Shown: piece by piece, positions 1 to 64,000 of the stretch
How positions within the stretch are numbered: position 1 is the stretch's first letter
Layout of the letters: every line of letters begins with the position of its first letter
DNA from: Escherichia coli
GTDB taxonomy: Bacteria > Pseudomonadota > Gammaproteobacteria > Enterobacterales > Enterobacteriaceae
Reading direction: 5' to 3' (one strand)
DNA: 64,000 nt
Assembly: GCF_050920415.1 (NCBI RefSeq)
Contig: NZ_CP169309.1
Notes under the pieces: generated by a model
Database searches by the model: none
What the model saw: the letters and a program-made list of their open reading frames with translations, nothing else
Told to the model about the DNA's origin: nothing
Translations under genes and position numbers: made by a program

Positions 1-1276
<1,276 letters not shown>

Positions 1277-1289
1277 TTCCGGTCTCCTG

Positions 1290-2045
1290 TCAGAACTTAT
1301 AACCACGATGCAGCGCCACAACCCCTGCCGTCAGGTTGTAATAGTCGACACTTTCGAATCCAGCATCCTGCATCATAGCTTGCAGGGTGTCCTGATCGGG
1401 ATGCATGCGGATAGATTCAGCAAGATAACGGTAGCTGTCAGCGTCGTTCGCGACCAGTGAGCCAATACGCGGCAGCACATGGAAGGAGTAAGCGTCATAG
1501 GCCTTACTTAACGGCTCGATAATCGGCTTCGAGAACTCAAGCACCAGCAGTCGGCCGCCAGGTTTCAGAACGCGATACATTGAACGCAGAGCTTTATCTT
1601 TGTCAGTGACGTTACGCAGACCAAACGAAATGGTGATGCAATCAAAGGTGTTATCCGGGAACGGCAGCGCCTCAGCGTTCGCCTGAACATACTCAACGTT
1701 GCCAATCACACCAATATTACGCAGCTTCTCGCGGCCCATTTTGAGCATGGATTCATTGATATCAGCAAGGACCACTTTGCCAGTTTCACCCACCAGGCGG
1801 GAGAATTTCGCTGTCAGGTCGCCAGTACCGCCTGCCAGATCCAGCACGGTCTGCCCGCGGCGTACGCCACTGCAATCAATCGTGAAGCGTTTCCACAAAC
1901 GATGTATGCCAAAAGACATCAAATCATTCATGACATCGTATTTCGATGCCACGGAATGGAAAACGTGGGCGACCATATCCGCTTTTTGTTCCTTCGCGAC
2001 GGTCTGAAAACCAAAGTGCGTCGTTTCTTGTGACTTATCCACCAT
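1290..2045 (-). CDS. ubiE: UbiE C-methyltransferase (ubiquinone/menaquinone), 251 aa
   Basis: Track ORF 251 aa, [16 protein letters not shown]..., SAM-MTase motif LDLAGGTGD. Confidence 0.95.
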
Positions 2046-2139
2046 CTCAATGCCTGCTCATCAAAAAATTGTTCCAGAAGTGTAACAGATTGGGCGTCGA
2101 TGCCCTAGATTTCTACCCGGCTTAACTACCCCCAATGGG

Positions 2140-3567
2140 CTAGCGCGACTGCTGATTATATTCATCATCGCGTTGATAAGCTTCATCATTCGGCTGCTCC
2201 GGTACCGACCGCAGTCGATACTCTTCATCCTGGCTCACCGCTTGTTCAGCCAAATCCGGATTAATCTCGCGTTTAATTTCTACTCCTAAACCGCGAAACG
2301 CTTCTGCTTGCGCCAGCACATTTCCGCGACCTGAAGAGAGTTTTTTCATTGCCTGGCGATAGTTATCCTGCGCTTTGTCGAGACTTTGACCAATCGCGGA
2401 CATATCATCGACAAACAAGCGCATTTTGTCGTACAACTTGCTGGCACGATCGGCTATTTTCTGAGCGTTGCGGCTTTGATGCTCATAGCGCCAGAGGTTG
2501 GCGATAGTGCGCAGCGCCACCAGCAGCGTGGTCGGGCTAACCAGCATGATATTGTTTTTCAACGCTTCGGTGATCAGCTCCGGCTGGCGGTCAAGCGCCA
2601 GTAAAAATGCGGGCTCAACAGGGATAAACATCAGCACGTAATCCAGGGTTCGTAGCCCCGGCAGCTGTTGATAATCTTTACGTCCCAGCAAGCGGATGTG
2701 GTTACGCACCGACGCGATATGTTCCTGTAGCGAGCTTTCGCGGGTGTAGTCGTCTTCTGCGTTGAAATAGCGTTCATAGGCGACCAGCGTCATTTTGGCG
2801 TCGATCACCACATCTTTTCCGTGCGGCAACCGCACGATGACATCCGGCTGCATCCGCGAGCGGGCGTCATTTTCGATGCTGACCTGGGTTTCATATTCAT
2901 ACCCTTCACGCAGACCGGAAGCCTCCAGCACACGCGTCAATACTACCTCGCCCCAGTTGCCCTGGGTTTTATTGTCGCCTTTCAGCGCACGCGTCAGGTT
3001 GATCGCTTCCTGGGCCATTTGCGCGTTGAGCTGCTGGAGATTGCGTATTTCGTGAGTCAGGGTATGGCGTTCTTGTGCTTCTTTACCGAAACTGTCCTGA
3101 ACCTGACGACGAAAATCGTCCAGTTGTTCACGTAGTGGCGACAACAGGCTGTTCAGACTCTGACGGTTTTGCTCATCAACCCGGCGATTGCTGTGCTCGA
3201 AAATACGGTTGGCGAGGTTTTCAAACTGCTCACTGAGGCGCTGTTCGCTGTTGATCATTTGGCGAATTTTATCGTCAGCATGTTGCTGTACAGCCTCCAT
3301 TCGCGTGGTGACTTCACGCAGATCCGCCTCCAGCGAGGTGTTAATGCTTTGCAGACTGCGCACTTCATTATTGAGTAACTCGCACTCAGCACGCCAATGT
3401 TCGCTTTGGGTAATTTGTTGTTTTGCCGCACTTAACTCCGCGACCATCTCTTCACGTTCAGCGAATTGCTCGGCTTTTTGCTGCGCATGCTGATAACTGG
3501 CAATCAGCCAGCCAATCGCCACGCTCACCAACGCAATAACTGCGTAAACCATGATTGAGATATCCAC
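2140..3567 (-). CDS. rmuC: RmuC DNA recombination protein, 475 aa from GTG
   Basis: Track frame 2140..3660; GGAGG 4 nt before GTG at 3565-3567 (VDISIMVYAVIAL...), which matches the 475-aa length I recall for RmuC; ATG five codons downstream is the alternative start. Confidence 0.85.
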   Translation of the reverse strand: MDISIMVYAVIALVSVAIGWLIASYQHAQQKAEQFAEREEMVAELSAAKQQITQSEHWRAECELLNNEVRSLQSINTSLEADLREVTTRMEAVQQHADDKIRQMINSEQRLSEQFENLANRIFEHSNRRVDEQNRQSLNSLLSPLREQLDDFRRQVQDSFGKEAQERHTLTHEIRNLQQLNAQMAQEAINLTRALKGDNKTQGNWGEVVLTRVLEASGLREGYEYETQVSIENDARSRMQPDVIVRLPHGKDVVIDAKMTLVAYERYFNAEDDYTRESSLQEHIASVRNHIRLLGRKDYQQLPGLRTLDYVLMFIPVEPAFLLALDRQPELITEALKNNIMLVSPTTLLVALRTIANLWRYEHQSRNAQKIADRASKLYDKMRLFVDDMSAIGQSLDKAQDNYRQAMKKLSSGRGNVLAQAEAFRGLGVEIKREINPDLAEQAVSQDEEYRLRSVPEQPNDEAYQRDDEYNQQSR

Positions 3568-3685
3568 AACGCCTCCAGCCTCATTACTTACCCGCACAAA
3601 ATAGAATTGTGCTGTACAAACGTCCAGTTTGAAAGAAGTTTCCTGCGAGGCGCTACGCAAAACGATCCTTAATTTTTATTATTTT

Positions 3686-3722
3686 ATCCCACAATATGAG
3701 ACGTAGTTTATATTGTGGGATA
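3686..3722. promoter_or_regulatory. Perfect 13-bp inverted repeat TATCCCACAATAT-N11-ATATTGTGGGATA, candidate operator in rmuC/IclR-gene divergent spacer
   Basis: Read directly; lies 58-94 bp upstream of the IclR-family gene ATG. Confidence 0.5.
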
Positions 3723-3779
3723 TATCACCTTTTCCCCACGTCATTATGTGGAACACTTCAGCAATATCATCAGGAGAAA

Positions 3780-4550
3780 CGTATGGCAGATACCTCTTCA
3801 ACCACCGCTGGCGCACAAACGTTATTACGCGGGCTGGCGGTTCTTAATGCTGTTTATAACGGCTGCCATGACCTGAAAAGTATCGGCGAGTTCACCGGCA
3901 CGACCCGGAGCACAACCCATCGTTTAGTCACCGTTCTGGTGGAACAACGCTACCTGCGCCACGTCCCAACGCAGGGCTACCAACTGGGCGCCAAACTGAT
4001 CGAATTCGGTGCCAGAGCGCTGGAAAGCACCTCGCTGTACGAAGTTGCGCTGCCCGTTTTGCAACGCCTTGCCCGTTACACCCTGGACACCGTGCATCTG
4101 GGGATCGTTGAAGGCGACGAAGTGCTGTATCTGGAGAAGATCAACAGCCAGCGCGGGCTGGAAATGCGCTCACGCCCAGGCCATCGCATGCCACTGGCAA
4201 TCACCGGCATCGGCAAGGCATTGATCCTCAACCGAACAGAAGAAGAGTGGCGCACGCTGTTTAAGACCTGTGGTGATGAAACAAAACTGGGCGCATTTAT
4301 TCAGAACATGCGTCGTTATGCCGCCAGTGGTTTTGCTTTTGATCTGGAAGAGAACGAGCCGACTATCCGTTGCGTTGCAGCGCCGGTTTACAACGCCCGG
4401 GATGAAATTGTGGCGGCTATTTCTGTCGCCAGTACCACTACGTATATGTCACTGGCGCGTCTGGAAGAACTGGCACCTTACGTCAAATCCTGTGCAGAAG
4501 AGATATCCGCTGAACTGGGCTGGGGTAAGCACGTTCACAAAAATAAATAA
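3780..4550 (+). CDS. IclR-family transcriptional regulator, 256 aa
   Basis: Track frame 3696..4550; start set at ATG 3780 (MADTSSTTAGAQTLLRGLAVLNAV...) with AGGAG 6 nt upstream; N-terminal HTH then effector domain typical of IclR/KdgR-type regulators. Confidence 0.8.
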   Translation, partial: RMADTSSTTAGAQTLLRGLAVLNAVYNGCHDLKSIGEFTGTTRSTTHRLVTVLVEQRYLRHVPTQGYQLGAKLIEFGARALESTSLYEVALPVLQRLARYTLDTVHLGIVEGDEVLYLEKINSQRGLEMRSRPGHRMPLAITGIGKALILNRTEEEWRTLFKTCGDETKLGAFIQNMRRYAASGFAFDLEENEPTIRCVAAPVYNARDEIVAAISVASTTTYMSLARLEELAPYVKSCAEEISAELGWGKHVHKNK

Positions 4551-4573
4551 ACCATGACTAAAGGAAACGGCTA

Positions 4574-5578
4574 ATGTCGGGAAACACCTCATTTATTGCC
4601 CTGGACTGGGGAACGTCATCGCTTCGGGCATGGCGTTTTGGCGACTCACCCAATCCACAAGAAAAACGTGAATTCCCGTGGGGGATCATGAAATTACCCT
4701 CCCAGGCAGCAACACGTGAGGACGCTTTCCACGATACGTTTTTACGTGTCTGCGGCGACTGGCTGGCACAATCCCCATGCCCGATTCTGGCTTGCGGCAT
4801 GATCGGCAGTGCGCAAGGGTGGCAACCCGCAGCTTATTTACCTTGCCCGGTCACTCTCGAGGGTCTGGCAAAGCAGTTGACGCCTGTTATCTACCAGCAG
4901 CAGACAATGCTGCACATCATTCCCGGCGTGATTAAAGAAGGTGAAATGCCCGAAGTGATGCGTGGCGAAGAGACACAAATCTTCGGTGCTATCTCGATGG
5001 AACCGGCCCTGCAAAACGCGCTCCGCCAGGGTATGCCTGTGCTGATTGGCTTACCTGGCACACATGCGAAATGGGCGGTAGTTGAAAACAACACCATTAC
5101 CGATTTTCGAACCTTTATGACAGGCGAGTTATTTGATGTTTTATCCCGCCATTCGATTCTCGGTGCCACCATGCGTTCGGGAGATGAACCGCACTGGGAT
5201 GCCTTCGCCCACGGGCTGACAGCGGCACAAGAGCATCATCAGACCGGATTATTATCGACGCTGTTTTCGACCCGTTCGCGCCTGCTGACCAGTAATCTTA
5301 CGCCGTCCTCACAGGGGGATTACCTTTCAGGATTACTGATAGGCCATGAATTATGCGGTCTGGCATCCAGTTTGCTACGTGATTTACCCGCCACAACACC
5401 GATCGCCTTAATCGGTAGCGCCACTCTGAACAGCCGCTATTCACAAGCATTCAGCCACGTTTTTCCCGACAGACAGCTACACGCCATTCCTAATGCCACT
5501 GAACAGGGGTTATGGCGAATCGCCCACGCTGCCGGGCTACTCTCCACCAACGCCAGGGAATGTACTCATGCCATTTAA
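4574..5578 (+). CDS. 2-dehydro-3-deoxygalactonokinase (DgoK)-family sugar-acid kinase, 334 aa
   Basis: MSGNTSFIALDWGTSSLRAW..., ...MRGEETQIFGA..., ...FRTFMTGELFD... align with my recollection of E. coli DgoK; about 40 aa longer at C-terminus. Confidence 0.75.
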   Translation: MSGNTSFIALDWGTSSLRAWRFGDSPNPQEKREFPWGIMKLPSQAATREDAFHDTFLRVCGDWLAQSPCPILACGMIGSAQGWQPAAYLPCPVTLEGLAKQLTPVIYQQQTMLHIIPGVIKEGEMPEVMRGEETQIFGAISMEPALQNALRQGMPVLIGLPGTHAKWAVVENNTITDFRTFMTGELFDVLSRHSILGATMRSGDEPHWDAFAHGLTAAQEHHQTGLLSTLFSTRSRLLTSNLTPSSQGDYLSGLLIGHELCGLASSLLRDLPATTPIALIGSATLNSRYSQAFSHVFPDRQLHAIPNATEQGLWRIAHAAGLLSTNARECTHAI

Positions 5579-6197
5579 TACGCTTTTGCAAAAAACCGGG
5601 TTAGTCGCCATTTTACGCGGCGTGAAACCGGATGAGATTGTCGCCATCGGTGAAAAGCTGTATGCCTCTGGATTTCGCCTGATTGAGATTCCCATGAACT
5701 CGCCGGAGCCGTTGCAAAGTATCAGTTTACTGCGCGACGCCCTGCCTAAGGACTGCCTGGTCGGAGCCGGAACTGTGCTTTCGGTGGAGCACGTCGTCGC
5801 GGTTAAAGAGGCTGGAGGCCAGATTATCGTGATGCCGCATTGCGATACTGCGGTGATCCGTCGTGCCCGTGCGCTGGGTATGTATTGTGCGCCTGGCGTC
5901 GCTACGCCCACCGAAGCTTTTGCTGCCATTGAGCATGGTGCTAATGCCATCAAGCTGTTCCCGGCTGAACAAATTACGCCTGAAGTCACCAAAGCCTGGC
6001 GTGCGGTTATTCCACAATCCGTTCCGATGTTACCGGTTGGCGGTATCACTCCGGAAACCATGGCGCGTTATCTGAGCCACGGTGCAAACGGCTTTGGTCT
6101 CGGTTCTGCGCTTTATCGCCCTGGCATGACGCCAGAGCAGGTCTATAAAAATGCAGTACTGTTTATGAACGCATGGACCAATTTAAACAACAACTAA
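5568..6197 (+). CDS. KDPG/KDPGal-aldolase family protein (DgoA-like), 209 aa
   Basis: Track frame 5493..6197; start set at ATG 5568 (MPFNTLLQKTGLVAILRGVKPDE...), overlapping the kinase gene by 11 nt; aldolase motifs AILRG, GAGTVL, PVGGIT. Confidence 0.75.
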   Translation: MPFNTLLQKTGLVAILRGVKPDEIVAIGEKLYASGFRLIEIPMNSPEPLQSISLLRDALPKDCLVGAGTVLSVEHVVAVKEAGGQIIVMPHCDTAVIRRARALGMYCAPGVATPTEAFAAIEHGANAIKLFPAEQITPEVTKAWRAVIPQSVPMLPVGGITPETMARYLSHGANGFGLGSALYRPGMTPEQVYKNAVLFMNAWTNLNNN

Positions 6198-6221
6198 CTG
6201 ATAAATAAGGATATAAAAACA

Positions 6222-7196
6222 ATGATAAAACATCTTACCTTACCGAAAAAAATGGCTGCAATGGTACTCCTTGCCGGCGCTTCCCTCAGCACTGCGCCTG
6301 TGCAGGCGGCCTCCTACCCAACCAAACAGATCGAGTTAGTCGTACCCTACGCGGCCGGAGGCGGTACGGATCTGGTTGCCCGTGCCTTTGCTGATGCCGC
6401 CAAAAACCATTTGCCCGTCAGCATCGGGGTTATCAATAAACCTGGCGGTGGCGGCGCTATCGGCCTGAGTGAAATCGCCGCTGCCCGCCCTAACGGTTAC
6501 AAAATGGGTTTAGGCACGGTTGAACTGACCACCCTTCCCAGCCTCGGAATGGTGCGTTTTAAAACCAGCGACTTTAAACCCATTGCCCGTCTGAACGCGG
6601 ATCCGGCTGCTATCACCGTCCGTTCTGATGCGCCGTGGAATAGCTATGAAGAATTTATGACTTACGCCAAAGCGAATCCCGGAAAAGTACGCATTGGTAA
6701 CTCAGGCACCGGAGCAATCTGGCATCTGGCGGCAGCTGCACTGGAAGACAAAACGGGCGTGAAGTTTTCTCATGTCCCATATGACGGCGCAGCCCCTGCC
6801 ATTACAGGCCTGTTAGGCGGGCATATTGAAGCGGTTTCCGTAAGCCCAGGTGAAGTTATCAATCATGTGAAAGGCGGCAAGCTGAAGACACTGGTAGTGA
6901 TGGCGGATGAACATATGAAAACCATGCCTGACGTACCGACGTTAAAAGAGAAAGGCGTTGATCTCTCCATCGGCACCTGGCGCGGTCTGATCGTGTCGCA
7001 AAAAACGCCGCAGGATGTGGTTGATGTTCTGGCTAAGGCCGCAAAAGAGACGGCTGAAGAGCCTGCATTCCAGGATGCTCTGCAAAAGTTGAATCTCAAC
7101 TATGCATGGCTTGATGGTGCCAGCTTCCAGACCCAAATCAACGAACAGGAAAAGTACTTTGACGAGTTACTAACTCGGCTGGGCTTGAAAAAATAA
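6222..7196 (+). CDS. tctC: Tripartite tricarboxylate transporter (TTT) periplasmic substrate-binding protein, TctC/Bug family, 324 aa
   Basis: N-terminal signal peptide (MIKHLTLPKKMAAMVLLAGASLSTAPVQA); AAGGGTDL motif typical of TctC/Bug proteins. Confidence 0.8.
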   Translation: MIKHLTLPKKMAAMVLLAGASLSTAPVQAASYPTKQIELVVPYAAGGGTDLVARAFADAAKNHLPVSIGVINKPGGGGAIGLSEIAAARPNGYKMGLGTVELTTLPSLGMVRFKTSDFKPIARLNADPAAITVRSDAPWNSYEEFMTYAKANPGKVRIGNSGTGAIWHLAAAALEDKTGVKFSHVPYDGAAPAITGLLGGHIEAVSVSPGEVINHVKGGKLKTLVVMADEHMKTMPDVPTLKEKGVDLSIGTWRGLIVSQKTPQDVVDVLAKAAKETAEEPAFQDALQKLNLNYAWLDGASFQTQINEQEKYFDELLTRLGLKK

Positions 7197-7212
7197 TCCC
7201 GAGGTACGGTCG

Positions 7213-7719
7213 ATGAACACAAAACAGTCTGTTGCTCAACTCGCCGTACCGCACCGCAAGCGCCTTTCATCCACTGTGGTGGTGGCGCTGTTACTTTGTG
7301 TGGTTGCTGGCGCGGTGATAATTAATGCCGCTGATTTTCCAGCAACTGCCATTGAAACGGATCCCGGTGCAAGTGCCTTCCCTACTTTCTATGCCTGCGC
7401 TCTGATTGTGCTCGCTGTCTTACTGGTGATACGCGATCTTTTGCTGGCAAAACCAGTCCCTTGCGCCAACGCACAGGAAAAACCGGCATTAAGGAAAACG
7501 GCAACAGGAATTGCGGCAACCGCGTTTTATATTGTGGCGATGAGCTACTGCGGTTATCTCATTACTACTCCTGTTTTCCTCATCGTCATTATGACGTTGA
7601 TGGGCTACAGGCGATGGGTACTCACACCGGGTATTGCGCTGCTGTTAACGGCAATCCTCTGGTTGCTGTTTGTCGAAGCGTTACAGGTGCCATTGCCTGT
7701 CGGCACATTTTTCGAATAA
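7213..7719 (+). CDS. tctB: TTT small membrane subunit TctB, 168 aa
   Basis: Small hydrophobic multi-TM protein between tctC-like and tctA-like genes. Confidence 0.75.
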   Translation: MNTKQSVAQLAVPHRKRLSSTVVVALLLCVVAGAVIINAADFPATAIETDPGASAFPTFYACALIVLAVLLVIRDLLLAKPVPCANAQEKPALRKTATGIAATAFYIVAMSYCGYLITTPVFLIVIMTLMGYRRWVLTPGIALLLTAILWLLFVEALQVPLPVGTFFE

Positions 7720-7731
7720 CAGGGGCCTGCA

Positions 7732-9222
7732 ATGTTTGAAAGTGAACTTTTAACTCAGGGGTTTTCGACATTACTCAGTAATCCTCAGGCGCTGCTGTTT
7801 GCCACGTTTGGAGTGATGCTGGGTATTATGATTGGCGCTCTGCCTGGCCTGACAGCGACCATGGGTGTGGCGATTTTGCTGCCTTTCACCTACGGCATGG
7901 AGCCTGTTTCTGGCTTATTGATGATTTGCGGTGTCTTTTTTGGTGGTGTGTATGGTGGTTCTATCACCGCAATTTTGCTCAAAATTCCCGGTACACCTGC
8001 CGCCGCTGCCACCGCCATTGACGGATATGAGCTGACGAAGCAGGGAAAAGCCGGGCTGGCGTTAAGTGCCGCCACGTTCTCTTCTTTTAGCGGTGGAACG
8101 CTCAGCATTATCGTATTGATGTTTCTCTCTCCGGTACTTGCCAGTTGGGCGTTGAAATTTAGTGCCTCGGAGTCCTTCGCCCTGGCAACCTTCGGGCTAA
8201 GTATTATTGCCAGTATTTCCGGTGAGTCACTGATTAAAGGGCTGATTGCCGGGGTTGGCGGATTGCTGATCGCAACGATAGGCCTTGATCCAATGGGCGG
8301 TTTTCCACGCTTTACAGGTGGATTTGTGGAGCTGATGAATGTGCCATTTATCCCGGTGATGATTGGTCTGTTTGCTGCTTCAGAAGCATTCCGCTCTATG
8401 GAGCAAAACCAGCAAATTCGTCAGGGGGCGAAGGTGGCTATCGGCAGTCTGTTACTGCCCTGGCAAACACTACGCCGCATCGCATTAACCATTTTGCGCT
8501 CATCAGGATTAGGGGTTTTTATCGGCATGATCCCCGGTGCGGGGGCAGATATTGCAGCTTTTGTTGCCTATAACGAAACTCGTCGTTTCAGTAAGACGCC
8601 TGAAAACTTTGGTAAGGGTGAGATTAAGGCGGTGGCCTCCTGTGAGGCAGGCGCGAATGGCTGCACCGGTGGCGCATTGTTACCTATGCTGACGTTGGGG
8701 ATCCCAGGCGATGCGGTAACTGCCATCATGCTGGGCGCGTTAACGTTACAAGGGATGCAGCCAGGCCCACTGATGTTTACCGACCACGGCGATATGGTTT
8801 ATACGCTGTTTGTCGGCATGATCTTTTGTTACTTCATGCTGCTAGTTCTTGGACTGCTCTCTTTGAAAGTCATCGGTAACGTGGTGAAGATCCCCGGCAA
8901 TATTCTCACGCCGATGATCCTCGCGCTTTGTGTTGTTGGGACTTATGCGCTGAACAACAGCCTGTTTGATGTTGGCATTATGCTGATTGCAGGCGTGGTG
9001 GGCTATTTCATGCAAAAAGGGGGGTATCCGGCGTCACCCGTAGTGCTGGCATTGATTATGGGGCCAATGGCGGAAAGTAATTTTCGCCGTGCGCTGTCGC
9101 TTTCAGGGGGGTCACTCGACTTCCTGTATACCCGACCGATAACCCTGGCATTGCTGACTCTGGCAGCCTTTACGCTACTGACGCCAATAATACGCAAAAT
9201 TATGCGCTTACGGCGTCAGTAA
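7732..9222 (+). CDS. tctA: TTT large permease subunit TctA, 496 aa
   Basis: About 500-aa polytopic membrane protein with Gly-rich helices, directly after tctB-like gene. Confidence 0.8.
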   Translation: MFESELLTQGFSTLLSNPQALLFATFGVMLGIMIGALPGLTATMGVAILLPFTYGMEPVSGLLMICGVFFGGVYGGSITAILLKIPGTPAAAATAIDGYELTKQGKAGLALSAATFSSFSGGTLSIIVLMFLSPVLASWALKFSASESFALATFGLSIIASISGESLIKGLIAGVGGLLIATIGLDPMGGFPRFTGGFVELMNVPFIPVMIGLFAASEAFRSMEQNQQIRQGAKVAIGSLLLPWQTLRRIALTILRSSGLGVFIGMIPGAGADIAAFVAYNETRRFSKTPENFGKGEIKAVASCEAGANGCTGGALLPMLTLGIPGDAVTAIMLGALTLQGMQPGPLMFTDHGDMVYTLFVGMIFCYFMLLVLGLLSLKVIGNVVKIPGNILTPMILALCVVGTYALNNSLFDVGIMLIAGVVGYFMQKGGYPASPVVLALIMGPMAESNFRRALSLSGGSLDFLYTRPITLALLTLAAFTLLTPIIRKIMRLRRQ

Positions 9223-9276
9223 TTGATATCGCTCCCCGACGTTGGGGAGTATGAGACTGATGACAAACGCTAAATT

Positions 9277-9376
9277 GCCTGATGCGCTGCGCTTATCAGG
9301 CCTACCACAGAAATGCAATATATTGAATTTGCATGCTTTTGTAGGCCGGATAAGGCGATCACGCCGCATCCGGCAT
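9277..9376. repeat. REP pair (BIME) in tctA-udp spacer
   Basis: gcctgatgcgctgcgcttatcaggcctac and gtaggccggataaggcgatcacgccgcatccggca, inverted REP consensus units. Confidence 0.8.
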
Positions 9377-9407
9377 GAACAAAGCACACGTTAACAACAA
9401 TCGGAAT

Positions 9408-9437
9408 GCTCCCCGACGTTGGGGAGCGTTTTTTTAT
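9408..9437 (+). terminator. Hairpin GCTCCCCGACGTTGGGGAGC followed by T7 run; intrinsic-terminator-like, oriented for plus strand
   Basis: Stem CTCCCC/GGGGAG then TTTTTTTATTT; sits just before udp stop; a copy of the hairpin without T-run occurs at 9231-9249. Confidence 0.5.
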
Positions 9438-10198
9438 TTCAGCAGACGACGCGCCGCTTCCACCACGATTTTCACCGCATGGCTTTCGGTTTGTTTCATC
9501 GTCTCAGCATTCGGGATCTCTTGCTGGGTACGATTGACGATAACGCCCGCCACCATACCCGCACGCAGGCCCTGGCTTGCACACATGGTCAGCAGGGTTG
9601 CAGATTCCATTTCATAGTTCATTACGCCCATCGCCTGCCACTCTTCCATAGAACCTTTAAAGTGACGGACTACACGACCAGAGTAAGTATCGTAACGTTC
9701 CTGACCTGGGTAGAAGGTATCAGAAGAAGCCGTCACACCAACGTGAGTGGTGGCACCAATTGACTTCGCCGCTTCAACCAGCGCGGTCGTACATTCGAAA
9801 TCTGCGACAGCCGGGAACTCCAGCGGAGCGAAGTGCAGGCTCGCGCCATCCAGACGAACAGACGCCGTGGTCACCAGCACATCACCCACATTAATATGCG
9901 GCTGGATAGCGCCCGTTGTACCGATACGCAGGAAGGTGCGAATGCCCAGCTGTGCCAGCTCTTCAACCGCAATAGAGGTAGACGGGCCGCCGATACCGGT
10001 AGAGCAGACGATAACAGGTTTACCATCCAGCTCTGCACGCCAGGTGGTGAATTCGCGGTGAGATGCCAGCTTAACCGGCTTATCCATCAGCGCGGCGATC
10101 TTTTCCACACGATCCGGGTCGCCAGGGACGATGGCAAGCGTAGCCCCTTGTAAATCGTTTTTAGTGAGGCCGAGATGAAAAACATCATACTTGGACAT
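9434..10198 (-). CDS. udp: Uridine phosphorylase, 254 aa
   Basis: Track [38 protein letters not shown]...; start set at second in-frame ATG (MSK...). Confidence 0.9.
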
Positions 10199-10269
10199 AT
10201 ACAACTCCTCTGTGAATCGGTTTAGTCAGAAGAAGCAAAAAGACACTTTACCGAAGGGTTTGACATTTT

Positions 10270-10345
10270 TTCGTGACACTCATCACCTTGATGCAAATGC
10301 GTTGCATAAATTTACCCAGCAAAAGTGATGCGAATCACATAAATC
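10270..10345 (-). promoter_or_regulatory. udp promoter region: two CRP-like sites flanking a TGCAA-repeat CytR-type element
   Basis: Minus-strand read: aTGTGAttcgcaTCACt and gGTGAtgagtgTCACg about 52 bp apart with ttgcaacgcatttgca between; matches known udp CRP/CytR architecture. Confidence 0.6.
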
Positions 10346-10459
10346 ACTCTTCATTCTGCATGACTGCATAAAAGATGAGCCGATTCAGGCAATGTGATTT
10401 GTTGCATGCTGACTATAGTTAACATTGCGCAACATTTTTATAAGGGTACGGAGAATACC

Positions 10460-11272
10460 ATGGCAACAACACAACAATCTGGATTTGCACCTGCTGCATC
10501 ACCTCTCGCTTCGACCATCGTTCAGACCCCGGATGACGCGATTGTAGCAGGCATCACCTCTATCCCTTCACAAGGGGATAACATGCCTGCTTACCATGCC
10601 AGACCAAAGCAGAGCGATGGCCTACTACCAGTGGTCATTGTAGTGCAGGAAATTTTTGGCGTGCATGAACATATCCGCGATATTTGTCGCCGTCTGGCAC
10701 TGGAGGGGTATCTGGCTATCGCACCTGAACTTTACTTCCGCGAAGGCGATCCGAATGATTTTGCCGATATCCCTACGCTGCTTAGCGGTCTGGTAGCAAA
10801 AGTGCCTGACTCGCAAGTACTGGCCGATCTCGATCATGTCGCCAGTTGGGCGTCACGCAACGGCGGCGATGTTCATCGCTTAATGATCACCGGATTTTGC
10901 TGGGGTGGGCGCATCACCTGGCTGTATGCTGCGCATAACCCGCAACTGAAAGCGGCGGTGGCATGGTACGGCAAACTGACAGGCGATAAGTCGCTGAATT
11001 CACCGAAACAACCTGTTGATATCGCAACCGATCTTAACGCGCCGGTTCTCGGCTTGTATGGTGGTCAGGATAACAGCATTCCGCAGGAGAGCGTTGAAAC
11101 CATGCGCCAGGCGCTGCGGGCTGCTAATGCGAAAGCAGAGATTATCGTCTACCCGGATGCCGGGCATGCATTCAACGCCGATTATCGCCCGAGCTATCAT
11201 GCCGAATCTGCGAAAGATGGCTGGCAGCGAATGCTGGAGTGGTTTAAGCGGTATGGTGGGAAACGGAATTAG
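10460..11272 (+). CDS. dlhH: Dienelactone-hydrolase-family protein DlhH (YsgA), 270 aa
   Basis: Track frame 10394..11272; start set at ATG 10460 (MATTQQSGFAPAASPL...) with GGAG upstream; alpha/beta hydrolase motifs. Confidence 0.85.
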   Translation: MATTQQSGFAPAASPLASTIVQTPDDAIVAGITSIPSQGDNMPAYHARPKQSDGLLPVVIVVQEIFGVHEHIRDICRRLALEGYLAIAPELYFREGDPNDFADIPTLLSGLVAKVPDSQVLADLDHVASWASRNGGDVHRLMITGFCWGGRITWLYAAHNPQLKAAVAWYGKLTGDKSLNSPKQPVDIATDLNAPVLGLYGGQDNSIPQESVETMRQALRAANAKAEIIVYPDAGHAFNADYRPSYHAESAKDGWQRMLEWFKRYGGKRN

Positions 11273-11663
11273 TTTCCTCTTAGTCTATATTTGAGATGGT
11301 GAGTGAACGAATGCGTTTTGCTGCCATCTCTGTCCCCCAAAAAATAATCAGTATGAATTGATTGGAGAGCACGACTCCGCTATTTGACCTTAAGAAAGTC
11401 GGCAAGTCATAGTCATAAATGAGTCTCTTCACTGGCAGACACCTTAAAGATTTACCATCAACTCCCATTCTCAAACAAACATTAATTATTATCAACACAT
11501 TCACATTAATTATAAATTATCTCAGACCTTCCTGATAAAAAGATATTAAAGTGAAACATTTTGTTTTTCACATTTTAGTTCATCCCTATTAGGCGTAAAT
11601 AAAGGTAAAAAATAACAATACTATTTTTCTTTCACAAAAGAATTAACAAAAGGTTTTTCAAGG

Positions 11664-12062
11664 ATGAGTGATATTATTTACCTGACCATAACCGGAGAAC
11701 AACACGGATGTATTTCCTCTCGTTGTGGAACGAGCACATCAATAGGTAATCGCTGGCAGATTGGTCATGAAGATGAAATCTTCGCGTTCTCGCTCTCTAA
11801 TAGTATTACGAATACAGGAAAAGGGTCACATTTGCATGGCCTTAGTTTCTGTAAGTTGATTGACAAAAGCTCCCCGTTACTTATTAACGCTATTAACAAT
11901 AACGAGCAGTTGTTCATGGAGTTTGACTTCTATCGGATCAATAGATTTGGTCGATGGGAGAAATATTACAACATTCAACTCCGCGGCGCGCTCTTATCAG
12001 CAATCAATCACCTGTTTACGGAGAACAATCTGGATACAGAAACCATCACTGTCAGTTATTAA
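11664..12062 (+). CDS. Hcp-family (T6SS tube protein) domain ORF, 132 aa, ends at TAA in frame with the downstream toxin-like ORF
   Basis: MSDIIYLTITGEQHG...GKGSHLHGLSFCKLIDKSSPLL...FDFYRINRFGRWEKYYNIQL fits the Hcp-family pattern; AT-rich. Confidence 0.7.
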   Translation: MSDIIYLTITGEQHGCISSRCGTSTSIGNRWQIGHEDEIFAFSLSNSITNTGKGSHLHGLSFCKLIDKSSPLLINAINNNEQLFMEFDFYRINRFGRWEKYYNIQLRGALLSAINHLFTENNLDTETITVSY

Positions 12063-12107
12063 TATATACTCTCCAGGCATCTGATTGCTAATACTGAATT
12101 TAGTTAT

Positions 12108-12812
12108 TTGGCATTTCCCGATAACTACAATCGTCTGTTTATACCACGGCCAAAAACTAAAGATGATAATGGCCTCAAAACACTCAATAGTAAAGCTGTT
12201 GGCAGACTGCTTGCTGCTGGCGGCATATACAATGGGAATATCGAAGGATTCAGGGAAACAGCAAACAAGTTGGGGGGAGATGCACCTGCTGGTTACGATC
12301 AAGTTATGGATAACAAAGGGTTACTCATCGCTGGTGCTTCAATAGTTGCTGGAGCAGTTCTGGGGAGAATGAGACTCCCTGATTTGGAATCACTTGAGCA
12401 TTTCGGAGCCAGAGGAGCAGTATCAGGAAGACCATTTAATCCCGACCTTGCCGGTGGTCCAATAGAAAATCTGACGACAGATGGCGTAACAATCAACAGG
12501 GAAGGTATCGCTATTGTTGAAAAACACATAGCCAGATTTGGTCATGACCCTGTAAATGAAGTGATGATCAATAGACTGAAAGACATTGAGAAAGGAAAAA
12601 TCCCCCCAGAACAAGTAGATCTTAACTTCTATACTCATGAATGTCGGGAATATCAGCGTTACTGTAATCTTGGTTGGGAAACAGGACAACCTGATGGTGA
12701 CGCAGGCTATGCACTCTGGAATCATACGCATACTGCTACTCTAGAAGATTATAAACTTAAGGGAGAACTTAATGACTTATACCACCAGGATGCACTTGAC
12801 TATGATAACTGA
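12108..12812 (+). CDS. Toxin-like C-terminal domain ORF (class undetermined), same frame as upstream Hcp ORF; 234 aa from TTG
   Basis: Same reading frame as 11664..12062 with only one stop (TAA 12060-12062) and 15 open codons between; no ATG or SD of its own. Confidence 0.6.
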   Translation: MAFPDNYNRLFIPRPKTKDDNGLKTLNSKAVGRLLAAGGIYNGNIEGFRETANKLGGDAPAGYDQVMDNKGLLIAGASIVAGAVLGRMRLPDLESLEHFGARGAVSGRPFNPDLAGGPIENLTTDGVTINREGIAIVEKHIARFGHDPVNEVMINRLKDIEKGKIPPEQVDLNFYTHECREYQRYCNLGWETGQPDGDAGYALWNHTHTATLEDYKLKGELNDLYHQDALDYDN

Positions 12813-13047
12813 AACTGAAATTAACGTACTGAAAGTTATGGCTGAGAAAGATATAAACTGGAACTGGATGAATCTCGATCGCACACTATCTATAAGGCAA
12901 ATTCCAGGATTCGGTAATGTTGTTAACATTGTTAACAAATTAGCTAACGAGGGTTTGGTTATTATTGAGGATAGCGGACATAAGTCTATGCCTCACTACC
13001 ACGTTACTGAAAAGGGATACAATCTCGTGAAAAGTGAGAATAAATAA
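12802..13047 (+). CDS. Small putative immunity protein, 81 aa
   Basis: ATG at 12802 overlaps the toxin ORF stop (ATGATAACTGA); track frame 12772..13047. Confidence 0.55.
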   Translation: MITETEINVLKVMAEKDINWNWMNLDRTLSIRQIPGFGNVVNIVNKLANEGLVIIEDSGHKSMPHYHVTEKGYNLVKSENK

Positions 13048-13141
13048 CGTAGCGTTGATTACTGAACAAATCGCTCAGGATTATATTTTGCGAAAAAAAT
13101 GATTCGGTTATTTCTGTGTCTGAACGGCCGCAGATAGCAAA

Positions 13142-13165
13142 ATGGCTTCCGGTGATGGAAGCCAT
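13142..13165 (+). terminator. 9-bp stem hairpin ATGGCTTCC-ggtgat-GGAAGCCAT downstream of the islet
   Basis: Perfect inverted repeat read directly; weak T tract (cagattattgg). Confidence 0.3.
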
Positions 13166-13195
13166 CAGATTATTGGCAAAGTGCGTGTTGTTCAT

Positions 13196-13226
13196 GCCGG
13201 ATGCGGCGTGAACGCCTTATCTGGCC
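13196..13226. repeat. REP element
   Basis: gccggatgcggcgtgaacgccttatctggcc. Confidence 0.75.
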
Positions 13227-13333
13227 AACTAAATCTTGAAAATTCAATAAATTGAATAAATTATGTAGGCCTGGTATCAGGCAGTTTCGCCTCTTTCATC
13301 GTACTGCAATTTACAGTGACTCGTTAATACTCA

Positions 13334-15595
13334 TCATCCCCGACGCAAATTCTGCGCCGCCTGCACCATGTTCGCCAGTGCCGCGCGGGTTTCTGGCCAG
13401 CCGCGCGTTTTCAGGCCACAGTCCGGGTTGACCCACAGACGCTCTGCCGGAATGCGTTGTGCCGCTTTCTTCAGCAGGGACTCAATCCATTCCACGCTCG
13501 GTACGTTTGGCGAGTGAATGTCATAGACGCCAGGACCGATTTCATTCGGATAATCAAACTCTTCAAACGACTCCAGCAACTCCATGTCGGAACGCGAGGT
13601 TTCGATTGTGATGACGTCAGCATCCAGCGCCGCAATCGAATCCATGATGTCGTTGAACTCGCAGTAACACATGTGAGTGTGGATTTGCGTGTCATCTTTC
13701 GCTACGGCAGCGTTGATACGGAAAGCCTCCACGCCCCACTGGAGATAGGCATCCCAGTCGCTGCGACGCAGCGGTAAACCTTCGCGTAGCGCCGGTTCAT
13801 CAATCTGGATGATGCCAATTCCAGCGGCTTCCAGATCGGCCACTTCATCACGAAGCGCCAGCGCAATTTGTTTGGCGATGGTTTCACGGCTGACATCTTC
13901 ACGCGGGAACGACCAGCAGAGAATGGTCACCGGGCCAGTCAGCATCCCTTTCACCGGTTTATCAGTCAGAGATTGCGCATACTTCGCCCACTCCACGGTA
14001 ATCGGTGCCGGGCGGCTAACGTCACCAATAACAATCGGTGGCTTCACGCAGCGGGAACCGTAGCTCTGTACCCAACCGTTTTGCGTAAAGACAAAGCCAT
14101 CCAGGTGCTCGCCAAAGTATTCCACCATGTCATTACGCTCGGCCTCACCATGCACCAGCACATCCAGACCCAGACGTTCCTGCTCAACAATGGCCTGCTT
14201 GATATGTTCTGCAATGCCCGTGCGGTAGTTGTTGGCGTCGAGATTACCCTTTTTGAAATCCAGACGCAGGGTACGGATTTCTGTGGTTTGCGGGAAAGAG
14301 CCAATCGTGGTGGTCGGCCAGGCTGGCAGTTTAAAACGCGCACGCTGGGCTTCAGCACGCACTTCATAAACGTTCGCACGCTGGCTGTCCTGGGCTGTGA
14401 TCGCTGCCAGACGTTTTTCTACCGCCGGATTATGGACGCGGGTTGAGTGACGACGCGCCTGAATCGGAGCGCTCCACTCTGCCAGAGCTGCCGTGTCACC
14501 ACTGTTCAACGCATCGCGCAGCAGCGCCAGTTCATGGCATTTTTGCAGGGCGAAGGCAAACCAGCTTTTCACTTCCGCATCAAGACGCGTTTCCACACTC
14601 AGGTCGATAGGGCTGTGCAGCAATGAGCAGGAAGATGCCACCCACAAATCACGTTTGCCGACAATGTCCTTAATTTGCGCATATTTCTCGGTAAGATCGG
14701 CGCGCCAGACGTTACGACCATTGATAAGACCCGCAGACAGCAGCCAGTCAGAAGGCAGACGCTTGTGCAGTTCAGCAACGTCATCTTTACCATGTACGAG
14801 ATCGACATGCAGCCCCTGAACAGGCAGCGCAGTAATGGTGTCGAGGTTTGGCGTTACGCCTTCAAAATAGGTGGTCAGCAGCAGTTTCACCTGGCCCTGG
14901 AGCGCGTCGTAAGCGGGTTTATAGGCGTCCAGCCACGCCTGCGGCAGTTCCAGTACCAGAGCCGGTTCGTCGATCTGTACCCACTCAATGCCGCGTTTTG
15001 CCAGTTCTGCCAACACTTGCTGATAAACCGGCAGAATGTCGTTTAGCAGGCTCAGGCGATCAAACTGTTCACCTTTCACTTTACCCAGCCACAGGTAGGT
15101 AACCGGCCCCAGCAGCACGGGCTTGACCTTGTGGCCCAGCGCCAGCGCCTCGTCCACTTCCTCCAGCAGTTGCGTCCAGGTCAGTTTGAACTGTTGGCCT
15201 TTAACGAACTCCGGCACCATGTAGTGATAGTTGGTGTTAAACCATTTGGTCATTTCCGCTGCCGCCGCAGGTTCACCAGTCGGTGCACGTCCACGACCAA
15301 TACGGAACAGGGTGTCGATATCTACCGAACCATCTTTGTTCTGGTGACGCGCCGGAACGTTACCCAGCAGCAGGCTGGTGGTCAGGACATGATCGTACCA
15401 GGCAAAATCGCCCACCGGCAGCAGGTCGATACCTGCTTGCTTTTGTTGATCCCAGTGACGGGCACGTAATTCACGCCCAACCGCCAGCAGTTCTTCACGC
15501 GTGGAGTTCCCCGCCCAATAACTCTCTTGCGCTTTTTTCAGCTCGCGACGCAGGCCAACGCGAGGGAAACCGAGGGTGTGATTCAATATTGTCAT
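13334..15595 (-). CDS. metE: Cobalamin-independent methionine synthase, 753 aa
   Basis: [29 protein letters not shown]... full-length. Confidence 0.95.
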
Positions 15596-15830
15596 TTTTC
15601 TTCCTCTAATTATATGTAAATCCTATGGATTTTGAATTTAGGGAAGGCGGCAAGTTTATTCATCCCCGGGAGCTTACTGAAGTAAGTGACCGGGGTGAAG
15701 AAACGCAGCCAACGCACCATAAATTTAAAAGACGAAGGATTTTAGCCGTCCAGATGTTTACACATCCATAATTGGCGGTTACTGTATATTCCTCAAGCGC
15801 AAATTATTCATGCCGAAGTGAAGGACTTTC
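15596..15830. promoter_or_regulatory. metE-metR divergent control region with tandem MetJ-box-like octamers
   Basis: AGCCGTCC AGATGTTT ACACATCC at about 15744-15767 resemble AGACGTCT met boxes; palindromic cttacTGAAgtaag nearby may be a MetR site. Confidence 0.45.
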
Positions 15831-16784
15831 ATGATCGAAGTAAAACACCTGAAAACGCTACAAGCGTTGCGGAACTGCGGCTCACTCGCAGCCGCTGCGG
15901 CGACGTTGCATCAAACGCAATCCGCCCTGTCTCACCAGTTTAGCGATCTGGAACAACGCCTTGGCTTCCGGCTATTTGTGCGTAAAAGCCAGCCGCTTCG
16001 GTTTACACCGCAGGGAGAAATCCTGTTGCAACTGGCGAATCAGGTGCTGCCGCAAATCAGCCAGGCACTGCAAGCCTGCAATGAACCGCAGCAGACGCGC
16101 CTGCGCATTGCCATTGAGTGCCATAGCTGTATTCAGTGGCTGACGCCCGCGTTAGAAAATTTCCATAAGAACTGGCCGCAGGTGGAGATGGATTTTAAAT
16201 CGGGCGTGACGTTTGACCCGCAGCCCGCGTTGCAGCAGGGTGAGCTGGATCTGGTGATGACCTCCGATATTCTGCCGCGCAGTGGCCTGCATTATTCGCC
16301 GATGTTCGATTATGAAGTGCGTCTGGTGTTAGCGCCTGACCATCCACTGGCGGCGAAAACGCGAATCACGCCGGAAGACCTCGCCAGCGAAACGCTGTTG
16401 ATTTATCCGGTGCAGCGTAGCCGACTGGATGTCTGGCGGCATTTTCTTCAGCCCGCAGGCGTTAGCCCGTCACTGAAAAGCGTCGATAACACCTTGTTGT
16501 TGATTCAGATGGTTGCCGCACGGATGGGCATCGCTGCGCTACCGCACTGGGTGGTGGAGAGTTTTGAACGCCAGGGTCTGGTGGTCACCAAAACCTTGGG
16601 CGAAGGCTTGTGGAGCCGACTGTACGCCGCCGTGCGCGATGGCGAGCAGCGTCAGCCGATTACAGAAGCGTTTATTCGTTCAGCGCGCAATCACGCCTGC
16701 GATCATCTGCCGTTTGTGAAGAGCGCGGAGCGACCCACTTACGATGCACCCACAGTGAGGCCAGGATCACCAGCGCGCCTGTAA
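15831..16784 (+). CDS. metR: LysR-family regulator MetR, 317 aa
   Basis: [49 protein letters not shown]... Confidence 0.95.
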
Positions 16785-17571
16785 TAAACGTTGGCCAGTG
16801 CGGCTGTTGGTGCCAGATAGCCAGGTTAACCAGCAGCCCTGCCGGAACGTGCATATTATTCATAATGCCCAGCGTTCCGGCGTCCACCTGCGTCGCGCCG
16901 TAGTTCCACATAAAGTAGCCAATTCCGGAGGCCACCACGCCAAGAAACACCAGAATGCCCCATTGCAGCGTGGTTTGCGGCATTTTCTGCGCATTTCCCA
17001 GCAAAAACCATGCAATCACTGCCACCAGAAACGCGCCAAGATAGAACCACGCAAAGGCGTTATGCTGTGGCATCGGACGAGTTTCCATCAGGCGTTTGTA
17101 ACCCACCATGCCGATGGCAAAAGTGATATTGGAGAGTTGCACCAGCAGCAGGCCAGTCCAGAAGTGGTCGGTGACCTGATCATAGCGAATAATCCCGGCA
17201 CCAATCACCGCCAACAAGGCGCTAAAAGCATAGCCCCAGCGCAGACGGCGCTTACTCATGATGTCATAAATCAGCGTGATGTAGAGCGGAGTCAGTACGG
17301 TGAACAGCAACAGCTCGGAGACCGTCAGGTAGAGATAGGCGCGAAAACTCAGCATATACATCACGCCAAGCTGCATCGCGCCCACCAGCATATACAGGCC
17401 AACCGTTTTCAGGCTATTGCCACGGGTACGCAGAAACGGCAGAAACACGAGTGCCGCCAGGCCAACGCGCACCAGCACTGCAAAATAGCTATCGACGTGC
17501 CCCGCAAGGTACTCGCCATAAAAGCTAAAGGAGAAGGCCCACAGAATCGTGGTGATGATAAGTAGCGCCAC
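16672..17571 (-). CDS. yigM: YigM (BioP) EamA-family transporter, 299 aa
   Basis: [24 protein letters not shown]...; 3' end overlaps metR convergently. Confidence 0.9.
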
Positions 17572-17646
17572 AATGGAAAACTCTTTGATTAACGAGTATC
17601 CATTGTAGCGAAGTATCAGGTTGACAACTGACCAAATAAAGAACGA

Positions 17647-18447
17647 TTACGATAAATAGAGTTTACGCAGATAATGCGGCACTGCATCCTCGGCGTTAGT
17701 ACCAATCACTTCCAGCTCCGGATGCAGATCTTTCAGACGCTGGTGCGCACTGCCCATAATGCAGCCTTTACCTGCCATCGACAGCATTTCGGCGTCGTTC
17801 ATCCCGTCACCAAAGGCAATACAATCTTTCAGACTGTAGCCCAGTTTCTTCGCCACCGCTTCCAGGGCATGGCCTTTTGAAACGCCGCCCGCCATCACTT
17901 CCAGACAAGTTAGGGTAGAGAAACTGACGTTGACGCGATCGCCCCAACGAGCGTTGATTGCCTGCTCCAGCGGCAGCAGTTGTTCATGAGAATCACAGGT
18001 GAAGAACACTTTGCTGACGCCTTCCGGATCCAGTAATCCTGGCTCATACAGCGCATATTTGAACACCGCTTCTTTAAAAAAGCGCATCTCTTCCGGGCGG
18101 TGGCGATTCATAAACCATTCGTCGTCGCGATAAACGTTAGTAATGATGTCCGGGTTGTCGTTGACCACGCCAAACAGATCGCTGGCAATGTCGCGATCCA
18201 GGTTATGAGCAAAAATCAGATTGCCATCCAGATCGTGAACGCGCGCGCCATTGGAGGTAATCATGTAAGACTTAATCTCCAGATTATCGCGAATTTGCCC
18301 CACATCAACGTGGTGGCGACCGGTCGCAAACACAAAGTTAATGCCGCGCGCGGTGAGCAGCTTCAGAGTTTCTTTGGCGTAAGGGGATAACGTATGGTCG
18401 GGAGAAAGTAACGTGCCATCTAAATCAGACGCAACAACCTGGTACAT
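17647..18447 (-). CDS. yigL: YigL HAD-family sugar/pyridoxal phosphatase, 266 aa
   Basis: Track frame 17647..18573; start set at MYQVVASDLDGTLL..., 5 nt after pldB stop. Confidence 0.9.
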   Translation of the reverse strand: MYQVVASDLDGTLLSPDHTLSPYAKETLKLLTARGINFVFATGRHHVDVGQIRDNLEIKSYMITSNGARVHDLDGNLIFAHNLDRDIASDLFGVVNDNPDIITNVYRDDEWFMNRHRPEEMRFFKEAVFKYALYEPGLLDPEGVSKVFFTCDSHEQLLPLEQAINARWGDRVNVSFSTLTCLEVMAGGVSKGHALEAVAKKLGYSLKDCIAFGDGMNDAEMLSMAGKGCIMGSAHQRLKDLHPELEVIGTNAEDAVPHYLRKLYLS

Positions 18448-18454
18448 AAGAAAT

Positions 18455-19477
18455 TTAAACCTCTGTAGAGCGGTTTCCGCTGGGTGAGTTATGCCTGTTG
18501 AAAAAATCAACAATGGCGTGGAGCGCGACTGAGCGCATTGCGTCCTTTTCAAAAAGGATCTCATGGTACGCACCTTTAATTACCAGCGGTCGTCCTCCTT
18601 CGACAGGATGGCCCGCAGCGGTGCGGAGTTCACAAAAACGGTCGTGCATGCGGTTATCCACCACGCGTTCCTCTTCAGCCTGCAAGAGAAGCGTTGGCGT
18701 AGCGTCATCACCCGCTCCGGCTAACACCTGTTCGCCAGCCAGAATACTTTCGCGTACCCAATGGTAGGTCGGCCCACCGACGCGAATCGTTGGGTCATCA
18801 GCATAAAAGCGTAAGTTACGTCGATATCGCTGTCTGCTGTGGGTCAGTACGTTGATAGCAAACGGCAACGCGCGCCAGCGCCCGGTGCCTATTGCATAGC
18901 CATCACGGAAACGTGGATGTGCTTCGGCCCAGTTAAGGATCTGCCGCGCCATAAATGACGGCATACGAATCACGATCCCAAACATTGGTGCAGTTAGCGC
19001 AATGGCGTCACATACACCTGGATGGCGTTGCAGAAATAACGTGGAGATCGCACCGCCCATCGAATGTGCCAGTATATAGCGCTTACGCCACGGACCGGGC
19101 TGGACCTCCTGTTGCCAGAATGCCGCCAGATCATCAACATAATCATTAAAGCGATTAACATGCCCAAGATGCGGATCGGCTAACAGGCGACCGGAACGTC
19201 CCTGCCCGCGATGGTCGATGATTAAGACATCAAACCCCAAATGGAACAGGTCGTAGGCCAGTTCCGCATATTTTACGTAGCTCTCAATACGCCCCGGGCA
19301 GATGACTATCACCCGGTCATGGTGCTGCGCGCGAAAACGGACAAAGCGCACCGGAATGTCATCCACACCAGTAAATTCTGCTTCATCACGCTGACGCCAG
19401 AAATCAGTCAGCGGTCCCATGGTAAAAGCAGCAAACGCGTTTTCTCTTGTTTCCCAGTCTTTTTGCTGCTGAAACAT
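18455..19477 (-). CDS. pldB: Lysophospholipase L2, 340 aa
   Basis: MFQQQKDWETRENAFAAFTMGPLTDFW...; GHSMGG lipase motif. Confidence 0.95.
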   Translation of the reverse strand: MFQQQKDWETRENAFAAFTMGPLTDFWRQRDEAEFTGVDDIPVRFVRFRAQHHDRVIVICPGRIESYVKYAELAYDLFHLGFDVLIIDHRGQGRSGRLLADPHLGHVNRFNDYVDDLAAFWQQEVQPGPWRKRYILAHSMGGAISTLFLQRHPGVCDAIALTAPMFGIVIRMPSFMARQILNWAEAHPRFRDGYAIGTGRWRALPFAINVLTHSRQRYRRNLRFYADDPTIRVGGPTYHWVRESILAGEQVLAGAGDDATPTLLLQAEEERVVDNRMHDRFCELRTAAGHPVEGGRPLVIKGAYHEILFEKDAMRSVALHAIVDFFNRHNSPSGNRSTEV

Positions 19478-19587
19478 CGGGTAATCTGCCTCTTAAACCA
19501 CGTAAAATCGTTTTTTTAAGCGTGCCTGACACAACGCTTCGACAGTAGCGTATTGTGGCACAAAAATAGACACACCGGGAGTTCATC

Positions 19588-20208
19588 ATGACCTTAGAAT
19601 GGTGGTTTGCCTACCTGCTAACATCAATCATTTTAAGCCTGTCGCCAGGCTCTGGTGCAATCAACACCATGACCACCTCGCTCAACCACGGTTATCGTGG
19701 TGCGATGGCGTCTATTGCTGGGCTTCAGACCGGACTGGCGATTCATATTGTGCTGGTTGGTGTGGGGTTGGGTACGCTATTTTCCCGCTCAGTGATTGCG
19801 TTTGAAGTGTTGAAGTGGGCAGGAGCAGCTTATTTGATTTGGCTGGGTATCCAGCAGTGGCGTGCTGCTGGCGCAATTGATCTTAAATCGCTGGCCTCTA
19901 CTCAATCGCGCCGACATTTGTTCCAACGCGCAGTGTTTGTGAATCTCACCAATCCCAAAAGTATTGTGTTTCTGGCAGCACTTTTTCCACAATTCATCAT
20001 GCCGCAACAGCCGCAAGTTATGCAGTATGTAGTGCTCGGCGTCACCACCATTGTGGTCGATATTATTGTGATGATCGGTTACGCCACCCTCGCCCAACGG
20101 ATCGCGTTATGGATAAAAGGGCCGAAACAGATGAAGGCATTGAATAAGATTTTCGGCTCGTTGTTTATGCTGGTGGGAGCGCTGTTAGCATCGGCGAGAC
20201 ATGCGTGA
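19588..20208 (+). CDS. rhtB: RhtB homoserine/homoserine-lactone exporter, 206 aa
   Basis: [27 protein letters not shown]... Confidence 0.95.
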
Positions 20209-20217
20209 AAAATAATG

Positions 20218-20247
20218 TCGGATGCGGCGTAAACGCCTTATCCGACT
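20218..20247. repeat. REP element between convergent rhtB and rhtC
   Basis: gtcggatgcggcgtaaacgccttatccgac. Confidence 0.75.
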
Positions 20248-20269
20248 TACTCTGATGACGCGTCTGGCA

Positions 20270-20890
20270 TCAACGCGAAATAATCAAATGAATACCAAAT
20301 CCGGCAAATAACGCCCCGGCAAAACCATCAATCCACTTCGCCAGACGTTGATAACCACGGCGCATTTGCGGCAGGGCAAACAGGCTGGCAACGACGGTAA
20401 ACCACGCCAGTGTTTCGACAATAATCAACGCGAAAATGCCCCAGCGCTCAGTGGTGCCGACGTTATCGCCGACAAACAGCGAGAATACCGAACCAAAGTA
20501 GATAATCGCTTTCGGATTGGCGAGATTGGTCAGTAAGCCTTTCAGGAAACTGCGCCCGCTTTTTGCCAGTTCTACCTGTGGCGCAGGCGCAGAAACGACC
20601 TCTTTTTTCAGTGCGCTACGCAGCATCTGATAACCCATCCAGCAGAGATACAGGCCACCGCCCACCATAATCAGCGTATGCAGCCAGGCCATTTTTTCGA
20701 TAATTAAATGCAGGCCAAGCAACGCGATCCCTGCCCAGACCATTACGCCGCAGGTAATGCCCAGCACGCCCATCATCGCTTCTTTGCGCGAACGGCTAAC
20801 GGCAGTCTGGGAGACAAAAAAGAAATCGGGACCGGGGCTCATAAGCGCCACGATATGAACCATGGCGACGGTGAGGAATAACATCAACAT
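20270..20890 (-). CDS. rhtC: RhtC threonine exporter, 206 aa
   Basis: MLMLFLTVAMVHIVALMSPGPDFFFV... Confidence 0.95.
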   Translation of the reverse strand: MLMLFLTVAMVHIVALMSPGPDFFFVSQTAVSRSRKEAMMGVLGITCGVMVWAGIALLGLHLIIEKMAWLHTLIMVGGGLYLCWMGYQMLRSALKKEVVSAPAPQVELAKSGRSFLKGLLTNLANPKAIIYFGSVFSLFVGDNVGTTERWGIFALIIVETLAWFTVVASLFALPQMRRGYQRLAKWIDGFAGALFAGFGIHLIISR

Positions 20891-20953
20891 ACAATTGACT
20901 CGCGGGGAAATCGTTTACGGAGTCTTCATCCTGGCACTTTTTTATGCTGCTGA

Positions 20954-22783
20954 CTACTCTTCGTCATCGCCATCGACATGCGCACGGATAAGTGCCATAA
21001 ACGGTTTGCCAAAGCGTTCCAGCTTGCGCATCCCAACGCCGTTAACGCTGAGCATTTCGCTGGCGGTGATTGGCATCTGTTCCGCCATCTCAATCAAGGT
21101 CGCGTCGTTAAACACCACATACGGCGGGACATTACTTTCATCAGCAATGGATTTACGCAGTTTGCGTAATTTGGCGAACAGTTTGCGATCGTAATTGCCA
21201 CCGAACGATTTCTGCATCGCTTTCGGTTTGAGCGCCACAATACGCGGCACGGCAAGTTGTAAAGAGGATTCGCCGCGCAACACAGGCCGTGCGGCTTCTG
21301 TCAGTTGTAATGCCGAATGCTGGGCGATATTTTGCGTCACAAGGCCGAGATGAATCAGCTGGCGGATCACGCTGACCCAATGTTCATGGCTTTTATCACG
21401 GCCCATGCCATAGACTTTCAGTTTGTCATGACCATAGTCGCGGATACGCTGATTATTAGCACCGCGAATCACTTCCACCACATAACCCATACCAAAACGC
21501 TGATTCACCCGACCAATGGTGGAAAGGGCAATCTGTGCATCGGTTGAACCATCGTACTGTTTCGGCGGATCGAGGCAGATATCGCAGTTCCCGCACGGCT
21601 CCTGCCGCCCTTCGCCAAAATAGTTCAGCAGCACCAGACGACGGCAAGTTTGTGCTTCGGCAAACGCGCCCATCGCATTGAGTTTATGACGTTCGATATC
21701 CTGCAACTGCCCTTGCGGCTTCTCTTCAAGGCAACGGCGCAACCACGCCATATCCGCTGGATCGTAAAACAGCATCGCTTCCGCGGGCAGGCCATCACGC
21801 CCGGCGCGTCCGGTTTCCTGATAATAGGATTCGATATTGCGCGGAATATCAAAGTGAACCACGAAGCGGACGTTAGGCTTGTTGATGCCCATGCCGAACG
21901 CTACCGTCGCCACCACAATTTGCAGGTCATCGCGCTGGAATTTTTCCTGCACGTCCGCACGGACATCGTTTTCAAGCCCGGCGTGATAAGCCGCTGCGCT
22001 GATACCCTTGCTTTGCAGACGCGCGGCGGTGTCTTCTACTTTCGCACGACTATTACAGTAAATAATCCCCGACTTACCGCGTTGTTCCTGCACGTAGCGC
22101 ATCAACTGATCGAGCGGTTTGAATTTCTCCATCAGCATGTAGCGAATGTTCGGGCGATCAAAACTGCTGATTTGAATCAGCGGATCGTTCAGCCCCAGCA
22201 GGCGCACGATATCCTGCCGCGTGGTGTCGTCGGCGGTGGCGGTTAGCGCCATAAACGGCAGAGTAGGAAAACGCTGACGCAGCTGACCGAGGGCAGCGTA
22301 TTCCGGGCGGAAATCGTGGCCCCATTGGGAGATACAGTGCGCTTCATCAACGGCTAATAACACTGGATTCCAGTGCGCCAGATGCTCAAGGAAGTTATCC
22401 AGCATCAGGCGTTCCGGCGCGATATACAGCAGGCGGATTTGCCCGGTACGGCAGCCTGTCATTACTTCAAGCTGCTGCTCGCGGGTTTGCGTCGAGTTAA
22501 GACACGCCGCCGCCACGCCGTTGGCTTGCAGTTGATCTACCTGATCTTTCATCAGTGAAATCAGTGGTGAAACAACCACGGTAAGGCCGTTTAGCAATAA
22601 GGCAGGAATTTGATAGCAAAGGGATTTTCCGCCACCAGTGGGCATGACGACCAGGCAATCGCGACCGGAAAGTACGGTGTCAATAATCTCTTCCTGCCCG
22701 GGGCGAAACTGTTGGTAGCCAAAGGTTTCTTGTAAAACCTGTTTAGCCCCGGACTCCAGATTCAACACTTCCGCCTGCGCCAC
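20954..22783 (-). CDS. recQ: ATP-dependent DNA helicase RecQ, 609 aa
   Basis: [34 protein letters not shown]...; DEAH box, HRDC C-terminus. Confidence 0.95.
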
Positions 22784-22800
22784 ATTAACCCCGATTGCCT

Positions 22801-22833
22801 GAAATAAAAACAGGCGCTATTTTCAGCGCCTGC
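22801..22833 (-). terminator. Intrinsic terminator after pldA
   Basis: Stem CAGGCGCT/AGCGCCTG followed on minus strand by TTTTTATTTCA. Confidence 0.6.
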
Positions 22834-22914
22834 GCGAGAAACTGCAATGCTTTTAGTCTCTGAGAGGGTAATCCTGGATGCTGGATTCCAGTTTTGCCTT
22901 TCAATCAACTCACA

Positions 22915-23784
22915 TTAGAACAAGTCGTTCAGCATAACCCCCACACCCACACGGGTCTGGTTAAAGTTATAGTCTATGAGCGATTCGCCATAACCGCTGT
23001 AAATCTGGGTATAAAGGCGCACATGCCTGGTGATCGGGTAACTTAAGCCTAACTCCGCACCACCGTAACCGGTGTTCCAGTTGTACTGTCCTTTCGCACT
23101 CAGCACCGCATCACCCAGGTGATAGCCGATTTTAAGCTGGTAGTAACCCATATATTTGGTGATATCTGGGTTATCGTCAGTATTCCCCACCACATACCAC
23201 GGCTTCACCTCTACCAGCCAGTTACCGTTTTCTGCCATCAGACGGGTATAAAGGCGGTTCCAGCTGCGGGAAGTCGGGTCTGAACGCCCGTTAGAGTCGT
23301 GGTTATAACCCATCTCCACATCGCGCAGCGTCCAGCCAGCAAAGCGGTAATCGGTGGCAAAGCCAAGGAACAATTGCGGTTCGTAGTTGGTTTCACGAAA
23401 CGGTGAAGACTCTTCGCTGTTGGACAGTTGCCACCAGGATTTTTGCGTGTAAGAAGCCCCCAACACCGAGTTTGGCCCCAATATTCCGCGCCACAGCGGA
23501 AATGCCAGGCTCAACTGGAATTTCACTTCATCCTTACGCGCATTTTCCGCCCAGTCGTAACTGGCAATCGCTTCTTTATTCAGATCGCTGGTTTGGGTGT
23601 AGATGAGGTAGTTGGTGTCATAAGGATAGAGCGTGAAAGGATTGTCATGCTCCTGCAGCATATTCGCGATAATACTGCCACGCACCGCAGGCGTGTCATG
23701 CACCTCTTTCACCGTTGCCTCTTGCGCATACACTGCCATTGGCAACATAAACACCGGCAACAACCAGCCCTGCAGAGTCCGCAT
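22915..23784 (-). CDS. pldA: Outer-membrane phospholipase A, 289 aa
   Basis: MRTLQGWLLPVFMLPMAVYAQEATVKEVHDTPAVRGSI... Confidence 0.95.
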   Translation of the reverse strand: MRTLQGWLLPVFMLPMAVYAQEATVKEVHDTPAVRGSIIANMLQEHDNPFTLYPYDTNYLIYTQTSDLNKEAIASYDWAENARKDEVKFQLSLAFPLWRGILGPNSVLGASYTQKSWWQLSNSEESSPFRETNYEPQLFLGFATDYRFAGWTLRDVEMGYNHDSNGRSDPTSRSWNRLYTRLMAENGNWLVEVKPWYVVGNTDDNPDITKYMGYYQLKIGYHLGDAVLSAKGQYNWNTGYGGAELGLSYPITRHVRLYTQIYSGYGESLIDYNFNQTRVGVGVMLNDLF

Positions 23785-23948
23785 CGGTCGTGTTCTCCGT
23801 AACGAATTATTGATTAGATGAATATTTTTCTGCGGGCTATTTTACATACTTAACTCCTTTGCCGTTAGTTATCCCTTCCTAAAGTAGAAACCAACAAAAA
23901 AGAAGCATAAAATCAACATTTCATTAACCAATGAAGTGTAAGGATGAT

Positions 23949-24416
23949 ATGTCTGCCGTACTGACCGCTGAACAAGCCCTGAAATTAGTGGGTGAGATGT
24001 TTGTTTATCACATGCCATTTAACCGTGCGTTAGGGATGGAACTGGAGCGTTACGAAAAAGAGTTCGCACAGCTGGCCTTTAAAAATCAGCCAATGATGGT
24101 GGGTAACTGGGCGCAAAGCATTTTGCACGGCGGGGTCATTGCGTCGGCGCTGGATGTCGCCGCAGGTCTGGTGTGCGTGGGAAGTACCTTAACCCGCCAC
24201 GAAACCATCAGTGAAGATGAACTACGCCAGCGGCTATCGCGGATGGGGACCATTGATCTTCGCGTCGATTATCTGCGCCCAGGCAGGGGTGAGCGTTTTA
24301 CTGCTACCAGTAGTCTGTTGCGTGCGGGCAATAAAGTCGCCGTCGCCCGCGTTGAATTACACAATGAAGAACAGCTTTATATAGCCAGTGCCACCGCCAC
24401 CTATATGGTAGGTTGA
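23949..24416 (+). CDS. yigI: YigI thioesterase-fold protein, 155 aa
   Basis: Track frame 23931..24416; start set at [18 protein letters not shown]... with AAGGA upstream. Confidence 0.85.
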
Positions 24417-24467
24417 TAACGTAAAAGCAGGTAAACTGCTGTTACCAATTAAAAATGAGTATTCCCG

Positions 24468-25358
24468 ATGGATGCAAAACAAACGCGGCAGGGCGTATTA
24501 CTCGCTCTTGCCGCTTATTTTATTTGGGGTATTGCGCCAGCGTACTTCAAGCTGATTTACTACGTGCCCGCCGATGAGATCCTGACGCATCGCGTGATCT
24601 GGTCGTTTTTCTTTATGGTGGTGCTGATGAGCATCTGCCGCCAGTGGTCTTATTTAAAAACGCTAATTCAGACGCCACAGAAAATTTTTATGCTGGCCGT
24701 CTCTGCCGTACTGATTGGCGGCAACTGGCTACTGTTTATCTGGGCGGTGAACAATCACCATATGCTGGAAGCGAGCCTCGGTTATTTTATTAACCCACTG
24801 GTGAACATTGTGCTGGGGATGATTTTCCTCGGCGAGCGATTCCGCCGGATGCAATGGCTGGCGGTGATTCTGGCGATATGTGGTGTATTGGTCCAGCTCT
24901 GGACTTTTGGTTCGCTGCCAATCATCGCGCTGGGGCTGGCGTTTAGTTTTGCCTTCTACGGCCTGGTACGCAAGAAAATTGCCGTTGAAGCGCAAACCGG
25001 CATGTTAATCGAAACCATGTGGCTGCTGCCCGTGGCGGCGATTTACCTGTTTGCTATTGCCGACAGCTCAACCAGCCATATGGGGCAAAACCCGATGTCG
25101 CTTAATTTACTGCTGATCGCCGCCGGTATTGTCACCACCGTTCCACTGTTGTGTTTTACTGCGGCTGCGACACGCCTGCGTCTCTCAACGTTAGGCTTTT
25201 TTCAGTACATTGGCCCGACGCTGATGTTCCTGCTGGCTGTGACGTTTTATGGTGAAAAACCGGGTGCCGATAAGATGGTGACCTTCGCCTTTATTTGGGT
25301 GGCGCTGGCAATTTTTGTGATGGATGCGATTTATACGCAGCGTAGAACGTCCAAATAA
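24468..25358 (+). CDS. rarD: RarD EamA-family transporter, 296 aa
   Basis: MDAKQTRQGVLLALAAYFIWGIAPAYFKLIYYVPADEILTHRV... Confidence 0.95.
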   Translation: MDAKQTRQGVLLALAAYFIWGIAPAYFKLIYYVPADEILTHRVIWSFFFMVVLMSICRQWSYLKTLIQTPQKIFMLAVSAVLIGGNWLLFIWAVNNHHMLEASLGYFINPLVNIVLGMIFLGERFRRMQWLAVILAICGVLVQLWTFGSLPIIALGLAFSFAFYGLVRKKIAVEAQTGMLIETMWLLPVAAIYLFAIADSSTSHMGQNPMSLNLLLIAAGIVTTVPLLCFTAAATRLRLSTLGFFQYIGPTLMFLLAVTFYGEKPGADKMVTFAFIWVALAIFVMDAIYTQRRTSK

Positions 25359-25668
25359 AAAATAAATATATTCTGAAAAAATATGCCGACTCTTGCATGA
25401 GAGTGGGCATATTGCCATGCTGACAGGAGACTCACATAAGGAAAGGCAGAATTTCCAGACGTCGTTGTATATTTTCATTTGCTTTAATAAATTTCATTTT
25501 TGGTAAATTCAGCATTATGTTATTAGCGATGAGCAAGACCAATCATTAACCAAGTTCTCTTCAGAATGTAATGAAAAATGTGAAGTGCATTTCTTTTTTA
25601 AAATTTTTTTACCCTATTATTTCTTATCAAATTAACATTGCCCTTAATTATAAGAAAGGAGAATATAA

Positions 25669-26517
25669 ATGAACAACATATTAGGCTCATCAATTAATAT
25701 GCCCTGTACACTTTTCGAAACTATTACTTTATTCGATGATTTTTCTGCTGATGATATGCAGTATGGGGATATGGAAGAACAAGATTTTCTCTCACTCGGC
25801 TTAAGCGACATCTCTGCAAAAGTTGATCCTTACCGCCTCATTAAATACCATTTTCCTGGGCCGAATTCTACTTATGGTGCTTTTAGTGTTCCAACTTCTG
25901 GAACAAAAATATCACAAAGTGAATGTATTGATATTTTATTTGCAGAAATGAAAGATCTGGCAAAAATGTTTTCCTTTTTTGGACAATACAAAACACTCAT
26001 CCAGGATCTGATTGATCATTTTAGATATGGAAATGGCAACAGTTTCCATAGCCAGGAATTGAACTTATCTTTTCATGAACGAATAAACAAATATGATTAT
26101 AATAGCCCAATACGTGTAATCAAAGAATGTATCGAAAATGATATTTCTTCAACACCTACGATAGGATACCGGCCTCTTCTCCTACAAAAGATTAAGACCG
26201 AATTACTTTCATCAAGACTAAATAAATTCAATGATTTTAAAGATAATTTTAATGGCCTGGGAATCAGCATTCATGATATCTCAGCTCAAAAAATATCTCT
26301 TTTAAATTTTCAAAAATATCCTATGGGCTGGAGCGCTACCATTCATTTCATAGCACAAGACCACTTTGGTTTGGATGTGACTGATATAAAAAACAAGATT
26401 TACAACAAGTATAGATTTTTTCGCATATGGTTCTTTTTACAACGGCATAAAGACTTTGCTTTCAAACCTTTTTTTACCAATTTTAACACTATCGAAAGAA
26501 TCGAAAATTATCTATGA
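25669..26517 (+). CDS. Hypothetical protein, 282 aa, AT-rich gene at the yigG/yigF position
   Basis: Long ORF in AT-rich DNA with a Shine-Dalgarno AAGGAG 7 nt upstream; no family I can assign. Confidence 0.6.
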   Translation: MNNILGSSINMPCTLFETITLFDDFSADDMQYGDMEEQDFLSLGLSDISAKVDPYRLIKYHFPGPNSTYGAFSVPTSGTKISQSECIDILFAEMKDLAKMFSFFGQYKTLIQDLIDHFRYGNGNSFHSQELNLSFHERINKYDYNSPIRVIKECIENDISSTPTIGYRPLLLQKIKTELLSSRLNKFNDFKDNFNGLGISIHDISAQKISLLNFQKYPMGWSATIHFIAQDHFGLDVTDIKNKIYNKYRFFRIWFFLQRHKDFAFKPFFTNFNTIERIENYL

Positions 26518-26942
26518 AAAGCAAACTCCAGAAAATTATATTATATTTATTTCTTATATGCTGCATCTATAATTTATGGACATTGCGTCCTGTACAGATT
26601 TTGTATACATACTCTGATGCTGGCAATTCAGTCTTTCTGGTCGTTGATCATCTGCCATGGACTGATAGCGATAAAATAAATTGGTATCTGAAGCATCAGG
26701 ATGAAATTAAAAGTCAAAATCCCCTACCAGAAGGTAGTTGGCATACCTGGTATGTTATTGATATCGGTAATGGCTTCACTGACTATAAAAAATATATCGA
26801 AGGGCTGTATGAAGATCTCTACTGTTTCCCGACGATTAAGAGCAATGATAATTGCATCGTAAAAAACTATTTAATGGTTATTAATGAATATCCTTACCGT
26901 AATACTCATTTTTTATTGCTGATAACAATGAGTATCAACTAA
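26514..26942 (+). CDS. Hypothetical small protein with N-terminal hydrophobic segment, 142 aa, translationally coupled to upstream gene
   Basis: ATGA start/stop overlap with 25669..26517; MKSKLQKIILYLFLICCIYNLW signal/anchor-like N-terminus. Confidence 0.6.
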   Translation: MKSKLQKIILYLFLICCIYNLWTLRPVQILYTYSDAGNSVFLVVDHLPWTDSDKINWYLKHQDEIKSQNPLPEGSWHTWYVIDIGNGFTDYKKYIEGLYEDLYCFPTIKSNDNCIVKNYLMVINEYPYRNTHFLLLITMSIN

Positions 26943-27045
26943 CCCAGGAAAATAAGATAGAGCGAGTGTTCAACCCGCATGACTTTGAAAAAGACAATTT
27001 TCAGCAATAAGCCGGATAAAGAACAATCTTTACCCGGCATTTATA

Positions 27046-27996
27046 TTACAACCAGTTCTTCCGCTTAAAGTAAAGATACGGTGCCAGGCCCGCGAGGATC
27101 ATAAAGATAATCGCGCCTGGGTAGCCGAAGCTCCACTTCAGTTCCGGCATAAACTCAAAGTTCATCCCGTAGCTGGAAGCGACCAGCGTCGGTGGCAGGA
27201 ACACCACGGATACCACCGAGAAGATTTTAATGATGCGGTTCTGCTCGATATTGATAAAGCCCATCGCCGCCTGCATCAGGAAGTTCACCTTCTGGAACAG
27301 GGATTCGTTATGCGGCAGCAGGGATTCGATATCTCGCAGGATTTCACGCGCCTGCTCCAGTTGCCCACCCGGTAAGCGTGCTTTACGTACCAGGAAGTTG
27401 AGCGCGCGCTGGGTATCCATCAGACACAGGCGAACTTTCCAGCCGATATCTTCCAGTTCCGCCAGCGTGGAGAGCGCCTCGTCGTACTCATCGCCCTGAT
27501 GCCCTTCCATAATCACCCGGCTCAACTGCTCCAGGTCGCTGTAGATATTTTCAATTTCATCTGCCAGCTGTTCGATTTTGGTTTCGAACAGATCCAACAG
27601 CAGCTCGTAGGCGTTACCGTCCACCATTGACTGGCTACGGGCGCGCATACGATACAGACGGAATGCAGGCAGTTCACGCTCACGCAGAGTAAACAGACGA
27701 CCATCACGGATGGTAAATGCCACAGTGGAGTTACCGGCGTGATCTTCCGCATCTTCAAAGAAGAAGAAGGAGTGAATATGCAGGCCGTCATCGTCTTCAA
27801 AGAAACGCGCTGATGCTTCGATGTCTTCCAGTTCCGGGCGTGTTGCCAGGCTCTGGCCAAGTTCAGATTGTACGCGCAGTCGCTCGTCGTCGTCCGGTTC
27901 GACAAGATCAATCCATACTGCATTTACAAGGGGTTGTGACTCTTCGACTTCCAGCCGGGTCAGTCGGTTATTTTCCAGTTGAAATGCGCTCAGCAT
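27046..27996 (-). CDS. corA: CorA Mg2+/Co2+ transporter, 316 aa
   Basis: Track frame to 28011; start set at [17 protein letters not shown]...; C-terminal [11 protein letters not shown] motif. Confidence 0.95.
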
Positions 27997-28365
27997 GACC
28001 GGGACTCCCAATGCTTAAAATATCGGACAGTTCGGTGGGCACACAGAAACAAATTGGGTTTCAGACCATTAAACAGCCTGACTCAGCGCGACGGGAAAAA
28101 TTGAGGTCGCTGACAACCGCTAAGGCTATCAGCAAAAAGGGATAGCCTTAGGAGTTGATCCTGGATGACAGGATAATGAGCCAGTATCTACTGGGTGTGT
28201 CCAAGGCGAATGTCCTCTTAGAGTGATCGTGCGCGCATGTTACGCCAGCAAAATTTTGCCGTCAACACGCAACAGAACACCACAGAACAATAGTTGAACT
28301 TCGCGCTTTTTGGTACTCGTCAAGGTCGCTAACAGGATAAAAAAATCCCACATCCAGGACCTATA

Positions 28366-29130
28366 ATGGCGCATCGGCTACTCATTGGTAAAGGAATGAT
28401 CACCTTGAATCTCAAACGGATTTTTCTCGCCCTCACCTTACTTCCCTTGTTTGCTGTTGCCGCTGATGATTGCGCACTATCAGATCCGACACTGACCATA
28501 CAGGCGTATACCGTTAATCCTCAAACAGAGCGGGTGAAAATGTACTGGCAAAAAGCCAATGGCGAAGCGTGGGAAACGTTACATGCGCTGCTGACGGATA
28601 TTAATAGTCAGGGTCAGGTGCAAATGGCGATGAACGGCAGCATCTATGATGAAAGCTATGCGCCGCTCGGTTTGTACATCGAAAACGGTCAGCAGAAGGT
28701 GGCGTTAAATCTCGCTTCAGGTGAAGGGAATTTCTTTATCCGTCCTGGCGGTGTGTTTTATGTCGCGGGAGATAAAGTCGGCATCGTTCGTCTGGATGCC
28801 TTTAAAACCAGTAAAGAGATTCAGTTCGCGGTGCAGTCAGGGCCAATGTTGATGGAAAACGGCGTCATTAATCCGCGTATTCATCCCAACGTCGCCTCAC
28901 GCAAAATTCGTAACGGTGTTGGGATTAATAAACAAGGGAACGCCGTGTTTTTGTTGAGCCAGCAGGTGACAAATTTTTATGATTTTGCCTGTTATGCCAA
29001 AACGAAACTGAACGTTGAGCAACTGCTTTATCTTGATGGCACGATTTCACATATGTATGTGAAAGGCGGGGCAATCCCGTGGCAACGCTATCCTTTTGTT
29101 ACCATGATTTCCGTCGAGCAGAAAAGTTAA
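28366..29130 (+). CDS. yigE: YigE, secreted protein of unknown function, 254 aa
   Basis: MAHRLLIGKGMITLNLKRIFLALTLLPLFAVAADD..., signal peptide. Confidence 0.85.
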   Translation: MAHRLLIGKGMITLNLKRIFLALTLLPLFAVAADDCALSDPTLTIQAYTVNPQTERVKMYWQKANGEAWETLHALLTDINSQGQVQMAMNGSIYDESYAPLGLYIENGQQKVALNLASGEGNFFIRPGGVFYVAGDKVGIVRLDAFKTSKEIQFAVQSGPMLMENGVINPRIHPNVASRKIRNGVGINKQGNAVFLLSQQVTNFYDFACYAKTKLNVEQLLYLDGTISHMYVKGGAIPWQRYPFVTMISVEQKS

Positions 29131-29165
29131 AACAACCGTTTTGTGTCACTGAATATGGTGCAGAT

Positions 29166-29270
29166 GCCGGATGCGGCGCAAACGCCTTACCCGGCCTACA
29201 TGACATTGCAATTTATTGAATCTACATGATTTTGTAGGCCGGATAAGGTGCGCAGCACCGCATCCGGCAA
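29166..29270. repeat. REP pair (BIME) between yigE and uvrD
   Basis: gccggatgcggcgcaaacgccttacccggcctac ... gtaggccggataaggtgcgcagcaccgcatccggca. Confidence 0.8.
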
Positions 29271-29272
29271 CG

Positions 29273-31435
29273 TTATACCGTCTCCAGCCGGGCGTAAGCC
29301 GCCACCAGCCATTTAATACCCTGGCCCTGGAATGCCACCTGCAAACGGCTATGCTCACCGCTGCCTTCCATATTGACGATGGTGCCTTCACCAAACTTGG
29401 CGTGGCGTACGCGCTGGCCGAGCTTGTAGCCGCTGTCGTTCTCGACCATCGGCGTACCCATCCGTTGATGGCTGACCGGGCGGCTTACCGTAGCGCGTAA
29501 ACGCACCTCTTCCACACACTCTTCCGGCAGCTCACCAATAAAGCGCGACGGGCGATGGTAAACCTCTTTGCCATACAGACGGCGGGTTTCCGCGTAGGTC
29601 AGTGTCAGTTTCTGCATCGCGCGGGTTACGCCAACGTAGGCCAGACGGCGTTCTTCTTCCAGACGCCCGCCTTCATCCAGCGACATCTGGCTTGGGAACA
29701 TGCCCTCTTCCATACCAACAATAAACACCTGCGGGAATTCCAGACCTTTCGCCGAGTGTAGCGTCATCAGCTGTACCGCATCCTGCCAGGTATCCGCCTG
29801 CCCTTCACCTGCTTCCAGTGCCGCATGGGAGAGGAACGCCTGCAGCGGCATTAAATCTTCGTCTTCTTCGTTGTAGCTGAACTGGCGCGTTGCCGTCACC
29901 AGTTCCTCTAAGTTTTCGATACGCGTCTGGCCTTTTTCGCCCTTCTCCTGCTCGTACATGGTGCGCAGGCCGGAGTCTTTAATTACCCGGTCAGTCTGTA
30001 CATGCAGCGGCATATCGGCAGTTTCTTGCGCTAAGGCGTCGATCAGTTCCATAAACCGTTGCAAAGCGCTGGCAGCACGCCCGGCGAGCGCTTTTTCCTG
30101 CAATAATTCGCGGCACGCCTGCCAGAGTGTTAACTGGCGATCGCGCGATGTCTGACGTACCACGTCCAGCGTCCGGTCACCAATACCCCGCGTTGGCGTA
30201 TTCACCACGCGCTCAAAGGCCGCGTCGTCGTTACGGTTGGCAATCAGGCGCAGATACGAGAGCGCATCTTTGATTTCCTGGCGTTCGAAGAAGCGCATCC
30301 CGCCATAAATACGGTACGGCATACTGGCTTGTAATAACGCCTCTTCCAGCACGCGCGACTGGGCGTTGCTGCGATAGAGAATGGCGCACTCGGCGAGCGC
30401 CCCGCCCTTGTCCTGCCAGGTCTTGATGCGGTTAACCACAAAACGCGCTTCGTCGAGTTCGTTAAAAGCGCAATAGAGGGAAATCGGCTCACCGTCCGCG
30501 CCATCGGTCCACAACTTTTTACCCAAACGCCCGTTGTTGTTTTCAATCAGGGCGTTCGCCGCGCTCAGGATATTGCTGGTAGAGCGGTAGTTTTGCTCCA
30601 GACGGATAGTTTCGGCACCGGGGAAATCATTGAGGAAACGCTGAATATTCTCTACCTGCGCCCCACGCCAGCCGTAGATTGACTGGTCGTCATCGCCAAC
30701 AATCATCACTTTGCCAGTATCGCCCGCCAGCAGGCGGATCCACGCGTACTGAATGTTGTTGGTATCCTGGAATTCGTCCACCAGGATATTGGTAAAACGT
30801 TCGCGGTAGTGTTGCAGGATATGCGGCTTGTTAAGCCACAGTTCGTGGGCGCGTAGCAGTAGTTCAGCGAAGTCCACCAGGCCCGCGCGGTCACACGCTT
30901 CCTGATACGCCTGGTACACCTTCTGCCAGGTCTGCTCCACCGGATTACCGTAGCTTTGAATATGATGCGGACGCAGCCCTTCATCTTTCTGGCTGTTGAT
31001 GTACCACATTGCCTGGCGCGGCGGCCACTGCTTCTCGTCGAGGTTCATGGCTTTGATCAGACGCTTAAGCAGGCGCAGCTGGTCTTCGCTGTCGAGGATC
31101 TGGAAATCCTGCGGCAGGTTGGCGTCCATATGGTGCGCACGCAGCAGACGGTGTGCCAGCCCGTGGAAAGTGCCGACCCACATACCGCCCTGGCTGGTAC
31201 CCATCAGTTGCCCGATACGATGGCGCATTTCCGCCGCCGCTTTGTTGGTAAATGTCACCGCCATAATCGAGTACGGCGAGCAGTTTTCCACGCTCATCAG
31301 CCAGGCGATACGATGCACCAGTACGCGCGTCTTACCACTGCCCGCGCCCGCCAGCACCAAAAGGTTGCTGCGTGGCGCGGCCACCGCTTCGCGCTGTTTG
31401 TCATTAAGGCTGTCGAGCAGGTAAGAAACGTCCAT
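29273..31435 (-). CDS. uvrD: UvrD DNA helicase II, 720 aa
   Basis: Track frame extends to 31621; start set at MDVSYLLDSLNDKQREAVAAPRSNLLVLAGAGSGKTRV... Confidence 0.95.
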   Translation of the reverse strand: MDVSYLLDSLNDKQREAVAAPRSNLLVLAGAGSGKTRVLVHRIAWLMSVENCSPYSIMAVTFTNKAAAEMRHRIGQLMGTSQGGMWVGTFHGLAHRLLRAHHMDANLPQDFQILDSEDQLRLLKRLIKAMNLDEKQWPPRQAMWYINSQKDEGLRPHHIQSYGNPVEQTWQKVYQAYQEACDRAGLVDFAELLLRAHELWLNKPHILQHYRERFTNILVDEFQDTNNIQYAWIRLLAGDTGKVMIVGDDDQSIYGWRGAQVENIQRFLNDFPGAETIRLEQNYRSTSNILSAANALIENNNGRLGKKLWTDGADGEPISLYCAFNELDEARFVVNRIKTWQDKGGALAECAILYRSNAQSRVLEEALLQASMPYRIYGGMRFFERQEIKDALSYLRLIANRNDDAAFERVVNTPTRGIGDRTLDVVRQTSRDRQLTLWQACRELLQEKALAGRAASALQRFMELIDALAQETADMPLHVQTDRVIKDSGLRTMYEQEKGEKGQTRIENLEELVTATRQFSYNEEDEDLMPLQAFLSHAALEAGEGQADTWQDAVQLMTLHSAKGLEFPQVFIVGMEEGMFPSQMSLDEGGRLEEERRLAYVGVTRAMQKLTLTYAETRRLYGKEVYHRPSRFIGELPEECVEEVRLRATVSRPVSHQRMGTPMVENDSGYKLGQRVRHAKFGEGTIVNMEGSGEHSRLQVAFQGQGIKWLVAAYARLETV

Positions 31436-31493
31436 TGGCACCGCCGCGTAAAAATAGGTTGGGCGGAGAAGCGCAACGCCCTCCGCCAAAAAG

Positions 31494-31509
31494 CTGGGTA
31501 TATATACAG
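31494..31509 (-). promoter_or_regulatory. LexA (SOS) box upstream of uvrD
   Basis: Minus-strand CTGTATATATACCCAG, matching CTGT-N8-ACAG consensus, about 60 bp upstream of uvrD ATG. Confidence 0.7.
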
Positions 31510-31518
31510 ATTTGCTGA

Positions 31519-32235
31519 TTATATCAGCGAGGTCAGAGATGCCAACCGGGAAATTTCCAGATGCGGGAGTAAACGGCTGTCCCAGGTTTGCATCAGATCG
31601 CCATTTTCCGGTCTGATCCAACAGGCCTGCATTCCGCTGCGAATTGCCCCACCCACGTCAGTGGTGAGATCGTCCCCGACATGTAAGATCTCGCCGATCG
31701 GCACGTTGAGTTTTTCCGCCGCCAGGAAGTACATATCGCTGAACGGTTTTGAGCGCCCGTGCGGGCCAGCACGCAGCACAAACTCAAAATAATCCCCCAA
31801 ACCAAACAGCTCCGGCTGGGCGTTACCGTTGGTGATCGCCACCAGCGGCCATTTCTTCGCCAGCTGTTTTAAGGTGTCGTGGGTTTGCTGCGGAACGTCG
31901 ATCCGGCTACGCCATTTGGCAAAGTTGATCATTGCCGCGTGTGCGCCTGCACTGGCTTCTTCTGCGCTCAGCCCGGCGTCAAGCATCGCTTGTTCTATTG
32001 AGCGAAAACGCCAGCGCGTCACATCATGATAAATCTCGGGTTCCGCTTCCCGTACCGCCTGACGCAGACGTTGCAGATCTTCATTCTGGAAGCTGCGCAG
32101 CGCCGGATGGTAATTTTGCACAAAGGTAAGCGCCTCCTGCTCAGTGCGCAAAATCACCGGACGGTTATCGTAAAGGGTATCATCCAGGTCAAAGGTGAGC
32201 GCCGAGATGCGCCCCAAAGGCCGGTAAAAACGCAT
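31519..32235 (-). CDS. yigB: YigB HAD-family FMN phosphatase, 238 aa
   Basis: [28 protein letters not shown]... Confidence 0.9.
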
Positions 32236-33131
32236 TATTTCCCCCGTTTGGCGCGTGGATGCGCCGCATCGTACACCGAGGCAAGGTGTTGAAAATCAAG
32301 ATGAGTATAGATTTGCGTGGTAGAAAGGTTCGCATGACCCAGCAGCTCCTGCACACCACGAAGATCACCGCTCGACTCCAGCATATGCGTAGCGAACGAG
32401 TGACGTAATTTATGCGGGTGAACGTGATTATTCAGCCCTTGTTTGATGCCCCATTCGGCAAAGCGTTTCTGCACATTACGCGCGGAGATACGCTTGCCCA
32501 GTTTCGACAGAAAAAGCGCGTCGTCTTCGCTACCAAACAGGTCGCGCAAATCAAGCCAGTGCTCAATCCACGCCACAGCGTTGCGACCAATCGGCAGGCG
32601 GCGCTCTTTGCTGCCTTTCCCCATCACCCACACTTCACCGGACTCCAGGTCGAGGTGTTTGATATCAAGCCCCACCAGTTCGGAAAGACGCAGACCCGCG
32701 CCGTACATCACTTCCAGCATTGCCCGATCGCGCACGGCGAGGGGATCGTTGATATCAATATCCAGCAGCCGATTTATATCATCGACGTCGATATTTTTCG
32801 GCAGATGACGCGGCGCTTTCGGTGCCGAAACACCTTTCGCCGGGTTGGCTTTAAGTTCGTTCTGGCTGACCAACCAGTCAAAAAAGCTACGTAGCGCAGA
32901 GAGGCGTAATGCGAGGCTTGCCGCGCCAAGCCCTTTACGGCGACTGCGTACAGCGAAATTGCGCACCATCGCCGCATCACATTGCTGCCAGCTTTGCAGG
33001 CCGTTTTCGCTGGCAAAATTGATGATCGCCTCAAGTTGGCGCTGGTAGTTAAGCAGGGTTATCGGGCTAAGCTGGCGCTCCACGCTCAGATAACGTAGGT
33101 AGCGTTCTACATCGGTGTGTAAATCGGTCAT
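32235..33131 (-). CDS. xerC: XerC tyrosine site-specific recombinase, 298 aa
   Basis: [35 protein letters not shown]...; R-H-R-Y catalytic region. Confidence 0.95.
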
Positions 33132-33835
33132 ACGCGTTCAATCCAACGCTCCAGAAGCTCCGGCAACATCAGCGCAATTTCATGAAGTAACTGCGTTCCC
33201 TGCCCTTGTTGATAGTGACTGGCATCGCGGCTGGTGAACAGCACGACACCCAAATCAGCATCGCTTCCCAGCATCGACATCGCCACCGATCCCACCGCTT
33301 TCGCTTCCGGTAGCACCACCAGCAGCTCCGGTCCGTTAAGCGGCCCAAGATAGTGCTGTTCCTGCCCCAGACGCTGAATACGCAGCGGTTCGAAAGACTG
33401 ACGGCTTAATGCGAGATGAGTGTAGTTTGACGGCGCACCTAAGCGCCAGCGATCCGGAAACAGGCGCAGACTCGCACCTGCCAGGCCGAGATCGCGCGCC
33501 CAGCGGTGAAAACGCATCAGCATATCGTCGAGACTGCTGGCGGCGGTGAGACTACGCTGCAGGTAAAGTAAGCGATAGAACAAGCCTTCGTTGGCGATAG
33601 CCTGTTCCATCAACAGCGCCATGTTCTCTTCCAGAACATGAATATGATGACGTGCGCGGGCCATGTGCCACTCGACCAACGAAACGGTGCCGCGTACCGG
33701 ATGCGGCACACGTATCGCTTCTACTGCGCGCGCATTGCGGATAAAAAACTCAGGATTTTTAATCAGATAATCGACAACCGCCCGGTCATCTAGCTCCGTG
33801 AGTGTTTCCTGCAGTTCTTCCCCTGGTTGCTTCAT
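33128..33835 (-). CDS. yigA: YigA (DUF484) protein, 235 aa
   Basis: [31 protein letters not shown]...; overlaps xerC start and dapF stop by 4 nt. Confidence 0.9.
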
Positions 33836-34656
33836 AGATGAATAAATCCGTCGTAGACATGTACCGCCGGCCCCGTCATATATAAGGGGTGACCCGGACC
33901 TTTCCAGGCGATATCAAGACGACCGCCGGGGAGTTCCACGCGTACTTCTTCGGCCAGCAAACCTTGCTGAATCCCTACCGCCACCGCCGCACACGCGCCG
34001 CTGCCGCAGGCCTGGGTTTCTCCTGCCCCACGCTCATAAACGCGTAAACGAATATGTTCGCGTTTAACCACTTGCATAAAACCGATATTGGCGCGCTCCG
34101 GAAAACGTTCGTGGCTTTCCAGAACAGGACCAAGCGTTTCTACCGCCGCAGTATCGACATCATCAACCTGAATCACGCAGTGCGGATTTCCCATCGACAC
34201 CACGCCGCATAAGATTGTCTGCTCGGCGGCGCGCATAATATAGGTCTTTTCCGCTTTGTTAGCGCGAAATGGCACGGCAGAAGGTTCGAAGTTGGGTTCG
34301 CCCATATTTACGCACACCAGATCGTCATCGGTGACGGTCAGAACCATCCGCCCGTTGGCAGTACTGACGCGGATATCGCGCTTATTGGTCAGCCCTTTCA
34401 GACGCACAAAACGGGCAAAGCAGCGCGCGCCGTTGCCGCACTGCGCTACTTCACTGCCATCAGCATTGAAAATGCGATAGTGAAAATCCAGTTCCGGATC
34501 ATACGGTGGCTCAACCACCAGCAGTTGGTCAAACCCTATCCCCAGGTGCCGATCCGCCAGGCGACGAATCAGTTCTGGTGAAAAAAAGACATTCTGCGTT
34601 ACCGCGTCGACGACCATAAAATCGTTGCCAAGGCCATGCATTTTCGAGAACTGCAT
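33832..34656 (-). CDS. dapF: Diaminopimelate epimerase, 274 aa
   Basis: [25 protein letters not shown]...; start set at second ATG of track frame. Confidence 0.95.
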
Positions 34657-34692
34657 CATTTACTCCAATCACGCGGGTACAGAAACTGACTT

Positions 34693-34896
34693 TTAGTAAT
34701 TCACCTGGGATGGACCATCGCCAGTGGCGCGATCGTTTTTATCCGGCACCGTGGATTGCGTTTGCGTCTCTACCGGTTTGGTCGGTGGCGGTGCGTTTTT
34801 ATCTGCAGGCGGGAAATAGAGCGGACCTTTCAGACCGCAGCCCGTCAGGCTGAAGAGAGTAAGTAATACAGTGAGTGCCTTAAACACGTTTTTCAT
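34693..34896 (-). CDS. yifL: YifL small lipoprotein, 67 aa
   Basis: MKNVFKALTVLLTLFSLTGCGLKGPLYFPP... with lipobox LTGC. Confidence 0.85.
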   Translation of the reverse strand: MKNVFKALTVLLTLFSLTGCGLKGPLYFPPADKNAPPPTKPVETQTQSTVPDKNDRATGDGPSQVNY

Positions 34897-35084
34897 TATG
34901 GATTGCCTGTAAAGTTCATCGCTTTCTGCTTTCTATCATCGCAGGAGAAGACGTAAAAGCAAGCGTTTAGCGACTCTTTATGAAGTCTGAAAAATGAGGA
35001 ATTGCTGCGAGTATAACGCTTACACGTGGGGATTTATGTTTTGCTGGTAGTTTCGTGATCGGCACCTCGCGCCAGGATGGCTTT

Positions 35085-37112
35085 ATGCACTATCGCAATG
35101 TGGTTTGTTTGTTGTCTTTTTTAGTTCCGTCAGCGTGGGGATGCTCGCTCGGTGAACCTGATCATAATATTTACCAGAAACAGGGAAAAGGCGTGGTATA
35201 CCTGCGCCCTAATGAAGAGACAAATCTTTCGTTACCGGAAGTAAATTACCAGCGACTGCGTCGTTTACCTGATTTATTCATTGCTCCTGACACCCAGGAC
35301 GATGGGGAAAAAGAACCGCCGTTAAACGACCTTACCACCGATTATATTGATCAGGGCGCATGGGCCTGGTATCCAAATTATGCTTACTTTAGCGATGGCC
35401 GTTTTGTCATTTATGCGGGCAAGATTGTACAAAATCCATCTGGTTATCCACCGGTCGATGTAGCCTCGTTCCATTCATGGGGCGATTTTGCCGTCGATAA
35501 AAACAGCATTTATTACAAAGGCCAACGGACAGATGAAAATGGCGGCAAGCAACGCGTCGATGAAAAAACGCTGCGCAAAGTAGGATTAGGTAGCCGTTGG
35601 ATGCCTGATCGGCTGGGATTGGTGCTACGTGACGCGCATTTTCTTTATATCGATGGGCACCGTTTTGATAACCCAGAGAGTTTTTCCGTGATCGCGCAAA
35701 AATCCTGGGGTCAACAAGGGAAATTCGCTTCAACGTTTTTTCCCTGCATTGCCTACCCCTTTGGCCCGTGGGATATGCTTACCCGCACACGAACAAAGTT
35801 GCTGATCAATGGAGAGCAACTGGATGCCGATCCGGACAATTTTTCTGTCGTTCGCTGGATGCCCGGCACCCTGTTTAGCTGGCGTGATAAACACGGCGAG
35901 CATCGTAAAGTCATTGATCAGGTTCGTTTGGCAAGGAATGAAGATATATCCCGGCAATGTGACAACTTTACGCTGTTAGAAAAAAAGGTGTTCTGGCGCA
36001 AGGGGCCAGATTGTGAGCAGGAAGAATTACCCAGTCTCGACCCGGAGCAGTTTCACCCGATCAGTGACATCGTGGCGCAGTATCAGGACAAGTTGTATGC
36101 AATCAGTAAGACCCCCTTCGGTGAAAATCAGTTGGAGATCATCACCCTGGATAACCCGAATCTGATCATCAATAAACGTTTTAATGCAGGAAGGCATCAT
36201 GGCTATTTACTCACCCGATCAACAAATTGGGACGGACATGAGAAAGACGGTTTACAGGTGTTTGAATCCGTTGGCCCACTGATACTGCTGGACTACCGTG
36301 TGCCGAATGAAGCAGATGCACACCGTGGCAATAACCCGCATTACAAAAAATGGTTTGCTCGCGACGATCGTTACGTTTATGCATTCGATGGTGCGCAGCT
36401 TTGGCGTTACCCTACGCAATATCCCAAAGCGGCACGTATCAAAGCCGCTAAAGACGACTGGCTGAACGTCAGCCTTAGCCAGTTGGACGGTGAGATAATG
36501 AAAGATGGCTCATTTACTCCCACTGGCATCAAGCACACATCCTCTTTAAAACCCGCCAAGGCATACGAAGATGGGGACAATGAATCTTCATTTATCGTAA
36601 ATAAATCGGGAGTAGGCTGGCGAAAAGCGCTTTCACCCGACCTGCAATGGAGTGAGTGGCATTACCTGGAAGGCATTGATCCAAAAAAGTTTCATCTGAT
36701 TACCGAACGTATTGCACAGTACAAAAACCAACTCTACGTCGTCAGGCGCTCGCATTTTGGAGAAGATCGGCTCGAAATCATAGAGTTGGAGTCATCTTTG
36801 CCCATCAAAAATAAACCGATAAATACGGGCAAGGAGCGTCATTACTTTCTGCAAAGTACCCGACAAAAACAGGATGTGCAGGTATTCACCAGCAGCGGTG
36901 CGCTGATAGCAACGGAGCGCTTTGCTTATGACGATAGCTATGTCTACACCTGGATTGACGATCAGCTTTATCGCACACCCTCCCCCTGCCCAGCGAAAAC
37001 ATACGTCAGAGAAAAGAATGTCCGTGAAATTCATAACAGCGACATTATTATTCCGGTGACGGAGGAATCGTGCCGGAACGCAGCAGCAGACGGGCAAACT
37101 TTGAAGCCCTGA
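35085..37112 (+). CDS. Large secreted DKNYY-repeat family protein, 675 aa from ATG (685 from upstream GTG)
   Basis: Signal peptide MHYRNVVCLLSFLVPSAWGC; motif DKNSIYYKGQR; two internally duplicated segments (FHPISDIVAQYQDKLY...FGENQLEIITLD / FHLITERIAQYKNQLY...FGEDRLEIIELE); AGGA 9 nt before ATG 35085. Confidence 0.7.
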   Translation: MHYRNVVCLLSFLVPSAWGCSLGEPDHNIYQKQGKGVVYLRPNEETNLSLPEVNYQRLRRLPDLFIAPDTQDDGEKEPPLNDLTTDYIDQGAWAWYPNYAYFSDGRFVIYAGKIVQNPSGYPPVDVASFHSWGDFAVDKNSIYYKGQRTDENGGKQRVDEKTLRKVGLGSRWMPDRLGLVLRDAHFLYIDGHRFDNPESFSVIAQKSWGQQGKFASTFFPCIAYPFGPWDMLTRTRTKLLINGEQLDADPDNFSVVRWMPGTLFSWRDKHGEHRKVIDQVRLARNEDISRQCDNFTLLEKKVFWRKGPDCEQEELPSLDPEQFHPISDIVAQYQDKLYAISKTPFGENQLEIITLDNPNLIINKRFNAGRHHGYLLTRSTNWDGHEKDGLQVFESVGPLILLDYRVPNEADAHRGNNPHYKKWFARDDRYVYAFDGAQLWRYPTQYPKAARIKAAKDDWLNVSLSQLDGEIMKDGSFTPTGIKHTSSLKPAKAYEDGDNESSFIVNKSGVGWRKALSPDLQWSEWHYLEGIDPKKFHLITERIAQYKNQLYVVRRSHFGEDRLEIIELESSLPIKNKPINTGKERHYFLQSTRQKQDVQVFTSSGALIATERFAYDDSYVYTWIDDQLYRTPSPCPAKTYVREKNVREIHNSDIIIPVTEESCRNAAADGQTLKP

Positions 37113-37159
37113 CACCATGCCGCTATACTGCCGCCATCACTTAAAAACAGGATACAACA

Positions 37160-37480
37160 ATGAACGACAGTGAATTTCATCGCCTGGCTGATCAACTGTG
37201 GCTGACCATTGAAGAGCGTCTGGACGACTGGGATGGCGACAGCGATATCGACTGCGAAATCAACGGCGGTGTGCTGACCATTACCTTTGAAAATGGCAGC
37301 AAAATCATTATCAACCGTCAGGAACCGCTGCACCAGGTTTGGCTGGCAACCAAACAGGGCGGCTACCATTTTGATCTGAAAGGTGACGAATGGATTTGCG
37401 ACCGTAGCGGTGAAACCTTCTGGGATTTGCTGGAACAGGCGGCAACGCAGCAGGCCGGTGAAACAGTCAGTTTCCGCTAA
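37160..37480 (+). CDS. cyaY: CyaY frataxin homologue, 106 aa
   Basis: [43 protein letters not shown]... Confidence 0.95.
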
Positions 37481-37519
37481 GATTGCATGCCGGATAAGCC
37501 TCGCTGTCCGGCACGCTCA

Positions 37520-40066
37520 TCACGAAAAATACTGCTGTAATAGCGGCGTGTCGTGATCCTGATTGGCAGGCGGCATGTTACCGATAGATTTGGTGCGGAA
37601 CGGAATCACCTGTTCACGACCATCAACCTTCACAATCTGATAGAACTGCGGCAGGTTGAAGTTGATGAAGCTTGAGCCGTAGGTAAAACGGTCGTGCGAT
37701 GACGAGTAGAAGCGACTGACGTCACGCACCAGCTCCTCTTTGCTGCCTTCGCAGTGGTGATACACCTCAACCCGGTTGCTTTCGTCGAGAATGTAGATAT
37801 TAAAGCCATTCTCGTCTTGCGTTTCTTCGAAGAAGAACTGGATGATCCCTTCGCTGGCAAAGCCGTCCACCACCGCCGGTAATTTGACGTGATTGGTTTC
37901 AACCTGCACTGACAGGCCGTGCAGTTTGTTATGCGAAATAGCGCCATAAAACTCGATGGCATTTTCCAGTTTCTGTACCGATACATTCAGCCGTTCGAAG
38001 AACAACCCCCAGGTTTGACCAGAAACGCGCAGCGCCTTGAAGCGCCCTGTTTCCTGACGGGTGCTGGACAGACGCAGTTCAATACACTCAGAAACCAGTT
38101 GCTGCACGCGAGTACGGATTAATCCGCGCAGATGCTGGCTGTAGCAGAAGACTTCCACGCTATCTGGCGGTGCGGCGTCCTGATGCATTTTGCCGAGAAT
38201 AGTTTTCAGGGCTTCGATCATCGATTGCTCGCCGTTGAAGTGCAGCGTACGCACTTCGTTCCACGAGTTGCGGTACAGCAGGTCCACGCTACCTACCAGG
38301 CAATTTTGGTTTTCGCCAAAGCTGAAGACGTCCAGCTTACGGAAATCAAAATGCACCACCTGATTGCGGAACGCAGCTGTCGGGTCATATTCCAGGTTAA
38401 CGATAATCGCCAGATGGCGAATTTCACACGGGCTGTAGAGCGCTTTTGGCGTCGGTGCAGGCAGGCGCAGCGGGAAATGGTGCGACACATCGGCGACCAT
38501 CTCCTGCAACTTAGGCAAATCGACAATGCCGTTGCCTTTAATATACAAGCGGGTGCGCGAGGTCAGCAGGCCGTTAAACCATGCCCACGCCACCAGTTTA
38601 TTAAGGTAACGGTTATATTCCAGCGGCTGATGGCTGATGATCGACTCAATATTTGGCGCGCGGTTATACAGATACCAACCTGAACGGTTAGCCCGGCCCG
38701 GCGGCACATAAATAAAGGTCAGATTCGGTTCCGAGAGATCGGGCGAAATCTGCGGGTTTACCAGCGTCACTTTACCTGGCAATGCTTCAAACGCGGCGTA
38801 CAGTTTACGCGTCAGCACGCCGATATCCTGCGGACTGGCAGAGACGCTAAGGTTATTGCGACGCGCAAAGCGGATCAGATTGCGGTAGCTCTGCATCATT
38901 GCATCGAGCAGTTCGTTGTGCGCCTCGCGCACCTGATCAATCTTCCAGTTAGCGCGGTTATCGAGCATTGCCAGACGAGCATCGTCCCATTCCCACTCTT
39001 TCACTAACTGGGTTAGCACTTCACGACGCCAGCCTACACAGGCGCGTTCACGGCTGAGTTTTTCGCACACTTTTAAATAGAAGCAGCGACGCACTAAATC
39101 CAGACGGGTGAAATCTTCAATCGCCGTCAGGTACTCAGTAACACGCTCCAGCATCATGCAGTACGGATCGAGACCAAACGATACAATCTCGCCGTCGTGC
39201 AAACGCTGTTTGATATCTTTCGCCAGCAGACGTGGGTTCGGGTATTCCCAGGAATAGGCTTCCAGCAGTAGTGTTTTCAGCACCGCTTTGTATGGGGAAT
39301 CGATACTCTTATAGAGCTGCCAAAGGCTGGCACCAAAGTACTCTTCGGCAGAAAGTGAGCTTAAGCCGCCGAGATCCAGCCATTCATTAGGAGTAAGCAC
39401 GCCCTGCGCGTAAAGCGTCATCACATAGTCGTCGTAATGCTCTTCTTCGTCACACGGCACCATATTCCACAGAATACGTTTACCGGCGAGACGCACGGCG
39501 GTACGATAAAATTCGTCAAGCAGCAGTATATGCTGGGTGGAGCCACAATCTTCGCCCCCCAGGCTGCCGCTTTCATTATGACGGAAGCGATTTTCATCAA
39601 TCAGGAAGAAGCTAACTTCCACGCCCAGCGAGGCGGCCCAGCTTTCCAGCAGGCTGCATTTACGTTGTAGTAACTGGCGCTCTTCGCTATCAAGCCAGGA
39701 TTGATGACAGACCCAGATATCCAGGTCAGAGGAACAACTTTGCCCTACGGACGAGGTGCTGCCCATGGTGTATACACCAGTAATTGGAAGCTCACCTTTC
39801 GGCGGATCCTGTACTGACATTCCACGATACAGTTCAAGCTCGTTCAGGTAGTGGCGTTGAGTTTCATCAGGCGTGTAAAGGCAAATGCCTTTGGGAACGT
39901 TACCATCAAGGTAGCCCGGCATTAGCGGATGGTGATAGTGCAACAATGTCGGCAGTAGACTGTAGACCTGTTGGAATGCAGGCCCCATAGCAGCAAGCGC
40001 GCGATCCACACGCAATTGATTTATGGCATCCAGTCTCTGTTTCAGAGTCTCAATATAGAGGTACAA
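37520..40066 (-). CDS. cyaA: Adenylate cyclase, 848 aa, TTG start
   Basis: [35 protein letters not shown]...; first codon is TTG as known for cyaA. Confidence 0.95.
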
Positions 40067-40452
40067 GACGTATCGCCTGATTTGCTACCCGTCATGACTG
40101 TGATTCCGCCAACATCAACGGTAACACGCGGCATTCGGGATATTTCGTATGTCAAAGGTAACCGTTACCACTTTTCGCGCCTGGTTTTTTTAGTTTCACG
40201 ACGAAAAAATGGTCTAAAACGTGATCAATTTAACACCTTGCTGATTGACCGTAAAGAAAGATGCGCTACATACAAGTGTAGCACCGTTTATTCTCTGTAA
40301 ATTCCTTATTACGACGGCGTGAAACGCCTGTCAGGATCCACTGCCAGACCTCATTTTTCGGTTTGCGCAGGCGTCTACGTTTCACCACAACACTGACATC
40401 GCTCTGGCAAGGATGTTAGGATGGACCACGGATGATAATGACGGTAACAAGC

Positions 40453-41394
40453 ATGTTAGACAATGTTTTAAGAATTGCCACACGCCAAAGCCCACTTGCA
40501 CTCTGGCAGGCACACTATGTCAAAGACAAGTTGATGGCGAGCCATCCGGGCCTGGTCGTTGAACTGGTACCGATGGTGACGCGCGGCGATGTGATTCTTG
40601 ATACGCCGCTGGCGAAAGTAGGCGGAAAAGGCTTATTTGTAAAAGAGCTGGAAGTCGCGCTCCTGGAGAATCGCGCCGATATCGCCGTACATTCAATGAA
40701 AGATGTGCCGGTTGAATTCCCGCAAGGTCTGGGGCTGGTCACTATTTGCGAGCGTGAAGATCCTCGCGATGCATTTGTGTCCAATAACTATGACAGTCTG
40801 GATGCGTTACCGGCAGGCAGTATCGTCGGGACGTCCAGTTTACGTCGCCAGTGCCAACTGGCTGAACGCCGCCCGGATCTGATTATCCGCTCCCTGCGCG
40901 GCAACGTCGGCACTCGCCTGAGCAAACTGGATAACGGCGAATACGATGCCATCATTCTTGCCGTAGCCGGACTAAAACGTTTAGGTCTGGAGTCACGCAT
41001 TCGCGCCGCGTTGCCACCCGAGATTTCTCTTCCGGCGGTAGGACAAGGTGCGGTCGGTATTGAATGCCGCCTTAATGATACTCGCACTCGCGAGCTGCTT
41101 GCCGCGCTGAATCACCACGAAACTGCACTGCGTGTTACCGCCGAACGCGCCATGAATACCCGTCTCGAAGGCGGATGTCAGGTGCCAATTGGTAGCTACG
41201 CCGAGCTTATTGATGGCGAAATCTGGCTGCGTGCGCTGGTCGGCGCGCCGGACGGTTCGCAGATTATTCGCGGTGAACGCCGCGGTGCGCCGCAAGATGC
41301 CGAACAAATGGGGATTTCGCTGGCAGAAGAGCTACTGAATAACGGCGCGCGCGAGATCCTTGCTGAAGTCTATAACGGAGACGCCCCGGCATGA
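40453..41394 (+). CDS. hemC: Porphobilinogen deaminase, 313 aa
   Basis: Track frame 40432..41394; start set at [27 protein letters not shown]... Confidence 0.9.
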
Positions 41395-42131
41395 GTATCC
41401 TGGTCACCCGCCCGTCTCCCGCAGGAGAAGAGTTAGTGAGCCGTCTGCGCACACTGGGGCAGGTGGCCTGGCATTTTCCGCTGATTGAGTTTTCTCCGGG
41501 TCGACAATTACCGCAACTTGCTGATCAACTGGCAGCGCTGGGAGAGAGCGATCTGTTGTTTACCCTCTCGCAACACGCGGTTGCTTTTGCCCAATCACAG
41601 CTGCATCAGCAAGATCGTAAATGGCCCCAACTACCTGATTATTTCGCCATTGGACGCACCACCGCGCTGGCACTACATACCGTAAGCGGACAGAAGATTC
41701 TCTACCCGCAGGATCGGGAAATCAGCGAAGTCTTGCTACAATTACCTGAATTACAAAATATTGCGGGCAAACGTGCGCTGATATTACGTGGCAATGGCGG
41801 TCGTGAGCTAATTGGGGATACCCTGACGGCGCGCGGCGCTGAAGTCACTTTTTGTGAATGTTATCAACGATGCGCAATCCATTACGATGGTGCAGAAGAA
41901 GCGATGCGCTGGCAATCCCGCGAGGTGACGACAGTCGTTGTTACCAGCGGTGAAATGTTACAGCAACTCTGGTCGCTGATCCCACAATGGTATCGTGAGC
42001 ACTGGTTACTACGCTGTCGACTTTTAGTCGTCAGTGAGCGTCTGGCGAAACTCGCCCGGGAACTGGGCTGGCAAGACATTAAGGTCGCCGATAACGCTGA
42101 CAACGATGCGCTTTTACGGGCATTACAATAA
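41391..42131 (+). CDS. hemD: Uroporphyrinogen-III synthase, 246 aa
   Basis: [34 protein letters not shown]...; overlaps hemC stop. Confidence 0.95.
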
Positions 42132-42152
42132 CTCTCATAACAGGAAGCCATA

Positions 42153-43361
42153 ATGACGGAACAAGAAAAAACCTCCGCCGTGGTTGAAGAGACCAGGGAG
42201 GCCGTGGACACCACGTCACAACCTGTCGCAACAGAAAAAAAGAGCAAGAACAACACCGCATTGATTCTCAGCGCGGTGGCTATCGCTATTGCTCTGGCGG
42301 CGGGCGTCGGTTTGTATGGCTGGGGTAAACAACAGGCCGTCAATCAGACTGCCACCAGCGATGCCCTGGCTAACCAACTTACGGCACTGCAAAAAGCCCA
42401 GGAGAGCCAAAAAGCCGAGCTGGAAGGCATTATCAAGCAACAAGCTACGCAGCTTGAACAGGCGAATCGTCAGCAAGAAACGCTGGCAAAACAGCTGGAT
42501 GAAGTCCAACAAAAGGTCGCGACTATTTCCGGCAGCGATGCTAAAACCTGGCTGCTGGCTCAGGCTGATTTCCTGGTGAAACTCGCCGGACGGAAGCTGT
42601 GGAGCGATCAGGACGTCACGACCGCTGCAGCGTTGCTGAAAAGTGCAGATGCCAGCCTGGCGGATATGAATGACCCGAGTCTGATTACCGTTCGTCGGGC
42701 AATTACCGATGATATCGCCAGCCTTTCTGCGGTATCGCAGGTGGATTATGACGGCATCATCCTTAAGCTGAATCAGCTTTCTAATCAGGTAGATAACCTG
42801 CGTCTGGCCGATAATGACAGCGATGGTTCACCAATGGATTCCGACGGTGAAGAGCTTTCCAGTTCCCTCAGCGAATGGCGTATCAATCTACAAAAAAGCT
42901 GGCAGAACTTTATGGACAACTTCATTACGATTCGCCGTCGTGATGACACCGCCGTACCACTGTTAGCACCGAATCAGGATATCTATCTGCGCGAAAATAT
43001 TCGCTCCCGCCTGCTGGTCGCGGCACAAGCCGTACCGCGTCATCAGGAAGAGACTTATCGCCAGGCGCTGGAGAATGTCTCCACCTGGGTACGTGCTTAC
43101 TACGATACTGATGATGCCACCACCAAAGCGTTCCTCGACGAGGTGGACCAGTTAAGCCAGCAAAATATCTCGATGGATCTCCCGGAAACTCTGCAAAGCC
43201 AGGCGATGCTGGAAAAACTGATGCAGACGCGCGTGCGCAATCTGCTGGCGCAACCAGCAGCAGAGGCTAAACCTGCACCTGCACCTGCACCTGCACCTGC
43301 ACCTGCACCTGCACCTGCACCGCAAGCTGATACTCCGGCAGCCGCGCCGCAAGGAGAATAA
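42153..43361 (+). CDS. hemX: HemX membrane protein, 402 aa
   Basis: [48 protein letters not shown]...; C-terminal (PA)8 tract. Confidence 0.9.
43272..43319 (+). repeat. Perfect hexanucleotide tandem repeat (CCTGCA)x8 inside hemX, encoding (Pro-Ala)8
   Basis: Counted directly in sequence. Confidence 0.85.
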
Positions 43362-43363
43362 CC

Positions 43364-44560
43364 ATGCTAAAAGTGTTATTGCTCTTTGTGTTGCTGATTG
43401 CGGGGATCGTGGTCGGCCCGATGATTGCCGGTCATCAGGGTTACGTGCTGATCCAGACCGATACCTACAATATCGAAACCAGCGTCACGGGCCTGGCGAT
43501 CATTTTGATTCTGGCGATGGTAGTGCTGTTTGCCATTGAGTGGCTACTGCGGCGGATCTTCCGCACAGGCGCACACACCCGTGGGTGGTTTATCGGACGT
43601 AAGCGTCGCCGTGCCCGTAAGCAGACCGAACAGGCGCTGCTGAAACTAGCGGAAGGCGATTATCAGCAAGTTGAAAAGCTGATGGCGAAAAATGCCGATC
43701 ACGCTGAACAACCGGTGGTGAACTATCTGCTGGCTGCCGAAGCCGCGCAACAACGCGGTGATGAAGCACGCGCCAACCAACATCTGGAACGCGCAGCGGA
43801 GCTGGCCGGCAACGACACAATTCCGGTAGAAATCACCCGTGTACGTCTGCAACTGGCCCGTAATGAAAACCATGCAGCACGTCACGGCGTTGATAAGCTG
43901 CTGGAAGTTACGCCACGCCATCCGGAAGTATTACGTCTGGCGGAACAGGCGTATATCCGCACTGGTGCATGGAGTTCGCTGCTGGATATCATCCCATCAA
44001 TGGCAAAAGCCCACGTTGGCGATGAAGAGCATCGTGCAATGCTGGAACAACAGGCATGGATTGGCCTGATGGATCAGGCGCGTGCCGATAACGGTAGCGA
44101 AGGTTTGCGTAACTGGTGGAAAAACCAAAGCCGGAAAACGCGTCATCAGGTGGCGTTACAGGTGGCAATGGCGGAACATCTTATTGAATGTGACGATCAT
44201 GATACTGCCCAGCAAATTATCATCGACGGCCTGAAACGCCAGTATGACGATCGCCTGCTGCTGCCGATCCCGCGTCTGAAAACCAATAACCCGGAACAGC
44301 TGGAAAAAGTGCTGCGCCAACAGATCAAAAACGTGGGCGATCGCCCGTTGTTGTGGAGCACACTGGGTCAGTCGCTGATGAAGCACGGAGAATGGCAGGA
44401 AGCATCGCTCGCCTTCCGCGCAGCGCTGAAACAACGTCCGGACGCCTACGATTACGCATGGCTTGCCGACGCGCTGGACAGACTGCACAAGCCGGAAGAA
44501 GCCGCAGCGATGCGTCGCGATGGCTTGATGTTAACGTTGCAGAACAACCCGCCACAGTAG
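43364..44560 (+). CDS. hemY: HemY TPR-containing membrane protein, 398 aa
   Basis: MLKVLLLFVLLIAGIVVGPMIAGHQGYVLIQTDTYNIETSVTGLAIIL... Confidence 0.95.
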   Translation: MLKVLLLFVLLIAGIVVGPMIAGHQGYVLIQTDTYNIETSVTGLAIILILAMVVLFAIEWLLRRIFRTGAHTRGWFIGRKRRRARKQTEQALLKLAEGDYQQVEKLMAKNADHAEQPVVNYLLAAEAAQQRGDEARANQHLERAAELAGNDTIPVEITRVRLQLARNENHAARHGVDKLLEVTPRHPEVLRLAEQAYIRTGAWSSLLDIIPSMAKAHVGDEEHRAMLEQQAWIGLMDQARADNGSEGLRNWWKNQSRKTRHQVALQVAMAEHLIECDDHDTAQQIIIDGLKRQYDDRLLLPIPRLKTNNPEQLEKVLRQQIKNVGDRPLLWSTLGQSLMKHGEWQEASLAFRAALKQRPDAYDYAWLADALDRLHKPEEAAAMRRDGLMLTLQNNPPQ

Positions 44561-44609
44561 CTCTTTCTCACCCGGAGGCAAGCACCTCCGGGACCTTTCT
44601 GATATATAA

Positions 44610-44814
44610 AAAAACGCCTGCTCTTATTACGGAGCAGGCGTTAAAACAGGTCTGTATGACAACAAGTGGGTGCTTCACTCAACGTTGTGTCCATGGTGTC
44701 TGATGAGGCATAAGCGACATCTGTCAGTGGACGATAAGCACCGTAAACGGCTCTGCGTCATTCCGGAGTTTATGAGGCACTAAGGCGAACATAAGAGATG
44801 GAATGAGCATCTAC
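44610..44814 (-). ncRNA. glmZ: GlmZ small regulatory RNA, including its intrinsic terminator
   Basis: Minus-strand sequence GTAGATGCTCATTCCATCTCTTATGTTCGCC...CAGACCTGTTTTAACGCCTGCTCCGTAATAAGAGCAGGCGTTTTTTT matches my recollection of GlmZ; hemY-aslA spacer is its known location. Confidence 0.8.
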
Positions 44815-45238
44815 TCGTTTATTATGCCACAGAGAACCGTGAAATAACATCCCTTAACACTTGTTATGAGATAATTCTGTAATCCTCTTTGCTTCCTGAG
44901 TAATAACTTCCTGAGTGAATATTTCTCCTGCGCACGATTCTACACATATATATAATGAATAATAAAAGTCATTCAATTAATAACATATATATTAATTGCC
45001 GTTAAAACTAAAAACAGCATCAATAATCAACGCGATATAACATCACCGCCTTACATATCACCTGCGCCAGAGGTAGGATTGAAAACGCTCTCCTGATTTT
45101 CCAATTCATTATCTGTATAAATAAATAATTTATTTTCATCACTATTATTTATGCAATCATCCTGTCAGGGAGAGGGATCTCAATTATCAATGCTTAATTA
45201 CGTCAACATTTTGACGACATGAAACCGGAGCATTTTGC

Positions 45239-46894
45239 ATGGAATTTTCGTTTTCACCCAAACTTCTTGTTGTGGCTGTCGCCGCCGCTCTTCCACTCAT
45301 GGCCAGCGCAGCAGATACCCCGTCAACCGCCACCGCACGCAAAGGCTTTGCCGGATACGATCACCCAAACCAGTATCTGGTTAAACCGGCGACCACTATT
45401 GCCGACAACATGATGCCGGTGATGCAGCATCCTGCACAAGACAAAGAAACCCAGCAGAAGCTGGCAGAACTTGAGAAAAAAACCGGTAAGAAACCGAACG
45501 TGGTTGTTTTCTTGCTGGATGATGTGGGCTGGATGGATGTTGGCTTTAACGGCGGTGGCGTGGCGGTGGGTAACCCTACACCAGATATCGACGCCGTTGC
45601 CAGCCAGGGGCTGATTTTAACTTCGGCGTATTCTCAACCGAGTTCTTCCCCAACCCGCGCCACGATTCTCACCGGACAATACTCCATCCACCACGGCATT
45701 CTGATGCCGCCAATGTACGGGCAGCCGGGCGGTCTGCAAGGGTTAACCACGCTGCCACAGTTGCTGCACGATCAGGGCTACGTCACCCAGGCTATCGGGA
45801 AATGGCATATGGGGGAAAACAAAGAGTCGCAGCCGCAGAACGTTGGCTTTGATGATTTCCGCGGCTTTAACTCGGTATCTGATATGTATACCGAATGGCG
45901 TGATGTTCATGTCAACCCGGAAGTCGCCCTGAGCCCGGATCGTTCTGAATACATCCAAAAACTGCCGTTCAGCAAAGATGACGTTCATGCCGTGCGCGGC
46001 GGTGAACAGGAAGCCATTGCCGACATTACGCCGAAATATATGGAAGATCTGGATCAACGCTGGATGGAATATGGCGTTAAGTTCCTCGACAAGATGGCAA
46101 AGAGCGATAAGCCATTCTTCCTCTACTATGGCACTCGCGGCTGTCACTTCGATAACTACCCGAACGCCAAATATGCGGGTAGCTCTCCGGCGCGCACCTC
46201 TTACGGCGACTGCATGGTGGAGATGAACGATATCTTCGCCAATCTGTATAAAGCACTGGAGAAAAACGGTCAGCTTGATAACACGCTGATTGTGTTCACC
46301 TCTGATAACGGTCCGGAAGCTGAAGTTCCGCCGCACGGTCGCACGCCGTTCCGCGGTGCGAAAGGTTCTACATGGGAAGGCGGCGTTCGTGTGCCAACCT
46401 TCGTTTACTGGAAAGGGATGATCCAACCGCGTAAATCTGACGGTATTGTCGATCTGGCGGATCTCTTCCCTACGGCGCTGGATCTGGCAGGACATCCTGG
46501 AGCGAAAGTGGCGAATTTAGTGCCGAAAACCACCTTTATTGATGGTGTGGACCAGACATCTTTCTTCCTGGGAACAAATGGTCAGTCTAACCGTAAGGCC
46601 GAGCACTACTTCCTCAACGGCAAACTTTCTGCTGTGCGTATGGATGAGTTTAAATATCACGTACTCATCCAACAGCCATACGCTTATACCCAGAGCGGGT
46701 ATCAGGGTGGATTCACCGGCACAGTAATGCAAACGGCGGGATCGTCGGTGTTTAACCTGTACACCGATCCGCAGGAAAGCGACTCTATCGGCGTGCGCCA
46801 TATCCCAATGGGTGTACCGCTACAGACCGAAATGCACGCGTATATGGAGATCCTGAAAAAATATCCGCCGCGCGCGCAGATTAAATCTGATTAA
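45239..46894 (+). CDS. aslA: AslA arylsulfatase-family protein, 551 aa
   Basis: [28 protein letters not shown]...; sulfatase motif [15 protein letters not shown]. Confidence 0.9.
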
Positions 46895-46930
46895 GCCGGC
46901 GCTATCGCTACATCGGGCCACACTGACCTT

Positions 46931-47034
46931 GCCGGATGCGGCGTGAACGCCTTATCCGGCCTACAAGCCTTGCAAATTCAATAAATTGCAGCGTCCTGTA
47001 GGCCGGATAAGATGCGTCAGCATCGCATCCGGCA
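46931..47034. repeat. REP pair (BIME) between convergent aslA and aslB
   Basis: gccggatgcggcgtgaacgccttatccggcctac ... gtaggccggataagatgcgtcagcatcgcatccggca. Confidence 0.8.
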
Positions 47035-47068
47035 ATCAACCGCAGGCGGCCACAAAATGGCTGCTTTT

Positions 47069-48304
47069 TTACTTATTCACCACCATCAAATGCGCCTGCA
47101 TAATGTCGCTGGCCGGGCGACCGTGCGCCAGCAAATCAGCCATTGCTTTAAGATATGGCGGTAGATAGCGGAAATAACGCTGATACCCGGCACACAAATA
47201 ATTCAGCCCCGGCTTACCGCTGGCATCGAGCATAAAGCGATGTTTCGGGCAGCCTCCCCAACATGCTTTTAACACGTTACAACTGCGACACTGCGCCGGT
47301 AACAGCTTAAATTTATCTTCTCCAAACACCTGCTGCTGCGGGGAATCTACCATTTCTGCAATTGTTTGCTGAAGCATATTCCCCAGTCGATATTGCGGAT
47401 AAACATAGTGATCGCAGGCGTAAACGTCGCCGTTGTGTTCGACAATCACCGAGCGTCCACAAGTCGGCTGATGATGGCAAACCGCACCCGGCGCACCGAC
47501 AAAATTGGCAAACGCCCATTCGATATTCATCACGAAAATCTTGCCGACGTCACGTTTGATCCAGTGGTCAAAAATTGCCACCAGAAACTCACCGAACTCA
47601 TCGGGGCGCACCGACCATTCTGTCAGTTCCCCCTGAATATCACCAGGCGCATGTAATTTCAGTCCATTGCGGGCAGCTGTTTCATCAGCCAGGCGCTCCA
47701 CCACCGGAATAAACTGGATAAACTCAACGCCTGCATTGCACAAAAAATCATAAACCTGTAACGGTTGCTGCGCGCTGGTGCGGTTGACACAGACCAGCAC
47801 GTTATAGTCGACATGATGTTTTTGCAGGAGCGTCAGGGCACGCATCACCAGCTTATGCGTGGGTCTGCCACCTTTGGTCACGCGATAATGATTGTGGATC
47901 TCAGCCGGACCGTCCAGCGATAACCCAACCAGAAAATGATTTTCTGCCAGAAATGCACACCATTCATCATCGAGCAGCACACCGTTAGTCTGAAAGCTGT
48001 TACTTATCTTCCTGCCAGCACCATATTTCGCCTGTAGCGCCACGGCACGTCGGTAAAAATCCAGCCCGAGTAACGTTGGTTCGCCGCCCTGCCAGGTAAA
48101 AGCCACTTCGTTTTGGGGTTCGCTGGCGGCGATATAGTGACGGACATACGCTTCCAGCGTGTCATCGTCCATATGCGCAACTGGCTTTTCGCGGTAAAGG
48201 GATTGTTTTTCGAGATAAAAACAGTAGTCACAGTTCAGATTACAATCGGAACCGCTTGGTTTCGCCATCACATGAAAAGCACGCGTTGGAACCTGTTGCA
48301 GCAT
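47069..48304 (-). CDS. aslB: AslB anaerobic sulfatase-maturating radical-SAM enzyme, 411 aa
   Basis: Track frame to 48334; start set at MLQQVPTRAFHVMAKPSGSDCNLNCDYCFY... (CxxxCxxC radical-SAM motif). Confidence 0.9.
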   Translation of the reverse strand: MLQQVPTRAFHVMAKPSGSDCNLNCDYCFYLEKQSLYREKPVAHMDDDTLEAYVRHYIAASEPQNEVAFTWQGGEPTLLGLDFYRRAVALQAKYGAGRKISNSFQTNGVLLDDEWCAFLAENHFLVGLSLDGPAEIHNHYRVTKGGRPTHKLVMRALTLLQKHHVDYNVLVCVNRTSAQQPLQVYDFLCNAGVEFIQFIPVVERLADETAARNGLKLHAPGDIQGELTEWSVRPDEFGEFLVAIFDHWIKRDVGKIFVMNIEWAFANFVGAPGAVCHHQPTCGRSVIVEHNGDVYACDHYVYPQYRLGNMLQQTIAEMVDSPQQQVFGEDKFKLLPAQCRSCNVLKACWGGCPKHRFMLDASGKPGLNYLCAGYQRYFRYLPPYLKAMADLLAHGRPASDIMQAHLMVVNK

Positions 48305-48413
48305 GGTCGCTCCTTGCCCGAAGTCATCCTTCAATACGTTAAGGGCGAAATCATACCGTGTAGCAATGAGTGATTACGGGCGTTTATTGCGAAGGGAGAG
48401 TGATGAAATGCAC

Positions 48414-48444
48414 AGAAAACAAAAAACCCCGCCGAAGCGGGGTT
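48414..48444 (-). terminator. Intrinsic terminator of the tRNA operon
   Basis: CCCCGC-cgaa-GCGGGG hairpin with A-run on plus strand (U-run on minus). Confidence 0.75.
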
Positions 48445-48450
48445 CAAAAT

Positions 48451-48527
48451 TGGTCGGCGAGAGAGGATTCGAACCTCCGACCCACTGGTCCCAAACCAGT
48501 TGCGCTACCAAGCTGCGCTACTCGCCG
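48451..48527 (-). tRNA. proM: tRNA-Pro (UGG)
   Basis: Minus strand CGGCGAGTAGCGCAGCTTGGTAGCGCAACTGGTTTGGGACCAGTGGGTCGGAGGTTCGAATCCTCTCTCGCCGACCA. Confidence 0.9.
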
Positions 48528-48569
48528 AAATACTGCTTTTTGAATTTTTAGTTCAATTCTTTAAAGTCG

Positions 48570-48656
48570 TGGTGCGAGGGGGGGGACTTGAACCCCCACG
48601 TCCGTAAGGACACTAACACCTGAAGCTAGCGCGTCTACCAATTCCGCCACCTTCGC
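48570..48656 (-). tRNA. leuT: tRNA-Leu (CAG)
   Basis: Minus strand GCGAAGGTGGCGGAATTGGTAGACGCGCTAGCTTCAGGTGTTAGTGTCCTTACGGACGTGGGGGTTCAAGTCCCCCCCCTCGCACCA. Confidence 0.9.
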
Positions 48657-48676
48657 ATTGTCACAACTTCTAATAA

Positions 48677-48753
48677 TGGGGTGGCTAATGGGATTCGAAC
48701 CCACGACAACTGGAATCACAATCCAGGGCTCTACCAACTGAGCTATAGCCACC
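48677..48753 (-). tRNA. hisR: tRNA-His (GUG)
   Basis: Minus strand GGTGGCTATAGCTCAGTTGGTAGAGCCCTGGATTGTGATTCCAGTTGTCGTGGGTTCGAATCCCATTAGCCACCCCA, with extra 5' G. Confidence 0.9.
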
Positions 48754-48810
48754 ACTACAAATCTTGTTACGCGGTATTACTACCACCGCAGCTCAAGCGC
48801 CGGGACTAAA

Positions 48811-48887
<77 letters not shown>

Positions 48888-48989
48888 TTAGCGCCGTTGC
48901 GGGGGTGGATAATACGGACTTCCCACCCCTCTGTCTAGTCCCTTTTTAAATAAATTGCGCGTTTGGTTACGGTTTGTGCGTTTTGCTGC

Positions 48990-50375
48990 TTATTCCTCCA
49001 GTTTATGCGCTTTACCGTGGCGATTAAGCCCAAAAACTTTATAAATTGCCGTCACCGCCAGCATAAAGATGATGCCGACAAACAGCGACATACGCGTATC
49101 TTCATTAAAGTACATGCCGATCAAAACGCAAATCAGGAATGCCATTGTTACGTAGTTGGCCCACGGGAACAGGATTGAGCGGAACGGATGGCTGGCAATC
49201 GCCGCTTTATGCGCACGACGAAAACGCAGCTGGCTTATCAATATCACAAACCATGGCACCATCCCCGGAAGCACGCTGGCACTGTAGACATAGACAAACA
49301 CACGCTGTGGATTGGGAATGATGTAGTTCAGGCATGAGCCAATTAACAGAATAGCAATTGATACCGCCACGCCTGCAACCGGAACACCTTGACGGGAAAC
49401 TTTCGCCATTGCCGCCGGTAACTGACGGTTTTTCGCCAGTGCGTAGAGCATACGTCCACAACTGTACATGCCGCTGTTACAGCCAGAGAGCGCAGCCGTC
49501 AGTACCACAAAGTTGATAATACCCGCCGCTGCGGTAATGCCGATTTTGGCGAAAGTCAGTACGAACGGGCTGCCGTTACTGCCTATTTCATTCCACGGGA
49601 AGATGGTGACGATAACGAAAATCGCGCCTACGTAGAAAATCAGGATACGCCACAACACCTTGCCTACGGCACTGCGCAGCGTCACCTGCGGATTCTTCGC
49701 TTCACCGGCAGTAATGCCAATCAGCTCCACGCCCTGGTAGGACGCCACCACAATACACAATGCGGTCAGGAACCCTTTCCAGCCACCCGCAAAGAAACCG
49801 CCATGCTCTGTGAGATTGCTAAAACCAATCGACTGCCCGCCATTGCCAAAACCAAAGAAAATTACGCCCAGGCCAATGACAATCATCACGATAATCGTGG
49901 TGACTTTGATCATCGCGAACCAGAACTCGATTTCGCCGTACAACCGCACTGCCGCCAGATTCGCCAACGCCACCAGCGCCACCGCGATCAATGCGGGTAT
50001 CCACTGCGCCATCTCCGGGAACCAGAACTGGACATAAACGCCAATGGCGGTGATTTCTGAGATCCCCACCGCCATCCACATAAACCAGTAAGACCAGGCG
50101 GTGAGATAGCCAAAAAACGGGCTCATATAACGATGCGCATAAACGGCGAACGAACCGGTAACCGGTTCGAGGAACAACATTTCGCCCATTGAACGCATGA
50201 TGAAAAAGACGAACAGCCCGGCGATGATATAGGCCAACAATACGGATGGCCCGGCCCATTTCAGGGTACTGGCGGCCCCCATAAACAGGCCGACGCCAAT
50301 GGTGCCCCCCAGGGCGATGAGTTCGATATGTCGAGCTTCCAGCCCACGCTGTAGCTCTGGTTTGTTATCTGCCAT
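48990..50375 (-). CDS. yifK: YifK APC-family amino-acid permease, 461 aa
   Basis: [36 protein letters not shown]... Confidence 0.9.
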
Positions 50376-50565
50376 AAATCCTCGTGTTGTGTTTGCATGC
50401 TTTCCGGTGTTACCGGTTATCGTTATGGGTACATCGAGTGTTGCGAATGTTTTCGTAATTCAGGAGAAATGGCAAATAAAGCATTAAAAATTTGAATGCT
50501 TTGTGTAATAAAAAGACAGGCAGGCGACGAAGTGACCACTCCGTCGCTTTACAGAGAGAGGAAAA

Positions 50566-51306
50566 TCAGAGGTTGCCGGTGTAATGCCAGCGTAAATAAC
50601 GCAGCAAACGAAGCTGACGCTTAATGCGGCTCGGCTGCGAAAGCAGGCGGTAGAGCCACTCCAGCCCCAGCGTTTGCCAGATTTTCGGTGCGCGTTTCAC
50701 GTGACCGGTGAAAACATCGTAAGTCCCGCCAACGCCCATATACAGCGCTTCTGGATGCACCAGACGGCAGTCGCGCATGAAGATCTCCTGCTTTGGCGAT
50801 CCCATCGCGACGGTGACGATTTGCGCTCCGCTGGCATGAATGCGTTCAAACAGCGCCTGACGCTGCTCGGGTTTAAAATAACCATCCTGACTGCCAACGA
50901 TATTCACATTCCACTGATTGCGCAGTTTAGCTTCAGTTTGCGCCAGCACTTCAGGTTTACCGCCCACAAGAAATACCGGCGTCCCTTCTTTGCCTGCGCG
51001 CGCCATCAGCTCTTCCCAGAGATCGGCCCCGGCAACGCGGGAAACCTGCGCCTGCGGGTACTTTTTACGTACTGAACGTACAACGCTGATGCCATCAGCA
51101 TATTTAAATTCGGCAGCATTAATTAACTCCCTGACCTCGGCGTTATCTTCAATGGTCAGCATTTTTTCGGCATTAATGGCAACCAGCGTTCCCTGCTTAA
51201 GCTGCCCGTCAGCAAACAGATAATCGAGGGCGTGCTGCATATCACGCCAACCAATCAACTGTAAGCCACGCAGCGTATAGGTCGGTGCTGTGGTGTTGTT
51301 ATTCAT
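50566..51306 (-). CDS. wecG: WecG (RffM) UDP-ManNAcA transferase, 246 aa
   Basis: [31 protein letters not shown]... Confidence 0.95.
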
Positions 51307-51308
51307 TG

Positions 51309-52661
51309 TTATCCTTCAACCTGCGTCCGGAGCGATGATTTTGTACGTTTATGAATGAGTCCGGCGCTTTCAAAAAGCCAGTACAACAGTTTTGCGATCA
51401 TCAGACATGCGCCGAAGACCACGATAAAAAAGACCACGCGTGAGACAAACGAATCCAGCCCTTCACGCGCCAGCACGATCATATTGAAGATCGCCCCGAA
51501 GCAGAAACTGTGCAATATCGCAGCCTTATAGCGATTAGTTTCGCGATTGCCCAGTTCATACAGCCAGTCGAACCATTTGATGATCAGTCCAACCACAATC
51601 GCCCCGAGCGGGATGAACAACGCGCCGCCCATAACAACCAGTGAGCCTATAAGAGTAGGCGAGATCGCCAGCCCGGAGTGGTTATTCAGCACTTCCCAGG
51701 TAAAGTAGTTGGCGGAGTTCAGTACCATACTCGGGCGACCCGGCCACAGCCAGGAAGGGATAAAGACATAGAAATCGCGGACAATGGGAGCCAGGCCCTG
51801 GAAGTCGATGTTGTCGTAGTTCTGCAACAGCAATGCCAGATTCTCCCACGGCGAAAAGGTATCGCGGGTGAGATAGAGAAACGTATAGAACGCTTCATCG
51901 CCGCTCACATTCATTCCATAGCGTTTTAGCGCCAGCCAGAACATGCCCACAATCCCCAGCACGCCCGCCGCCGCCAGCATCCACAACGAAATCCAGCCGC
52001 GAATAATGCCAATAAACAGGAAGATAGCGAATGCGATGATGATATTGGCGCGAGTGCCGCCGACAATCATATAAGTCAGCAAGCCAAAGGCGACCGTGCT
52101 GACGAGGAAAAACAGCCACGCTTTGCTGTCCTGGCGCAGAAAATAAACCACCAGCATCGCCGGGATGAAAAAGTAAAAGAAACGTTTTAACGCCACGCCG
52201 GAGACTTCACTGGAGAAGATCTGACTGTAGGAGTTAAGACGGAACAGCAAAAAACCGTTGTGCATGAAGAAGATGCCGACGCTTACCAACGCAATGCCCA
52301 TCAGGATCACCCACGTGAGATTGGTCTCCACGCGGTTCATGGTAAACAGCGGACGGCGCGGTACATCAGCAACGCGTTTGCGTAGGCGGGTTTTGTAGGT
52401 GACATAGTAAACCGCGTAGAAGCAGCCCGCAGAAAGCAACGCCTGCAACAAGATTTCTGGCGGCGCAACACCAACATCAAAGCGAAATACCAGCACGCTG
52501 GTCAGCGGAAAGCCGAAGAAAAAGGTGAGCAAAAACAGCAATGAAAAGAAGACATTGAAGTTAAAGCGCACACGGCGAAACTCAAACCAGGTCAGCGTGG
52601 CAATAAACAGCGTGCAGAGCAGCCAGACAACAAACAGGCCACTGAATTGCAGCAGACTCAT
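51309..52661 (-). CDS. wzyE: WzyE ECA polymerase, 450 aa
   Basis: [31 protein letters not shown]... polytopic. Confidence 0.95.
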
Positions 52662-53737
52662 GCGACCTCCCCGGCGGCAATCGCCAATGCCCGCTGCCAG
52701 CCTTGCAGATAGTTCGGGCTAAAGAAGGCAATGGTGTTTTTATCCACCGACGCCAACTGGCGCTGCGCTTCACGCACAATATCCTCGTTGAGATCGTCGG
52801 TAGTAAACAGCACCGGCAAATGCTGTTCCGTCATATCCTGCCAGAACGGATTTTCCCGGTTAAGCACACAAGGAATACCCGCCTGAATCAGTAAGCACAG
52901 CGTACCAATGCCCTGCTGGCGGGCAAAAATAAAGTAACCGAGATCGCACTGACGAAGTAGCGCCAGATAGGCATCAAATTCCAGTTTTTCGCTCAGAACT
53001 TGCAGATTTTCTTCGCTGAATAACGCCAGCCCCGCCTGGCGAACTTCATTGATATATGCATCGTTATTGGGTGGATATCCCATAGGCACCACGACTTTTA
53101 CCGTATCGCCAAATTGCTGATGAACGGCGCGTAAGGCGGCGACATGCTCATTGCTGCGGTCACCGGAGTTCCCCACCAGAATGGTCATTTTCCCTTCACG
53201 TAGGCGATCGTTCGCCATCGTATTGAGAGAAGGGTCCATCCGCGTCGGGAAGTACAGCAGTTCGCCCCGCACCTTTGGATGCGTTTTGGCAAAAAAACTC
53301 AAATCACCGCGGGTGGCAAATACACAGCCGACTCGCTTTTGCGCCAGACGGCGCAGCGGATAAAAAAGCTTATATCTCAAGCCACTGGAAAGCTCATACA
53401 GGTCTGCCCCCCAGATATGCCAGAAAAACTGGCTGGGCTTAATGCCACCACTCAGCAGAGCCAGCCACAGTTTGGGATTGAACTGACCGTGGAAAAAAAA
53501 TCGCTGCTGACGGTTAGCTTTTGCTTTCGCGATGACCGCTTCCGCCAGCGATTTTTTCCCAGGGAAAAATTGCACAGAAAGCGCCGGACAGCTATCACTT
53601 AAGCCGTCGTCCTTGCCAACAACCATAAACTCGCGCGCGTGCTCGCTCGTCGCGGCCAGCGCGTCGTTGAAAAACCGCAGAACGGTTTGGTTATGGTGAG
53701 GGATATCCGATCCCAGTACGTGAATCAGTACAGTCAT
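52658..53737 (-). CDS. wecF: WecF (RffT) 4-alpha-L-fucosyltransferase, 359 aa
   Basis: [33 protein letters not shown]... Confidence 0.95.
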
Positions 53738-54984
53738 GCCCGCCTACGCCAGAGTAAAAACACGCCACAACAAAGAGAAAAATAGACGATATAGGTTGCC
53801 ATATAGGCCTGCGCCGCGCCCAGTGCACCATGCGCAGGGATTAGCCAGTGGGCAAATACCATCAATAAAGTGAACTGGCTGACTTCCGCCAGAATATAAA
53901 ACCGCAGTGACGCTTTGGCGATCACCAGATAACCAAAGACATAAGCGCCCACTTTTAACACATCACCCACTAACTGCCAGGCAAAGAGATCGCGCATAGC
54001 GGTAAATTTATTCGACAACAGCAGCCAGATAGCAAAATCACGCAGCAACCAGACGGTAAAACTCGCCGCCGCCACTGCCGGTAAGACGAATTTCAGCGAT
54101 TTAACCACTTCCCGGGTGATATCGCGCTTTTCCGTTAGCCGCGACAACGTGGGCAGCAAATATACGCTGAACGATGCCGTAATAAATTGCAGGTAGGCAT
54201 CGGAAATACTGCTCACCCCTTGCCAGATCCCCACTTCATCCCAGCTATACTGCGCCGCCAGCAGTTTACGCATCATGATGTAAGCAACGGGCAAGGTCAC
54301 CGACGTAATCAACGCCATGAGCGTAAATTTGCTCAACTGCCCTGCCAGGCCGTTATCCCAGCTGGGTTTCAGATAGCTTAACGGGATGGCACCACGTTTG
54401 ATCAACATGATGACGGCAGGAATCACCACCAGCGCGGGAATCAACGCCAGCCCCAGCAACGCCCCTTCATAACCACCCAAACGGTAACTGACGTAGTACG
54501 CGAGAACGCCAATCAAGCTGCCGACAATCAGCGATAACGCATTACCTGCGGCATCGCGAAAGCCTTTCATCAACGCCAGTAACAGGTTGCCCCAGGCGAT
54601 CCCCATTTGCACCAACGCCACTAAACGCACCAGCCCCTGATAGTCGGTATTACCAAACAATCCCTGGCTAATTGGCGCTGCCGCCAGCACAAAAACCAGC
54701 GCCATCAGCGTAGAGAAACCAAGCACCATCGCTGATGAAGTGCCGACCACGCGACGCAGCTGCTGCGGATTATCATGGTACTGAGCAACGTATTTGGTTA
54801 CGCCATTAAAGATGCCCGCCCCGGCAAGCACGCCGAGCACGGTAATCAACTGGCGGAAATTTGCCGCCAGCCCAAGCCCCGCCGGACCAAATGACACCGC
54901 CAGCAACTTACCGACCAGTAACCCTGCACCAATCTTGACCAGTGTACTGGCCGCCGTCCATAAGGACGCTTTTGCCAACGACAT
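53734..54984 (-). CDS. wzxE: WzxE ECA lipid III flippase, 416 aa
   Basis: [39 protein letters not shown]... Confidence 0.95.
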
Positions 54985-54985
54985 A

Positions 54986-56116
54986 TCAGGAGAAGTAATT
55001 CAACAAGGTCGCAATTACCGTACGCTGATTGACGGGCGACAGGTTGTAGAACAGCGGCAGGCGCAGCAGGCGCTCGCTCTCTTTGGTGGTGTAGCGATCT
55101 TCACCGTGGAACTCACCAAAGCGTTCCCCCGCAGGGCAACCGTGCAGCGGAATGTAATGGAACACCGCCATGATTTCCGCTTCTTTCAGAAAGTTAATCA
55201 ACGCGCTCCGGTCATCAATATCCCGCAGTTTAATGTAGAACATATGCGCGTTCTGCACGCAGCCATCGGGAATCGACGGCAGCTCGATACGCCCGGCTTT
55301 CGCCAGAGGTGCTAACGCATCGTAGTAGTTTTGCCACAGCGCCAGACGTTGCTGATTGATACGATCCGCTGCTTCCAGTTGCGCCCACAGGTACGCGGCT
55401 TGCAGATCGGACATCAAATAGCTGGAGCCAATATCGCGCCAGGTATATTTATCAACCTGACCACGGAAGAACTGGCTGCGGTTAGTCCCTTTTTCACGGA
55501 TGATCTCGGCTCGTTCGATTAACGCTTTATCGTTAATCAGCGTCGCGCCGCCTTCACCGCCCGCCGTGTAGTTTTTGGTTTCATGGAAGCTAAAGCAGCC
55601 AATATGACCAATGGTTCCCAGCGCACGCCCTTTATAAGTGGACATCACGCCCTGAGCGGCATCTTCCACCACAAACAGATTATGCTTTTTCGCCAACGCC
55701 ATAATGGTGTCCATTTCGCAGGCCACACCCGCGTAATGCACCGGCACGATAACGCGCGTTTTGTCAGTGATCGCCGCTTCAATCAGCGTTTCGTCGATGT
55801 TCATGGTGTCCGGGCGAACATCCACAAAGACGATTTTCGCGCCACGCAGCACAAAGGCATTGGCGGTGGAGACAAAGGTGTAGCTCGGCATGATCACTTC
55901 ATCGCCAGGCTGGATATCGAGCAGCAGCGCCGCCATCTCCAGCGAAGCGGTGCAGGATGGTGTCAGTAACACTTTGGCGCTGCCAAAACGTTGCTCCAGC
56001 CACTGCTGGCAGCGACGGGTAAAACCGCCATCCCCACACAGTTTGCCGCTACCCATTGCCGACTGCATATAGTCGAGTTCGGTTCCCACCACCGGCGGTG
56101 CGTTAAATGGAATCAT
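54986..56116 (-). CDS. wecE: WecE (RffA) TDP-4-keto-6-deoxyglucose aminotransferase, 376 aa
   Basis: MIPFNAPPVVGTELDYMQSAMGSGKLCGDGGFTRRCQQWLEQRFG... Confidence 0.95.
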   Translation of the reverse strand: MIPFNAPPVVGTELDYMQSAMGSGKLCGDGGFTRRCQQWLEQRFGSAKVLLTPSCTASLEMAALLLDIQPGDEVIMPSYTFVSTANAFVLRGAKIVFVDVRPDTMNIDETLIEAAITDKTRVIVPVHYAGVACEMDTIMALAKKHNLFVVEDAAQGVMSTYKGRALGTIGHIGCFSFHETKNYTAGGEGGATLINDKALIERAEIIREKGTNRSQFFRGQVDKYTWRDIGSSYLMSDLQAAYLWAQLEAADRINQQRLALWQNYYDALAPLAKAGRIELPSIPDGCVQNAHMFYIKLRDIDDRSALINFLKEAEIMAVFHYIPLHGCPAGERFGEFHGEDRYTTKESERLLRLPLFYNLSPVNQRTVIATLLNYFS

Positions 56117-56120
56117 GTGA

Positions 56121-56795
56121 TCACCTATATAACCAGTACGCGGTGCTTTCTACATTCGCACCACTTTGTATGTATCGTTTAAGCGCGGCGGTGTTGCCCA
56201 TCTGGGTCGCCACCCGCAAAGTTGTTTTACCGCGAGCATACGCCCAGTTTAGCGCTGTTTGCATCAGCTCAGCACCTGCACCGCGTCCAGCCAGCAGGCC
56301 AATTCGCGCATCTGTCGCATTGAGTTCCCGTAAAGAGACATAGCCGCGAATATCGCCGGACGCCGAACGTAAAATGAGGCATTGATGATCAAAGGTGCCG
56401 CGCACGGCATTTTCAACCCACTGCGCATAAAAGCGACCGCTGGCGTCAGGCGCATACCACGGCGCACGAAAACGGCTTTGCGCAAATGCGGCACTGGCTA
56501 ACTCACGTAATACGGGAATATCTGTCTCTTGTGCCACTTCTGCGCCGCTATCACTGACATTGTTCACGGGTAGCGCCAAATCAACTTCACCTTCAACCAG
56601 GCAGAATCCCAGCTGTTGCAAGGCATCCAGCTCAACAGTATTTGATGCAGCAATTTTGGCCTGCACTCGTGACCACGGCGCTAACGCGTCTGGCGTCAGG
56701 AGTGGCGCATCAGGAGTGATGCGCACGATAGCGCTGTTAACGCCAAAGAAGGCATTTTCCCAGGCTAGTGGTTCAATACTGGCGCGGACGGGCAC
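56121..56795 (-). CDS. wecD: WecD (RffC) TDP-fucosamine acetyltransferase, 224 aa
   Basis: [28 protein letters not shown]...; GNAT fold C-terminus. Confidence 0.9.
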
Positions 56796-57654
56796 GGAGT
56801 AACTCCAGCAGATATTGGCCGTAGCCAGTTTTCGCTAATGAACTGGCAGCACGCTTCACACCTTCGTCATCGAGCCAGCCGTTACGCCAGGCAATCTCTT
56901 CCAGGCAGGCAATCTTAAAGCCCTGGCGTTTTTCCACCGTCTGTACAAAGGTACTGGCTTCAATCAGGCTGTCGTGTGTGCCGGTGTCCAGCCAGGCAAA
57001 TCCGCGCCCGAGCAGTTCAACGGTCAGGTTGCCTGCCTCAAGGTACATCTGGTTGATGGAGGTAATCTCCAGTTCACCACGCTCCGACGGCTTCACCTGC
57101 TTTGCGTACTCCACAACTTTACTGTCGTAGAAATAAAGCCCGGTCACCGCCCAGTTTGATTTTGGCTGTTTTGGCTTTTCTTCCAGAGAGATAGCGCGGA
57201 AATTGTCGTCAAACTCCACGACGCCAAAGCGTTCTGGATCCATTACCTGATAGCCAAATACCGTCGCCCCTTGCGTGCGCGCCGCAACATGACGCAGCTT
57301 CGGACTGAAGCCCTGTCCGAAGAAGATGTTATCGCCCAGCACCAGACAAGAAGGTTCACCGTTGAGGAAGGTTTCACCGATGATAAAGGCCTGCGCAAGA
57401 CCGTCCGGGCTGGGCTGTTCGGCATATTCCAGCTGGATACCGAACTCACTACCATCGCCCAGCAGGCGCTGGAAATAACCTTTATCTTCCGGCGTAGTGA
57501 TGATGAGAATTTCGCGGATACCGGCCAGCATCAGCACCGACAGCGGATAGTAAATCATTGGCTTATCGTAAATCGGCAACAGTTGCTTCGATACGCCGCG
57601 CGTAATCGGATGCAATCGGGTGCCGGAACCGCCCGCCAGGATAATACCTTTCAT
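56773..57654 (-). CDS. rffH: RffH glucose-1-phosphate thymidylyltransferase, 293 aa
   Basis: [57 protein letters not shown]... Confidence 0.95.
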
Positions 57655-57750
57655 GTTTGCCTCCGCTGAGAATTAGCCGTTCAGACCTAAACGCTCACCC
57701 TGATAGCTGCCGTCCTGCACCTGCTTCCACCAGCTTTCATTAGCCAGATA

Positions 57751-58740
57751 TCACTGCACTGTTTTACGCATTCCACTTTCAAAGGTTTCCTGCGGCAGCC
57801 AGCCAAGTTCACGGGCAATTTTCGAAGCATCAATGGCATAGCGCAGGTCATGCCCCGGACGGTCAGCGACAAAAGTGATCAGATCACGATAGTGCGCCAC
57901 ACCGTGCGGTTTATTCGGGGCCAGTTCTTCCAGCAGCTCGCAAATGGTTTCCACAACCTCGAGATTCTTACGCTCGTTGTGACCACCAATATTATAGGTT
58001 TCACCGACTTTCCCGGTGGTCACCACGCAATACAGCGCGCGGGCATGATCTTCAACATATAACCAGTCACGGATTTGCTGCCCATTGCCATATACCGGCA
58101 GCGGTTTACCCGCCAGCGCGTTGAGGATCATCAGCGGGATCAGTTTTTCCGGAAAGTGGTAAGGACCGTAGTTATTAGAGCAGTTGGTGATTAACGTCGG
58201 CAGGCCGTAGGTCCGCAGCCAGGCGCGCACCAGATGGTCGCTGCTTGCTTTTGAAGCAGAATAAGGGCTGCTCGGCGAATACGGCGTGGTTTCGGTGAAG
58301 AAATCATCTGTGGAATGCAGGTCACCGTATACTTCGTCGGTGGAGATATGATGAAAACGGAACGCCGATTTTTTGTCTTCTGCCAGCGCATTCCAGTAAG
58401 CCCGCGCCGCTTCAAGCAGTGTATAAGTCCCGACAATGTTGGTTTCGATAAACGCTGCCGGGCCGTCAATAGAACGGTCAACATGGCTTTCAGCTGCCAG
58501 ATGCATGACGCAGTCTGGCTGATGTTCTGTGAAAACACGCGCCAGTTCTGCCCGATCGCAGATATCAACTTTCTCAAAGGCAAAGCGATCGCTTTGCGCA
58601 ACCGGTGCCAGCGACATCAGGTTTCCGGCGTAGGTCAGCTTATCGACCACCACCACCGCATCGTTCGTCTCGTTGATGATATAACGCACCAGCGCCGAGC
58701 CAATAAACCCGGCACCGCCTGTTATCAGAATCTTTCTCAT
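57751..58740 (-). CDS. rffG: RffG dTDP-glucose 4,6-dehydratase, truncated by in-frame TGA (329 aa); frame stays open 25 more codons to TAA at 57673-57675
   Basis: [24 protein letters not shown]...GMRKTVQ then TGA; downstream in-frame YLANESWWKQVQDGSYQGERLGLNG then TAA, placed just before the rffH SD. Confidence 0.85.
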
Positions 58741-60002
58741 TAGCGCCACACTCCTTTGGCATCGACGACATACTGCTGATGGACGTTGTCGCCATTGATA
58801 ACTTTGAACTGACTATGATCGACCAACATCACCAGCACATCTGCCGTTGCCAGCGCCTCGTCAAGCTGCGCCAGAGTACAAAGCCCATTCAGTTTGTTCG
58901 GCAACTGGTGAATGTTAGGCTCAACAACCAGCGTTTCGCCGCTGTGCCACTGAGCGATCAATTCAGCGATTTCCATCGCCGGACTTTCGCGCAGGTCATC
59001 AATATTCGGTTTAAACGCCAGACCAAAACAGGCAATTTTCAGCTCACTGGCGCGTTTATCGGTAGCGGCCAGGCAGTCGGCAACCGCCGCTTTGACCTGA
59101 TCAATCACCCAGAACGGTTTGTGATCGTTTACTTCACGCGCGGTACGGATAAGCCGCGCCTGCTGCGGATTCTGTGCCACGATAAACCACGGATCAACAG
59201 CGATGCAGTGACCACCCACGCCAGGGCCAGGTTGAAGAATATTGACGCGAGGGTGACGATTCGCCAGGCGAATCAGTTCCCAGACGTTAATCCCCTGATC
59301 GGCGCAAATCAGCGACAGTTCGTTAGCAAAAGCGATATTCACATCGCGGAAGCTGTTCTCGGTGAGTTTACACATTTCCGCCGTCCGTGAGTTAGTGACG
59401 ACACACTCACCTTCGAGGAAAATTTTGTACAGTTCGCTGGCACGGGCCGAACAAACCGGCGTCATACCACCAATCACGCGATCGTTTTTAATCAGCTCGA
59501 CCATAACCTGGCCCGGTAACACGCGTTCCGGGCAGTAAGCAATGTTGACGTCCGCCTGCTCGCCCACCTGCTGTGGGAAAGTCAGGTCCGGACGCATCTC
59601 TGCTAACCATTCTGCCATCTTCTCGGTTGAACCCACCGGCGAGGTGGACTCAAGGATCACCAGCGCGCCTTTTTTCAGCACTGGCGCAATGGAGCGAGCA
59701 GCCGATTCAACGTAAGCCATATCAGGCTCATGATCGCCTTTAAACGGCGTGGGTACAGCAATCAGCCAGGCATCCGCTTCAACCGGCGTCGTGCTCGCTC
59801 GTAAAAAACCGCCTTCTACGGCAGTTTTTACTACGCTCGCCAAATCAGGCTCGACGATATGGATTTCGCCACGATTGATGGTATCAACCGCGTGTTGGTT
59901 GATATCAACACCAATCACCTGTTTTTGCCGGGAGGCAAACGCTGCCGCCGTTGGCAGTCCAATGTAACCCAGTCCAATGACAGAAATGGTCGCAAAACTC
60001 AT
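58740..60002 (-). CDS. wecC: WecC (RffD) UDP-ManNAc dehydrogenase, 420 aa
   Basis: [43 protein letters not shown]... Confidence 0.95.
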
Positions 60003-61129
60003 AGTGATATCCGATTATTTTTTAACGCTTCCAGAATGCGAGAGCATGCCTGACCATCACCATACGGGTTATGGGCGCGGCTCATGGTTTGATATTCGTT
60101 TTCGTCTTTTAAAAGACGCGTCACTTCCTCGACGATTCGCTGCTTATCCGTGCCGACTAGACGCACCGTACCCGCCTTCACTGCTTCCGGACGTTCAGTG
60201 GTTTCACGCATCACCAGCACTGGTTTCCCCAGCGAAGGCGCTTCCTCCTGAATGCCACCTGAATCGGTCAAAATCAGCCAGGCGTGGTTCATCAGCCAGA
60301 CAAACGGTAAATACTCCTGAGGATCGATCAGAATGACATTTTTCACGTGCCCCAGAATGCGATTGACCGGCTCTCTGACGTTCGGGTTGAGATGCACCGG
60401 ATAGACAATCTGGATGTCCTGGTGCGTGGTGGCGATGTCTGCCAGCGCATGGCAGATTTCTTCAAAGCCACGACCAAAACTCTCACGTCTGTGACCGGTC
60501 ACCAGAATCATTTTTTTATCAGGGTCGATAAACGGATAATTTGCCGCCAGTTCTGAACGCAGCGTATCGCTGCTCATCACCTGGTCACGCACCCATAACA
60601 GTGCATCAATAACGGTATTACCGGTAATGAAGATTCGGCTGTCAGCAACGTTTTCACGCAGCAAGTTTTGCCGGGACGTTTCGGTTGGAGAGAAATGATA
60701 CATCGCCAGATGCCCGGTCAATGTACGATTTGCCTCTTCCGGCCACGGCGAATAGAGATCGCCCGTGCGCAGACCAGCCTCAACGTGACCAACAGGAATA
60801 CGCTGATAAAACGCCGCCAGACTGGTTGCCAGCGTCGTCGTCGTATCGCCGTGAACCAGCACGACGTCTGGTTTGAATTCGGCAAGAATAGGTTTTAGCC
60901 CTTCCAGAATCCGACAGGTTATCTCTGTCAGACCCTGTCCTGGCTGCATTATGTTGAGATCGTAGTCAGGTACAATGGAAAAGAGTTTCAGCACCTGATC
61001 GAGCATCTCCCGATGCTGCGCAGTGACGCAAACTTTAGCCTCAAAAAAAGGATCTTTTGCCAACGCATGCACCAACGGCGCCATCTTGATGGCTTCCGGG
61101 CGCGTACCAAATACAGTCAGTACTTTCAC
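59999..61129 (-). CDS. wecB: WecB (RffE) UDP-GlcNAc 2-epimerase, 376 aa from GTG
   Basis: Track frame to 61171; start set at GTG giving [23 protein letters not shown]...; avoids overlap with wzzE. Confidence 0.9.
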
Positions 61130-61184
61130 ATCGATTCTCTTCGAATAAGCGGCGAGCGCCTTTGCGCTCACCGCAGCAGTGTTG

Positions 61185-62234
61185 CTATTTCGAGCAACGG
61201 CGGGTTAATGCGACACCAGCCCCGATCAGCCCCCCGACAATGCCCCACATAATCATCAGGAAGGCACGACGTGGGCTATCGCGTTTTACCGGTTCTTCCG
61301 GCGTACGCAAATAGCGATAGGTCTGAAAACGCGGATCCAGGGTTGGACCAACATTCAGGGTGTTTAACATGGCCCGATTCTGATCATAGTCGAGATCAAA
61401 GGCCGGACCGACGGCCTGTAAATTTTCCAGTCGCGCCTGGAGCATTGGACGCCCAAGCAGGAACATTTCTGAATCAGGTAGTTCCTCGGCAGGTACATCT
61501 GTCGCACTGCGCGAAATATTATGCTGCTCAGCAATTTTCAGCGCCTGTTCAATGCTGTTCATCCGGCGGTCGTAGATGGCTTTCGCCACTTCTTCCTGAC
61601 GCTTCACCTGAGCTTTCATCTGGATGGTACGCGCCGCCCATGCGCCTTTCAGCTCATCATTCAGATGGCTGGCTGCTCGTTGGCTGGCAAACGCAACATA
61701 CTGACGTAACAGGTTATTAGCGTCAGGCGCGGTTTCGGCAATCAGCTTAACGCTATCATTGACCGCACGCGTGAAGTCACCGGGAATAAACACGATGTTG
61801 TTAATCATTTCATCCAGCAACGCCGCATCGGCTTTGCTGTTCCCGACCATCCGCTGTTTGTAATAGTCTGTCTGCAACCAGAAATCGCGGCGGGTATCCC
61901 ACGAGGCCAGTTGCATAACAAACTCTTTATAGGCTTCATCCATGACCGATGGTTGGTCGGCAGAAGCCATGTTCGAACGGACGTCCAGGTTACGCAAGAA
62001 TTGCTGCTGCGAGTAGTATCCTCCCAGCATATTCACTGTTGGACGATCGGTAATCGCCGTCGAGCTCCACTCCTGACGAGCAAAAAAAGTATACGCCAGC
62101 GCGATTAACGCAAACGCCAGCCCCATGCCAATAATCCACAGCTTCCCAGCCCACAAGGTACGAAACAACCCACGAATATCCAGTTCATTTTCAGCGTCTT
62201 CGGCCGGTTTCCCAGGCATTGGTTGTGTCATCAC
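61185..62234 (-). CDS. wzzE: WzzE ECA chain-length regulator, 349 aa
   Basis: [41 protein letters not shown]... Confidence 0.95.
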
Positions 62235-62242
62235 ATCCTCAT

Positions 62243-63346
62243 TTATTTGGTTAAATTGGGGCTGCCACCACGATTTCTACGCAGTCTGCGTTTTACGCGC
62301 TTAATAAAGCGAGCAACTTTCCAGGCACGCTTAATGCAATATCCATAGAGGAAGAATGCTAGCAAAAAGAGCACCAGCATGACCCATTCCGGGACAAAAT
62401 GAGAGTATTCTGCCAGCACGCCAATTGAAGCGAGCAGTGCTGCGGCAAGGGTAATCAGCACAAACGCCTGGCGGGAAGTAAACCCGGCACGCATGATCAA
62501 ATGGTGAATATGCTGACGGTCAGGAGAGAATGGGCTCATGCCTTTACGCAGGCGACGGTACATAATCGCCACCATATCCATTAGCGGAATGGCGATAATC
62601 CATAATGCAGTAACCGGGCTTATTGGGTGCGTTTTTCCCTGAGTCGTTTCGAGCAGGATCCAGATAACGGTAAAACCAATCAGCGTACTGCCCGCATCAC
62701 CCATAAAGACTTTGTAGCGGCGACCCAGGATACCAAGGTTGAGCATGATATAGGGCAGGATGGCGGCGATCATCGCAAAGCACCAGATAGCGAGGCTGGT
62801 TTGCCCGTCGAACCACAAAATCATACCGATTGCTGCAAACGAGACGCAGGACAACCCGCCCAGCAAGCCATCAATGCCATCAACCATGTTGAAAGCATTA
62901 ATTGCCGCCCAGACGGCAAATAGCGTCAGGAAGTAGCCAAACGGTCCGAGCACCATCTCCCAGGAGCCAAAGATATAACCCAGGCTACTGAGATAAAGTT
63001 TGCCGAACACCATCATAACAATGCCAACAGCGGCCTGTATGGTGGCACGGATTTTTACGCTGATATCAAAACGGTCATCCAGCGCACCGATGAACACAAG
63101 CACACCGGCACAAGCGAGATAGAGAGATGCATGCGGAATATAATAATCGACAATTCCGAACGTGAAGCAAATCCCTGCGTAAACCGAAATACCCCCAACG
63201 AGAGGTATCAATCCCTGGTGACGTTTGCGGAAGTTAGGTTTATCCACTAAACCGACTTTTTTTGCTACCTTTCGGGCAAAAAACAGAAACAGTGTCGTGA
63301 ATAAAAAAATACTGATGAGATCAGTACTCACTGTCAGTAAATTCAC
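62243..63346 (-). CDS. wecA: WecA (Rfe) UDP-GlcNAc:undecaprenyl-phosphate GlcNAc-1-P transferase, 367 aa
   Basis: MNLLTVSTDLISIFLFTTLFLFFARKVAKKVGLVDKPNFRKRHQG... Confidence 0.95.
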   Translation of the reverse strand: MNLLTVSTDLISIFLFTTLFLFFARKVAKKVGLVDKPNFRKRHQGLIPLVGGISVYAGICFTFGIVDYYIPHASLYLACAGVLVFIGALDDRFDISVKIRATIQAAVGIVMMVFGKLYLSSLGYIFGSWEMVLGPFGYFLTLFAVWAAINAFNMVDGIDGLLGGLSCVSFAAIGMILWFDGQTSLAIWCFAMIAAILPYIMLNLGILGRRYKVFMGDAGSTLIGFTVIWILLETTQGKTHPISPVTALWIIAIPLMDMVAIMYRRLRKGMSPFSPDRQHIHHLIMRAGFTSRQAFVLITLAAALLASIGVLAEYSHFVPEWVMLVLFLLAFFLYGYCIKRAWKVARFIKRVKRRLRRNRGGSPNLTK

Positions 63347-63529
63347 AATGCATGCTCTCAGAGAAAATTATTAGCAGAAGTATAACCACGAAGACCTTTA
63401 TTCAGAAGGGAAAGTCCGTTCCGAACCCACCAGTCCTGTGCAAAAATTAATCATTCGATATGCAAATTGCATAACACACGAGCAAAACCCAGGAATTTTC
63501 CTAACATTGCCAGTGCGGCAATAAGATTA

Positions 63530-63571
63530 CAGATATAAAAGCAAAACGCCACGTAAACACGTGGCGTTTTT
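63530..63571 (-). terminator. Intrinsic terminator downstream of rho
   Basis: AAACGCCACG-taaaca-CGTGGCGTTT hairpin with T-runs on both strands. Confidence 0.7.
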
Positions 63572-63585
63572 GGCATAAGACAAAT

Positions 63586-64000
63586 TTATGAGCGCTTCAT
63601 CATTTCGAAGAAATCGTCATTGGTCTTGGTCATCGCCAGTTTATTAATGAGGAACTCCATGGCATCGATTTCGCCCATCGGGTGAATAATTTTGCGCAGG
63701 ATCCACATTTTCTGCAGCTCTTCCTGAGTAGTGAGCAGCTCTTCTTTACGGGTACCGGAACGGTTGTAGTCGATTGCCGGGAAGACGCGTTTTTCAGCGA
63801 TCTTACGAGAGAGGTGCAGTTCCATGTTGCCTGTACCTTTAAACTCTTCGTAGATAACTTCGTCCATCTTGGAACCGGTATCGATAAGCGCGGTAGCGAT
63901 GATGGTCAGGCTGCCGCCCTCTTCCACGTTACGCGCCGCACCGAAGAAGCGTTTCGGGCGATGCAGGGCGTTGGCATCCACACCACCGGTCAGCACTTTA
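63586..64000 (-). CDS. rho: Transcription termination factor Rho, C-terminal part (gene continues past window end)
   Basis: Minus-strand translation ...[61 protein letters not shown]...FFEMMKRS then stop. Confidence 0.95.

Follow-up and report, generated by a model that had tools for sequence, protein, structure and literature searches.

Closest Described Systems

In E. coli, the dgoRKADT operon has a DGOK-family kinase gene that overlaps the next gene, which encodes a class I aldolase of the DgoA subfamily, and the products of this pathway are pyruvate and glyceraldehyde-3-phosphate. The operon also harbors genes for the dehydratase DgoD, the GntR-type regulator DgoR and the MFS permease DgoT. 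In the KdgR regulon of enterobacteria (kdgT, kdgK, eda), which is controlled by an IclR-family regulator, the imported compound is already a 2-keto-3-deoxy-hexonate, and therefore no dehydratase is needed; import is followed by phosphorylation and aldolase cleavage. Here, KdgK is a PfkB kinase, Eda is a Thr-161-type aldolase and KdgT is a single-component permease, and the genes of the regulon are scattered.

The founding member of the tripartite transporters (TTT) is the Salmonella citrate transporter TctCBA. In the literature that we searched, the sole experimentally studied sugar-acid TTT is that of Vibrio sp. C42 (substrate-binding protein (SBP) structure PDB 25HK, 2026), which binds unsaturated oligosaccharides of alginate and is found in a locus with lyases, KdgF, DehR, KdgK and Eda. 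A sugar-acid TTT was also proposed for Salinivirga fredricksonii HL-109, where an IclR-family regulator (GalR), DgoK and three TTT genes form one locus; Leyn et al. 2017 predicted D-galactonate as its substrate, with the aldolase and a non-orthologous dehydratase (DgoD-II) being unlinked (PMC5507952).

Here, we describe a six-gene locus between rmuC and udp in a 64,000-nucleotide stretch of an E. coli genome (referred to as the window; contig NZ_CP169309.1, assembly GCF_050920415.1). It resembles the HL-109 locus in gene content, shares the kinase and overlapping aldolase with dgoRKADT, and has the three-component architecture and the Pfam families of the Salmonella transporter. It differs from dgoRKADT in having no dehydratase, an IclR-family instead of a GntR-type regulator and TctCBA instead of an MFS permease. 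By its logic, the closest match is the KdgR regulon, except that the regulator scores 127 bits against the KdgR model, under the cutoff of 275. On balance, we consider the locus to be probably a catabolic operon under IclR control whose substrate is a six-carbon 2-keto-3-deoxy sugar acid, an operon that is an old resident that was lost from most E. coli.

Architecture of the Locus

The features are listed below, with coordinates taken from the open reading frame listing and from the RefSeq annotation for a genome showing 100% identity at positions 3400–9600.

2140–3567, − strand: rmuC, left flank
3568–3782, + strand: 5′ regulatory region, upstream of iclR
3685–3722, + strand: perfect 13-nt inverted repeat, TATCCCACAATAT-N12-ATATTGTGGGATA, 61 nt upstream of the iclR start
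3783–4550, + strand: iclR-family regulator gene, 255 aa, first in the operon (PGAP start 3783)
4574–5578, + strand: DGOK-family (ASKHA) sugar-acid kinase gene, 334 aa, DgoK paralogue
5568–6197, + strand: class I KDPGal/KDPG-type aldolase gene, 209 aa, overlapping the kinase gene by 11 nt
6222–7196, + strand: TctC/Bug-type periplasmic SBP gene, 324 aa
7213–7719, + strand: TctB small membrane subunit gene, 168 aa
7732–9222, + strand: TctA large membrane subunit gene, 496 aa
9250–9426, no strand assigned: REP/BIME-type insert, 177 bp, between tctA and udp
9403–9442, + strand: intrinsic-terminator-like hairpin and T-run, closing the operon
9434–10198, − strand: udp, right flank

The rmuC–udp intergenic interval is exactly 3568–9433. 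The six genes are on the same strand and are separated by 23, −11, 24, 16 and 12 nt, the values given by an earlier, sequence-only reading of this DNA, which were correct to the base. The left breakpoint relative to K-12-type genomes is at ~3662, with the sequence to the right missing from empty-site genomes (positions 3540–3800 compared with 1640–1830 of the empty site L002). At the other end, udp terminates in ...RRLLK-stop in carriers of the locus and in ...RRLL-stop in empty-site genomes, and therefore the right breakpoint is at the udp stop codon.

The 13-nt inverted repeat, the sole one detected within 3560–4600, is a putative IclR-type operator. The B2-type allele carries an identical copy, and iclR is preceded by related TCCCA..TGGGA half-sites in Phytobacter and Brenneria. 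An alternative, longer iclR reading frame from 3696 would pass through the repeat. A promoter scan detected no sigma-70 consensus promoter on the + strand. The terminator scan identified a 13-pair stem followed by TTTATTT; this hairpin abuts the udp stop codon and is therefore probably bidirectional.

The REP/BIME-type insert is specific to this allele relative to the common B2-type allele, which has a single copy of the 18-nt hairpin ctccccgacgttggggag and a tctA–udp spacer of 33 nt. Here, the hairpin is duplicated (9232–9249 and 9409–9426) and bounds the insert. The window contains 6 copies of the REP core GCCGGATAAGGCG, compared with an expectation of 0.09, and Rfam matches to naRNA4 and ES036 at 9298–9380 are both sub-threshold. 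The insert accounts for extra BLAST places per genome.

Protein Families

All six family assignments of the sequence-only reading were upheld by HMM searches, which returned matches to the DgoK, DgoA and TctCBA families. The regulator matches IclR_C (2.3e-37) and HTH_IclR (9e-8) in Pfam, and the BhcR, KdgR and PcaR models over their full length but under cutoff. The kinase matches DGOK (PF05035, 1.6e-89) over model positions 1–281 of 281 and aligns with the KDGal kinases PDB 3R1X and 3T69 at about 1e-36. The aldolase scores 319.6 bits with the KDPGal aldolase model NF006600 (cutoff 207) and keeps the Schiff-base Lys126, Glu37 and Val154 (E. coli DgoA numbering). Both enzymes are paralogues of the core proteins of the same strain, as had been claimed, with identities of only 33% (DgoK) and 47% (DgoA).

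The transporter proteins match the Pfam families TctC (1e-53), TctB (1.4e-20) and TctA (2e-151), and the N-terminus of TctC looks like a signal peptide (…APVQA|ASYPTK). These Pfam families are named for the Salmonella citrate system, and the transporter could accordingly be read as a citrate or tricarboxylate importer that happens to reside beside unrelated sugar-acid enzymes. We regard this as highly improbable: the TTT substrate range is broad (PMC5812351, which also describes the citrate system), a related Vibrio SBP showed no citrate binding (PMC13390454), the TctDE two-component system is absent here, and the transporter genes are translationally close-packed with those of the kinase and aldolase, an association kept across phyla.

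Distribution, Selection and Origin

The locus is carried by 1457 of 5426 complete E. coli genomes and is thus accessory, as originally proposed; the remainder have adjacent rmuC and udp. The stated adjacency of these genes in K-12-type genomes was also borne out, at a spacing of 140 bp. In 1452 of the 1457 carriers, at least 80% of the locus is found in one piece.

The earlier suggestion that the locus had been inserted fared less well. The six-gene module is located at the same rmuC/udp site in genomes of Klebsiella indica-like bacteria, Buttiauxella, Pseudocitrobacter and Phytobacter, and the 90%-identity protein clusters of the locus include members from E. fergusonii, E. albertii and E. 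coli IAI39. For the locus genes, dS between two E. coli alleles is 0.06–0.21, similar to that of the flanks (rmuC, 0.24; udp, 0.16). The GC content (0.48–0.56) is also similar to that of the flanks, and the annotation displays no integrase or IS inside the rmuC–udp interval, both as first noted. Because of these observations, it is more economical to assume that the locus has long resided at this site in Enterobacteriaceae and was lost from most E. coli lineages, and it is probably not an insertion or a recent island.

Absence from 73% of complete genomes, together with the REP element that landed at the 3′ end of the operon in this allele, could indicate a decaying remnant that has no present function in E. 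coli. We give this explanation very little credence given the retention of the locus in carriers, six intact reading frames and dN/dS values of 0.009–0.29 between the two alleles, over dS of ~0.06–0.21. For the kinase and aldolase genes dN/dS is 0.25 and 0.08, respectively, and tctA differs from its B2-type counterpart by 2 nonsynonymous and 70 synonymous changes (dN/dS 0.009). Because of these ratios we conclude from the alleles that the genes are functional and under purifying selection. Furthermore, tctA is among the differentially expressed transcripts in an EPEC isolate (PMC4464170).

The Module in Other Bacteria and the Identity of the Ligand

The combination of IclR, DGOK, aldolase and TctCBA without a dehydratase is a widespread module in α-, β- and γ-proteobacteria. 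All six genes recur, without a dehydratase in the surrounding ±10 kb, in Phytobacter, K. indica-like genomes, Buttiauxella, Pseudocitrobacter, Brenneria and K. oxytoca, as well as in Rhodoferax, Azospirillum, Skermanella, Aquincola, Moraxellaceae and others. On Azospirillum brasilense Sp7 plasmid p2, for example, they occur in the same order, and in a genome scan the loci of Azospirillum, Skermanella, Rhodoferax and others encode SBPs 56–66% and TctAs 62–73% identical to those of E. coli. The pairing of a TTT with this kinase and aldolase, earlier considered unusual, is thus recurrent, and a similar locus with IclR, DgoK and a TTT was assigned to D-galactonate uptake by prediction as early as 2017 (PMC5507952).

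The E. coli locus encodes no enolase-type dehydratase, in agreement with the sequence-only reading, and a linked dehydratase is absent from all ~25 module loci examined from the three classes. An enolase-type dehydratase is found nearby in only one of ~88 fetched loci, and that one is an unrelated paralogue. This absence bears on whether the transporter might be a high-affinity D-galactonate TTT, with core DgoD performing dehydration and the accessory or core kinase and aldolase completing the pathway. The dgoRKADT operon of the strain is complete, with the DgoD gene ~150 kb from the locus, the kinase belongs to the DGOK family and the aldolase, with Val154, to the DgoA subfamily. In addition, many non-enteric copies adjoin genes for an SMP-30-type lactonase and an SDR, which are reminiscent of the galactose dehydrogenase and lactonase genes of the De Ley-Doudoroff type. 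On the other hand, imported D-galactonate is expected to derepress dgoRKADT via DgoR, and a second kinase and aldolase would therefore be redundant. The SDRs next to the module are 61–72% identical to the DEH reductase A1-R, far above generic SDR similarity, and the published D-galactonate assignment of the analogous HL-109 locus is purely bioinformatic (PMC5507952). We therefore judge D-galactonate uptake to be possible but unlikely.

The reductase itself suggests another substrate. Sphingomonas A1-R converts DEH, the unsaturated alginate monomer, to KDG. Most α- and β-proteobacterial copies of the module, in contrast to that of E. coli, also encode an SMP-30-like protein and a DEH reductase of the A1-R type; the A1-R/A1-R′ orthologues (61–83% identity; Rhodoferax, Azospirillum, Skermanella, Aquincola, Moraxellaceae and others) form an orthogroup drawn from the same taxa as the module. 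At the equivalent position, an Fe-ADH is found in the K. oxytoca-type locus and a 2-hydroxyacid dehydrogenase in Brevibacillus. Because the reductase accompanies most non-enteric copies, the ancestral ligand may be one step upstream of the keto-deoxy-hexonate. A 4-deoxy-5-hexosulose uronate would fit as the imported compound, i.e., DEH from alginate or its threo isomer DKI, which derives from pectin and glycosaminoglycans; either would be set free by neighbors that have lyases. KDG for the DGOK-type kinase would be supplied by KduI/KduD or by an unlinked reductase of E. coli, and the aldolase would act on KDPG.

The SBP offers evidence in both directions. Its closest solved relative is PDB 4X9T (Polaromonas, apo; 52% identity), followed by 25HK (39%), the closest relative with a reported ligand, i.e., unsaturated alginate oligosaccharides. 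Of seven residues shown to be essential for the Vibrio SBP (PMC13390454), the E. coli protein shares six. Positions of identity are G24, T25, D26, P104, G183, T225 and R227, but S164 and E165 are not kept, being replaced by Ala/Asn and an invariant Pro. Moreover, the reductase is absent from the E. coli, Phytobacter, Buttiauxella, Pseudocitrobacter, K. indica-like and Brenneria copies, neither lyases nor KdgF are found in or near the locus, and the DgoA-subfamily score of the aldolase predicts galacto stereochemistry while DEH yields KDG. Uronate uptake by the E. coli protein is in our view rather improbable.

Outside proteobacteria, SBP orthologues in Firmicutes (50–66% identity) adjoin an Eda-type aldolase and a PfkB kinase with a KDG/KDGal kinase model as its top NCBIfam match. 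In Clostridiales they are accompanied by an Eda-type aldolase, a DGOK-family kinase, an SDR and a bona fide KduI (395 bits), the last of which is also in line with a uronate substrate. All three genomic-context classes have the SBP pocket signature in common. This non-orthologous displacement of kinase and aldolase beside SBP orthologues points to a keto-deoxy-hexonate. The choice between gluco and galacto forms is less clear: the aldolase belongs to the DgoA subfamily, but a KduI (KDG-forming) cluster also contains a DGOK kinase together with a Val-154-type aldolase.

Proposed Function

Our literature searches identified no biochemical or genetic experiments on the E. coli locus, which appeared there only in listings; for the ligand, the order of reactions and the source of the substrate we infer the following. 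The substrate is most likely 2-keto-3-deoxy-D-galactonate (KDGal), its C4 epimer 2-keto-3-deoxy-D-gluconate (KDG) or both, which the cell would take up at low concentration after release by other microbes, although, to our knowledge, free KDGal is not an established abundant environmental metabolite. The sequence-only reading had also proposed that the imported substrate is probably already a 2-keto-3-deoxy acid, which is plausible and preferred here, but is not forced given the core DgoD in the genome and the reductase in most non-enteric copies. The TctC-type protein would bind the acid in the periplasm and pass it to the TctB/TctA secondary transporter. The DGOK-family kinase would then use ATP to phosphorylate the terminal hydroxyl, and the class I (Lys Schiff-base) aldolase would cleave the product to pyruvate and D-glyceraldehyde-3-phosphate. 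Bound at the 13-nt inverted repeat, the IclR protein would block the operon until the acid or its phosphate binds.

The locus is an intact metabolic module in about a quarter of E. coli strains, real, old and conserved.

Gene organization of the locus

The six-gene operon between rmuC and udp is real, intact and under selection, and it is part of a widespread module. The interval (3568-9433) and its flanking genes are organized as follows:

2140-3567, - strand: rmuC (ORF listing and RefSeq annotation of an identical genome)
3783-4550, + strand: IclR regulator (ORF listing and RefSeq annotation; PF01614 (IclR_C) 2.3e-37, PF09339 (HTH_IclR) 9e-8)
4574-5578, + strand: kinase (DGOK PF05035 1.6e-89, model positions 1-281 of 281, i.e., full length)
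5568-6197, + strand: aldolase (NF006600, KDPGal aldolase, 319.6 bits vs a cutoff of 207)
6222-7196, + strand: TctC (Pfam PF03401 1e-53)
7213-7719, + strand: TctB (PF07331 1.4e-20)
7732-9222, + strand: TctA (PF01970 2e-151)
9434-10198, - strand: udp (ORF listing and RefSeq annotation of an identical genome)

The RefSeq annotation is that of E. coli MFDS1022581, which is identical to the window over 3400-9600. Together with the ORF listing it reproduces exactly the layout and the gaps of 23, -11, 24, 16 and 12 nt that had been read from the sequence alone, and HMM searches upheld the families assigned to all six proteins (IclR, DGOK, KDPGal aldolase, TctC, TctB and TctA). The core-like GC content was also borne out (0.48-0.56 throughout the locus, the same as in the flanks), as was the lack of any annotated integrase or IS within the rmuC-udp interval.

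The regulator has the N-terminal HTH and C-terminal effector domain of the IclR family; it reached the cutoff of no equivalog model (BhcR, 142 of 350; KdgR, 127 of 275). The kinase is a DGOK-family protein by its full-length PF05035 match, is a paralogue of the strain's core DgoK, i.e., the product of the dgoRKADT operon found elsewhere on the chromosome (33% identity), and matched no NCBIfam model. The aldolase is likewise a paralogue of the core DgoA (47% identity); in the locus protein the Schiff-base Lys126 and Glu37 are conserved and Val154 is also kept. TctC is a Bug-type periplasmic binding protein (SBP) with 4X9T, 25HK and BugD as relatives in the PDB, and it is encoded beside TctB and TctA in the order C-B-A, with spacings of 16 and 12 nt, as in a tripartite tricarboxylate transporter (TTT). 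The predicted activity of TctCBA is SBP-dependent secondary carboxylate transport. Public database entries for the locus proteins carry only generic names.

Downstream, between ysgA and metE, the window contains a low-GC islet (0.36-0.44; 11500-13200), possibly an orphan T6SS effector/immunity remnant. It has a truncated Hcp/TssD-like ORF at 11664-12062, annotated by RefSeq as a tssD pseudogene in the matching strain, and then two ORFs of 234 and 91 aa. An IS2 copy lies in this islet in the matching RefSeq genome, seemingly at odds with the ORF layout of the window, so that the two are possibly not identical beyond 3400-9600.

Putative regulatory elements and transcript end

The sole inverted repeat of the 5' region, at 3685-3722, is a perfect 13-nt one, TATCCCACAATAT-N12-ATATTGTGGGATA. 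The common E. coli allele (B2-type) has it unchanged, Phytobacter and Brenneria have recognizable versions, and it is proposed here as the operator of the IclR regulator. The iclR-kinase gap is just 23 nt, so that the regulator and the structural genes probably share a transcript. A promoter scan found no sigma-70 consensus promoter on the + strand.

The operon ends at a strong hairpin followed by a T-run (9403-9442). Inside the tctA-udp terminator hairpin of the window allele resides a 177-bp REP/BIME-type element (9250-9426), which is absent from the B2-type allele; the 18-nt hairpin is duplicated, with copies at 9232-9249 and 9409-9426. An Rfam scan gave only sub-threshold matches, to the REP-derived sRNAs naRNA4 and ES036, which fall on this element.

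Occurrence in E. coli

Of 5426 complete E. coli genomes, 1457 contain the coding part of the locus (essentially whole in 1452). In the remaining genomes rmuC and udp are about 140 bp apart, which makes the locus accessory, as had been proposed. The sequence-only reading had named two outcomes that would speak against it, failed family matches and membership of a core common to all E. coli including K-12; neither applies.

Two allele classes are found, one of about 18 genomes at 97.9-100% identity to the window and a large one at ~96%, which includes APEC O2-211. Extraintestinal isolates are among the carriers (APEC O2-211, UTI89-type and 83972-type), and the strain names suggest that the carrier lineages belong mainly to phylogroup B2. 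One E. coli genome has a match at 60-80% identity, which may be a Klebsiella oxytoca-type version of the module, i.e., of the IclR-DGOK-aldolase-TctCBA gene set. In the literature searched, no functional study of the E. coli locus and no report of a characterized TTT transporter in E. coli was found, only gene listings: the genes are listed within "Region IVb" of strain 83972 (PMC2928814), and tctA is differentially expressed in an EPEC isolate (PMC4464170).

Evolutionary history

Relative to genomes in which rmuC and udp are adjacent, the left breakpoint is at about 3662. The right breakpoint is placed at the udp stop codon (window 9434-9439 is the udp 3' end) because an extra Udp lysine tracks the presence of the locus: the protein ends ...RRLLK* in carriers and ...RRLL* in empty-site E. 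coli genomes. No target-site duplication was found at the breakpoints, and the locus shows none of the marks of a horizontally acquired island, i.e., mobility gene, deviant GC or target duplication.

As in E. coli, the six genes lie between rmuC and udp in Buttiauxella warmboldiae, in Pseudocitrobacter and in a Klebsiella indica-like genome. In Phytobacter massiliensis (locus L004, 6302-6590) rmuC is missing and the module directly follows ubiE, between ubiE and udp. These enterobacterial copies are 79-87% (TctC) and 86-91% (TctA) identical to E. coli, as compared with 71-79% for UbiJ, 78-84% for RmuC and 82-87% for YsgA among the flanking core proteins; the kinase (48-59%) and aldolase (60-68%) are more diverged. 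The 90%-identity protein clusters that contain the locus proteins also include proteins of E. fergusonii, E. albertii and the E. coli strain IAI39. For the six genes, dS between the window allele and the B2-type allele ranges from 0.06 to 0.21, as compared with 0.24 for rmuC and 0.16 for udp, and dN/dS from 0.009 to 0.29.

The 5.6 kb had been described as inserted. The same-site copies in other genera, the core-range identities, the cluster members from Escherichia relatives and the flank-like dS speak against this description and make a recent insertion a poor fit. As judged from these comparisons, the locus has probably been resident for a long time under purifying selection and been lost from most E. 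coli lineages.

The adjacent ubiE-rmuC segment (1290-3560) is ~93.5-95.4% identical to nearly all other complete E. coli genomes, while five genomes are at >=99%; the whole neighborhood, not the accessory locus alone, thus belongs to a divergent lineage or a recombined segment.

The module in other genomes

The module was surveyed by SBP homology search, context look-ups and a scan in which each species was represented by one genome. The order IclR-DGOK-aldolase-TctC-TctB-TctA was found in many genera, including Rhodoferax, Azospirillum, Skermanella, Aquincola, Pseudoroseomonas, Brenneria, Photobacterium and Spirabiliibacterium as well as a Moraxellaceae MAG; their SBPs share 56-66% identity with that of E. 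coli. A tblastn search with DgoD/ManD seeds detected no enolase-type dehydratase within 10 kb of the module loci; the single DgoD/ManD match, at locus L053, adjoins an unrelated paralogue. Because the combination recurs in many genera without a linked enolase-type dehydratase, the pairing of sugar-acid enzymes with a TTT, which had been considered unusual, is a common and self-contained module. Clustering of flanking ORFs, although impaired in high-GC genomes by spurious antisense ORFs, gave no further recurrent family.

An alternative that we consider unlikely is that the operon takes up D-galactonate; the core DgoD, encoded by dgoRKADT in the same genome, would then serve as dehydratase. A dgo-type D-galactonate operon differs in having DgoD, the MFS permease DgoT and the GntR-type DgoR, none of which is found in 3568-9433 and all of which are encoded elsewhere in the genome.

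In the plasmid search, copies were found only on Azospirillum-type chromids and none on enterobacterial plasmids. Plasmid p2 of Azospirillum brasilense Sp7 (L099, 8799-16354) carries an eight-gene operon, IclR-DGOK-aldolase-TctCBA-SMP30-SDR, with a 4-nt overlap between tctA and the SMP-30 gene. K. oxytoca (L006, 4079-13003) harbors a second, more distant version elsewhere on the chromosome (SBP 64% identical). Upstream of it are an extra divergent Fe-ADH and another DGOK-family kinase, and downstream is another IclR gene.

TTT SBPs from gut/rumen Succinatimonas, Succinivibrionaceae and Clostridia (L051, L055, L057-L059, L062-L064, L067, L076 and L077) form a clade of their own. Their pocket signature, Y-[A/S]-A-S-D ... 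S/A-G-G, differs and the aldolase linked to them has a PTGDL motif, so a different ligand is presumed.

Candidate substrates

In Firmicutes the orthologous transporter is found beside a PfkB kinase (best model, KDG/KDGal kinase) and an Eda-type aldolase. Its neighbors in Clostridiales are a genuine KduI (395 bits to NF002091), an SDR, a kinase of the DGOK family (Pfam 1.4e-40) and an aldolase that scores as Eda. These contexts imply that the imported compound is a keto-deoxy-hexonate or is soon converted to one. The SBP pocket signature is common to the DGOK, PfkB and KduI contexts, suggesting a single class of ligand.

The solved structure closest to the SBP is 4X9T (52% identity), an apo protein (PMC5812351). 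The second closest, 25HK from Vibrio C42, binds unsaturated alginate oligosaccharides; six of the seven residues reported as essential in this protein are identical in the E. coli SBP. The latter is, however, only 39% identical overall and differs at S164 and E165, which are replaced by Ala/Asn and an invariant Pro. The E. coli locus also lacks the alginate lyases, KdgF and DEH reductase that accompany the TTT in a Vibrio C42-type alginate locus (DEH is the unsaturated alginate monomer).

Most alpha- and beta-proteobacterial copies have an added SDR with 61-72% full-length identity to A1-R/A1-R' of Sphingomonas sp. A1 (PDB 3AFM, 4W7I, 4TKL), reductases that convert DEH to KDG (2-keto-3-deoxy-D-gluconate); an SMP-30-like protein often accompanies the module in these copies. 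The SDR of A. brasilense Sp7 is of the same A1-R-like type as that of Azospirillum thermophilum, which is ~70% identical to Sphingomonas A1-R. The closest A1-R relatives in the protein collection are from the same taxa as the module carriers, the nearest (83% identity) being a stand-alone gene with an uninformative context, and the A1-R orthogroup seems largely co-extensive with the TTT module.

The reductase is absent from the E. coli, Phytobacter, Buttiauxella, Pseudocitrobacter, K. indica-like and Brenneria copies, for which direct uptake of a keto-deoxy-hexonate would be the simplest scheme. Import of a DEH- or DKI-type uronate (DKI is the threo isomer from pectin and glycosaminoglycans), to which the reductase-bearing copies would point, appears improbable for the E. 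coli locus.

Val154 of the aldolase, in place of Thr161 of Eda, is a putative marker of galacto stereochemistry from the structural literature on E. coli DgoA, and these residues initially co-varied with the kinase type (DGOK with Val, PfkB with Thr). The position was rejected as a decisive marker since Val is also found in the Eda-scoring aldolases beside KduI, and since kinase-aldolase pairs may be co-inherited. A DGOK-family kinase is likewise found in a KduI (KDG-forming) cluster. The enzyme subfamilies point to KDGal (2-keto-3-deoxy-D-galactonate), while the neighboring reductases and KduI point to KDG. This conflict stands because, by Fischer-projection reasoning, reduction of DEH yields KDG and that of DKI yields L-KDGal, i.e., neither gives D-KDGal.

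On balance we lean toward the locus taking up KDGal or KDG by way of the SBP and cleaving it after phosphorylation. It would then be a catabolic operon for keto-deoxy sugar acids with a TTT as its importer, a variant within a known kind of operon. A more speculative proposal, which we hold to be doubtful, is that the module is a dedicated cross-feeding route for DEH, DKI or KDG released by lyase-bearing neighbors from alginate, pectin or host glycosaminoglycans, with a gluco-specific (KDG/KDPG) kinase and aldolase. If so, the DGOK fold would gain its first KDG kinase, and carrier E. coli lineages would have, in the gut or urinary tract, a high-affinity nutrient niche to themselves.

Significance

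About a quarter of sequenced E. coli strains carry the locus, which marks a metabolic trait restricted to certain lineages, and the link between the module and A1-R orthologues offers a concrete, testable function for a widespread operon of soil- and plant-associated proteobacteria. It is a useful gap-filling target rather than a new kind of biology. Knowing the ligand would extend by one class the substrates of a transporter family with mostly undefined specificities, would decide whether DGOK/DgoA-type enzymes also accept KDG, and would probe whether carrier strains have an advantage in scavenging sugar-acid breakdown products in the gut or urine.

Follow-up and report, generated by a model that had tools for sequence, protein, structure and literature searches.

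A perfect inverted repeat in an Escherichia coli islet is probably a tandem operator of the adjacent IclR-family regulator

What is the role of the long, perfect inverted repeat that lies between rmuC and the gene of an IclR-family regulator in some Escherichia coli genomes? The question was raised by a preliminary description of 64,000 nucleotides of contig NZ_CP169309.1 (assembly GCF_050920415.1; the whole stretch is hereafter called the window), in which the repeat was proposed to be an operator bound by this regulator. A repeat search confirmed that the 13-bp inverted repeat is perfect and has exactly the sequence described. Its left arm, TATCCCACAATAT, occupies positions 3685-3697 and its right arm, ATATTGTGGGATA, positions 3710-3722; the arms are thus 13 nt each, 100% complementary and 12 nt apart, while the start had been given one base late (3686) and the spacer as 11 nt. 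When one mismatch is allowed, the arms reach 15 nt (TATCCCACAATATGA / TTATATTGTGGGATA). The location between the two genes was also borne out, the spacer housing the dyad measuring 216 bp from the rmuC start (a GTG at about 3566, minus strand) to the IclR-family gene.

The repeat had been considered unlikely to occur by chance, and this view is sustained by dinucleotide-preserving shuffles of the spacer, in which perfectly paired arms of 13 nt or more, separated by at most 30 nt, appeared in just 2 of 20,000 cases. With the same limit on the loop, the dyad is the longest perfect inverted repeat across the whole window. The search for the same dyad elsewhere, suggested as a check, led to one place per E. 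coli genome; within the window, no further copy of the 13-mer was found at two mismatches or fewer, and the three-mismatch matches are at chance level.

The dyad belongs to DNA that is specific to an islet. At the left junction of the islet (3662-3663), homology with E. coli K-12, which lacks it, breaks off. Of 5426 complete E. coli genomes, 1456 (about a quarter) carry a single copy of the spacer, UTI89, LF82, ST131 strains and BL21 among them. The islet, 5.6 kb long and located between udp and rmuC, was noted in 2012 in avian pathogenic E. coli O1, with six ORFs whose function was unassigned (PMC3349570). It had been recognized at the outset that the operator proposal would suffer if the dyad were a conserved part of the rmuC promoter in genomes devoid of the islet. 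The dyad is absent from islet-free E. coli and, as K-12 homology stops at about 3662 and the K-12 rmuC gene has no such element, a role as part of the rmuC promoter was rejected. More broadly, the repeat could have arisen by chance, be left over from the insertion of the islet as a terminal repeat or recombination site, or take part in rmuC regulation, as it stands in the rmuC-proximal part of the spacer, only about 22 bp from the left junction. Against these possibilities, the probability of a chance occurrence is about 1 in 10,000, the islet has no integrase or transposase gene, K-12 rmuC lacks the element, and the motif is retained in wholly different contexts in Brenneria, Phytobacter, Citrobacter and Burkholderiaceae. 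We regard this as the least probable of all the explanations considered, and a very improbable one.

Downstream of the dyad, the regulator gene (3783-4550, plus strand, 255 aa) is followed on the same strand by a 2-dehydro-3-deoxygalactonokinase-like gene of the DgoK family (4574-5578; RefSeq annotation of the identical locus, with PF05035 in orthologs), a 2-dehydro-3-deoxy-6-phosphogalactonate aldolase gene (5568-6197; NF006600, 319.6 bits vs a cutoff of 207) and the tctC, tctB and tctA genes of a tripartite tricarboxylate-type transporter (6222-7196, 7213-7719 and 7732-9222), in the orthologs of which Pfam TctC, TctB and TctA were found. A strong hairpin terminator at 9403-9432, the sole strong one on the plus strand, closes this six-gene unit. 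As the gaps between genes do not exceed 24 bp and this is the single strong terminator, the genes appear to form one operon, of which the regulator gene is the first. No characterization of the islet, of an IclR-type DgoR or of the motif strings was found in the searchable literature, nor were binding, footprint or expression data for the regulator or the islet.

The true start of the regulator gene is ATG 3783, with AGGAG just 5' of it; a longer ORF opening at ATG 3696 was set aside as an artefact of ORF calling. The protein belongs to the IclR family, since both domains of the family, PF09339 (HTH_IclR, N-terminal) and PF01614 (IclR_C, the C-terminal effector domain), are found in the representative of its 99%-identical cluster (P0001). 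It aligns over residues 13-247 to the IclR structure 1mkm in the PDB, and its full-length NCBIfam matches are BhcR, KdgR, PcaR, IclR and AllR. Three characterized regulators were tried as identities and rejected. The IclR equivalog scores 91 bits against a cutoff of 380, and the best match to the IclR box TGGAAATNATTTCCA is 10/15 and lies outside the dyad. Similarly, the AllR equivalog scores 74.5 bits against 406, with a best box match of 14/19, again outside the dyad. KdgR, the second-best NCBIfam match and also a PDB match, reaches 127.1 bits with the equivalog NF011671, whose cutoff is 275; the best match of its box, RWWGAAACGNCGTTTCAKKA, in the spacer is 15/20, across the centre between the two halves of the dyad.

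The internal organization of the dyad is informative. The best reading is a pair of 17-bp pseudo-palindromes in tandem, O1 (3686-3702, ATCCCAC-AAT-ATGAGAC, boxes 1 and 2) and O2 (3705-3721, AGTTTAT-ATT-GTGGGAT, boxes 3 and 4), built from four boxes of 7 bp that alternate in direction (ATCCCAC, ATGAGAC, AGTTTAT and GTGGGAT). The centres of O1 and O2, at 3694 and 3713, are 19 bp apart, which would bring both sites to about the same side of the helix. Each 13-bp arm of the repeat corresponds to the strong outer box of one site together with its A/T centre. In Escherichia, the inner boxes 2 and 3 are weak, so that the outer boxes make a long perfect dyad. Judged from these boxes, the 13-N12-13 structure is the outer halves of two putative tandem sites and not one long palindrome. 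A possible, weak third site, O3 (3738-3754, ACGTCAT-TAT-GTGGAAC), can be proposed, with its centre 33 bp from that of O2; it matches 14/17 positions of the group-1 consensus discussed below, and its right half alone is conserved in other genera, in alignments judged by eye.

This organization resembles what has been described for the IclR family by comparative genomics. Group-1 motifs are 17-18 bp palindromes of the form GKTYCRY-W3-4-RYGRAMC, and tandem sites 18-22 bp apart, credited to tetramers on one DNA face, occur in 94 orthologous groups (Suvorova & Gelfand, 2021; PMC8222616). Like group-1 operators, the dyad consists of 17-bp palindromes of 7-bp boxes with an A/T centre and has a tandem spacing within the 18-22 bp range, and its boxes change direction from one to the next, like those of the multi-box sites in that study; its box core is GGGA/TCCC or GAGA, in contrast to the GRAAC of group-1 operators. 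Against the consensus GKTYCRY-W3-RYGRAMC, O1 scores 14/17 and O2 13/17, and only 0.05% of the 17-mers in the window score 14 or more. The generic consensus yields three other pairs with tandem spacing in the window, and the spacing is hence supportive without being unique. The group-2 consensus was tried and discarded, its matches being poor or outside the dyad.

A further counterpart appears in the accessible part of the supplement to the same study, which lists an alpha-proteobacterial IclR group (AZC_2272/3, M446_4911/2, Mnod_6621/2 and Cseg_2734/5) for which tandem copies of the motif ATCCCAyATaaTGGGAT, at a distance of 20 bp, are predicted (PMC8222616). According to these entries, its boxes are near-identical to those of the dyad and a strong site is accompanied by a weaker second one in both cases, as illustrated by M446_4911 with ATCCCATATatTGGGAT plus gTttCtTtaTgTGGGAT, compared with ATCCCACAATATGAGAC plus AGTTTATATTGTGGGAT here. 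The alpha-proteobacterial sites, as given there, have a 20-bp spacing and lie between divergent genes, whereas the E. coli sites are 19 bp apart and precede a regulator-first operon; both are predictions only. The orthologous group comprising the E. coli islet and Burkholderiaceae is not among the entries in the accessible part of that supplement.

Comparison among orthologs is a further line of evidence. In an unbiased 15-mer scan against 17 orthologous upstream regions, the footprint peaked at 3687-3701, on O1, with a score of 11.24/15 against a background of 8.99 +/- 0.44; no other block of the spacer is as conserved as O1. A weight matrix built from non-Escherichia sites only ranked 3687-3720 first of all positions in the window. 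In enterobacterial orthologs, the motif takes the form TCCC-N7-GGGA with a degenerate second copy 19 bp away, followed by TGTGC-N6-TCACC, and it always lies upstream of regulator-dgoK-dgoA-tctCBA. It was found in seven named genera besides Escherichia (Buttiauxella, Phytobacter, Pseudocitrobacter, Citrobacter amalonaticus, Lelliottia, three Klebsiella species and two Brenneria species). The 34-bp dyad TCCCAWWWT..AWWWTnGGA was recovered with at most three mismatches at 71 of the 89 loci examined. Among these are loci from about 65 species of Burkholderiaceae, in which the regulators show about 55% identity and the 34-bp span of the tandem sites is repeated. The motif-bearing operons of Brenneria, Phytobacter, Citrobacter and Burkholderiaceae are differently located, in unrelated contexts.

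The recognition helix RSTTHRL is invariant in the motif-sharing orthologs of E. coli, Buttiauxella, Phytobacter, Brenneria and four Burkholderiaceae genera, and it reads KSTAHRL in P0015 from Klebsiella huaxiensis. Two paralogs from a different subgroup have a KSTTHRL/KSTAHRL helix. In Citrobacter amalonaticus, Lelliottia and Serratia odorifera, a second regulator gene, of the P0012/P0011 subgroup, follows tctA, and the motif is absent directly upstream of these subgroup genes; in Citrobacter amalonaticus and Lelliottia, it stands at the head of the operon instead.

Within Escherichia, the arms are kept and the 5-nt centre between O1 and O2 (3702-3706, CGTAG in this sequence) differs in nearly every lineage, reading TGGAG, TGAAG, TAGAA, CAGAG, CTGTG or CTGAG elsewhere. 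Inspection of nine intact Escherichia sequences showed no change in the right-arm core ATATTGTGGGA. However, 589 of the 1456 islet-bearing E. coli genomes (about 40%) fall in a 90-95% identity band, and two of three sequences sampled from this band have a substitution in an arm (LF82, TCTC; WP5-S18, CCCAT), which indicates that selection does not strictly maintain a perfect dyad.

These comparisons also bear on whether the repeat could act as RNA, that is, as a hairpin in the 5' leader or in an antisense transcript (attenuator, processing site or stabilizer). A transcript of the region would fold with -20.3 kcal/mol (z = -6.0) if made from the plus strand and with -16.1 kcal/mol if made from the minus strand, and one position covaries, from C:G in Escherichia to T:A in Buttiauxella. 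Yet the box sequences themselves, beyond mere pairing, are kept down to about 55% protein identity, Klebsiella and Buttiauxella conserve the short TCCC-N7-GGGA palindrome rather than the long stem, and the SCPM strain has an uncompensated change in the middle of the stem. Moreover, no T-run follows the stem on either strand, the dyad does not appear in the terminator scan, Rfam matches are at chance level only, far below gathering scores, and the Burkholderiaceae element, which lies upstream of a -35 hexamer and overlaps it, is not transcribed from that promoter. An RNA element is consequently judged highly unlikely.

Taken together, the islet-specific origin of the DNA, the phylogenetic footprint, the group-1 motif with its tandem spacing and the invariant recognition helix agree in supporting the proposal that had been put forward for this locus: the dyad is, with good probability, an operator of the adjacent IclR-family regulator. 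Consensus scanning of the plus strand revealed no strong or convincing sigma-70 promoter in E. coli, so that the relation between operator and promoter rests on a weak AACACT hexamer and a CRP-like site that is statistically non-significant on its own. The hexamer is part of a weak candidate extended -10 element (3749-3757, plus strand, TG-G-AACACT); its equivalents in orthologs, located 27-28 nt after TCAC, are TGnAACACT or TGnAAATAT in five and weaker hexamers in some others. The candidate -10 would imply a transcription start near 3764 and place the CRP-like site at about -42. A different -10, TATATT at 3709-3714, inside O2 and with a poor -35 (ATCCCA), appears less likely than this CRP-dependent arrangement.

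The putative CRP site (3714-3729, TGTGG-GATATA-TCACC) matches 8/10 core positions of TGTGA-N6-TCACA, a pattern centred near -41.5 in class II CRP-dependent promoters, and overlaps box 4 of O2, its core sharing 7 bp with this box in Escherichia. In the other enterobacterial genera, TGTGC-N6-TCACC begins 6-7 nt beyond the box-4 GGGA, and the site is found at a fixed offset in at least six genera; Escherichia is 9-10 bp shorter here, about one helical turn. Whether CRP takes part in the control of the islet operon appears evenly balanced on this sequence evidence. It could be argued that the right arm is merely part of a site for CRP or another global factor, its symmetry with the left arm being incidental, as the 8/10 match and the conservation of the CRP-like site in other genera would suggest. 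However, box 4 is still conserved in those genera, where the CRP-like site stands apart, the Burkholderiaceae have the dyad without a CRP-like site, and in the window the CRP pattern occurs at chance frequency (24 matches vs 25.5 expected). We therefore consider this explanation very unlikely, if somewhat less so than an RNA hairpin.

In Burkholderiaceae, the geometry is more explicit. The right box coincides with the -35 element (TTGGAG, TTGGAT or TTGAAT), 17-18 bp 5' of a conserved TACAAT, and a promoter scan independently put the -35 in the right box at two of the three Burkholderiaceae loci tested. This near-consensus promoter, with a layout typical of occlusion, speaks for repression and against the most serious competing possibility, in which the regulator on O1-O2 would exert positive control, activating together with an inducer and CRP as the IclR-family activators MhpR, PobR and PcaU do. 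With a start at about 3764 the operator would span about -77 to -44, and in Klebsiella and Buttiauxella about -86 to -53, directly 5' of the CRP-like site; if the predicted start is right, such a location is equally typical of activators and repressors of the IclR type. Activation is further suggested by the shortening in Escherichia, which amounts to about one turn and would preserve helical phasing, and by the top NCBIfam match of the regulator, the activator BhcR (141.6 bits, far under cutoff). On the other side, the 7-bp overlap of the CRP-like core with box 4 in Escherichia argues against simultaneous binding. To our knowledge, the characterized IclR-family regulators of sugar-acid catabolism (KdgR, YiaJ and XynR) are repressors, as is the analogous DgoR. 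Positive control is thus a possibility to be taken seriously, although not the expected one, and repression is moderately favoured over activation.

Assuming that the dyad is a repressor operator, the following mechanism can be proposed. Without inducer, a tetramer of the regulator (a dimer of dimers) would most likely fill O1 and O2 together and thereby block the promoter just downstream, which is predicted to be weak and CRP-dependent (CRP-like site 3714-3729, extended -10 3749-3757, start near 3764). All six genes of the operon regulator-dgoK'-dgoA'-tctCBA, the regulator gene among them, would thus be held in check by the regulator until an inducer, presumably of the 2-keto-3-deoxy-sugar-acid type, binds to the IclR_C domain and relieves repression. 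Binding by the regulator, the tetramer stoichiometry, the transcription start and the type of inducer are all deductions within this model.

Several known systems are comparable. TtgV, another IclR-family protein, is a homolog of the islet regulator (E = 1.3e-10 to 2xrn/2xro), but a distant one, with a different sequence motif and a different effector class, aromatic compounds. The TtgV-ttgG operator (PDB 2XRO) and the dyad are nonetheless alike in being long and in the assumed mode of binding, by a single tetramer with both its dimers on the DNA, as deduced here for the islet regulator. The operator of TtgV is roughly 40 bp. KdgR, a repressor of 2-keto-3-deoxygluconate genes from the same family, is analogous in physiology, with a keto-deoxy sugar-acid kinase, an aldolase and a transporter; it is encoded outside the operon that it controls, whereas the islet regulator is the first in its own. 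The islet follows the same logic as E. coli dgoRKADT, in which DgoR, a GntR-family repressor, is encoded first, inverted repeats are present at the promoter and cAMP-CRP activates expression. The two operons share the regulator-first order followed by paralogous dgoK and dgoA genes and a transporter, and CRP is proposed to act in the islet as well. They differ in their regulators, which are non-homologous (GntR vs IclR), in their transporters (DgoT, of the MFS type, vs a tripartite tricarboxylate-type transporter) and in dgoD, which the islet lacks.

A more adventurous scenario, which we hold as doubtful, concerns the evolution of the locus in Escherichia. A 9-10 bp deletion may have joined box 4 to the left CRP half-site, so that repressor and CRP would now compete for 7 bp in a recent, direct switch; the four alternating boxes could allow two binding registers, with group-1 or group-2 pairing; and the islet would provide a dedicated route for the uptake and catabolism of a 2-keto-3-deoxy sugar acid in phylogroup B2 extraintestinal pathogenic E. 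coli and in BL21.

As an operator, the dyad is very probably an ordinary kind of bacterial switch in an uncharacterized islet, and it leaves the understanding of the IclR family unchanged. Its value lies in what a defined operator makes accessible: it would be an entry to the inducer and the substrate through reporter or biosensor screens, and a clean test case for an IclR tetramer on tandem sites. In addition, as the motif is conserved from gamma- to beta-proteobacteria, it may be used to annotate orthologous dgoK-dgoA operons.

The spacer between rmuC and the gene of an IclR-family regulator contains a dyad (...TTT TATCCCACAATAT GAGACGTAGTTT ATATTGTGGGATA TATCACC...) whose two arms of 13 nt each, at 3685-3697 and 3710-3722, are 100% complementary. 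The preliminary description had reported this perfect 13-bp repeat, which was recovered by the repeat search, but the dyad starts one base before position 3686 and its arms are separated by 12 nt and not 11. Its chance origin is indeed unlikely: when the 216-bp spacer (3567-3782, 40% G+C) was shuffled 20,000 times with its dinucleotides preserved, perfect inverted repeats of 13 nt or more, with loops no longer than 30 nt, arose in only 2 shuffles. The dyad is also the longest perfect inverted repeat of its class across the entire 64-kb window, the second longest (AAAACGCCACGT-N4-ACGTGGCGTTTT, 63543-63570, 12-nt arms) having the look of a bidirectional terminator.

Upstream of this spacer, ubiE (1290-2045) and rmuC (2140 to ~3566) are encoded on the minus strand, while the regulator gene (3783-4550) is the first of a plus-strand islet which continues with a DgoK-family kinase (4574-5578), a 2-dehydro-3-deoxy-6-phosphogalactonate aldolase (5568-6197) and tctC, tctB and tctA (6222-9222), before udp (9434-10204, minus strand). 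The regulator starts at ATG 3783, preceded by AGGAG at 3773-3777; an alternative start at ATG 3696, inside the left arm, which appeared in the ORF list (284 aa), was ruled out by the orthologs, the RefSeq annotation and this AGGAG. Since intergenic gaps within the islet do not exceed 24 bp, the promoter scan returned no plus-strand promoter-like site inside it and the sole strong plus-strand terminator in the islet scan lies at 9403-9432, the simplest view is that of one six-gene operon with the regulator first. Between tctA and udp (9222-9434), the hairpin CTCCCCGACGTTGGGGAG occurs twice with a REP-like sequence (GCCTGATGCGCTGCGCTTATCAGGCCTAC...) in between, and FDAARGOS_1302 has one hairpin and lacks the REP-like insert; this region has the appearance of a REP/BIME-type insertion in which the terminator shared by tctA and udp is duplicated. 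Further along, between ysgA and metE, an orphan type VI secretion tube gene (Hcp/TssD, TIGR03344, 115.6 bits; 11664-12062) precedes an ORF of 234 aa (12108-12812) that has no match in NCBIfam, and the two (11664-12812) may form an Hcp-effector pair.

The six islet genes are absent from K-12, whose homology to the window stops at ~3662. The dyad therefore belongs to the islet and lies outside the conserved rmuC promoter, of which it might otherwise have been a part in islet-free genomes, as the preliminary description had considered. Within the K-12-conserved part of the spacer, a LexA-box-like block, CTGTACAAACGTCCAG (CTG-N10-CAG, 3612-3627), is found upstream of rmuC (yigN), a gene for which regulation by LexA has been reported; the block is also conserved at the Klebsiella, Buttiauxella and Pseudocitrobacter loci. 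The islet spacer is present in 1456 of 5426 complete E. coli genomes, in exactly one copy each, including UTI89, LF82, ST131 strains and BL21, and a 1.2-kb query (3400-4600) is 100% identical in strain MFDS1022581.

Alignment of nine intact Escherichia sequences (the window, UTI89/FDAARGOS/BL21, LF82, WP5-S18, CU42ET-1, SCPM, E. whittamii and Escherichia sp. E1V33) revealed that ATCCCACAATATGAGA and GTTTATATTGTGGGA are almost invariant, the exceptions being single changes at 3689 (LF82), 3692 (WP5-S18), 3694 (SCPM) and G3706→A (CU42ET-1), the last at the edge of a 5-nt centre (3702-3706) which differs in nearly all lineages compared. The outermost T/A of both arms varies in the two non-coli species. 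Of the genomes matched by a 44-bp query, 16 share the exact window sequence, 851 fall at 95-99% identity and the other 589 carry at least one further change; in the 95-99% band, the three inspected (UTI89, FDAARGOS_1302 and BL21) differ by two central changes only. These identity bands and variants indicate that selection maintains the boxes rather than a perfect long dyad. A tenth sequence, from E. coli HS-02 (L091, NZ_CP172818.1), is a decayed remnant of the left islet end: it has small spacer deletions, a degenerate, unannotated regulator frame and a damaged left box (ATCCAC), with ATATTGTGGGAT intact.

In other enterobacterial genera, regulator orthologs share 52-72% identity and every fetched locus has the order regulator-dgoK-dgoA-tctCBA, at the rmuC/udp position in some and elsewhere in the rest. 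Their upstream sequences, exemplified by Buttiauxella (AATCCCATATATAGGGATAATGTTTATATTATGGGATTTGTGCATTATCTCACCG), Klebsiella spallanzanii (AATCCCATATATAGGGATGCAATCTTATAAATAGGGAATTTGTGCAGTAAATCACCG), Pseudocitrobacter (ATTCCCACATATCGGGATGCCATCTTATTTGTTGGGATTTTGTGCGCTGTATCACCG), Brenneria goodwinii (AATCCCTATATGTGGGACGATCTCCCACATTATAGAATTTCGCGGAACCCGTCACA) and Citrobacter amalonaticus (AATCCCTATATATGAAACACGGGTTTATAATGTGGTATTGTGTGAGCGAATTCATA), share a common plan: a palindrome O1, TCCC-N7-G(G/A)GA, a weaker copy O2 centered 19 bp downstream, and a CRP-like TGTGn-N6-TCAYn beginning 6-7 nt past O2. The window matches this plan, with O1 as TCCC-ACAATAT-GAGA (3687-3701) and O2 as GTTT-ATATTGT-GGGA (3706-3720). 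Citrobacter amalonaticus (L009) and Lelliottia sp. (L010) have a cluster variant with two IclR paralogs, of which the head one has the O1-O2-CRP-like layout upstream and the second, past tctA, has no motif directly upstream; a trailing paralog also occurs in Serratia odorifera (L085).

In ~65 species of Burkholderia, Paraburkholderia, Caballeronia and Trinickia, a regulator ~55% identical, followed by dgoK-dgoA, is preceded by TCCCAWTATnTGA-N8/9-TCAnATATTGGA, in which TCCC to GGA spans 34 bp, as in the window (3687-3720); in one example (L028, TCCCAATATATGAGACAAACACTCAAATATTGGAT), O1 is nearly identical to that of E. coli. The 34-bp dyad model was found with at most 3 mismatches at 71 of 89 loci, and an unbiased scan of all spacer 15-mers against 17 upstream regions of orthologs in unrelated contexts peaked at exactly 3687-3701 (11.24/15 versus a background of 8.99 ± 0.44). 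When 47 distinct non-Escherichia sites were used to derive a weight matrix, 3687-3720 (plus strand) came first of ~128,000 window positions; its score of 8.3 bits is well below the median of typical Burkholderia sites (46.5 bits), a gap that reflects divergence. Several next-best matches of the matrix, together with generic IclR consensus pairs, fall at ~25600-27300, a clustering suggestive of A/T-rich DNA, possibly of horizontal origin. Motif-carrying orthologs share the recognition helix RSTTHRL, bar one Klebsiella variant (KSTAHRL). The shuffles, the K-12 comparison, the Burkholderiaceae conservation and the 15-mer footprint exclude that the dyad arose by chance, is a scar of insertion or serves the regulation of rmuC. 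Action of the dyad as an RNA hairpin, which would be stable (-20.3 kcal/mol), is an alternative; however, no U-run follows the stem, Rfam gives no family match, the box sequences and not their pairing are conserved, and the element precedes the -10 in Burkholderiaceae.

The main IclR-family motif, or group 1, is GKTYCRY-W3-4-RYGRAMC, and tandem sites 18-22 bp apart were described in 94 orthologous groups and explained by tetramers bound to one DNA face; multi-box sites with boxes alternating in direction were described as well (Suvorova and Gelfand, PMC8222616). O1 (ATCCCAC-AAT-ATGAGAC, 3686-3702) and O2 (AGTTTAT-ATT-GTGGGAT, 3705-3721) match this motif at 14 and 13 of 17 positions, respectively, with centers 19 bp apart. 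The available portion of the supplement contains an alpha-proteobacterial group with ATCCCATATatTGGGAT and, 20 bp off, gTttCtTtaTgTGGGAT, a pair nearly the same as that of the window; no E. coli or Burkholderia group was found in that portion (PMC8222616). The dyad consists of the strong outer half of O1 and of O2 plus their A/T centers. These comparisons support the proposed operator for the adjacent regulator, refined to a tandem-site IclR-family operator, a well-known kind of which this member is uncharacterized. Consensus matching found no KdgR, IclR or AllR box in the dyad, and assignment of the regulator as a BhcR, KdgR, PcaR, IclR or AllR equivalog was rejected, all scores being far under curated cutoffs.

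The promoter scan detected no strong plus-strand sigma-70 promoter. The CRP-like site is conserved across enterobacterial genera; its pattern alone is at chance level in the window (24 matches versus 25.5 expected), and the same list includes two matches (10272-10287 and 10324-10339) in the udp promoter region, where CRP sites are expected. As the GGGA-to-TCAC stretch is 9-10 bp shorter in Escherichia than in other genera, box 4, the GTGGGAT half of O2, shares 7 bp with the CRP-like core (3714-3729). Also conserved across the enterobacterial genera, 27-28 nt past TCAC, is a weak -10-like hexamer with A in position 2 and T in position 6, which is preceded by TGn in five orthologs; the candidate element is TGGAACACT here (3749-3757), TGAAACACT in Buttiauxella and E. 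whittamii and TGGAAATAT in Citrobacter and locus L089, while the hexamers of Klebsiella (CAGAAT) and Pseudocitrobacter (CAAAAT) have no TG. Read by eye, this spacing would fit a class II CRP-dependent promoter in which transcription starts near 3764 and the CRP site is centered at about -42. A third group-1-like site, O3 (ACGTCAT-TAT-GTGGAAC, 3738-3754; 14/17), overlapping the proposed -10, is a possibility only, since just its right half is conserved elsewhere. The only promoter-like site reported in the spacer, ATGATA-16-CATAAT (3743-3770, minus strand, 9/12 matches), faces the operator and rmuC and overlaps the stretch that holds the candidate O3 and -10; it may be a divergent promoter, an antisense promoter or a chance match.

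The regulator would probably repress the operon from O1-O2. This mode is favored by the operator overlap with the CRP-like site in Escherichia and, in Burkholderiaceae, by the fusion of the right box (TTGGAG, TTGGAT or TTGAAT, 17-18 bp upstream of a conserved TACAAT) with the -35 of a good promoter, the scan placing the -35 hexamer within this box in two of three loci tested and not in the third. Characterized IclR-type sugar-acid regulators such as KdgR, YiaJ and XynR are repressors, and the analogy with dgoRKADT, a system analogous to the islet operon, likewise argues for repression. Activation together with CRP from the same operator stays a serious, if less probable, alternative, as the predicted operator would sit upstream of the core promoter.

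The islet encodes a kinase, an aldolase and a transporter with no dehydratase, so its inducer and substrate may, speculatively, be a 2-keto-3-deoxy sugar acid. It was mentioned in 2012 as a ~5-kb islet between udp and rmuC with six ORFs of no known function (PMC3349570). While it will not surprise a specialist, the operator helps annotation and opens up this unstudied E. coli islet.

Follow-up and report, generated by a model that had tools for sequence, protein, structure and literature searches.

A polymorphic BIME-1 bracketed by terminator hairpins between tctA and udp of Escherichia coli, and the probable recombinational origin of its exact flanking repeat

In the stretch of Escherichia coli DNA analysed here (64,000 nt, hereafter the window), the convergent genes tctA and udp are separated by a 211-bp spacer that contains two hairpins and, between them, a bacterial interspersed mosaic element (BIME). 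The arrangement is a BIME-1, polymorphic between strains, with a terminator hairpin on either side; the locus and the allele are new, while the kind of element is well known. In the window the two hairpins are exact direct repeats of each other, an arrangement that resembles a target-site duplication. The comparison of alleles suggests instead that the exact repeat is probably the product of homologous (allelic) recombination between a long allele, which carries the BIME, and a short, BIME-less allele of the class that we call S3.

The tctA-udp spacer and its alleles

The gene order in the window is ubiE and rmuC on the minus strand, then plus-strand genes for an IclR-family regulator, a 2-dehydro-3-deoxygalactonokinase and the matching aldolase, followed by tctC, tctB and tctA, and finally udp (minus strand) and ysgA (plus strand). 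Gene names were taken from NCBIfam and from the RefSeq annotation of an identical record (NZ_CP169399.1, strain MFDS1022581). On the rmuC side, the sequence held in common with K-12-type genomes stops after ...GCGAGGCGCTACGCAAAA, and on the udp side it restarts with the last two udp codons, some 13 nt past the hairpin, in agreement with the preliminary description of this DNA, which had placed the right-hand junction of the tct segment at the hairpin. The Udp protein has 254 aa, with an extra C-terminal Lys, in tct-carrying genomes, as compared with 253 aa in K-12-type genomes.

A TctA-based locus search of relatives recovered the order rmuC-iclR-dgoK-dgoA-tctCBA-udp-ysgA in E. whittamii, Buttiauxella warmboldiae, Klebsiella spallanzanii and K. 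indica. Phytobacter massiliensis showed the same order from iclR to ysgA, with no rmuC match in the DNA compared. The segment had been called an island in the preliminary description; a recent island between rmuC and udp was ruled out by the presence of the same gene order at the same locus in related species and genera. Since this order is conserved in E. whittamii, Buttiauxella and Klebsiella, the comparison indicates that the tct segment is an old resident of the rmuC-udp gap that is missing from many E. coli. E. whittamii, Buttiauxella and both Klebsiella species each have a hairpin of their own between tctA and udp, and a search of the GTDB species representatives with the hairpin-plus-tail pattern gave no match.

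The 19-mer GCTCCCCGACGTTGGGGAG is present in two exact plus-strand copies only, at 9231-9249 and 9408-9426, 177 bp apart from start to start. It is near-palindromic, and its complement matches at the same two sites. Shuffled windows averaged 0.02 matches and none of 100 shuffles equalled the observed count, while a repeat search of positions 9100-9550 returned this pair as the sole direct repeat. Both copies reported previously are exact, the end at 9427 given for the second one counting the closing C of the hairpin, with the repeat itself being 19 nt. Copy 1 starts 8 nt past the tctA stop codon (9220-9222); the sequence after it is TATGAGACTG and, as had been described, contains no T-run. Copy 2 is followed by C-G-TTTTTTT-ATTT, in which the closing C is at 9427 and the T-run, at 9429-9435, overlaps the udp stop codon (TAA, minus strand, 9434-9436). 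Exactly one REP pair lies between the two copies, and the bracketing of a BIME by the hairpins was confirmed in the form of one complete 158-bp BIME-1. The coordinates of these features are collected in Table 1.

Table 1. Features of the tctA-udp region and marker types along the window
Feature	Positions	Strand	Remarks
tctA, tripartite tricarboxylate transporter permease, end of the iclR-dgoK-dgoA-tctCBA block	7732-9222	+	ORF; RefSeq annotation; Pfam TctA on the identical product
Backbone-type markers	7794-8229		9 of 10 diagnostic sites
S3-type markers	8286-8331		6 sites, also in some long alleles
Backbone-type markers	8368, 8370		
Putative imported S3-type tract in the tctA 3' end, minimum extent	8616-9159	.	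11 of 11 consecutive S3 sites; T at 9159 is S3-only
Left flank of hairpin 1, long-allele type	9192-9230	.	A at 9192, T at 9223; all seven S3 have C
Hairpin 1 (copy 1, 9231-9249)	9231-9250	+	predicted RNA stem-loop, -13.5 kcal/mol; without U-tract; common to all alleles; with the BIME, specific to long alleles
BIME-1-type element, one complete unit	9251-9407	.	inter-repeat block 9250-9407, 158 bp; paralogue alignments
BIME outer left motif	9251-9276		
Short Z1-like REP, GCCTGATGCG...TTATCAGGCCTAC	9277-9305		29 nt; full unit GCCTGATGCGCTGCGCTTATCAGGCCTAC
BIME linker	9306-9340		35 nt
IHF-like site ATTCAATATATTG	9316-9328	-	within the linker
Inverted Y-like REP, GTAGGCCGGATAAGGCG...CATCCGGC	9341-9374		34 nt; full unit GTAGGCCGGATAAGGCGATCACGCCGCATCCGGC
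BIME outer right motif	9375-9407		
Hairpin 2 (copy 2, 9408-9426, plus closing C at 9427)	9408-9427	+	loop GACGTTG (9415-9421), hairpin-1/S3 type
G + T7 + ATTT tail, U-tract of the predicted tctCBA terminator	9428-9439	+	overlaps the udp stop; G+7T variant as in S3 short alleles; with the hairpin 2 loop, S3-type
udp, uridine phosphorylase, 254 aa	9434-10198	-	backbone-type (N96-like) at 14 of 14 diagnostic sites from 9650 on
Stretch with diagnostic sites absent	9440-9649		
Backbone-type (N96) markers	9650-10331		14 of 14 sites

The assignment of the element is based on its REPs, its linker and its paralogues. The two REPs are inverted with complementary arms, and their CTAC and GTAG ends face the linker. 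We take the short one to be z1 and the other to be y, judging from the REP consensus sequences and from the published definition of the element. By that definition, a BIME-1 consists of z1 and y REPs with a long conserved L linker, often with an IHF site (PMC3333891), and such elements occur as single copies of about 140 bp whose presence or absence varies between strains (PMC1187871, PMC3333891). The 158-bp block aligned end to end with the fdhE-yiiF intergenic repeat (positions 2-156, 87.5-87.9% identity) and over positions 9-157 with a copy near yajD, the identity to the two copies being 84-88% over the full length. As the homology to these paralogues stops within 1-2 nt of the junctions, the inter-hairpin block is exactly one repeat unit with its outer motifs. 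The 35-nt linker is conserved in the fdhE-yiiF and E. whittamii copies. Its IHF-like site has one mismatch to WATCAANNNNTTR, and such matches are near chance in the window (69 observed vs 53 expected). A search of Rfam returned sub-threshold matches only, to the REP-derived families naRNA4 and ES036. A further trait of BIME-1 elements is mobilisation or cleavage by TnpA_REP (RAYT) at CT dinucleotides.

The tct segment is carried by 1,456 of 5,426 complete E. coli genomes, which fall into two forms. The short form, TGATATC-hairpin-C(G)T6-7ATTT, has no BIME, is 177 bp shorter and was found in about 1,439 complete genomes; the long form, in which hairpin 1, the single intergenic BIME unit, hairpin 2 and the T-run follow one another, was found in 17. 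In E. whittamii, hairpin 1 and the BIME are located as in the long form and hairpin 2 is absent, and K-12-type genomes, which have no tct segment (K-type form), have an unrelated canonical udp terminator. In 16 of the 17 long-form genomes hairpin 2 is GCTCCCCTAAGCCAGGGAGC, with the loop TAAGCCA; compared with hairpin 1, the arms GCTCCCC...GGGAG are the same and five of the seven central bases differ, so that 14 of 19 positions are identical. The strain of the window was the only one in the RefSeq set with two copies of hairpin 1 (1,457 places in 1,456 genomes), and a separate assembly, AP025751.1 (L128, GCA_030295195.1), carries the same exact-repeat allele with one difference in 4,491 bp. The BIME itself showed no differences over 158 positions from those of five other long alleles.

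Duplicated hairpins were not seen in genomes lacking both the tct segment and the BIME, the hairpin being found only in tct-carrying genomes and at one site in each. Neither hairpin occurred outside the tctA-udp site in the E. coli genomes searched. No short allele with the TAAGCCA loop was found, a form that would have meant either deletion at the left arm or an ancestral TAAGCCA terminator. A metagenome scan for variants of the distal hairpin found nothing, and a scan for hairpin 1 returned 21 contigs, all with the common short GAAGTT allele and with no new long forms.

Marker mosaic and origin of the exact repeat

To place the window among these alleles, NJ trees rooted on E. whittamii were built from 2.96 kb of its left flank and 1.65 kb of its right flank. 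They contained two clades, one with all long alleles, the window and the short-form strain N96, and the other with the common short alleles. In both flank trees the window and N96 were sisters nested within the long alleles, indicating that the exact repeat and the short spacer of N96 are both derived. No difference between the window and N96 was seen in 1,425 bp of tctC, tctB and tctA, and on the udp side they differed at 3 of 1,650 bp, while 11 differing sites were observed in the last 361 bp of tctA.

The S3 class of short alleles was found via contigs encoding the exact TctA protein of the window. It comprises seven chromosomes of 4.46-4.73 Mb, none of them in the RefSeq E. coli set, and the species was confirmed for one of the seven, CP070951, which is E. 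fergusonii EF31 (PMC8826826). The TctA protein of EF31 is identical to that of the window. At the 3' end of tctA, where no allele sampled before S3 had matched the window, the S3 alleles differ from it at 1-2 positions in 361 bp. Their spacer reads TAACTGATATC-GCTCCCCGACGTTGGGGAGC-GTTTTTTTATTT, of which GCTCCCCGACGTTGGGGAGC-GTTTTTTTATTT is the same, base for base, as hairpin 2 and its tail in the window.

Diagnostic sites, defined as positions at which S3 is fixed and different from N96, revealed a mosaic along the window (Table 1). In agreement with this pattern, segment trees placed the window with N96 for tctB, the 5' part of tctA and udp, and with S3 for the final 600 bp of tctA. The presence of S3 markers on both sides of the hairpin 1-BIME block, together with long-allele markers that reach 39 bp or more leftward from hairpin 1 (a patch whose left edge is defined by two sites only, 9192 and 9223), argues for allelic recombination and not for transposition. 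The recipient would be a long allele with an N96-type backbone and the donor an S3-type short allele. A donor tract would have replaced the tctA 3' end, and the single hairpin of the donor would have aligned with hairpin 2 via the homology on its right, while hairpin 1 and the BIME (a 177-bp heterology), with some tens of bp on their left side, would have stayed recipient-type, the outcome being one hairpin in two identical copies. The junction would fall within the GCTCCCC arm (9408-9414) or immediately 5' of it, and the exchange could have involved one heteroduplex in which the loop was kept or two successive events. Neither the actual donor nor a parental long allele with the N96 backbone is among the sampled alleles.

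A point against this reading is that a crossover at hairpin 2 needs resolution in or near a 7-bp arm, which is short for RecA-dependent exchange unless it is the end of a longer, repaired heteroduplex. A further long allele, L086, has an S3-type tail and udp yet keeps the TAAGCCA loop, indicating that exchanges between S3 and long alleles with junctions at the hairpin occurred more than once. The same allele also lends itself to a different explanation, in which the loop of hairpin 2 was overwritten within one chromosome from hairpin 1, 177 bp upstream, by short-patch gene conversion or, in the course of replication, by two template switches between the direct repeats, and the tctA 3' end was imported separately. 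An L086-like ancestor, with the TAAGCCA loop and the G+7T tail, would need a change of the loop only; the arms supply 7 and 5 nt of identity around the 7-nt loop, and hairpin 2 is a direct and not an inverted copy. We consider this homogenisation rather unlikely, since it requires two independent events to place S3 markers on both sides of the hairpin 1-BIME block, and since the converted hairpin and tail equal the S3 allele base for base, for which a single allelic exchange is simpler. The correction of a quasipalindrome by template switching between inverted repeats was ruled out, as hairpin 2 is a direct copy of hairpin 1 (G8...T13) and not its inverted complement (A...C).

The preliminary description had attributed the duplication to insertion of the REP unit or of the island. 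In terms of the alleles now available, a BIME-1 would have transposed into the terminator hairpin of an S3-like short allele and duplicated 19 bp, in keeping with the single hairpin copy at empty sites and with the 158 bp between the copies being exactly one BIME-1 unit. Such a duplication would be longer than typical bacterial target-site duplications. The allele survey did not bear it out, as the BIME of the window occupies the place that it has in the 16 other long forms, all with a different distal loop, and matches several of these exactly in sequence, and the exact repeat is confined to one nested lineage with a mosaic of S3 and long markers. The long-allele markers, which reach at least 39 bp beyond hairpin 1 on its left, suggest that the element arrived with flanking homologous DNA. 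No recent donor copy of the BIME was found, the paralogues listed being at most 89% identical (seven further records fell in the 90-95% band). Filled and empty alleles at fdhE-yiiF show diverged junctions and no clean duplication, and the REP-associated Y1 transposase family, with its IS200/IS605-type chemistry, makes no direct repeats (PMC3333891). Taken together, these observations make a target-site duplication very improbable.

An assembly or polishing artefact that copied the hairpin 1 loop onto hairpin 2 in one genome would fit an exact repeat in 1 of 5,426 RefSeq complete E. coli genomes, but is scarcely credible, given the same allele in AP025751.1, two further similar places reported by a sequence index, and a clustered 5-base substitution with coherent changes in the flanking haplotype, unlike polishing indel errors.

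BIME loss, shared arms and predicted transcript ends

The short spacer of N96 was reproduced exactly by removing from the long allele L090 the DNA between its GGGAG right arms. Because N96 lacks short-allele markers, has TAAT after the stop codon and ends in a C-T7 tail as in L090, its spacer is most simply explained as a spontaneous deletion of the BIME from a long allele. The direct repeats of the hairpins would be substrates for BIME deletion, which would restore a short allele. In trees of the tct genes, the long-allele clade includes the S3 alleles and has the common short clade as its sister. Given these positions and the presence of the BIME in E. whittamii, the BIME is probably ancestral for these alleles and was lost repeatedly, a reading that is soft in view of the heavy recombination at the locus.

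The arms shared by hairpin 1 and the TAAGCCA form of hairpin 2 raise a separate question of origin. Chance is an unlikely source of the arm identity, the probability of having a 7-nt arm in common being about 6e-5. The arms could be the decayed footprint of an ancient BIME-1 insertion that duplicated the palindrome of the tctCBA terminator, for instance if the base of an extruded cruciform, or the CT dinucleotide that both arms contain, had been cut in a staggered fashion. We regard this as unlikely. The arm identity fits an old duplication with loop replacement and other origins alike, and such a footprint is absent at the fdhE-yiiF BIME-1 site. If true, it would be the first described target footprint of a BIME/REPIN insertion.

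At the RNA level, a terminator scan reported copy 2 on the plus strand (9403-9432, tail TTTATTTCAG) and left copy 1 unreported. This result and the position of the T-run bear out, as a prediction, the earlier view of the distal copy as a plus-strand terminator sitting on the udp stop. Hairpin 2 and its U-tract are therefore predicted to act in vivo as an intrinsic terminator for tctCBA. The predicted folding energies were -19.7 kcal/mol for hairpin 2 of the window, -17.2 kcal/mol for the short-allele hairpin and -15.6 kcal/mol for the TAAGCCA hairpin 2, as compared with the value of hairpin 1 in Table 1. Since the hairpin is a nearly perfect palindrome, pairing between its two direct copies is possible as well, and in the predicted minimum-free-energy fold they form a 23-bp helix enclosing the BIME. 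Hairpin 1 and the REPs are located in the tctA 3' UTR, where the REPs may act in termination or stability, by analogy with other 3' UTR REPs, which are reported to be partial Rho-dependent terminators and mRNA stabilisers and to track higher expression of convergent genes (bioRxiv 10.64898/2026.03.23.713779).

Significance and comparison with known systems

The locus leaves the current view of REP and BIME biology unaltered and is in itself ordinary. It offers a cautionary case, in which a perfect direct repeat around a small mobile-type element mimics a target-site duplication, yet would have arisen by homologous recombination. It also appears to record the loss of a BIME-1 via short repeats in two similar terminator hairpins, and an exchange between E. 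coli and E. fergusonii-type genomes. Differences between strains in the 3' UTR that tctCBA and udp have in common could change termination and mRNA stability while leaving the coding sequence untouched.

As a BIME-1 (= RIP/RIB; equivalent to REPIN), the element in the window has the inverted REP pair, the 35-nt linker and the single, non-tandem copy of its class, with an IHF-like motif that is near chance in frequency, and, as described for the class (PMC3333891, PMC1187871), it is found between convergent genes in some strains and not in others. It differs in being at a locus missing from K-12 and in being flanked by two arm-sharing, terminator-like hairpins, which were absent at the one other BIME-1 site compared (fdhE-yiiF).

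When compared with known intrinsic terminators, hairpin 2 has a GC-rich stem of 7-8 bp, extendable to 13, with the U-tract directly after it, and related genera also have a hairpin and T-run abutting the udp stop. In contrast to such terminators, hairpin 1 has no U-tract, and hairpin 2 has one only when read on the tctA strand; read on the udp strand, the hairpin comes after an A-tract and before the U-poor AUUCCGAUUGUUGUU. K-12-type genomes are unlike the window in that udp has a canonical terminator of its own. Given the A-tract and the U-poor tail on that strand, the hairpin would be weak at best as a udp terminator in tct-carrying strains, where udp termination is probably weak, or dependent on the REPs or Rho.

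Deletion between short direct repeats by slipped misalignment has reportedly been described by Lovett and colleagues, and the product predicted for deletion between the GGGAG arms is the spacer seen in N96, with the difference that the N96 case comes from comparison only. The direct repeat around a discrete mobile-type element and the single-copy empty sites are features that the window shares with target-site duplications; unlike these, its exact identity is found in one lineage and was traced by flanking markers to probable allelic recombination. The window also resembles the mosaic alleles of Escherichia that result from homologous recombination within and between species, with which it shares patchwork haplotypes and incongruent segment trees. 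It differs from them in that one junction coincides with an insertion/deletion heterology and would have created a perfect palindrome repeat, and not only a shuffling of SNPs.

Distribution of the tct block and its boundary at udp

The iclR-dgoK-dgoA-tctCBA block was found in the syntenic position, within the rmuC-udp gap, in E. whittamii, Buttiauxella warmboldiae, Klebsiella spallanzanii and K. indica, and in Phytobacter massiliensis the gene order from iclR to ysgA is that of the window. Only 1,456 of the 5,426 complete E. coli genomes carry the block, and K-12-type genomes have in its place 44 bp of unrelated sequence that includes the udp terminator. The block has the look of an ancestral segment that K-12-type strains have lost, and not of an acquired island. 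In tct-carrying genomes Udp has 254 aa and ends in Leu-Leu-Lys-stop, while in K-12-type genomes it has 253 aa and ends in Leu-Leu-stop, which places the limit of the variable segment at the udp stop codon. The corresponding codon of E. whittamii is a TGA created at the BIME edge. Separately, the annotation of strain 382634_2f marks tctA (L001, 83–1573) as a pseudogene interrupted by an internal stop, so not all carriers maintain the transporter.

Features discussed, with their positions in the window
Feature	Position	Description
iclR-dgoK-dgoA-tctCBA block	3661–9436	5.8 kb, between rmuC and udp (together with loci L006–L010)
First hairpin copy, pairing segment	9230–9252	arm of predicted helix
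Second hairpin copy, pairing segment	9406–9428	arm of predicted helix
udp 3' end	9434–9442	Leu-Leu-Lys-stop
ysgA-metE region	~11660–14400	right of ysgA
REP-pair or BIME-like element	~13160–13340	
REP-pair or BIME-like element	~29130–29310	
Perfect y-type REP	29234–29268	within preceding element
REP-pair or BIME-like element	~46900–47080	

Possible exchange of the locus between species

The TctA protein of the window is identical in seven chromosomes of 4.46–4.73 Mb (L124, L126, L127 and L129–L132), at least one of which is from E. fergusonii (CP070951, strain EF31). Their tctA DNA differs from that of the window by only ~1% and their udp by ~5%, and the divergent udp type of this group is also present in E. 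coli strain 2017-02-2CC (L086). Taken together, these sequence comparisons suggest that the tct locus was exchanged recently between species. The E. fergusonii GTDB representative was absent among the TctA matches.

On the other side of udp, the ysgA-metE region varies strongly among strains (window, L003 and L086–L100): the window's strain has an IS2 insertion there with a fragment of an HNH endonuclease, others have genes for cysteine hydrolase and DUF2877 proteins, some variants include a tssD gene or pseudogene, and in a further variant ysgA directly adjoins metE.

Pairing of the hairpin copies and other BIMEs

Because the repeated unit is a nearly perfect palindrome, the two direct hairpin copies are also complementary to each other (87% over 23 nt). 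The RNA fold of minimum free energy predicted for the plus strand (−96.8 kcal/mol, z=−8.4) joins them in a long-range helix around the BIME, a helix that would be a competitor of the local terminator hairpin.

The BIME-1 between fdhE and yiiF is polymorphic as well, with filled and empty alleles differing by ~149 bp (L004, 1340–1720, versus L122, 281–520). At the junctions on both sides the two alleles have strongly diverged sequences; more than a simple insertion or deletion therefore separates them. The three further REP-pair or BIME-like elements of the window each carry a ATTCAATAAATTG motif in the linker and belong to another subtype than the tctA-udp BIME.

Follow-up and report, generated by a model that had tools for sequence, protein, structure and literature searches.

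The AT-rich islet that separates ysgA (dlhH) from metE in the 64,000-nt stretch of Escherichia coli DNA analysed here (the window) very probably represents an auxiliary ('orphan') T6SS effector-immunity module that has decayed. In its intact form the module would encode one protein of 382 residues with an Hcp tube-subunit domain at its N-terminus, so that the toxin would be delivered as a component of the inner tube of the T6SS. In front of the toxin lies a conserved hydrophobic segment, rich in glycine, which probably serves to cross the inner membrane of the prey, and the C-terminal all-alpha killing domain of about 135 residues would then act in the prey cytoplasm on nucleic acid or on translation. 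The cognate immunity protein of 81 residues would neutralise the toxin by binding to it, both in the producing cell and in its kin. From the allele in the window, the native start would yield only an Hcp fragment of 132 residues that lacks the last beta-strands, and for the toxin part there appears to be no separate start codon with a ribosome-binding site at a suitable distance; for these reasons the strain presumably cannot fire the toxin. The intact immunity gene would still protect it from relatives that carry a working allele. The feature is real but ordinary, a known kind of weapon that is inactive in the window, and as a dead copy of an accessory T6SS effector already flagged by reference annotation the window itself matters little.

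An interrupted effector gene between ysgA and metE

The ysgA gene ends at 11272 and metE, on the minus strand, at 13334, with 2,061 bp in between; the junctions of the islet coincide with the last codons of ysgA and the stop of metE. The GC content of the islet is 39.4%, compared to 53.9% for ysgA and 55.7% for metE. An earlier note, made from the letters of the window, had described about 2 kb of AT-rich DNA at this site and had given dlhH and metE as adjacent and convergent in K-12. Both statements are correct; the gap between the two genes is 39 bp in K-12. The junction is also empty in strain 55989, with a gap of about 39 bp. The islet is horizontally variable. K-12 lacks it, but has a paralogue of the Hcp-toxin gene, yhhZ. 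Neither an integrase nor flanking direct repeats that would hint at a mobile-element mechanism were found at the islet. As an annotated surrogate for the window we used strain N96, in which the syntenic 64 kb is approximately 99% identical. No T6SS core genes are annotated across these 64 kb of N96, which agrees with the claimed position of the module away from such genes. The features of the islet are listed in Table 1.

Table 1. Features of the ysgA-metE islet, in coordinates of the window
Feature	Position	Strand	Remarks
AT-rich accessory islet	11273..13333	.	Between the stop codons of ysgA (dlhH) and metE
Non-coding leader, presumed promoter region	11273..11663	+	32.5% GC, without conserved ORF
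Hcp-ET-type specialised effector gene (tssD fused to toxin), pseudogene	11664..12812	+	382 codons, internal TAA
Hcp (TssD) domain	11664..12059	+	N-terminal 132 codons; all that is translatable from the native start
Premature stop TAA	12060..12062	+	Codon 133 (E133*), from a G-to-T change at 12060
Linker and conserved 'pre-toxin' segment	12063..12398	+	Residues 134-245
Hydrophobic glycine-zipper-like helix	12318-12371	+	Residues 219-236, with the motif S226/G230/G234
Toxin domain, carocin D / pyocin G / pyocin SX2 cytotoxic family (by similarity and model)	12399..12812	+	Residues 246-382
Immunity-type gene, intact	12802..13047	+	81 aa; overlaps the 3' end of the toxin gene by 11 nt
REP-type repetitive extragenic element	13165..13297	.	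Between the immunity gene and metE

The leader upstream of the effector gene presumably contains the promoter. Sigma-70-like matches in it (e.g. 11384-11413) are weak and no more frequent than in shuffled sequence, and promoter and terminator scans gave results no better than shuffled sequence. At the other end, 5,425 of the 5,426 complete E. coli genomes contain matches to the stretch between the immunity gene and metE, with a median of 11 per genome. This stretch contains the motif GCCGGATGCGGCGTGAACGCCTTATCTGGCC, which we take to be the E. coli REP consensus. This element is missing from islets of the L002 type.

The ORF at 11664-12062 (132 aa) had been assigned to the Hcp family from its sequence signatures. 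HMM searches confirmed this, with significant matches to PF05638 (E=3.5e-14) and TIGR03344 (E=2e-33; 115.6 bits, where the cutoff is 58.9). The ORF covers only positions 1-131 of the 167 positions of the profile. In a low-confidence AF2 model of the full-length protein, the Hcp-fold strands 134-139 and 144-148 fall after the stop; because the mean pLDDT of this model is poor (58.6), only secondary structure was taken from it, and with caution. Since the product ends at residue 132, it does not contain the complete Hcp fold needed for hexameric rings.

The 234-codon ORF at 12108-12812 lies in the same frame as the Hcp ORF, and a single stop (TAA, 12060-12062) stands between the two. Codon 133 reads GAA in the intact alleles of L002 (377 aa) and GF43 (382 aa) and TAA in the window. 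As the intact alleles encode Glu133 at this position, the copy in the window is a pseudogene and not a working effector. Hcp and toxin form one uninterrupted ORF, as in the Hcp-ET class, in GF43 and RIVM_C036569, but not in the window. Compared to the intact 382-aa GF43 protein (WP_042003084.1), the window carries E133* and six missense changes, and the two DNA sequences show no differences from 12376 to 13256. PGAP labels the identically placed gene of N96 'tssD, internal stop' and calls copies like that of the window pseudogenes. The earlier picture of an Hcp ORF, a 234-codon segment and a small ORF forming an effector module therefore stands as far as the Hcp domain, the in-frame toxin region and the immunity-like gene are concerned, but the first two ORFs are one gene that was split by a nonsense mutation.

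It could be argued that the split system still works, with the 132-aa Hcp fragment, a separately translated toxin (from TTG 12108 or an internal ATG) and the immunity protein acting either as a cargo effector system or as a chromosomal toxin-antitoxin-like addiction pair that stabilises the islet. The toxin frame is still open after the stop and identical to GF43 from 12376, gene callers and PGAP derive products of 147 to 234 aa from it (for O121:H19, PGAP annotates a 150-aa 'colicin' CDS from the toxin part), and the TAA allele persists in 23 genomes. However, a recent mutation equally explains the identity downstream of the stop. Internal translation could start at TTG 12108, TTG 12270, ATG 12306 or ATG 12369, yet the GGGGAG before ATG 12369 is only 1 nt away from the start codon and no Shine-Dalgarno-like sequence was seen upstream of ATG 12306. 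Moreover, the final strands of the fold are missing from the shortened Hcp, and a toxin fragment without an Hcp, PAAR or VgrG domain has no recognisable T6SS route. Other lineages have lost this gene through W98* or IS elements, a pattern that is expected of decay. We therefore consider a functional split system unlikely and retain the interpretation as a decayed module, in which low-level readthrough or internal initiation might still occur.

The toxin domain and the segment preceding it

The toxin, which according to the earlier note matched nothing nameable, could be placed by its predicted structure. An AF2 model of the domain is all-alpha with a pLDDT of 96.4. Foldseek searches of AFDB50 with this model returned Carocin D (D8WUT9; 44% identity, TM 0.92, E=3e-12) and also dozens of S-type pyocin and klebicin entries; the matches to Carocin D and the S-type pyocins have 43-57% identity and a TM of about 0.9. 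In addition, phmmer matched the domain to the C-termini of Pyocin_S-containing bacteriocins (e.g. P0257) with E values around 1e-25. Judged by sequence similarity and model, the domain is a member of the carocin D / pyocin G / pyocin SX2 family of killing domains (PMC10422930, PMC7322526). This family has neither a Pfam model nor a solved structure and is predicted to be all-alpha. Searches of the toxin region against Pfam, NCBIfam, PADLOC and PDB sequences, both with the single sequence and with a 49-sequence profile, yielded nothing significant, and the fold had no match in the PDB.

Relatives of the toxin domain form 472 representative clusters (50% identity). They make up the C-terminal ends of Rhs, PAAR and S-type pyocin proteins and of others, the longest of which has 5,214 aa. 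The names of the clusters for the long relatives are mostly missing. A homologue search with the Hcp part returned chiefly gene fragments and was uninformative on the diversity of toxins on this scaffold. In the family alignment, renumbered to the effector protein, the conserved toxin residues are H288, R304, D319, Y323, H325, E326, E329, R332, W352, N353 and H356.

The carocin D-type domain has been linked to killing and to an immunity protein of about 10 kDa (PMC7322526, PMC10422930, PMC7461348). The activity of the family is disputed, as literature reports disagree on DNase activity versus inhibition of translation. DNase activity is reported for carocin D and S3, whereas pyocin SX2 is reported to have no DNase activity and to inhibit translation (PMC10422930, PMC7461348). 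Carocin S2, placed close to S3 by its authors, is a reported RNase. For pyocin SX2, too, a published prediction revealed no resemblance to the killing domains known from bacteriocins.

The RefSeq names suggest a different identity, namely an HNH DNase effector of the Hcp-ET1 type. In PGAP annotation, fragments of the toxin region carry the names 'HNH endonuclease' or 'colicin', no Hcp-toxin fusion of E. coli is better known than Hcp-ET1 (PMC6730261), and His, Glu, Asn and His residues are indeed present (H325, E326, N353, H356). An HNH or beta-beta-alpha-metal DNase was rejected, as the region has no HNH or Colicin-DNase Pfam match at E<=10 and the all-alpha model matches no nuclease fold. The Hcp-ET1 locus was rejected as well: in strain 55989 the ysgA-metE junction is empty, and the HNH-like paralogue yhhZ is located elsewhere. 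An HNH effector is thus very improbable, and we continue to regard the domain as carocin D / pyocin G-like. The Hcp-toxin T6EC4 of Citrobacter koseri was not treated as the same domain, since it is described as REase-5-like (PMC11148199).

From KTLNSK onward, the protein is conserved behind unrelated N-termini, including those of DUF8093 proteins and of 348-aa proteins. K-12 YhhZ also has the pre-toxin segment, as far as about residue 230. The segment includes the most hydrophobic 17-mer of the protein, LLIAGASIVAGAVLGRM. A Pyocin_S/IMT domain (PF06958) was not detected, and residues 134-382 gave no Pfam match anywhere; the architecture of nuclease bacteriocins, with PF06958 before the toxin, is present in the bacteriocin relative P0257 and absent here. 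By analogy with Tde1 (PMC10240207), the segment may function in membrane translocation.

A joint reading of these data is possible, which we put forward tentatively and with less than even confidence. The carocin D / pyocin G-type domain might be an enzyme built on an all-alpha bundle unlike solved folds, with H288, D319, H325, E326, E329, R332, N353 and H356 as invariant residues. Its target would be RNA or the translation apparatus and not DNA, and it would reach the prey cytoplasm by means of the glycine-zipper-like pre-toxin segment instead of a Pyocin_S domain. If this is true, the fact that the toxin was lost repeatedly while the immunity gene was kept (a nonsense codon in at least 305 of about 848 loci) would record selection for 'defence only' carriers in E. 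coli populations.

The immunity-type gene and the distribution of alleles

The small overlapping ORF had been described as placed like an immunity gene, and this description holds. The longest form of the 81-codon ORF is 91 aa, starting from 12772. The coordinates of the 81-aa form are those of the N96 gene WP_000627422.1, and the same protein is encoded in GF43 beside the intact effector. The ORF is conserved next to intact and broken effector copies, immediately 3' of the toxin, as would be the case for a putative cognate immunity gene. It occupies the position of a 91-aa ORF that follows P0257, the Pyocin_S bacteriocin with the same toxin domain. The two proteins are alike in size and position, and their sequence similarity is marginal (pairwise BLASTP E=0.006, hhalign E=0.043). 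Members of the 81-aa family occur only in enterobacteria, beside these toxins, and their similarity to winged-helix proteins is weak. We infer that the 81-aa protein functions in immunity. Approximately 750 nt remain untranslated after the stop in the effector gene, and Rho-dependent polarity could lower transcription of the immunity gene; retained immunity is therefore putative.

At the ysgA-metE site the module, annotated as tssD, is present in about 848 of the 5,426 complete E. coli genomes (about 15%), which does not fit the 'sparsely sampled' effector class of the earlier note. The 43-mer around codon 133 with T at its centre was found in 23 complete genomes and the version with G in 817. 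Carriers of TAA-133 are mostly O121:H19 STEC and relatives, and the mutation is therefore inherited and not a sequencing error. The toxin tip and immunity gene of the window type, at 99% identity or more, are present in 116 genomes. A different stop, W98*, was found in 282 genomes, including Nissle 1917 and ATCC 11775. In O145:H28 the effector gene is broken by an IS3-family insertion and in MFDS1022581 by IS2; the immunity gene is kept in all three situations. A nonsense codon is present in at least 305 of the about 848 loci, and the immunity gene was intact in every copy inspected. An intact effector in the window, with a stop that results from faulty sequencing or assembly or that ribosomes read through, is scarcely credible, even though a single base separates the window from intact alleles. 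The same T occurs in 23 complete genomes of related lineages that were assembled independently, PGAP flags the stop consistently, and E. coli does not use TAA as a recoding codon.

The RefSeq names at this locus ('HNH endonuclease', 'colicin' and 'MarR family transcriptional regulator') are unsupported by the profile or fold tests, and the evidence is better matched by naming the locus a toxin of the carocin D / pyocin G type together with its immunity protein. The toxin family is widespread, lacks a Pfam model and a structure, and has contradictory reported activities; an intact E. coli allele, such as that of GF43, would be a convenient system to settle these. Furthermore, the locus offers a natural series of intact, W98*, E133* and IS-disrupted toxin genes, each beside an intact immunity gene, which makes it suited to asking whether immunity-only carriers are favoured.

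Comparison with known Hcp effectors and bacteriocins

According to the summaries in PMC6730261 and PMC6099711, Ma et al. (2017, Virulence 8:1189) described the Hcp-ET class of Enterobacteriaceae and its T6SS-dependent delivery. As far as these summaries go, the islet resembles Hcp-ET effectors in its N-terminal Hcp that continues in frame into a C-terminal toxin, in the immunity gene directly 3', in its location outside T6SS clusters and in a polymorphic toxin on a conserved scaffold. In contrast, as far as Pfam can recognise them, the islet toxin belongs to none of the five clans named there (HNH-DNase, DUF2235, Pyocin S, Colicin-DNase and papain-like), and the copy in the window is interrupted by a stop codon.

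With carocin D/S3 and pyocin G/SX2 the islet protein shares the family of its last ~135 residues and a small gene of 81-91 aa that overlaps the 3' end. However, the domain is carried on Hcp in the islet and on receptor-binding and TonB-box domains in the bacteriocins. Where the bacteriocins have a Pyocin_S inner-membrane-translocation domain before the toxin, the islet protein has the glycine-rich hydrophobic segment. Unlike its bacteriocin relatives, the E. coli islet toxin domain is acidic (pI 5.0), and the immunity proteins are barely alignable.

Usp (uropathogenic-specific protein, Hcp-ET3-4) of UTI89 is 65% identical over residues 1-171 (Hcp and linker) and is followed by an array of three immunity genes, but it is located at the aroP-pdhR locus and has 593 aa. 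It has a reported Pyocin_S domain and a colicin-type DNase (PMC6730261, PMC9040868). K-12 YhhZ (b3442, 'putative endonuclease') is 73% identical over residues 1-230, which comprise Hcp, linker and pre-toxin segment to the hydrophobic helix. An immunity-type gene (YrhA) is located downstream of it as well, and K-12, which has no T6SS, has kept the module. YhhZ differs in its locus (yhhY-yrhB), its downstream gene and its C-terminal toxin, which is HNH-like with weak HNH and Col-Pyo_DNase Pfam matches. The identity to YhhZ over the N-terminal 230 residues therefore points to a polymorphic-toxin cassette on a shared scaffold.

The ysgA-metE islet and its effector gene

The earlier note gave ysgA (dlhH) and metE as adjacent and convergent in K-12 and proposed that AT-rich DNA lies between them here. 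Both points were confirmed. In K-12 MG1655 the two genes converge with a spacing of 39 bp, whereas here the gap is 2,061 bp with 39.4% GC, compared to 53.9% for ysgA and 55.7% for metE. The junction in strain 55989 is like that of K-12 and likewise without the islet. The islet is therefore real. Its junctions lie within the final ysgA codons and at the metE stop codon, and a REP-type repeat is found between the 81-codon ORF and metE. Neither flanking direct repeats nor an integrase were found when the borders were searched. In a megablast search of 5,426 complete E. coli genomes, hundreds had the islet between ysgA and metE, with tssD as the annotation.

The suggested Hcp signature of the 132-aa ORF was borne out by clear profile matches (see table). 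Read-through translation of 11664-12812 gives 382 codons with TAA at 12060-12062 as the sole stop. The tssD gene is uninterrupted in RIVM_C036569 (377 aa, containing ...ITVSYEYILSRHL...) and in GF43 (382 aa). In GF43 the next gene encodes the immunity protein WP_000627422.1, which the annotation of strain N96 places at the coordinates of the window immunity gene. The islets of the window and GF43 differ at 31 positions. In the effector protein these amount to E133* (G-to-T at 12060) and six missense changes, and from 12376 to 13256 there are no differences. PGAP reports an 'internal stop' on the E133* allele in N96, MFDS1022581 and one O121:H19 strain. A 43-mer centred on the T was found in 23 of the 5,426 genomes, mostly O121:H19 STEC and relatives, and the G version in 817. 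Since megablast requires a 28-base exact word, a mismatch at the centre would remove the match, and these numbers are therefore allele counts. E133* is inherited and not a sequencing error.

The proposed module thus holds as to its Hcp domain, in-frame toxin and overlapping small ORF, but, judged by sequence, the Hcp ORF and the downstream toxin frame are one gene broken by the TAA and not two. The truncated product spans Hcp profile positions 1-131 of 167 and lacks the strands seen at residues 134-139 and 144-148 in a low-confidence model of the full-length protein. In the frame after the stop, none of the start codons has a ribosome-binding site at a suitable distance. The window copy is inactivated by the nonsense mutation, while its immunity gene survives.

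Coordinates of the features discussed (window positions unless a locus is named)
Feature	Position	Strand	Remarks
accessory cluster between rmuC and udp	~3960-9400		~5.5 kb; syntenic N96 annotation
REP/BIME-type repeat pair	9250-9407		inserted downstream of tctA-like gene
ysgA (dlhH)	ends 11272
Hcp/TssD ORF, 132 aa	11664-12062		PF05638 E=3.5e-14; TIGR03344 E=2e-33
immunity-type ORF, 81 codons	12802-13047		overlaps effector 3' end by 11 nt
metE	ends 13334	-
two-gene islet between rarD and corA	25669-27011		YPO3983-family protein (TIGR03034, E=9e-119) and DUF943 protein
675-aa ORF between lptM (yifL) and cyaY	35085-37112	+	N96: 'hypothetical protein' WP_024211977.1
K-12 yhhZ	L016 (yhhZ locus) 5864-7042
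UTI89 usp	L013 (usp locus) 6401-8182

Recurrent decay and genomic surroundings

Most islets resemble L002, the islet of the intact 377-aa allele, which 710 genomes match at 90-95% identity. In these islets the toxin tip is divergent and has its own 85-aa immunity gene behind it; next comes a second gene with about 88% DNA identity to the window immunity gene. A cognate immunity gene with an orphan one beside it is a familiar arrangement. The window-type tip and immunity gene were found at ≥99% identity in 116 genomes.

A W98* (TAG) allele is present in B2 strains such as APEC E12053. It is carried by 282 genomes, Nissle 1917 and the type strain ATCC 11775 among them, and the TGG allele by 561; in L003, a locus with W98*, the TAG lies at 3489-3491. 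W98* is a second nonsense allele of this effector, independent of E133* and fixed in many B2 strains. In O145:H28 strains such as RM13514 the effector gene has an IS3-family insertion, and MFDS1022581 has IS2 on top of E133*. The small downstream gene was intact in every case inspected. Toxin inactivation recurs at this locus, with a nonsense codon in at least 305 of ~848 loci. The module, described in the earlier note as sparsely sampled, is with these ~848 loci common in E. coli and ordinary as a genomic feature. What remains of interest is the repeated loss of the toxin with the adjoining immunity gene kept, as well as how the toxin family folds and acts.

The module had also been called orphan, and indeed no T6SS core genes are annotated across the syntenic 64 kb of N96, which is ~99% identical to the window with equal gene coordinates. 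Besides housekeeping genes, the annotation of this region shows nothing but a few further small accessory islets. The rmuC-udp cluster encodes an IclR-type regulator, 2-dehydro-3-deoxygalactonokinase with its aldolase, and a TctC/TctB/TctA tripartite tricarboxylate transporter (N96 annotation); rmuC and udp are adjacent in K-12 and 55989. The nearby REP/BIME pair is flanked by the 19-nt direct repeat GCTCCCCGACGTTGGGGAG (9231-9249, 9409-9427) and is missing from the otherwise collinear N96. The 675-aa ORF has no NCBIfam or PADLOC match, and K-12 presumably has no gene at its position.

The toxin domain

Residues 134-382 have no sequence match in Pfam, NCBIfam, PADLOC or PDB. With phmmer against 1.84 billion representatives, the last 134 residues matched 472 clusters, nearly all of them C-terminally in proteins of 130 to 5,214 aa. 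The carriers include Rhs/YD-repeat proteins and S-type pyocin proteins; one is a protein of 642 aa with a Pyocin_S domain, whose gene overlaps a 91-aa ORF downstream. This is the hallmark of a killing domain of polymorphic toxins. In a 49-sequence alignment H43, R59, D74, Y78, H80, E81, E84, R87, W107, H111 and A113 are invariant and N108 nearly so; in full-protein numbering, the residues of interest are H288, R304, D319, Y323, H325, E326, E329, R332, W352, N353 and H356.

The killing domains of carocin D, carocin S3, pyocin G and pyocin SX2 are treated in published work as one family, with a ~10-kDa immunity protein as partner (PMC7322526, PMC10422930). The toxin was said to match nothing nameable; it is a killing domain of this carocin D/pyocin G type, the chemistry of which is unsettled in the literature. 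DNase activity was reported for carocins D and S3 (PMC7461348, PMC10422930) and RNase activity for carocin S2, placed near S3 by its authors (PMC7461348). Pyocin SX2 inhibits in vitro translation without DNase activity, and its predicted structure is unlike any known bacteriocin killing domain (PMC10422930).

The E. coli toxin domain (12399-12812) is acidic (calculated pI 5.0) and the immunity protein near neutral (pI 6.3). In colicin-type DNases the nuclease is basic and the immunity protein acidic. The acidic domain weakly hints against non-specific DNA binding. Our tests did not support the RefSeq labels 'HNH endonuclease' and 'colicin' for fragments of the effector, nor 'MarR family transcriptional regulator' for the immunity family.

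Comparison with known effectors

The pre-toxin segment and toxin are shared, at ~70% identity from KTLNSK...GRLLAAGGIYNGN through the hydrophobic LLIAGASIVAGAVLGRM and on through the toxin, with proteins of unrelated N-termini, namely DUF8093 proteins and a 348-aa family of Pantoea, Klebsiella and Cronobacter. This sharing indicates an order of delivery domain, conserved pre-toxin segment and toxin. In bacteriocins, a Pyocin_S inner-membrane-translocation domain precedes this toxin (PMC9040868). It does so in the bacteriocin relative, but a Pfam scan of residues 134-382 found none in the window effector, which has a hydrophobic helix with a small-xxx-G-xxx-G pattern (S226, G230, G234). By analogy to the glycine-zipper segment of Tde1 (PMC10240207), this helix might help the toxin across the prey inner membrane.

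E. coli Hcp-toxin genes on one Hcp scaffold occupy at least three loci: yhhZ, usp and ysgA-metE. YhhZ of K-12 (b3442) is 73% identical to the window effector over the first 230 residues, but its C-terminus differs from the window toxin and gives weak HNH and Col-Pyo_DNase matches. K-12 is without a T6SS (PMC6730261); yhhZ is retained there, adjoining an IS1-disrupted yrhA. Usp of UTI89, 65% identical over the first 171 residues and followed by three bacteriocin-immunity genes, corresponds to 'Hcp-ET3-4' of Ma et al. according to the summary in PMC6730261. Hcp-ET1, found in 55989 and O104:H4, has recognisable HNH and colicin E7/E9 domains (preprint 10.1101/2024.03.05.583533). Identity with Hcp-ET1 was rejected: because 55989 is without the islet and the window toxin without these domains, the window effector is a different Hcp-ET member. 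The module is a member of a class already described, the Hcp-ET effector-immunity modules of the T6SS.

Follow-up and report, generated by a model that had tools for sequence, protein, structure and literature searches.

The specialized Hcp proteins known as Hcp-ETs are a type VI secretion system (T6SS) effector class in which a toxin is fused C-terminal to an Hcp (TssD) domain, and the logic of effector–immunity pairs has been described for them (PMC6730261, PMC6099711). Among these, Hcp-ET1/ETI1 has been characterized in Escherichia coli O104:H4 C227-11 and in strain 55989 (Ma et al. 2017, as summarized in PMC6730261 and PMC6099711). Here we compare it with a gene in the window, the name used throughout for the whole 64,000-nucleotide stretch of E. 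coli DNA that was analyzed. Both genes have the specialized-Hcp architecture and a small gene directly after them, and Hcp-ET1 has Glu at the position equivalent to the lesion in the window. Identity to Hcp-ET1 of C227-11 is 73% over residues 1–230 of the window frame, which take in the Hcp domain, the conserved linker and a hydrophobic stretch. Similarity ends after residue 230, and the unrelated sequence beyond reads as the usual polymorphic-toxin pattern.

The two systems differ in most other respects. Hcp-ET1 is located at the yhhY–yrhA locus in C227-11, its toxin tip gives weak HNH and Col-Pyo_DNase signals (HNH at E=0.013, residues 322–343), and the protein downstream is YrhA, of 164 aa. 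The window gene, in contrast, is dead and lies between ysgA and metE, its toxin is all-alpha with neither signal, and the protein downstream has 81 aa. A C-terminal HNH or colicin-type DNase, which defines the Hcp-ET1 subtype, is thus not found in the window toxin. We rejected the identification of the window gene with Hcp-ET1 of 55989, given that the ysgA–metE junction is empty there and only the first 230 residues are shared.

A nearer counterpart exists in public annotation. RefSeq/PGAP lists AC2A8Y_RS24450 of E. coli N96 (NZ_CM169999.1) as a tssD pseudogene with the remark "internal stop". It has the same locus, coordinates relative to ysgA/metE and TAA codon as the window, at 99.8% identity with 4 differences in 2.4 kb, and nothing of substance sets it apart except the strain background. 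Because the two genomes diverge by about 0.8% over 40 kb, N96 is a different strain carrying the same allele. The window feature is therefore an ordinary nonsense pseudogene of a known T6SS effector class, already flagged by public annotation. A literature search for Hcp-ET pseudogenes returned nothing relevant.

A single reading frame between ysgA and metE

The gene lies in an islet of ~2 kb with a GC content of about 34–45%, against about 55% in the flanks (composition profile). Gene order in the window is ubiB, rmuC, udp, ysgA, the islet, metE and metR, onward to the ECA gene cluster, and the window is collinear with N96. In 55989, ysgA abuts metE directly. Of 5426 complete E. coli genomes, 848 carry the islet, in every case on the chromosome. 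A promoter and terminator scan was uninformative (9 sites versus 6.6 expected). Coordinates of the features are collected in Table 1.

Table 1. Features of the ysgA–metE islet, in window coordinates
Feature	Position	Strand	Description
Low-GC islet	11280..13330	.	Between ysgA and metE; holds both the effector pseudogene and the immunity-like gene
5' part of hcp-ET pseudogene	11664..12059	+	Codons 1–132; Hcp (TssD) domain without its last strand
TAA nonsense codon	12060..12062	+	Codon 133; GAA = Glu in intact orthologues
Untranslated remainder, part 1	12063..12404	+	End of the Hcp fold, linker KTLNSK..GRLLAAGGIYNGN.., hydrophobic segment shared with Hcp-ET1
Untranslated remainder, part 2	12405..12812	+	135-aa toxin core, codons 248–382, plus TGA stop
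Putative immunity gene, 81 aa, intact	12802..13047	+	11-nt overlap with the 3' end of the toxin frame; AGGA 9 nt before the ATG

Several other features of the setting were recorded. Sub-threshold Rfam matches to naRNA4, ES036 and STnc100 at 13133–13272, between the immunity-like gene and metE, are probably REP-type repeats rather than genes. Between rmuC and udp, which are adjacent in 55989, the window has an accessory block of roughly 5.5 kb (about 3960–9222) with an IclR regulator, a 2-dehydro-3-deoxygalactonokinase, a KDPGal aldolase and a TctABC-type tricarboxylate transporter. The window and N96 differ by an indel of about 178 bp at about 9250–9408, in or near the tctA-like–udp intergenic region, where their alignment breaks. 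Farther along, a 685-aa ORF between lptM and cyaY (35055–37112, +), hypothetical in N96, contains an internal duplication of two "...QY.[DN][KQ]LY..........E..LEII.L..." segments and has no match in NCBIfam.

The first-pass annotation had joined the ORFs 11664–12062 (132 aa) and 12108–12812 (234 aa, with a TTG start) into one reading frame broken by a single TAA, and direct reading, the ORF listing and the translation all bear this out. The span 11664–12812 is one frame of 383 codons that ends in TGA at 12810–12812, and its sole internal stop is the TAA at 12060–12062. Fifteen sense codons (YILSRHLIANTEFSY) separate this TAA from the TTG at 12108, and the other two plus-strand frames across the same span contain 18 and 44 stops. 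Given that the chance of 249 open codons after the TAA is ~8e-8 at the local base composition, continuity of the frame past the stop is not accidental. No second lesion beyond the TAA was found in the window copy. The same annotation held that the downstream segment has no ATG or Shine-Dalgarno of its own. This stands for TTG 12108, which has no Shine-Dalgarno-like motif within 20 nt upstream, but further in-frame ATGs follow at 12306, 12369 and 12564. The second of these is preceded by GGGGAGA and is probably not a real start, because the spacing to the ATG is merely 1 nt. ATG 12369 opens a 147-aa ORF (12369–12812) that holds the entire toxin core and is often reported by gene callers as a separate "colicin" protein, for example in Shigella dysenteriae.

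To place the stop within the Hcp fold, we turned to a 98%-identical intact orthologue. TIGR03344 covers its residues 1–147 (126 bits against a cut-off of 58.9, E=1e-36), Pfam T6SS_HCP (PF05638) its residues 6–135 (E=1e-13), and the PDB Hcp structure 6a2v aligns to residues 2–145 (E=7e-15), which places an Hcp/TssD domain at the N-terminus. The segment SYEYILSRH aligns with SYRKVVWEH of 6a2v, the C-terminal strand, and codon 133 of an Hcp domain of about 147 codons sits in this SYxxxxxxH strand. Since the Hcp models extend to residues 135–147, the stop truncates the Hcp fold itself. The earlier description of a broken Hcp–toxin frame accordingly holds, with one correction: the break is inside the Hcp domain and not at the domain boundary. 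With the last strand of the fold removed by the stop, the 132-aa fragment probably cannot serve as a tube subunit. Fusion of a toxin to the C-terminus of Hcp is retained in the orthologues and cut in the window by the TAA at codon 133. The window gene is a dead member, that is, a pseudogene, of the Hcp-ET family.

Ancestral state, spread and decay of the nonsense allele

Intact orthologues occupy the same locus in other strains. E. coli SCU-102 has an intact tssD CDS of 382 aa between ysgA and metE (WP_001280045.1), and WP9-S17 has one of 377 aa. The alignment to intact homologues that the first-pass annotation had proposed as a check gives GAA at the site of the window TAA in SCU-102, WP9-S17 and UM146, so that the change in the window is a G-to-T transversion at 12060 that turns GAA (Glu-133) into TAA. 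The SCU-102 gene is the same gene with the same neighbors and immunity gene (DNA ~97% identical over 2.4 kb, and 97.9% over a 1.6-kb query) and differs from the window in having GAA at codon 133 and a complete Hcp–toxin fusion. Fusions of this kind, 376–383 aa long, are usual in Citrobacter, Salmonella and other E. coli, and the residue in their codon-133 column is E, rarely K or D. Because intact orthologues, fusions in other genera and Hcp-ET1 all hold a sense codon here, the fusion is ancestral and the stop derived. The proposal of an ancestral fusion of ~380 aa hit by a nonsense mutation is thereby upheld, and homologues are not uniformly two genes separated by a stop.

The derived stop has been inherited widely. 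A census with an exact 50-mer that spans the stop and avoids a polymorphism at 12042 found the TAA in 23 of the 843 complete E. coli genomes that carry the gene; the site differs in the other 820. A first census with a 61-mer centered on the TAA had returned 2 exact matches among 846, an undercount because the neighboring polymorphism at 12042 splits the carriers. Carriers include N96, MFDS1022581, many O121:H19 STEC, 13E0725 and 13E0780, O103 ML775, NCTC9064 and bovine isolates. In a large protein collection, the exact 132-aa product occurs on about 50 public contigs, "Escherichia sp." assemblies and STEC_7v among them, and it is listed in 66 blocks of a sequence collection. Four of the eight loci compared match the window at 100% wherever they cover it (2.4 kb in L011, L012 and L014; 2.05 kb in L018).

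The TAA is found on two flanking haplotypes, the window type and an O121/13E0725 type. Around 12042–12303 the window matches SCU-102 (GAA) and 13E0725 matches O145 (GAA), whereas both have T at 12060 and share derived sites further 3'. The two haplotypes therefore point either to two independent G-to-T events or to short-patch recombination in a mosaic locus. Lineages with the stop also show the secondary decay expected of a pseudogene: IS2 lies in the toxin region of MFDS1022581 and of the carrier at locus L017, another IS has inserted in the carrier at L013, and 13E0725 has a 22-bp deletion. The lesion had been called recent in the first-pass annotation. This agrees with the clean remainder of the frame in the window, but the allele is old enough to be common to several lineages, and some of these show additional decay.

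Codon 133 is not the only site of inactivation. An independent nonsense mutation, W98*, is present in 257 of 845 complete E. coli genomes, including UM146, Nissle 1917 and the type strain ATCC 11775. In UM146, where the gene is annotated as pseudo, it lies at 1912–1914 of locus L004, equivalent to window codon 98 (about 11955–11957). Like the window allele, W98* is a single nonsense mutation in the same gene at the same locus with immunity genes retained, and it differs in its codon, in being linked to another toxin-tip variant and in being much commoner. About a third of gene carriers are nonsense-inactivated at codon 98 or codon 133. Insertions have struck the same gene elsewhere, with an IS3-family element in O145 and IS1 in MSB1_3B.

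The toxin core and the immunity-like gene

The 135-aa toxin core (12405–12809) has 472 cluster representatives at 50% clustering, mostly at the extreme C-terminus of their proteins, and these include an Rhs protein and proteins of ~5200 aa. Matches to the core in the AlphaFold DB are the ends of S-type pyocin/colicin-like and PAAR proteins. The homologous C-termini of S-type pyocins, colicin-like, Rhs, PAAR and very large secreted proteins are 43–58% identical to the core with a TM of 0.9, and are attached to delivery modules other than the Hcp of the window gene. Occurrence at the ends of Rhs, PAAR, S-type pyocin and ~5200-aa proteins is a polymorphic-toxin signature and marks the core as a putative toxin module.

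Profile, sequence and structure searches found no relative of the core in Pfam, NCBIfam or PDB. The window toxin, as full protein or as core, had no Pfam match even at E<=10, and 41 members of the toxin family yielded a single Pfam match, HNH_4 at E=0.08. An AlphaFold 2 (AF2) model of the core, built on a diverse 41-sequence alignment, reached a pLDDT of 96.9 and is all-alpha, not beta-beta-alpha-Me, with no significant PDB neighbor. An earlier AF2 model of the 234-aa C-terminal part from a shallow alignment (pLDDT 52.6) was discarded. Twelve residues are invariant in the family (G17, H41, R57, L58, D72, Y76, H78, E79, E82, R85, W105 and H109 in core numbering), and the window frame keeps all of them. 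The invariant His, Glu, Arg and Asp suggest a putative hydrolase, perhaps metal-dependent. Database labels of "HNH endonuclease" and "colicin" on fragments of the gene were set aside, as no profile match supports them. PF26362 is precomputed for homologues with a different N-terminus, and an AFDB entry names one such homologue of 380 aa "DUF8093 domain-containing"; the label may refer to the N-terminal domain of that protein.

The 81-aa gene downstream is annotated as an intact CDS (WP_000627422.1) in N96 and MFDS1022581, and its exact sequence occurs on 713 contigs. The protein gives a weak winged-helix signal at best. The small downstream gene or genes are annotated as intact in every locus inspected. 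Position and the logic of effector–immunity pairs suggest a putative immunity role. A second small gene, ~92% identical to the window immunity gene, was observed in WP9-S17 (L003 3127–3372) and UM146 (L004 3083–3328), whose loci have a different toxin-tip variant; it stands after the presumed immunity gene belonging to that variant. This second gene resembles the orphan immunity modules of other polymorphic-toxin loci.

Weighing the readings of the locus

We hold with high confidence that the feature is a pseudogene of a specialized ("evolved") Hcp-ET effector inactivated by a G-to-T nonsense mutation. The ancestral gene would have encoded a 382-aa protein in which a conserved linker joins an Hcp tube-protein domain to a C-terminal toxin. 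We infer that this protein was delivered in a T6SS-dependent manner, loaded into the secretion tube and fired at neighboring bacteria, while the small gene directly downstream would have shielded the producing cell and its kin. In this lineage, the transversion at Glu-133 would halt translation after 132 residues, within the last beta-strand of the Hcp fold. The resulting fragment would carry no toxin and could most likely not form a proper Hcp ring, so its loss of function is the expected outcome. The 250 codons past the stop would be a still-clean untranslated relic, and the immunity-like gene has probably stayed intact since it protects against relatives with a working toxin.

A broader interpretation is that loss of the toxin was itself selected, with repeated, convergent conversion of an attacker into an immune-only "defender". 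As a separate part of it, the toxin core, a confidently modeled all-alpha domain with no Pfam or PDB relative, may represent an uncharacterized bacteriocin or T6SS killing activity. The pattern of losses would fit such selection, given the TAA on two haplotypes, W98* in about 30% of carriers, the several IS insertions and the kept immunity gene. We nonetheless regard this interpretation as tentative and rather unlikely.

Far less weight falls on the idea that some full-length Hcp–toxin is still made by programmed or otherwise useful low-level readthrough, an option raised by the first-pass annotation that we judge very improbable. The frame after the stop is fully open with no second lesion in the window, all invariant toxin residues are present, and the sequence is compatible with some functional product at low level; every stop codon is read through at some basal rate. 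The stop context, however, is UAA followed by U, regarded as the context in which E. coli terminates translation most efficiently. The predicted fold of the RNA surrounding and following the stop is no more stable than that of shuffled controls (z = -0.69), and no Rfam recoding element was matched at the site. The stop is also not a conserved feature, because 820 of 843 genomes (97% of carriers) and the other genera lack it, and TAA carriers gain IS insertions and deletions. A conserved stop with stimulatory context or RNA structure, as a recoding site would have, is therefore not what is seen here.

We give equally little credence to a functional split gene, in which a truncated Hcp and a toxin fragment initiated separately at TTG 12108 or ATG 12369 are both used. 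Gene callers do report ORFs of 234, 161 and 147 aa under the names "HNH endonuclease" or "colicin", and GGGGAGA stands before ATG 12369. Yet the GGAG there is only 1 nt from the ATG, TTG 12108 has no Shine-Dalgarno motif, and the Hcp fragment is without its last strand. A toxin core separated from an Hcp, PAAR, Rhs or pyocin carrier would have no delivery route, and homologous cores are nearly always fused to a carrier. A conserved two-gene arrangement exists in no lineage, and the break points vary by lineage. A sequencing or assembly error, with GAA and an intact gene in the real genome, is practically negligible: a single-base difference is the type of change an error could produce, but the same T recurs in 23 complete genomes (of 843) that come from a range of laboratories, hosts and countries, in independent assemblies, both draft and complete, that share 100% identity across 2.4 kb, and in N96, a different strain. 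Of the three options first offered (nonsense mutation, sequencing error and readthrough), nonsense mutation alone survives.

Read as a nonsense pseudogene, the locus has direct consequences for annotation. The span 11664–12812 should be recorded as one pseudogene and not as two genes, and database entries of 132–234 aa named "HNH endonuclease", "colicin" or "secreted protein Hcp" are fragments of a dead gene. The locus adds one more case of orphan T6SS effector decay with the immunity gene retained. Beyond this, the points of wider interest are that the locus has been inactivated repeatedly across E. coli and that it carries an uncharacterized toxin domain.
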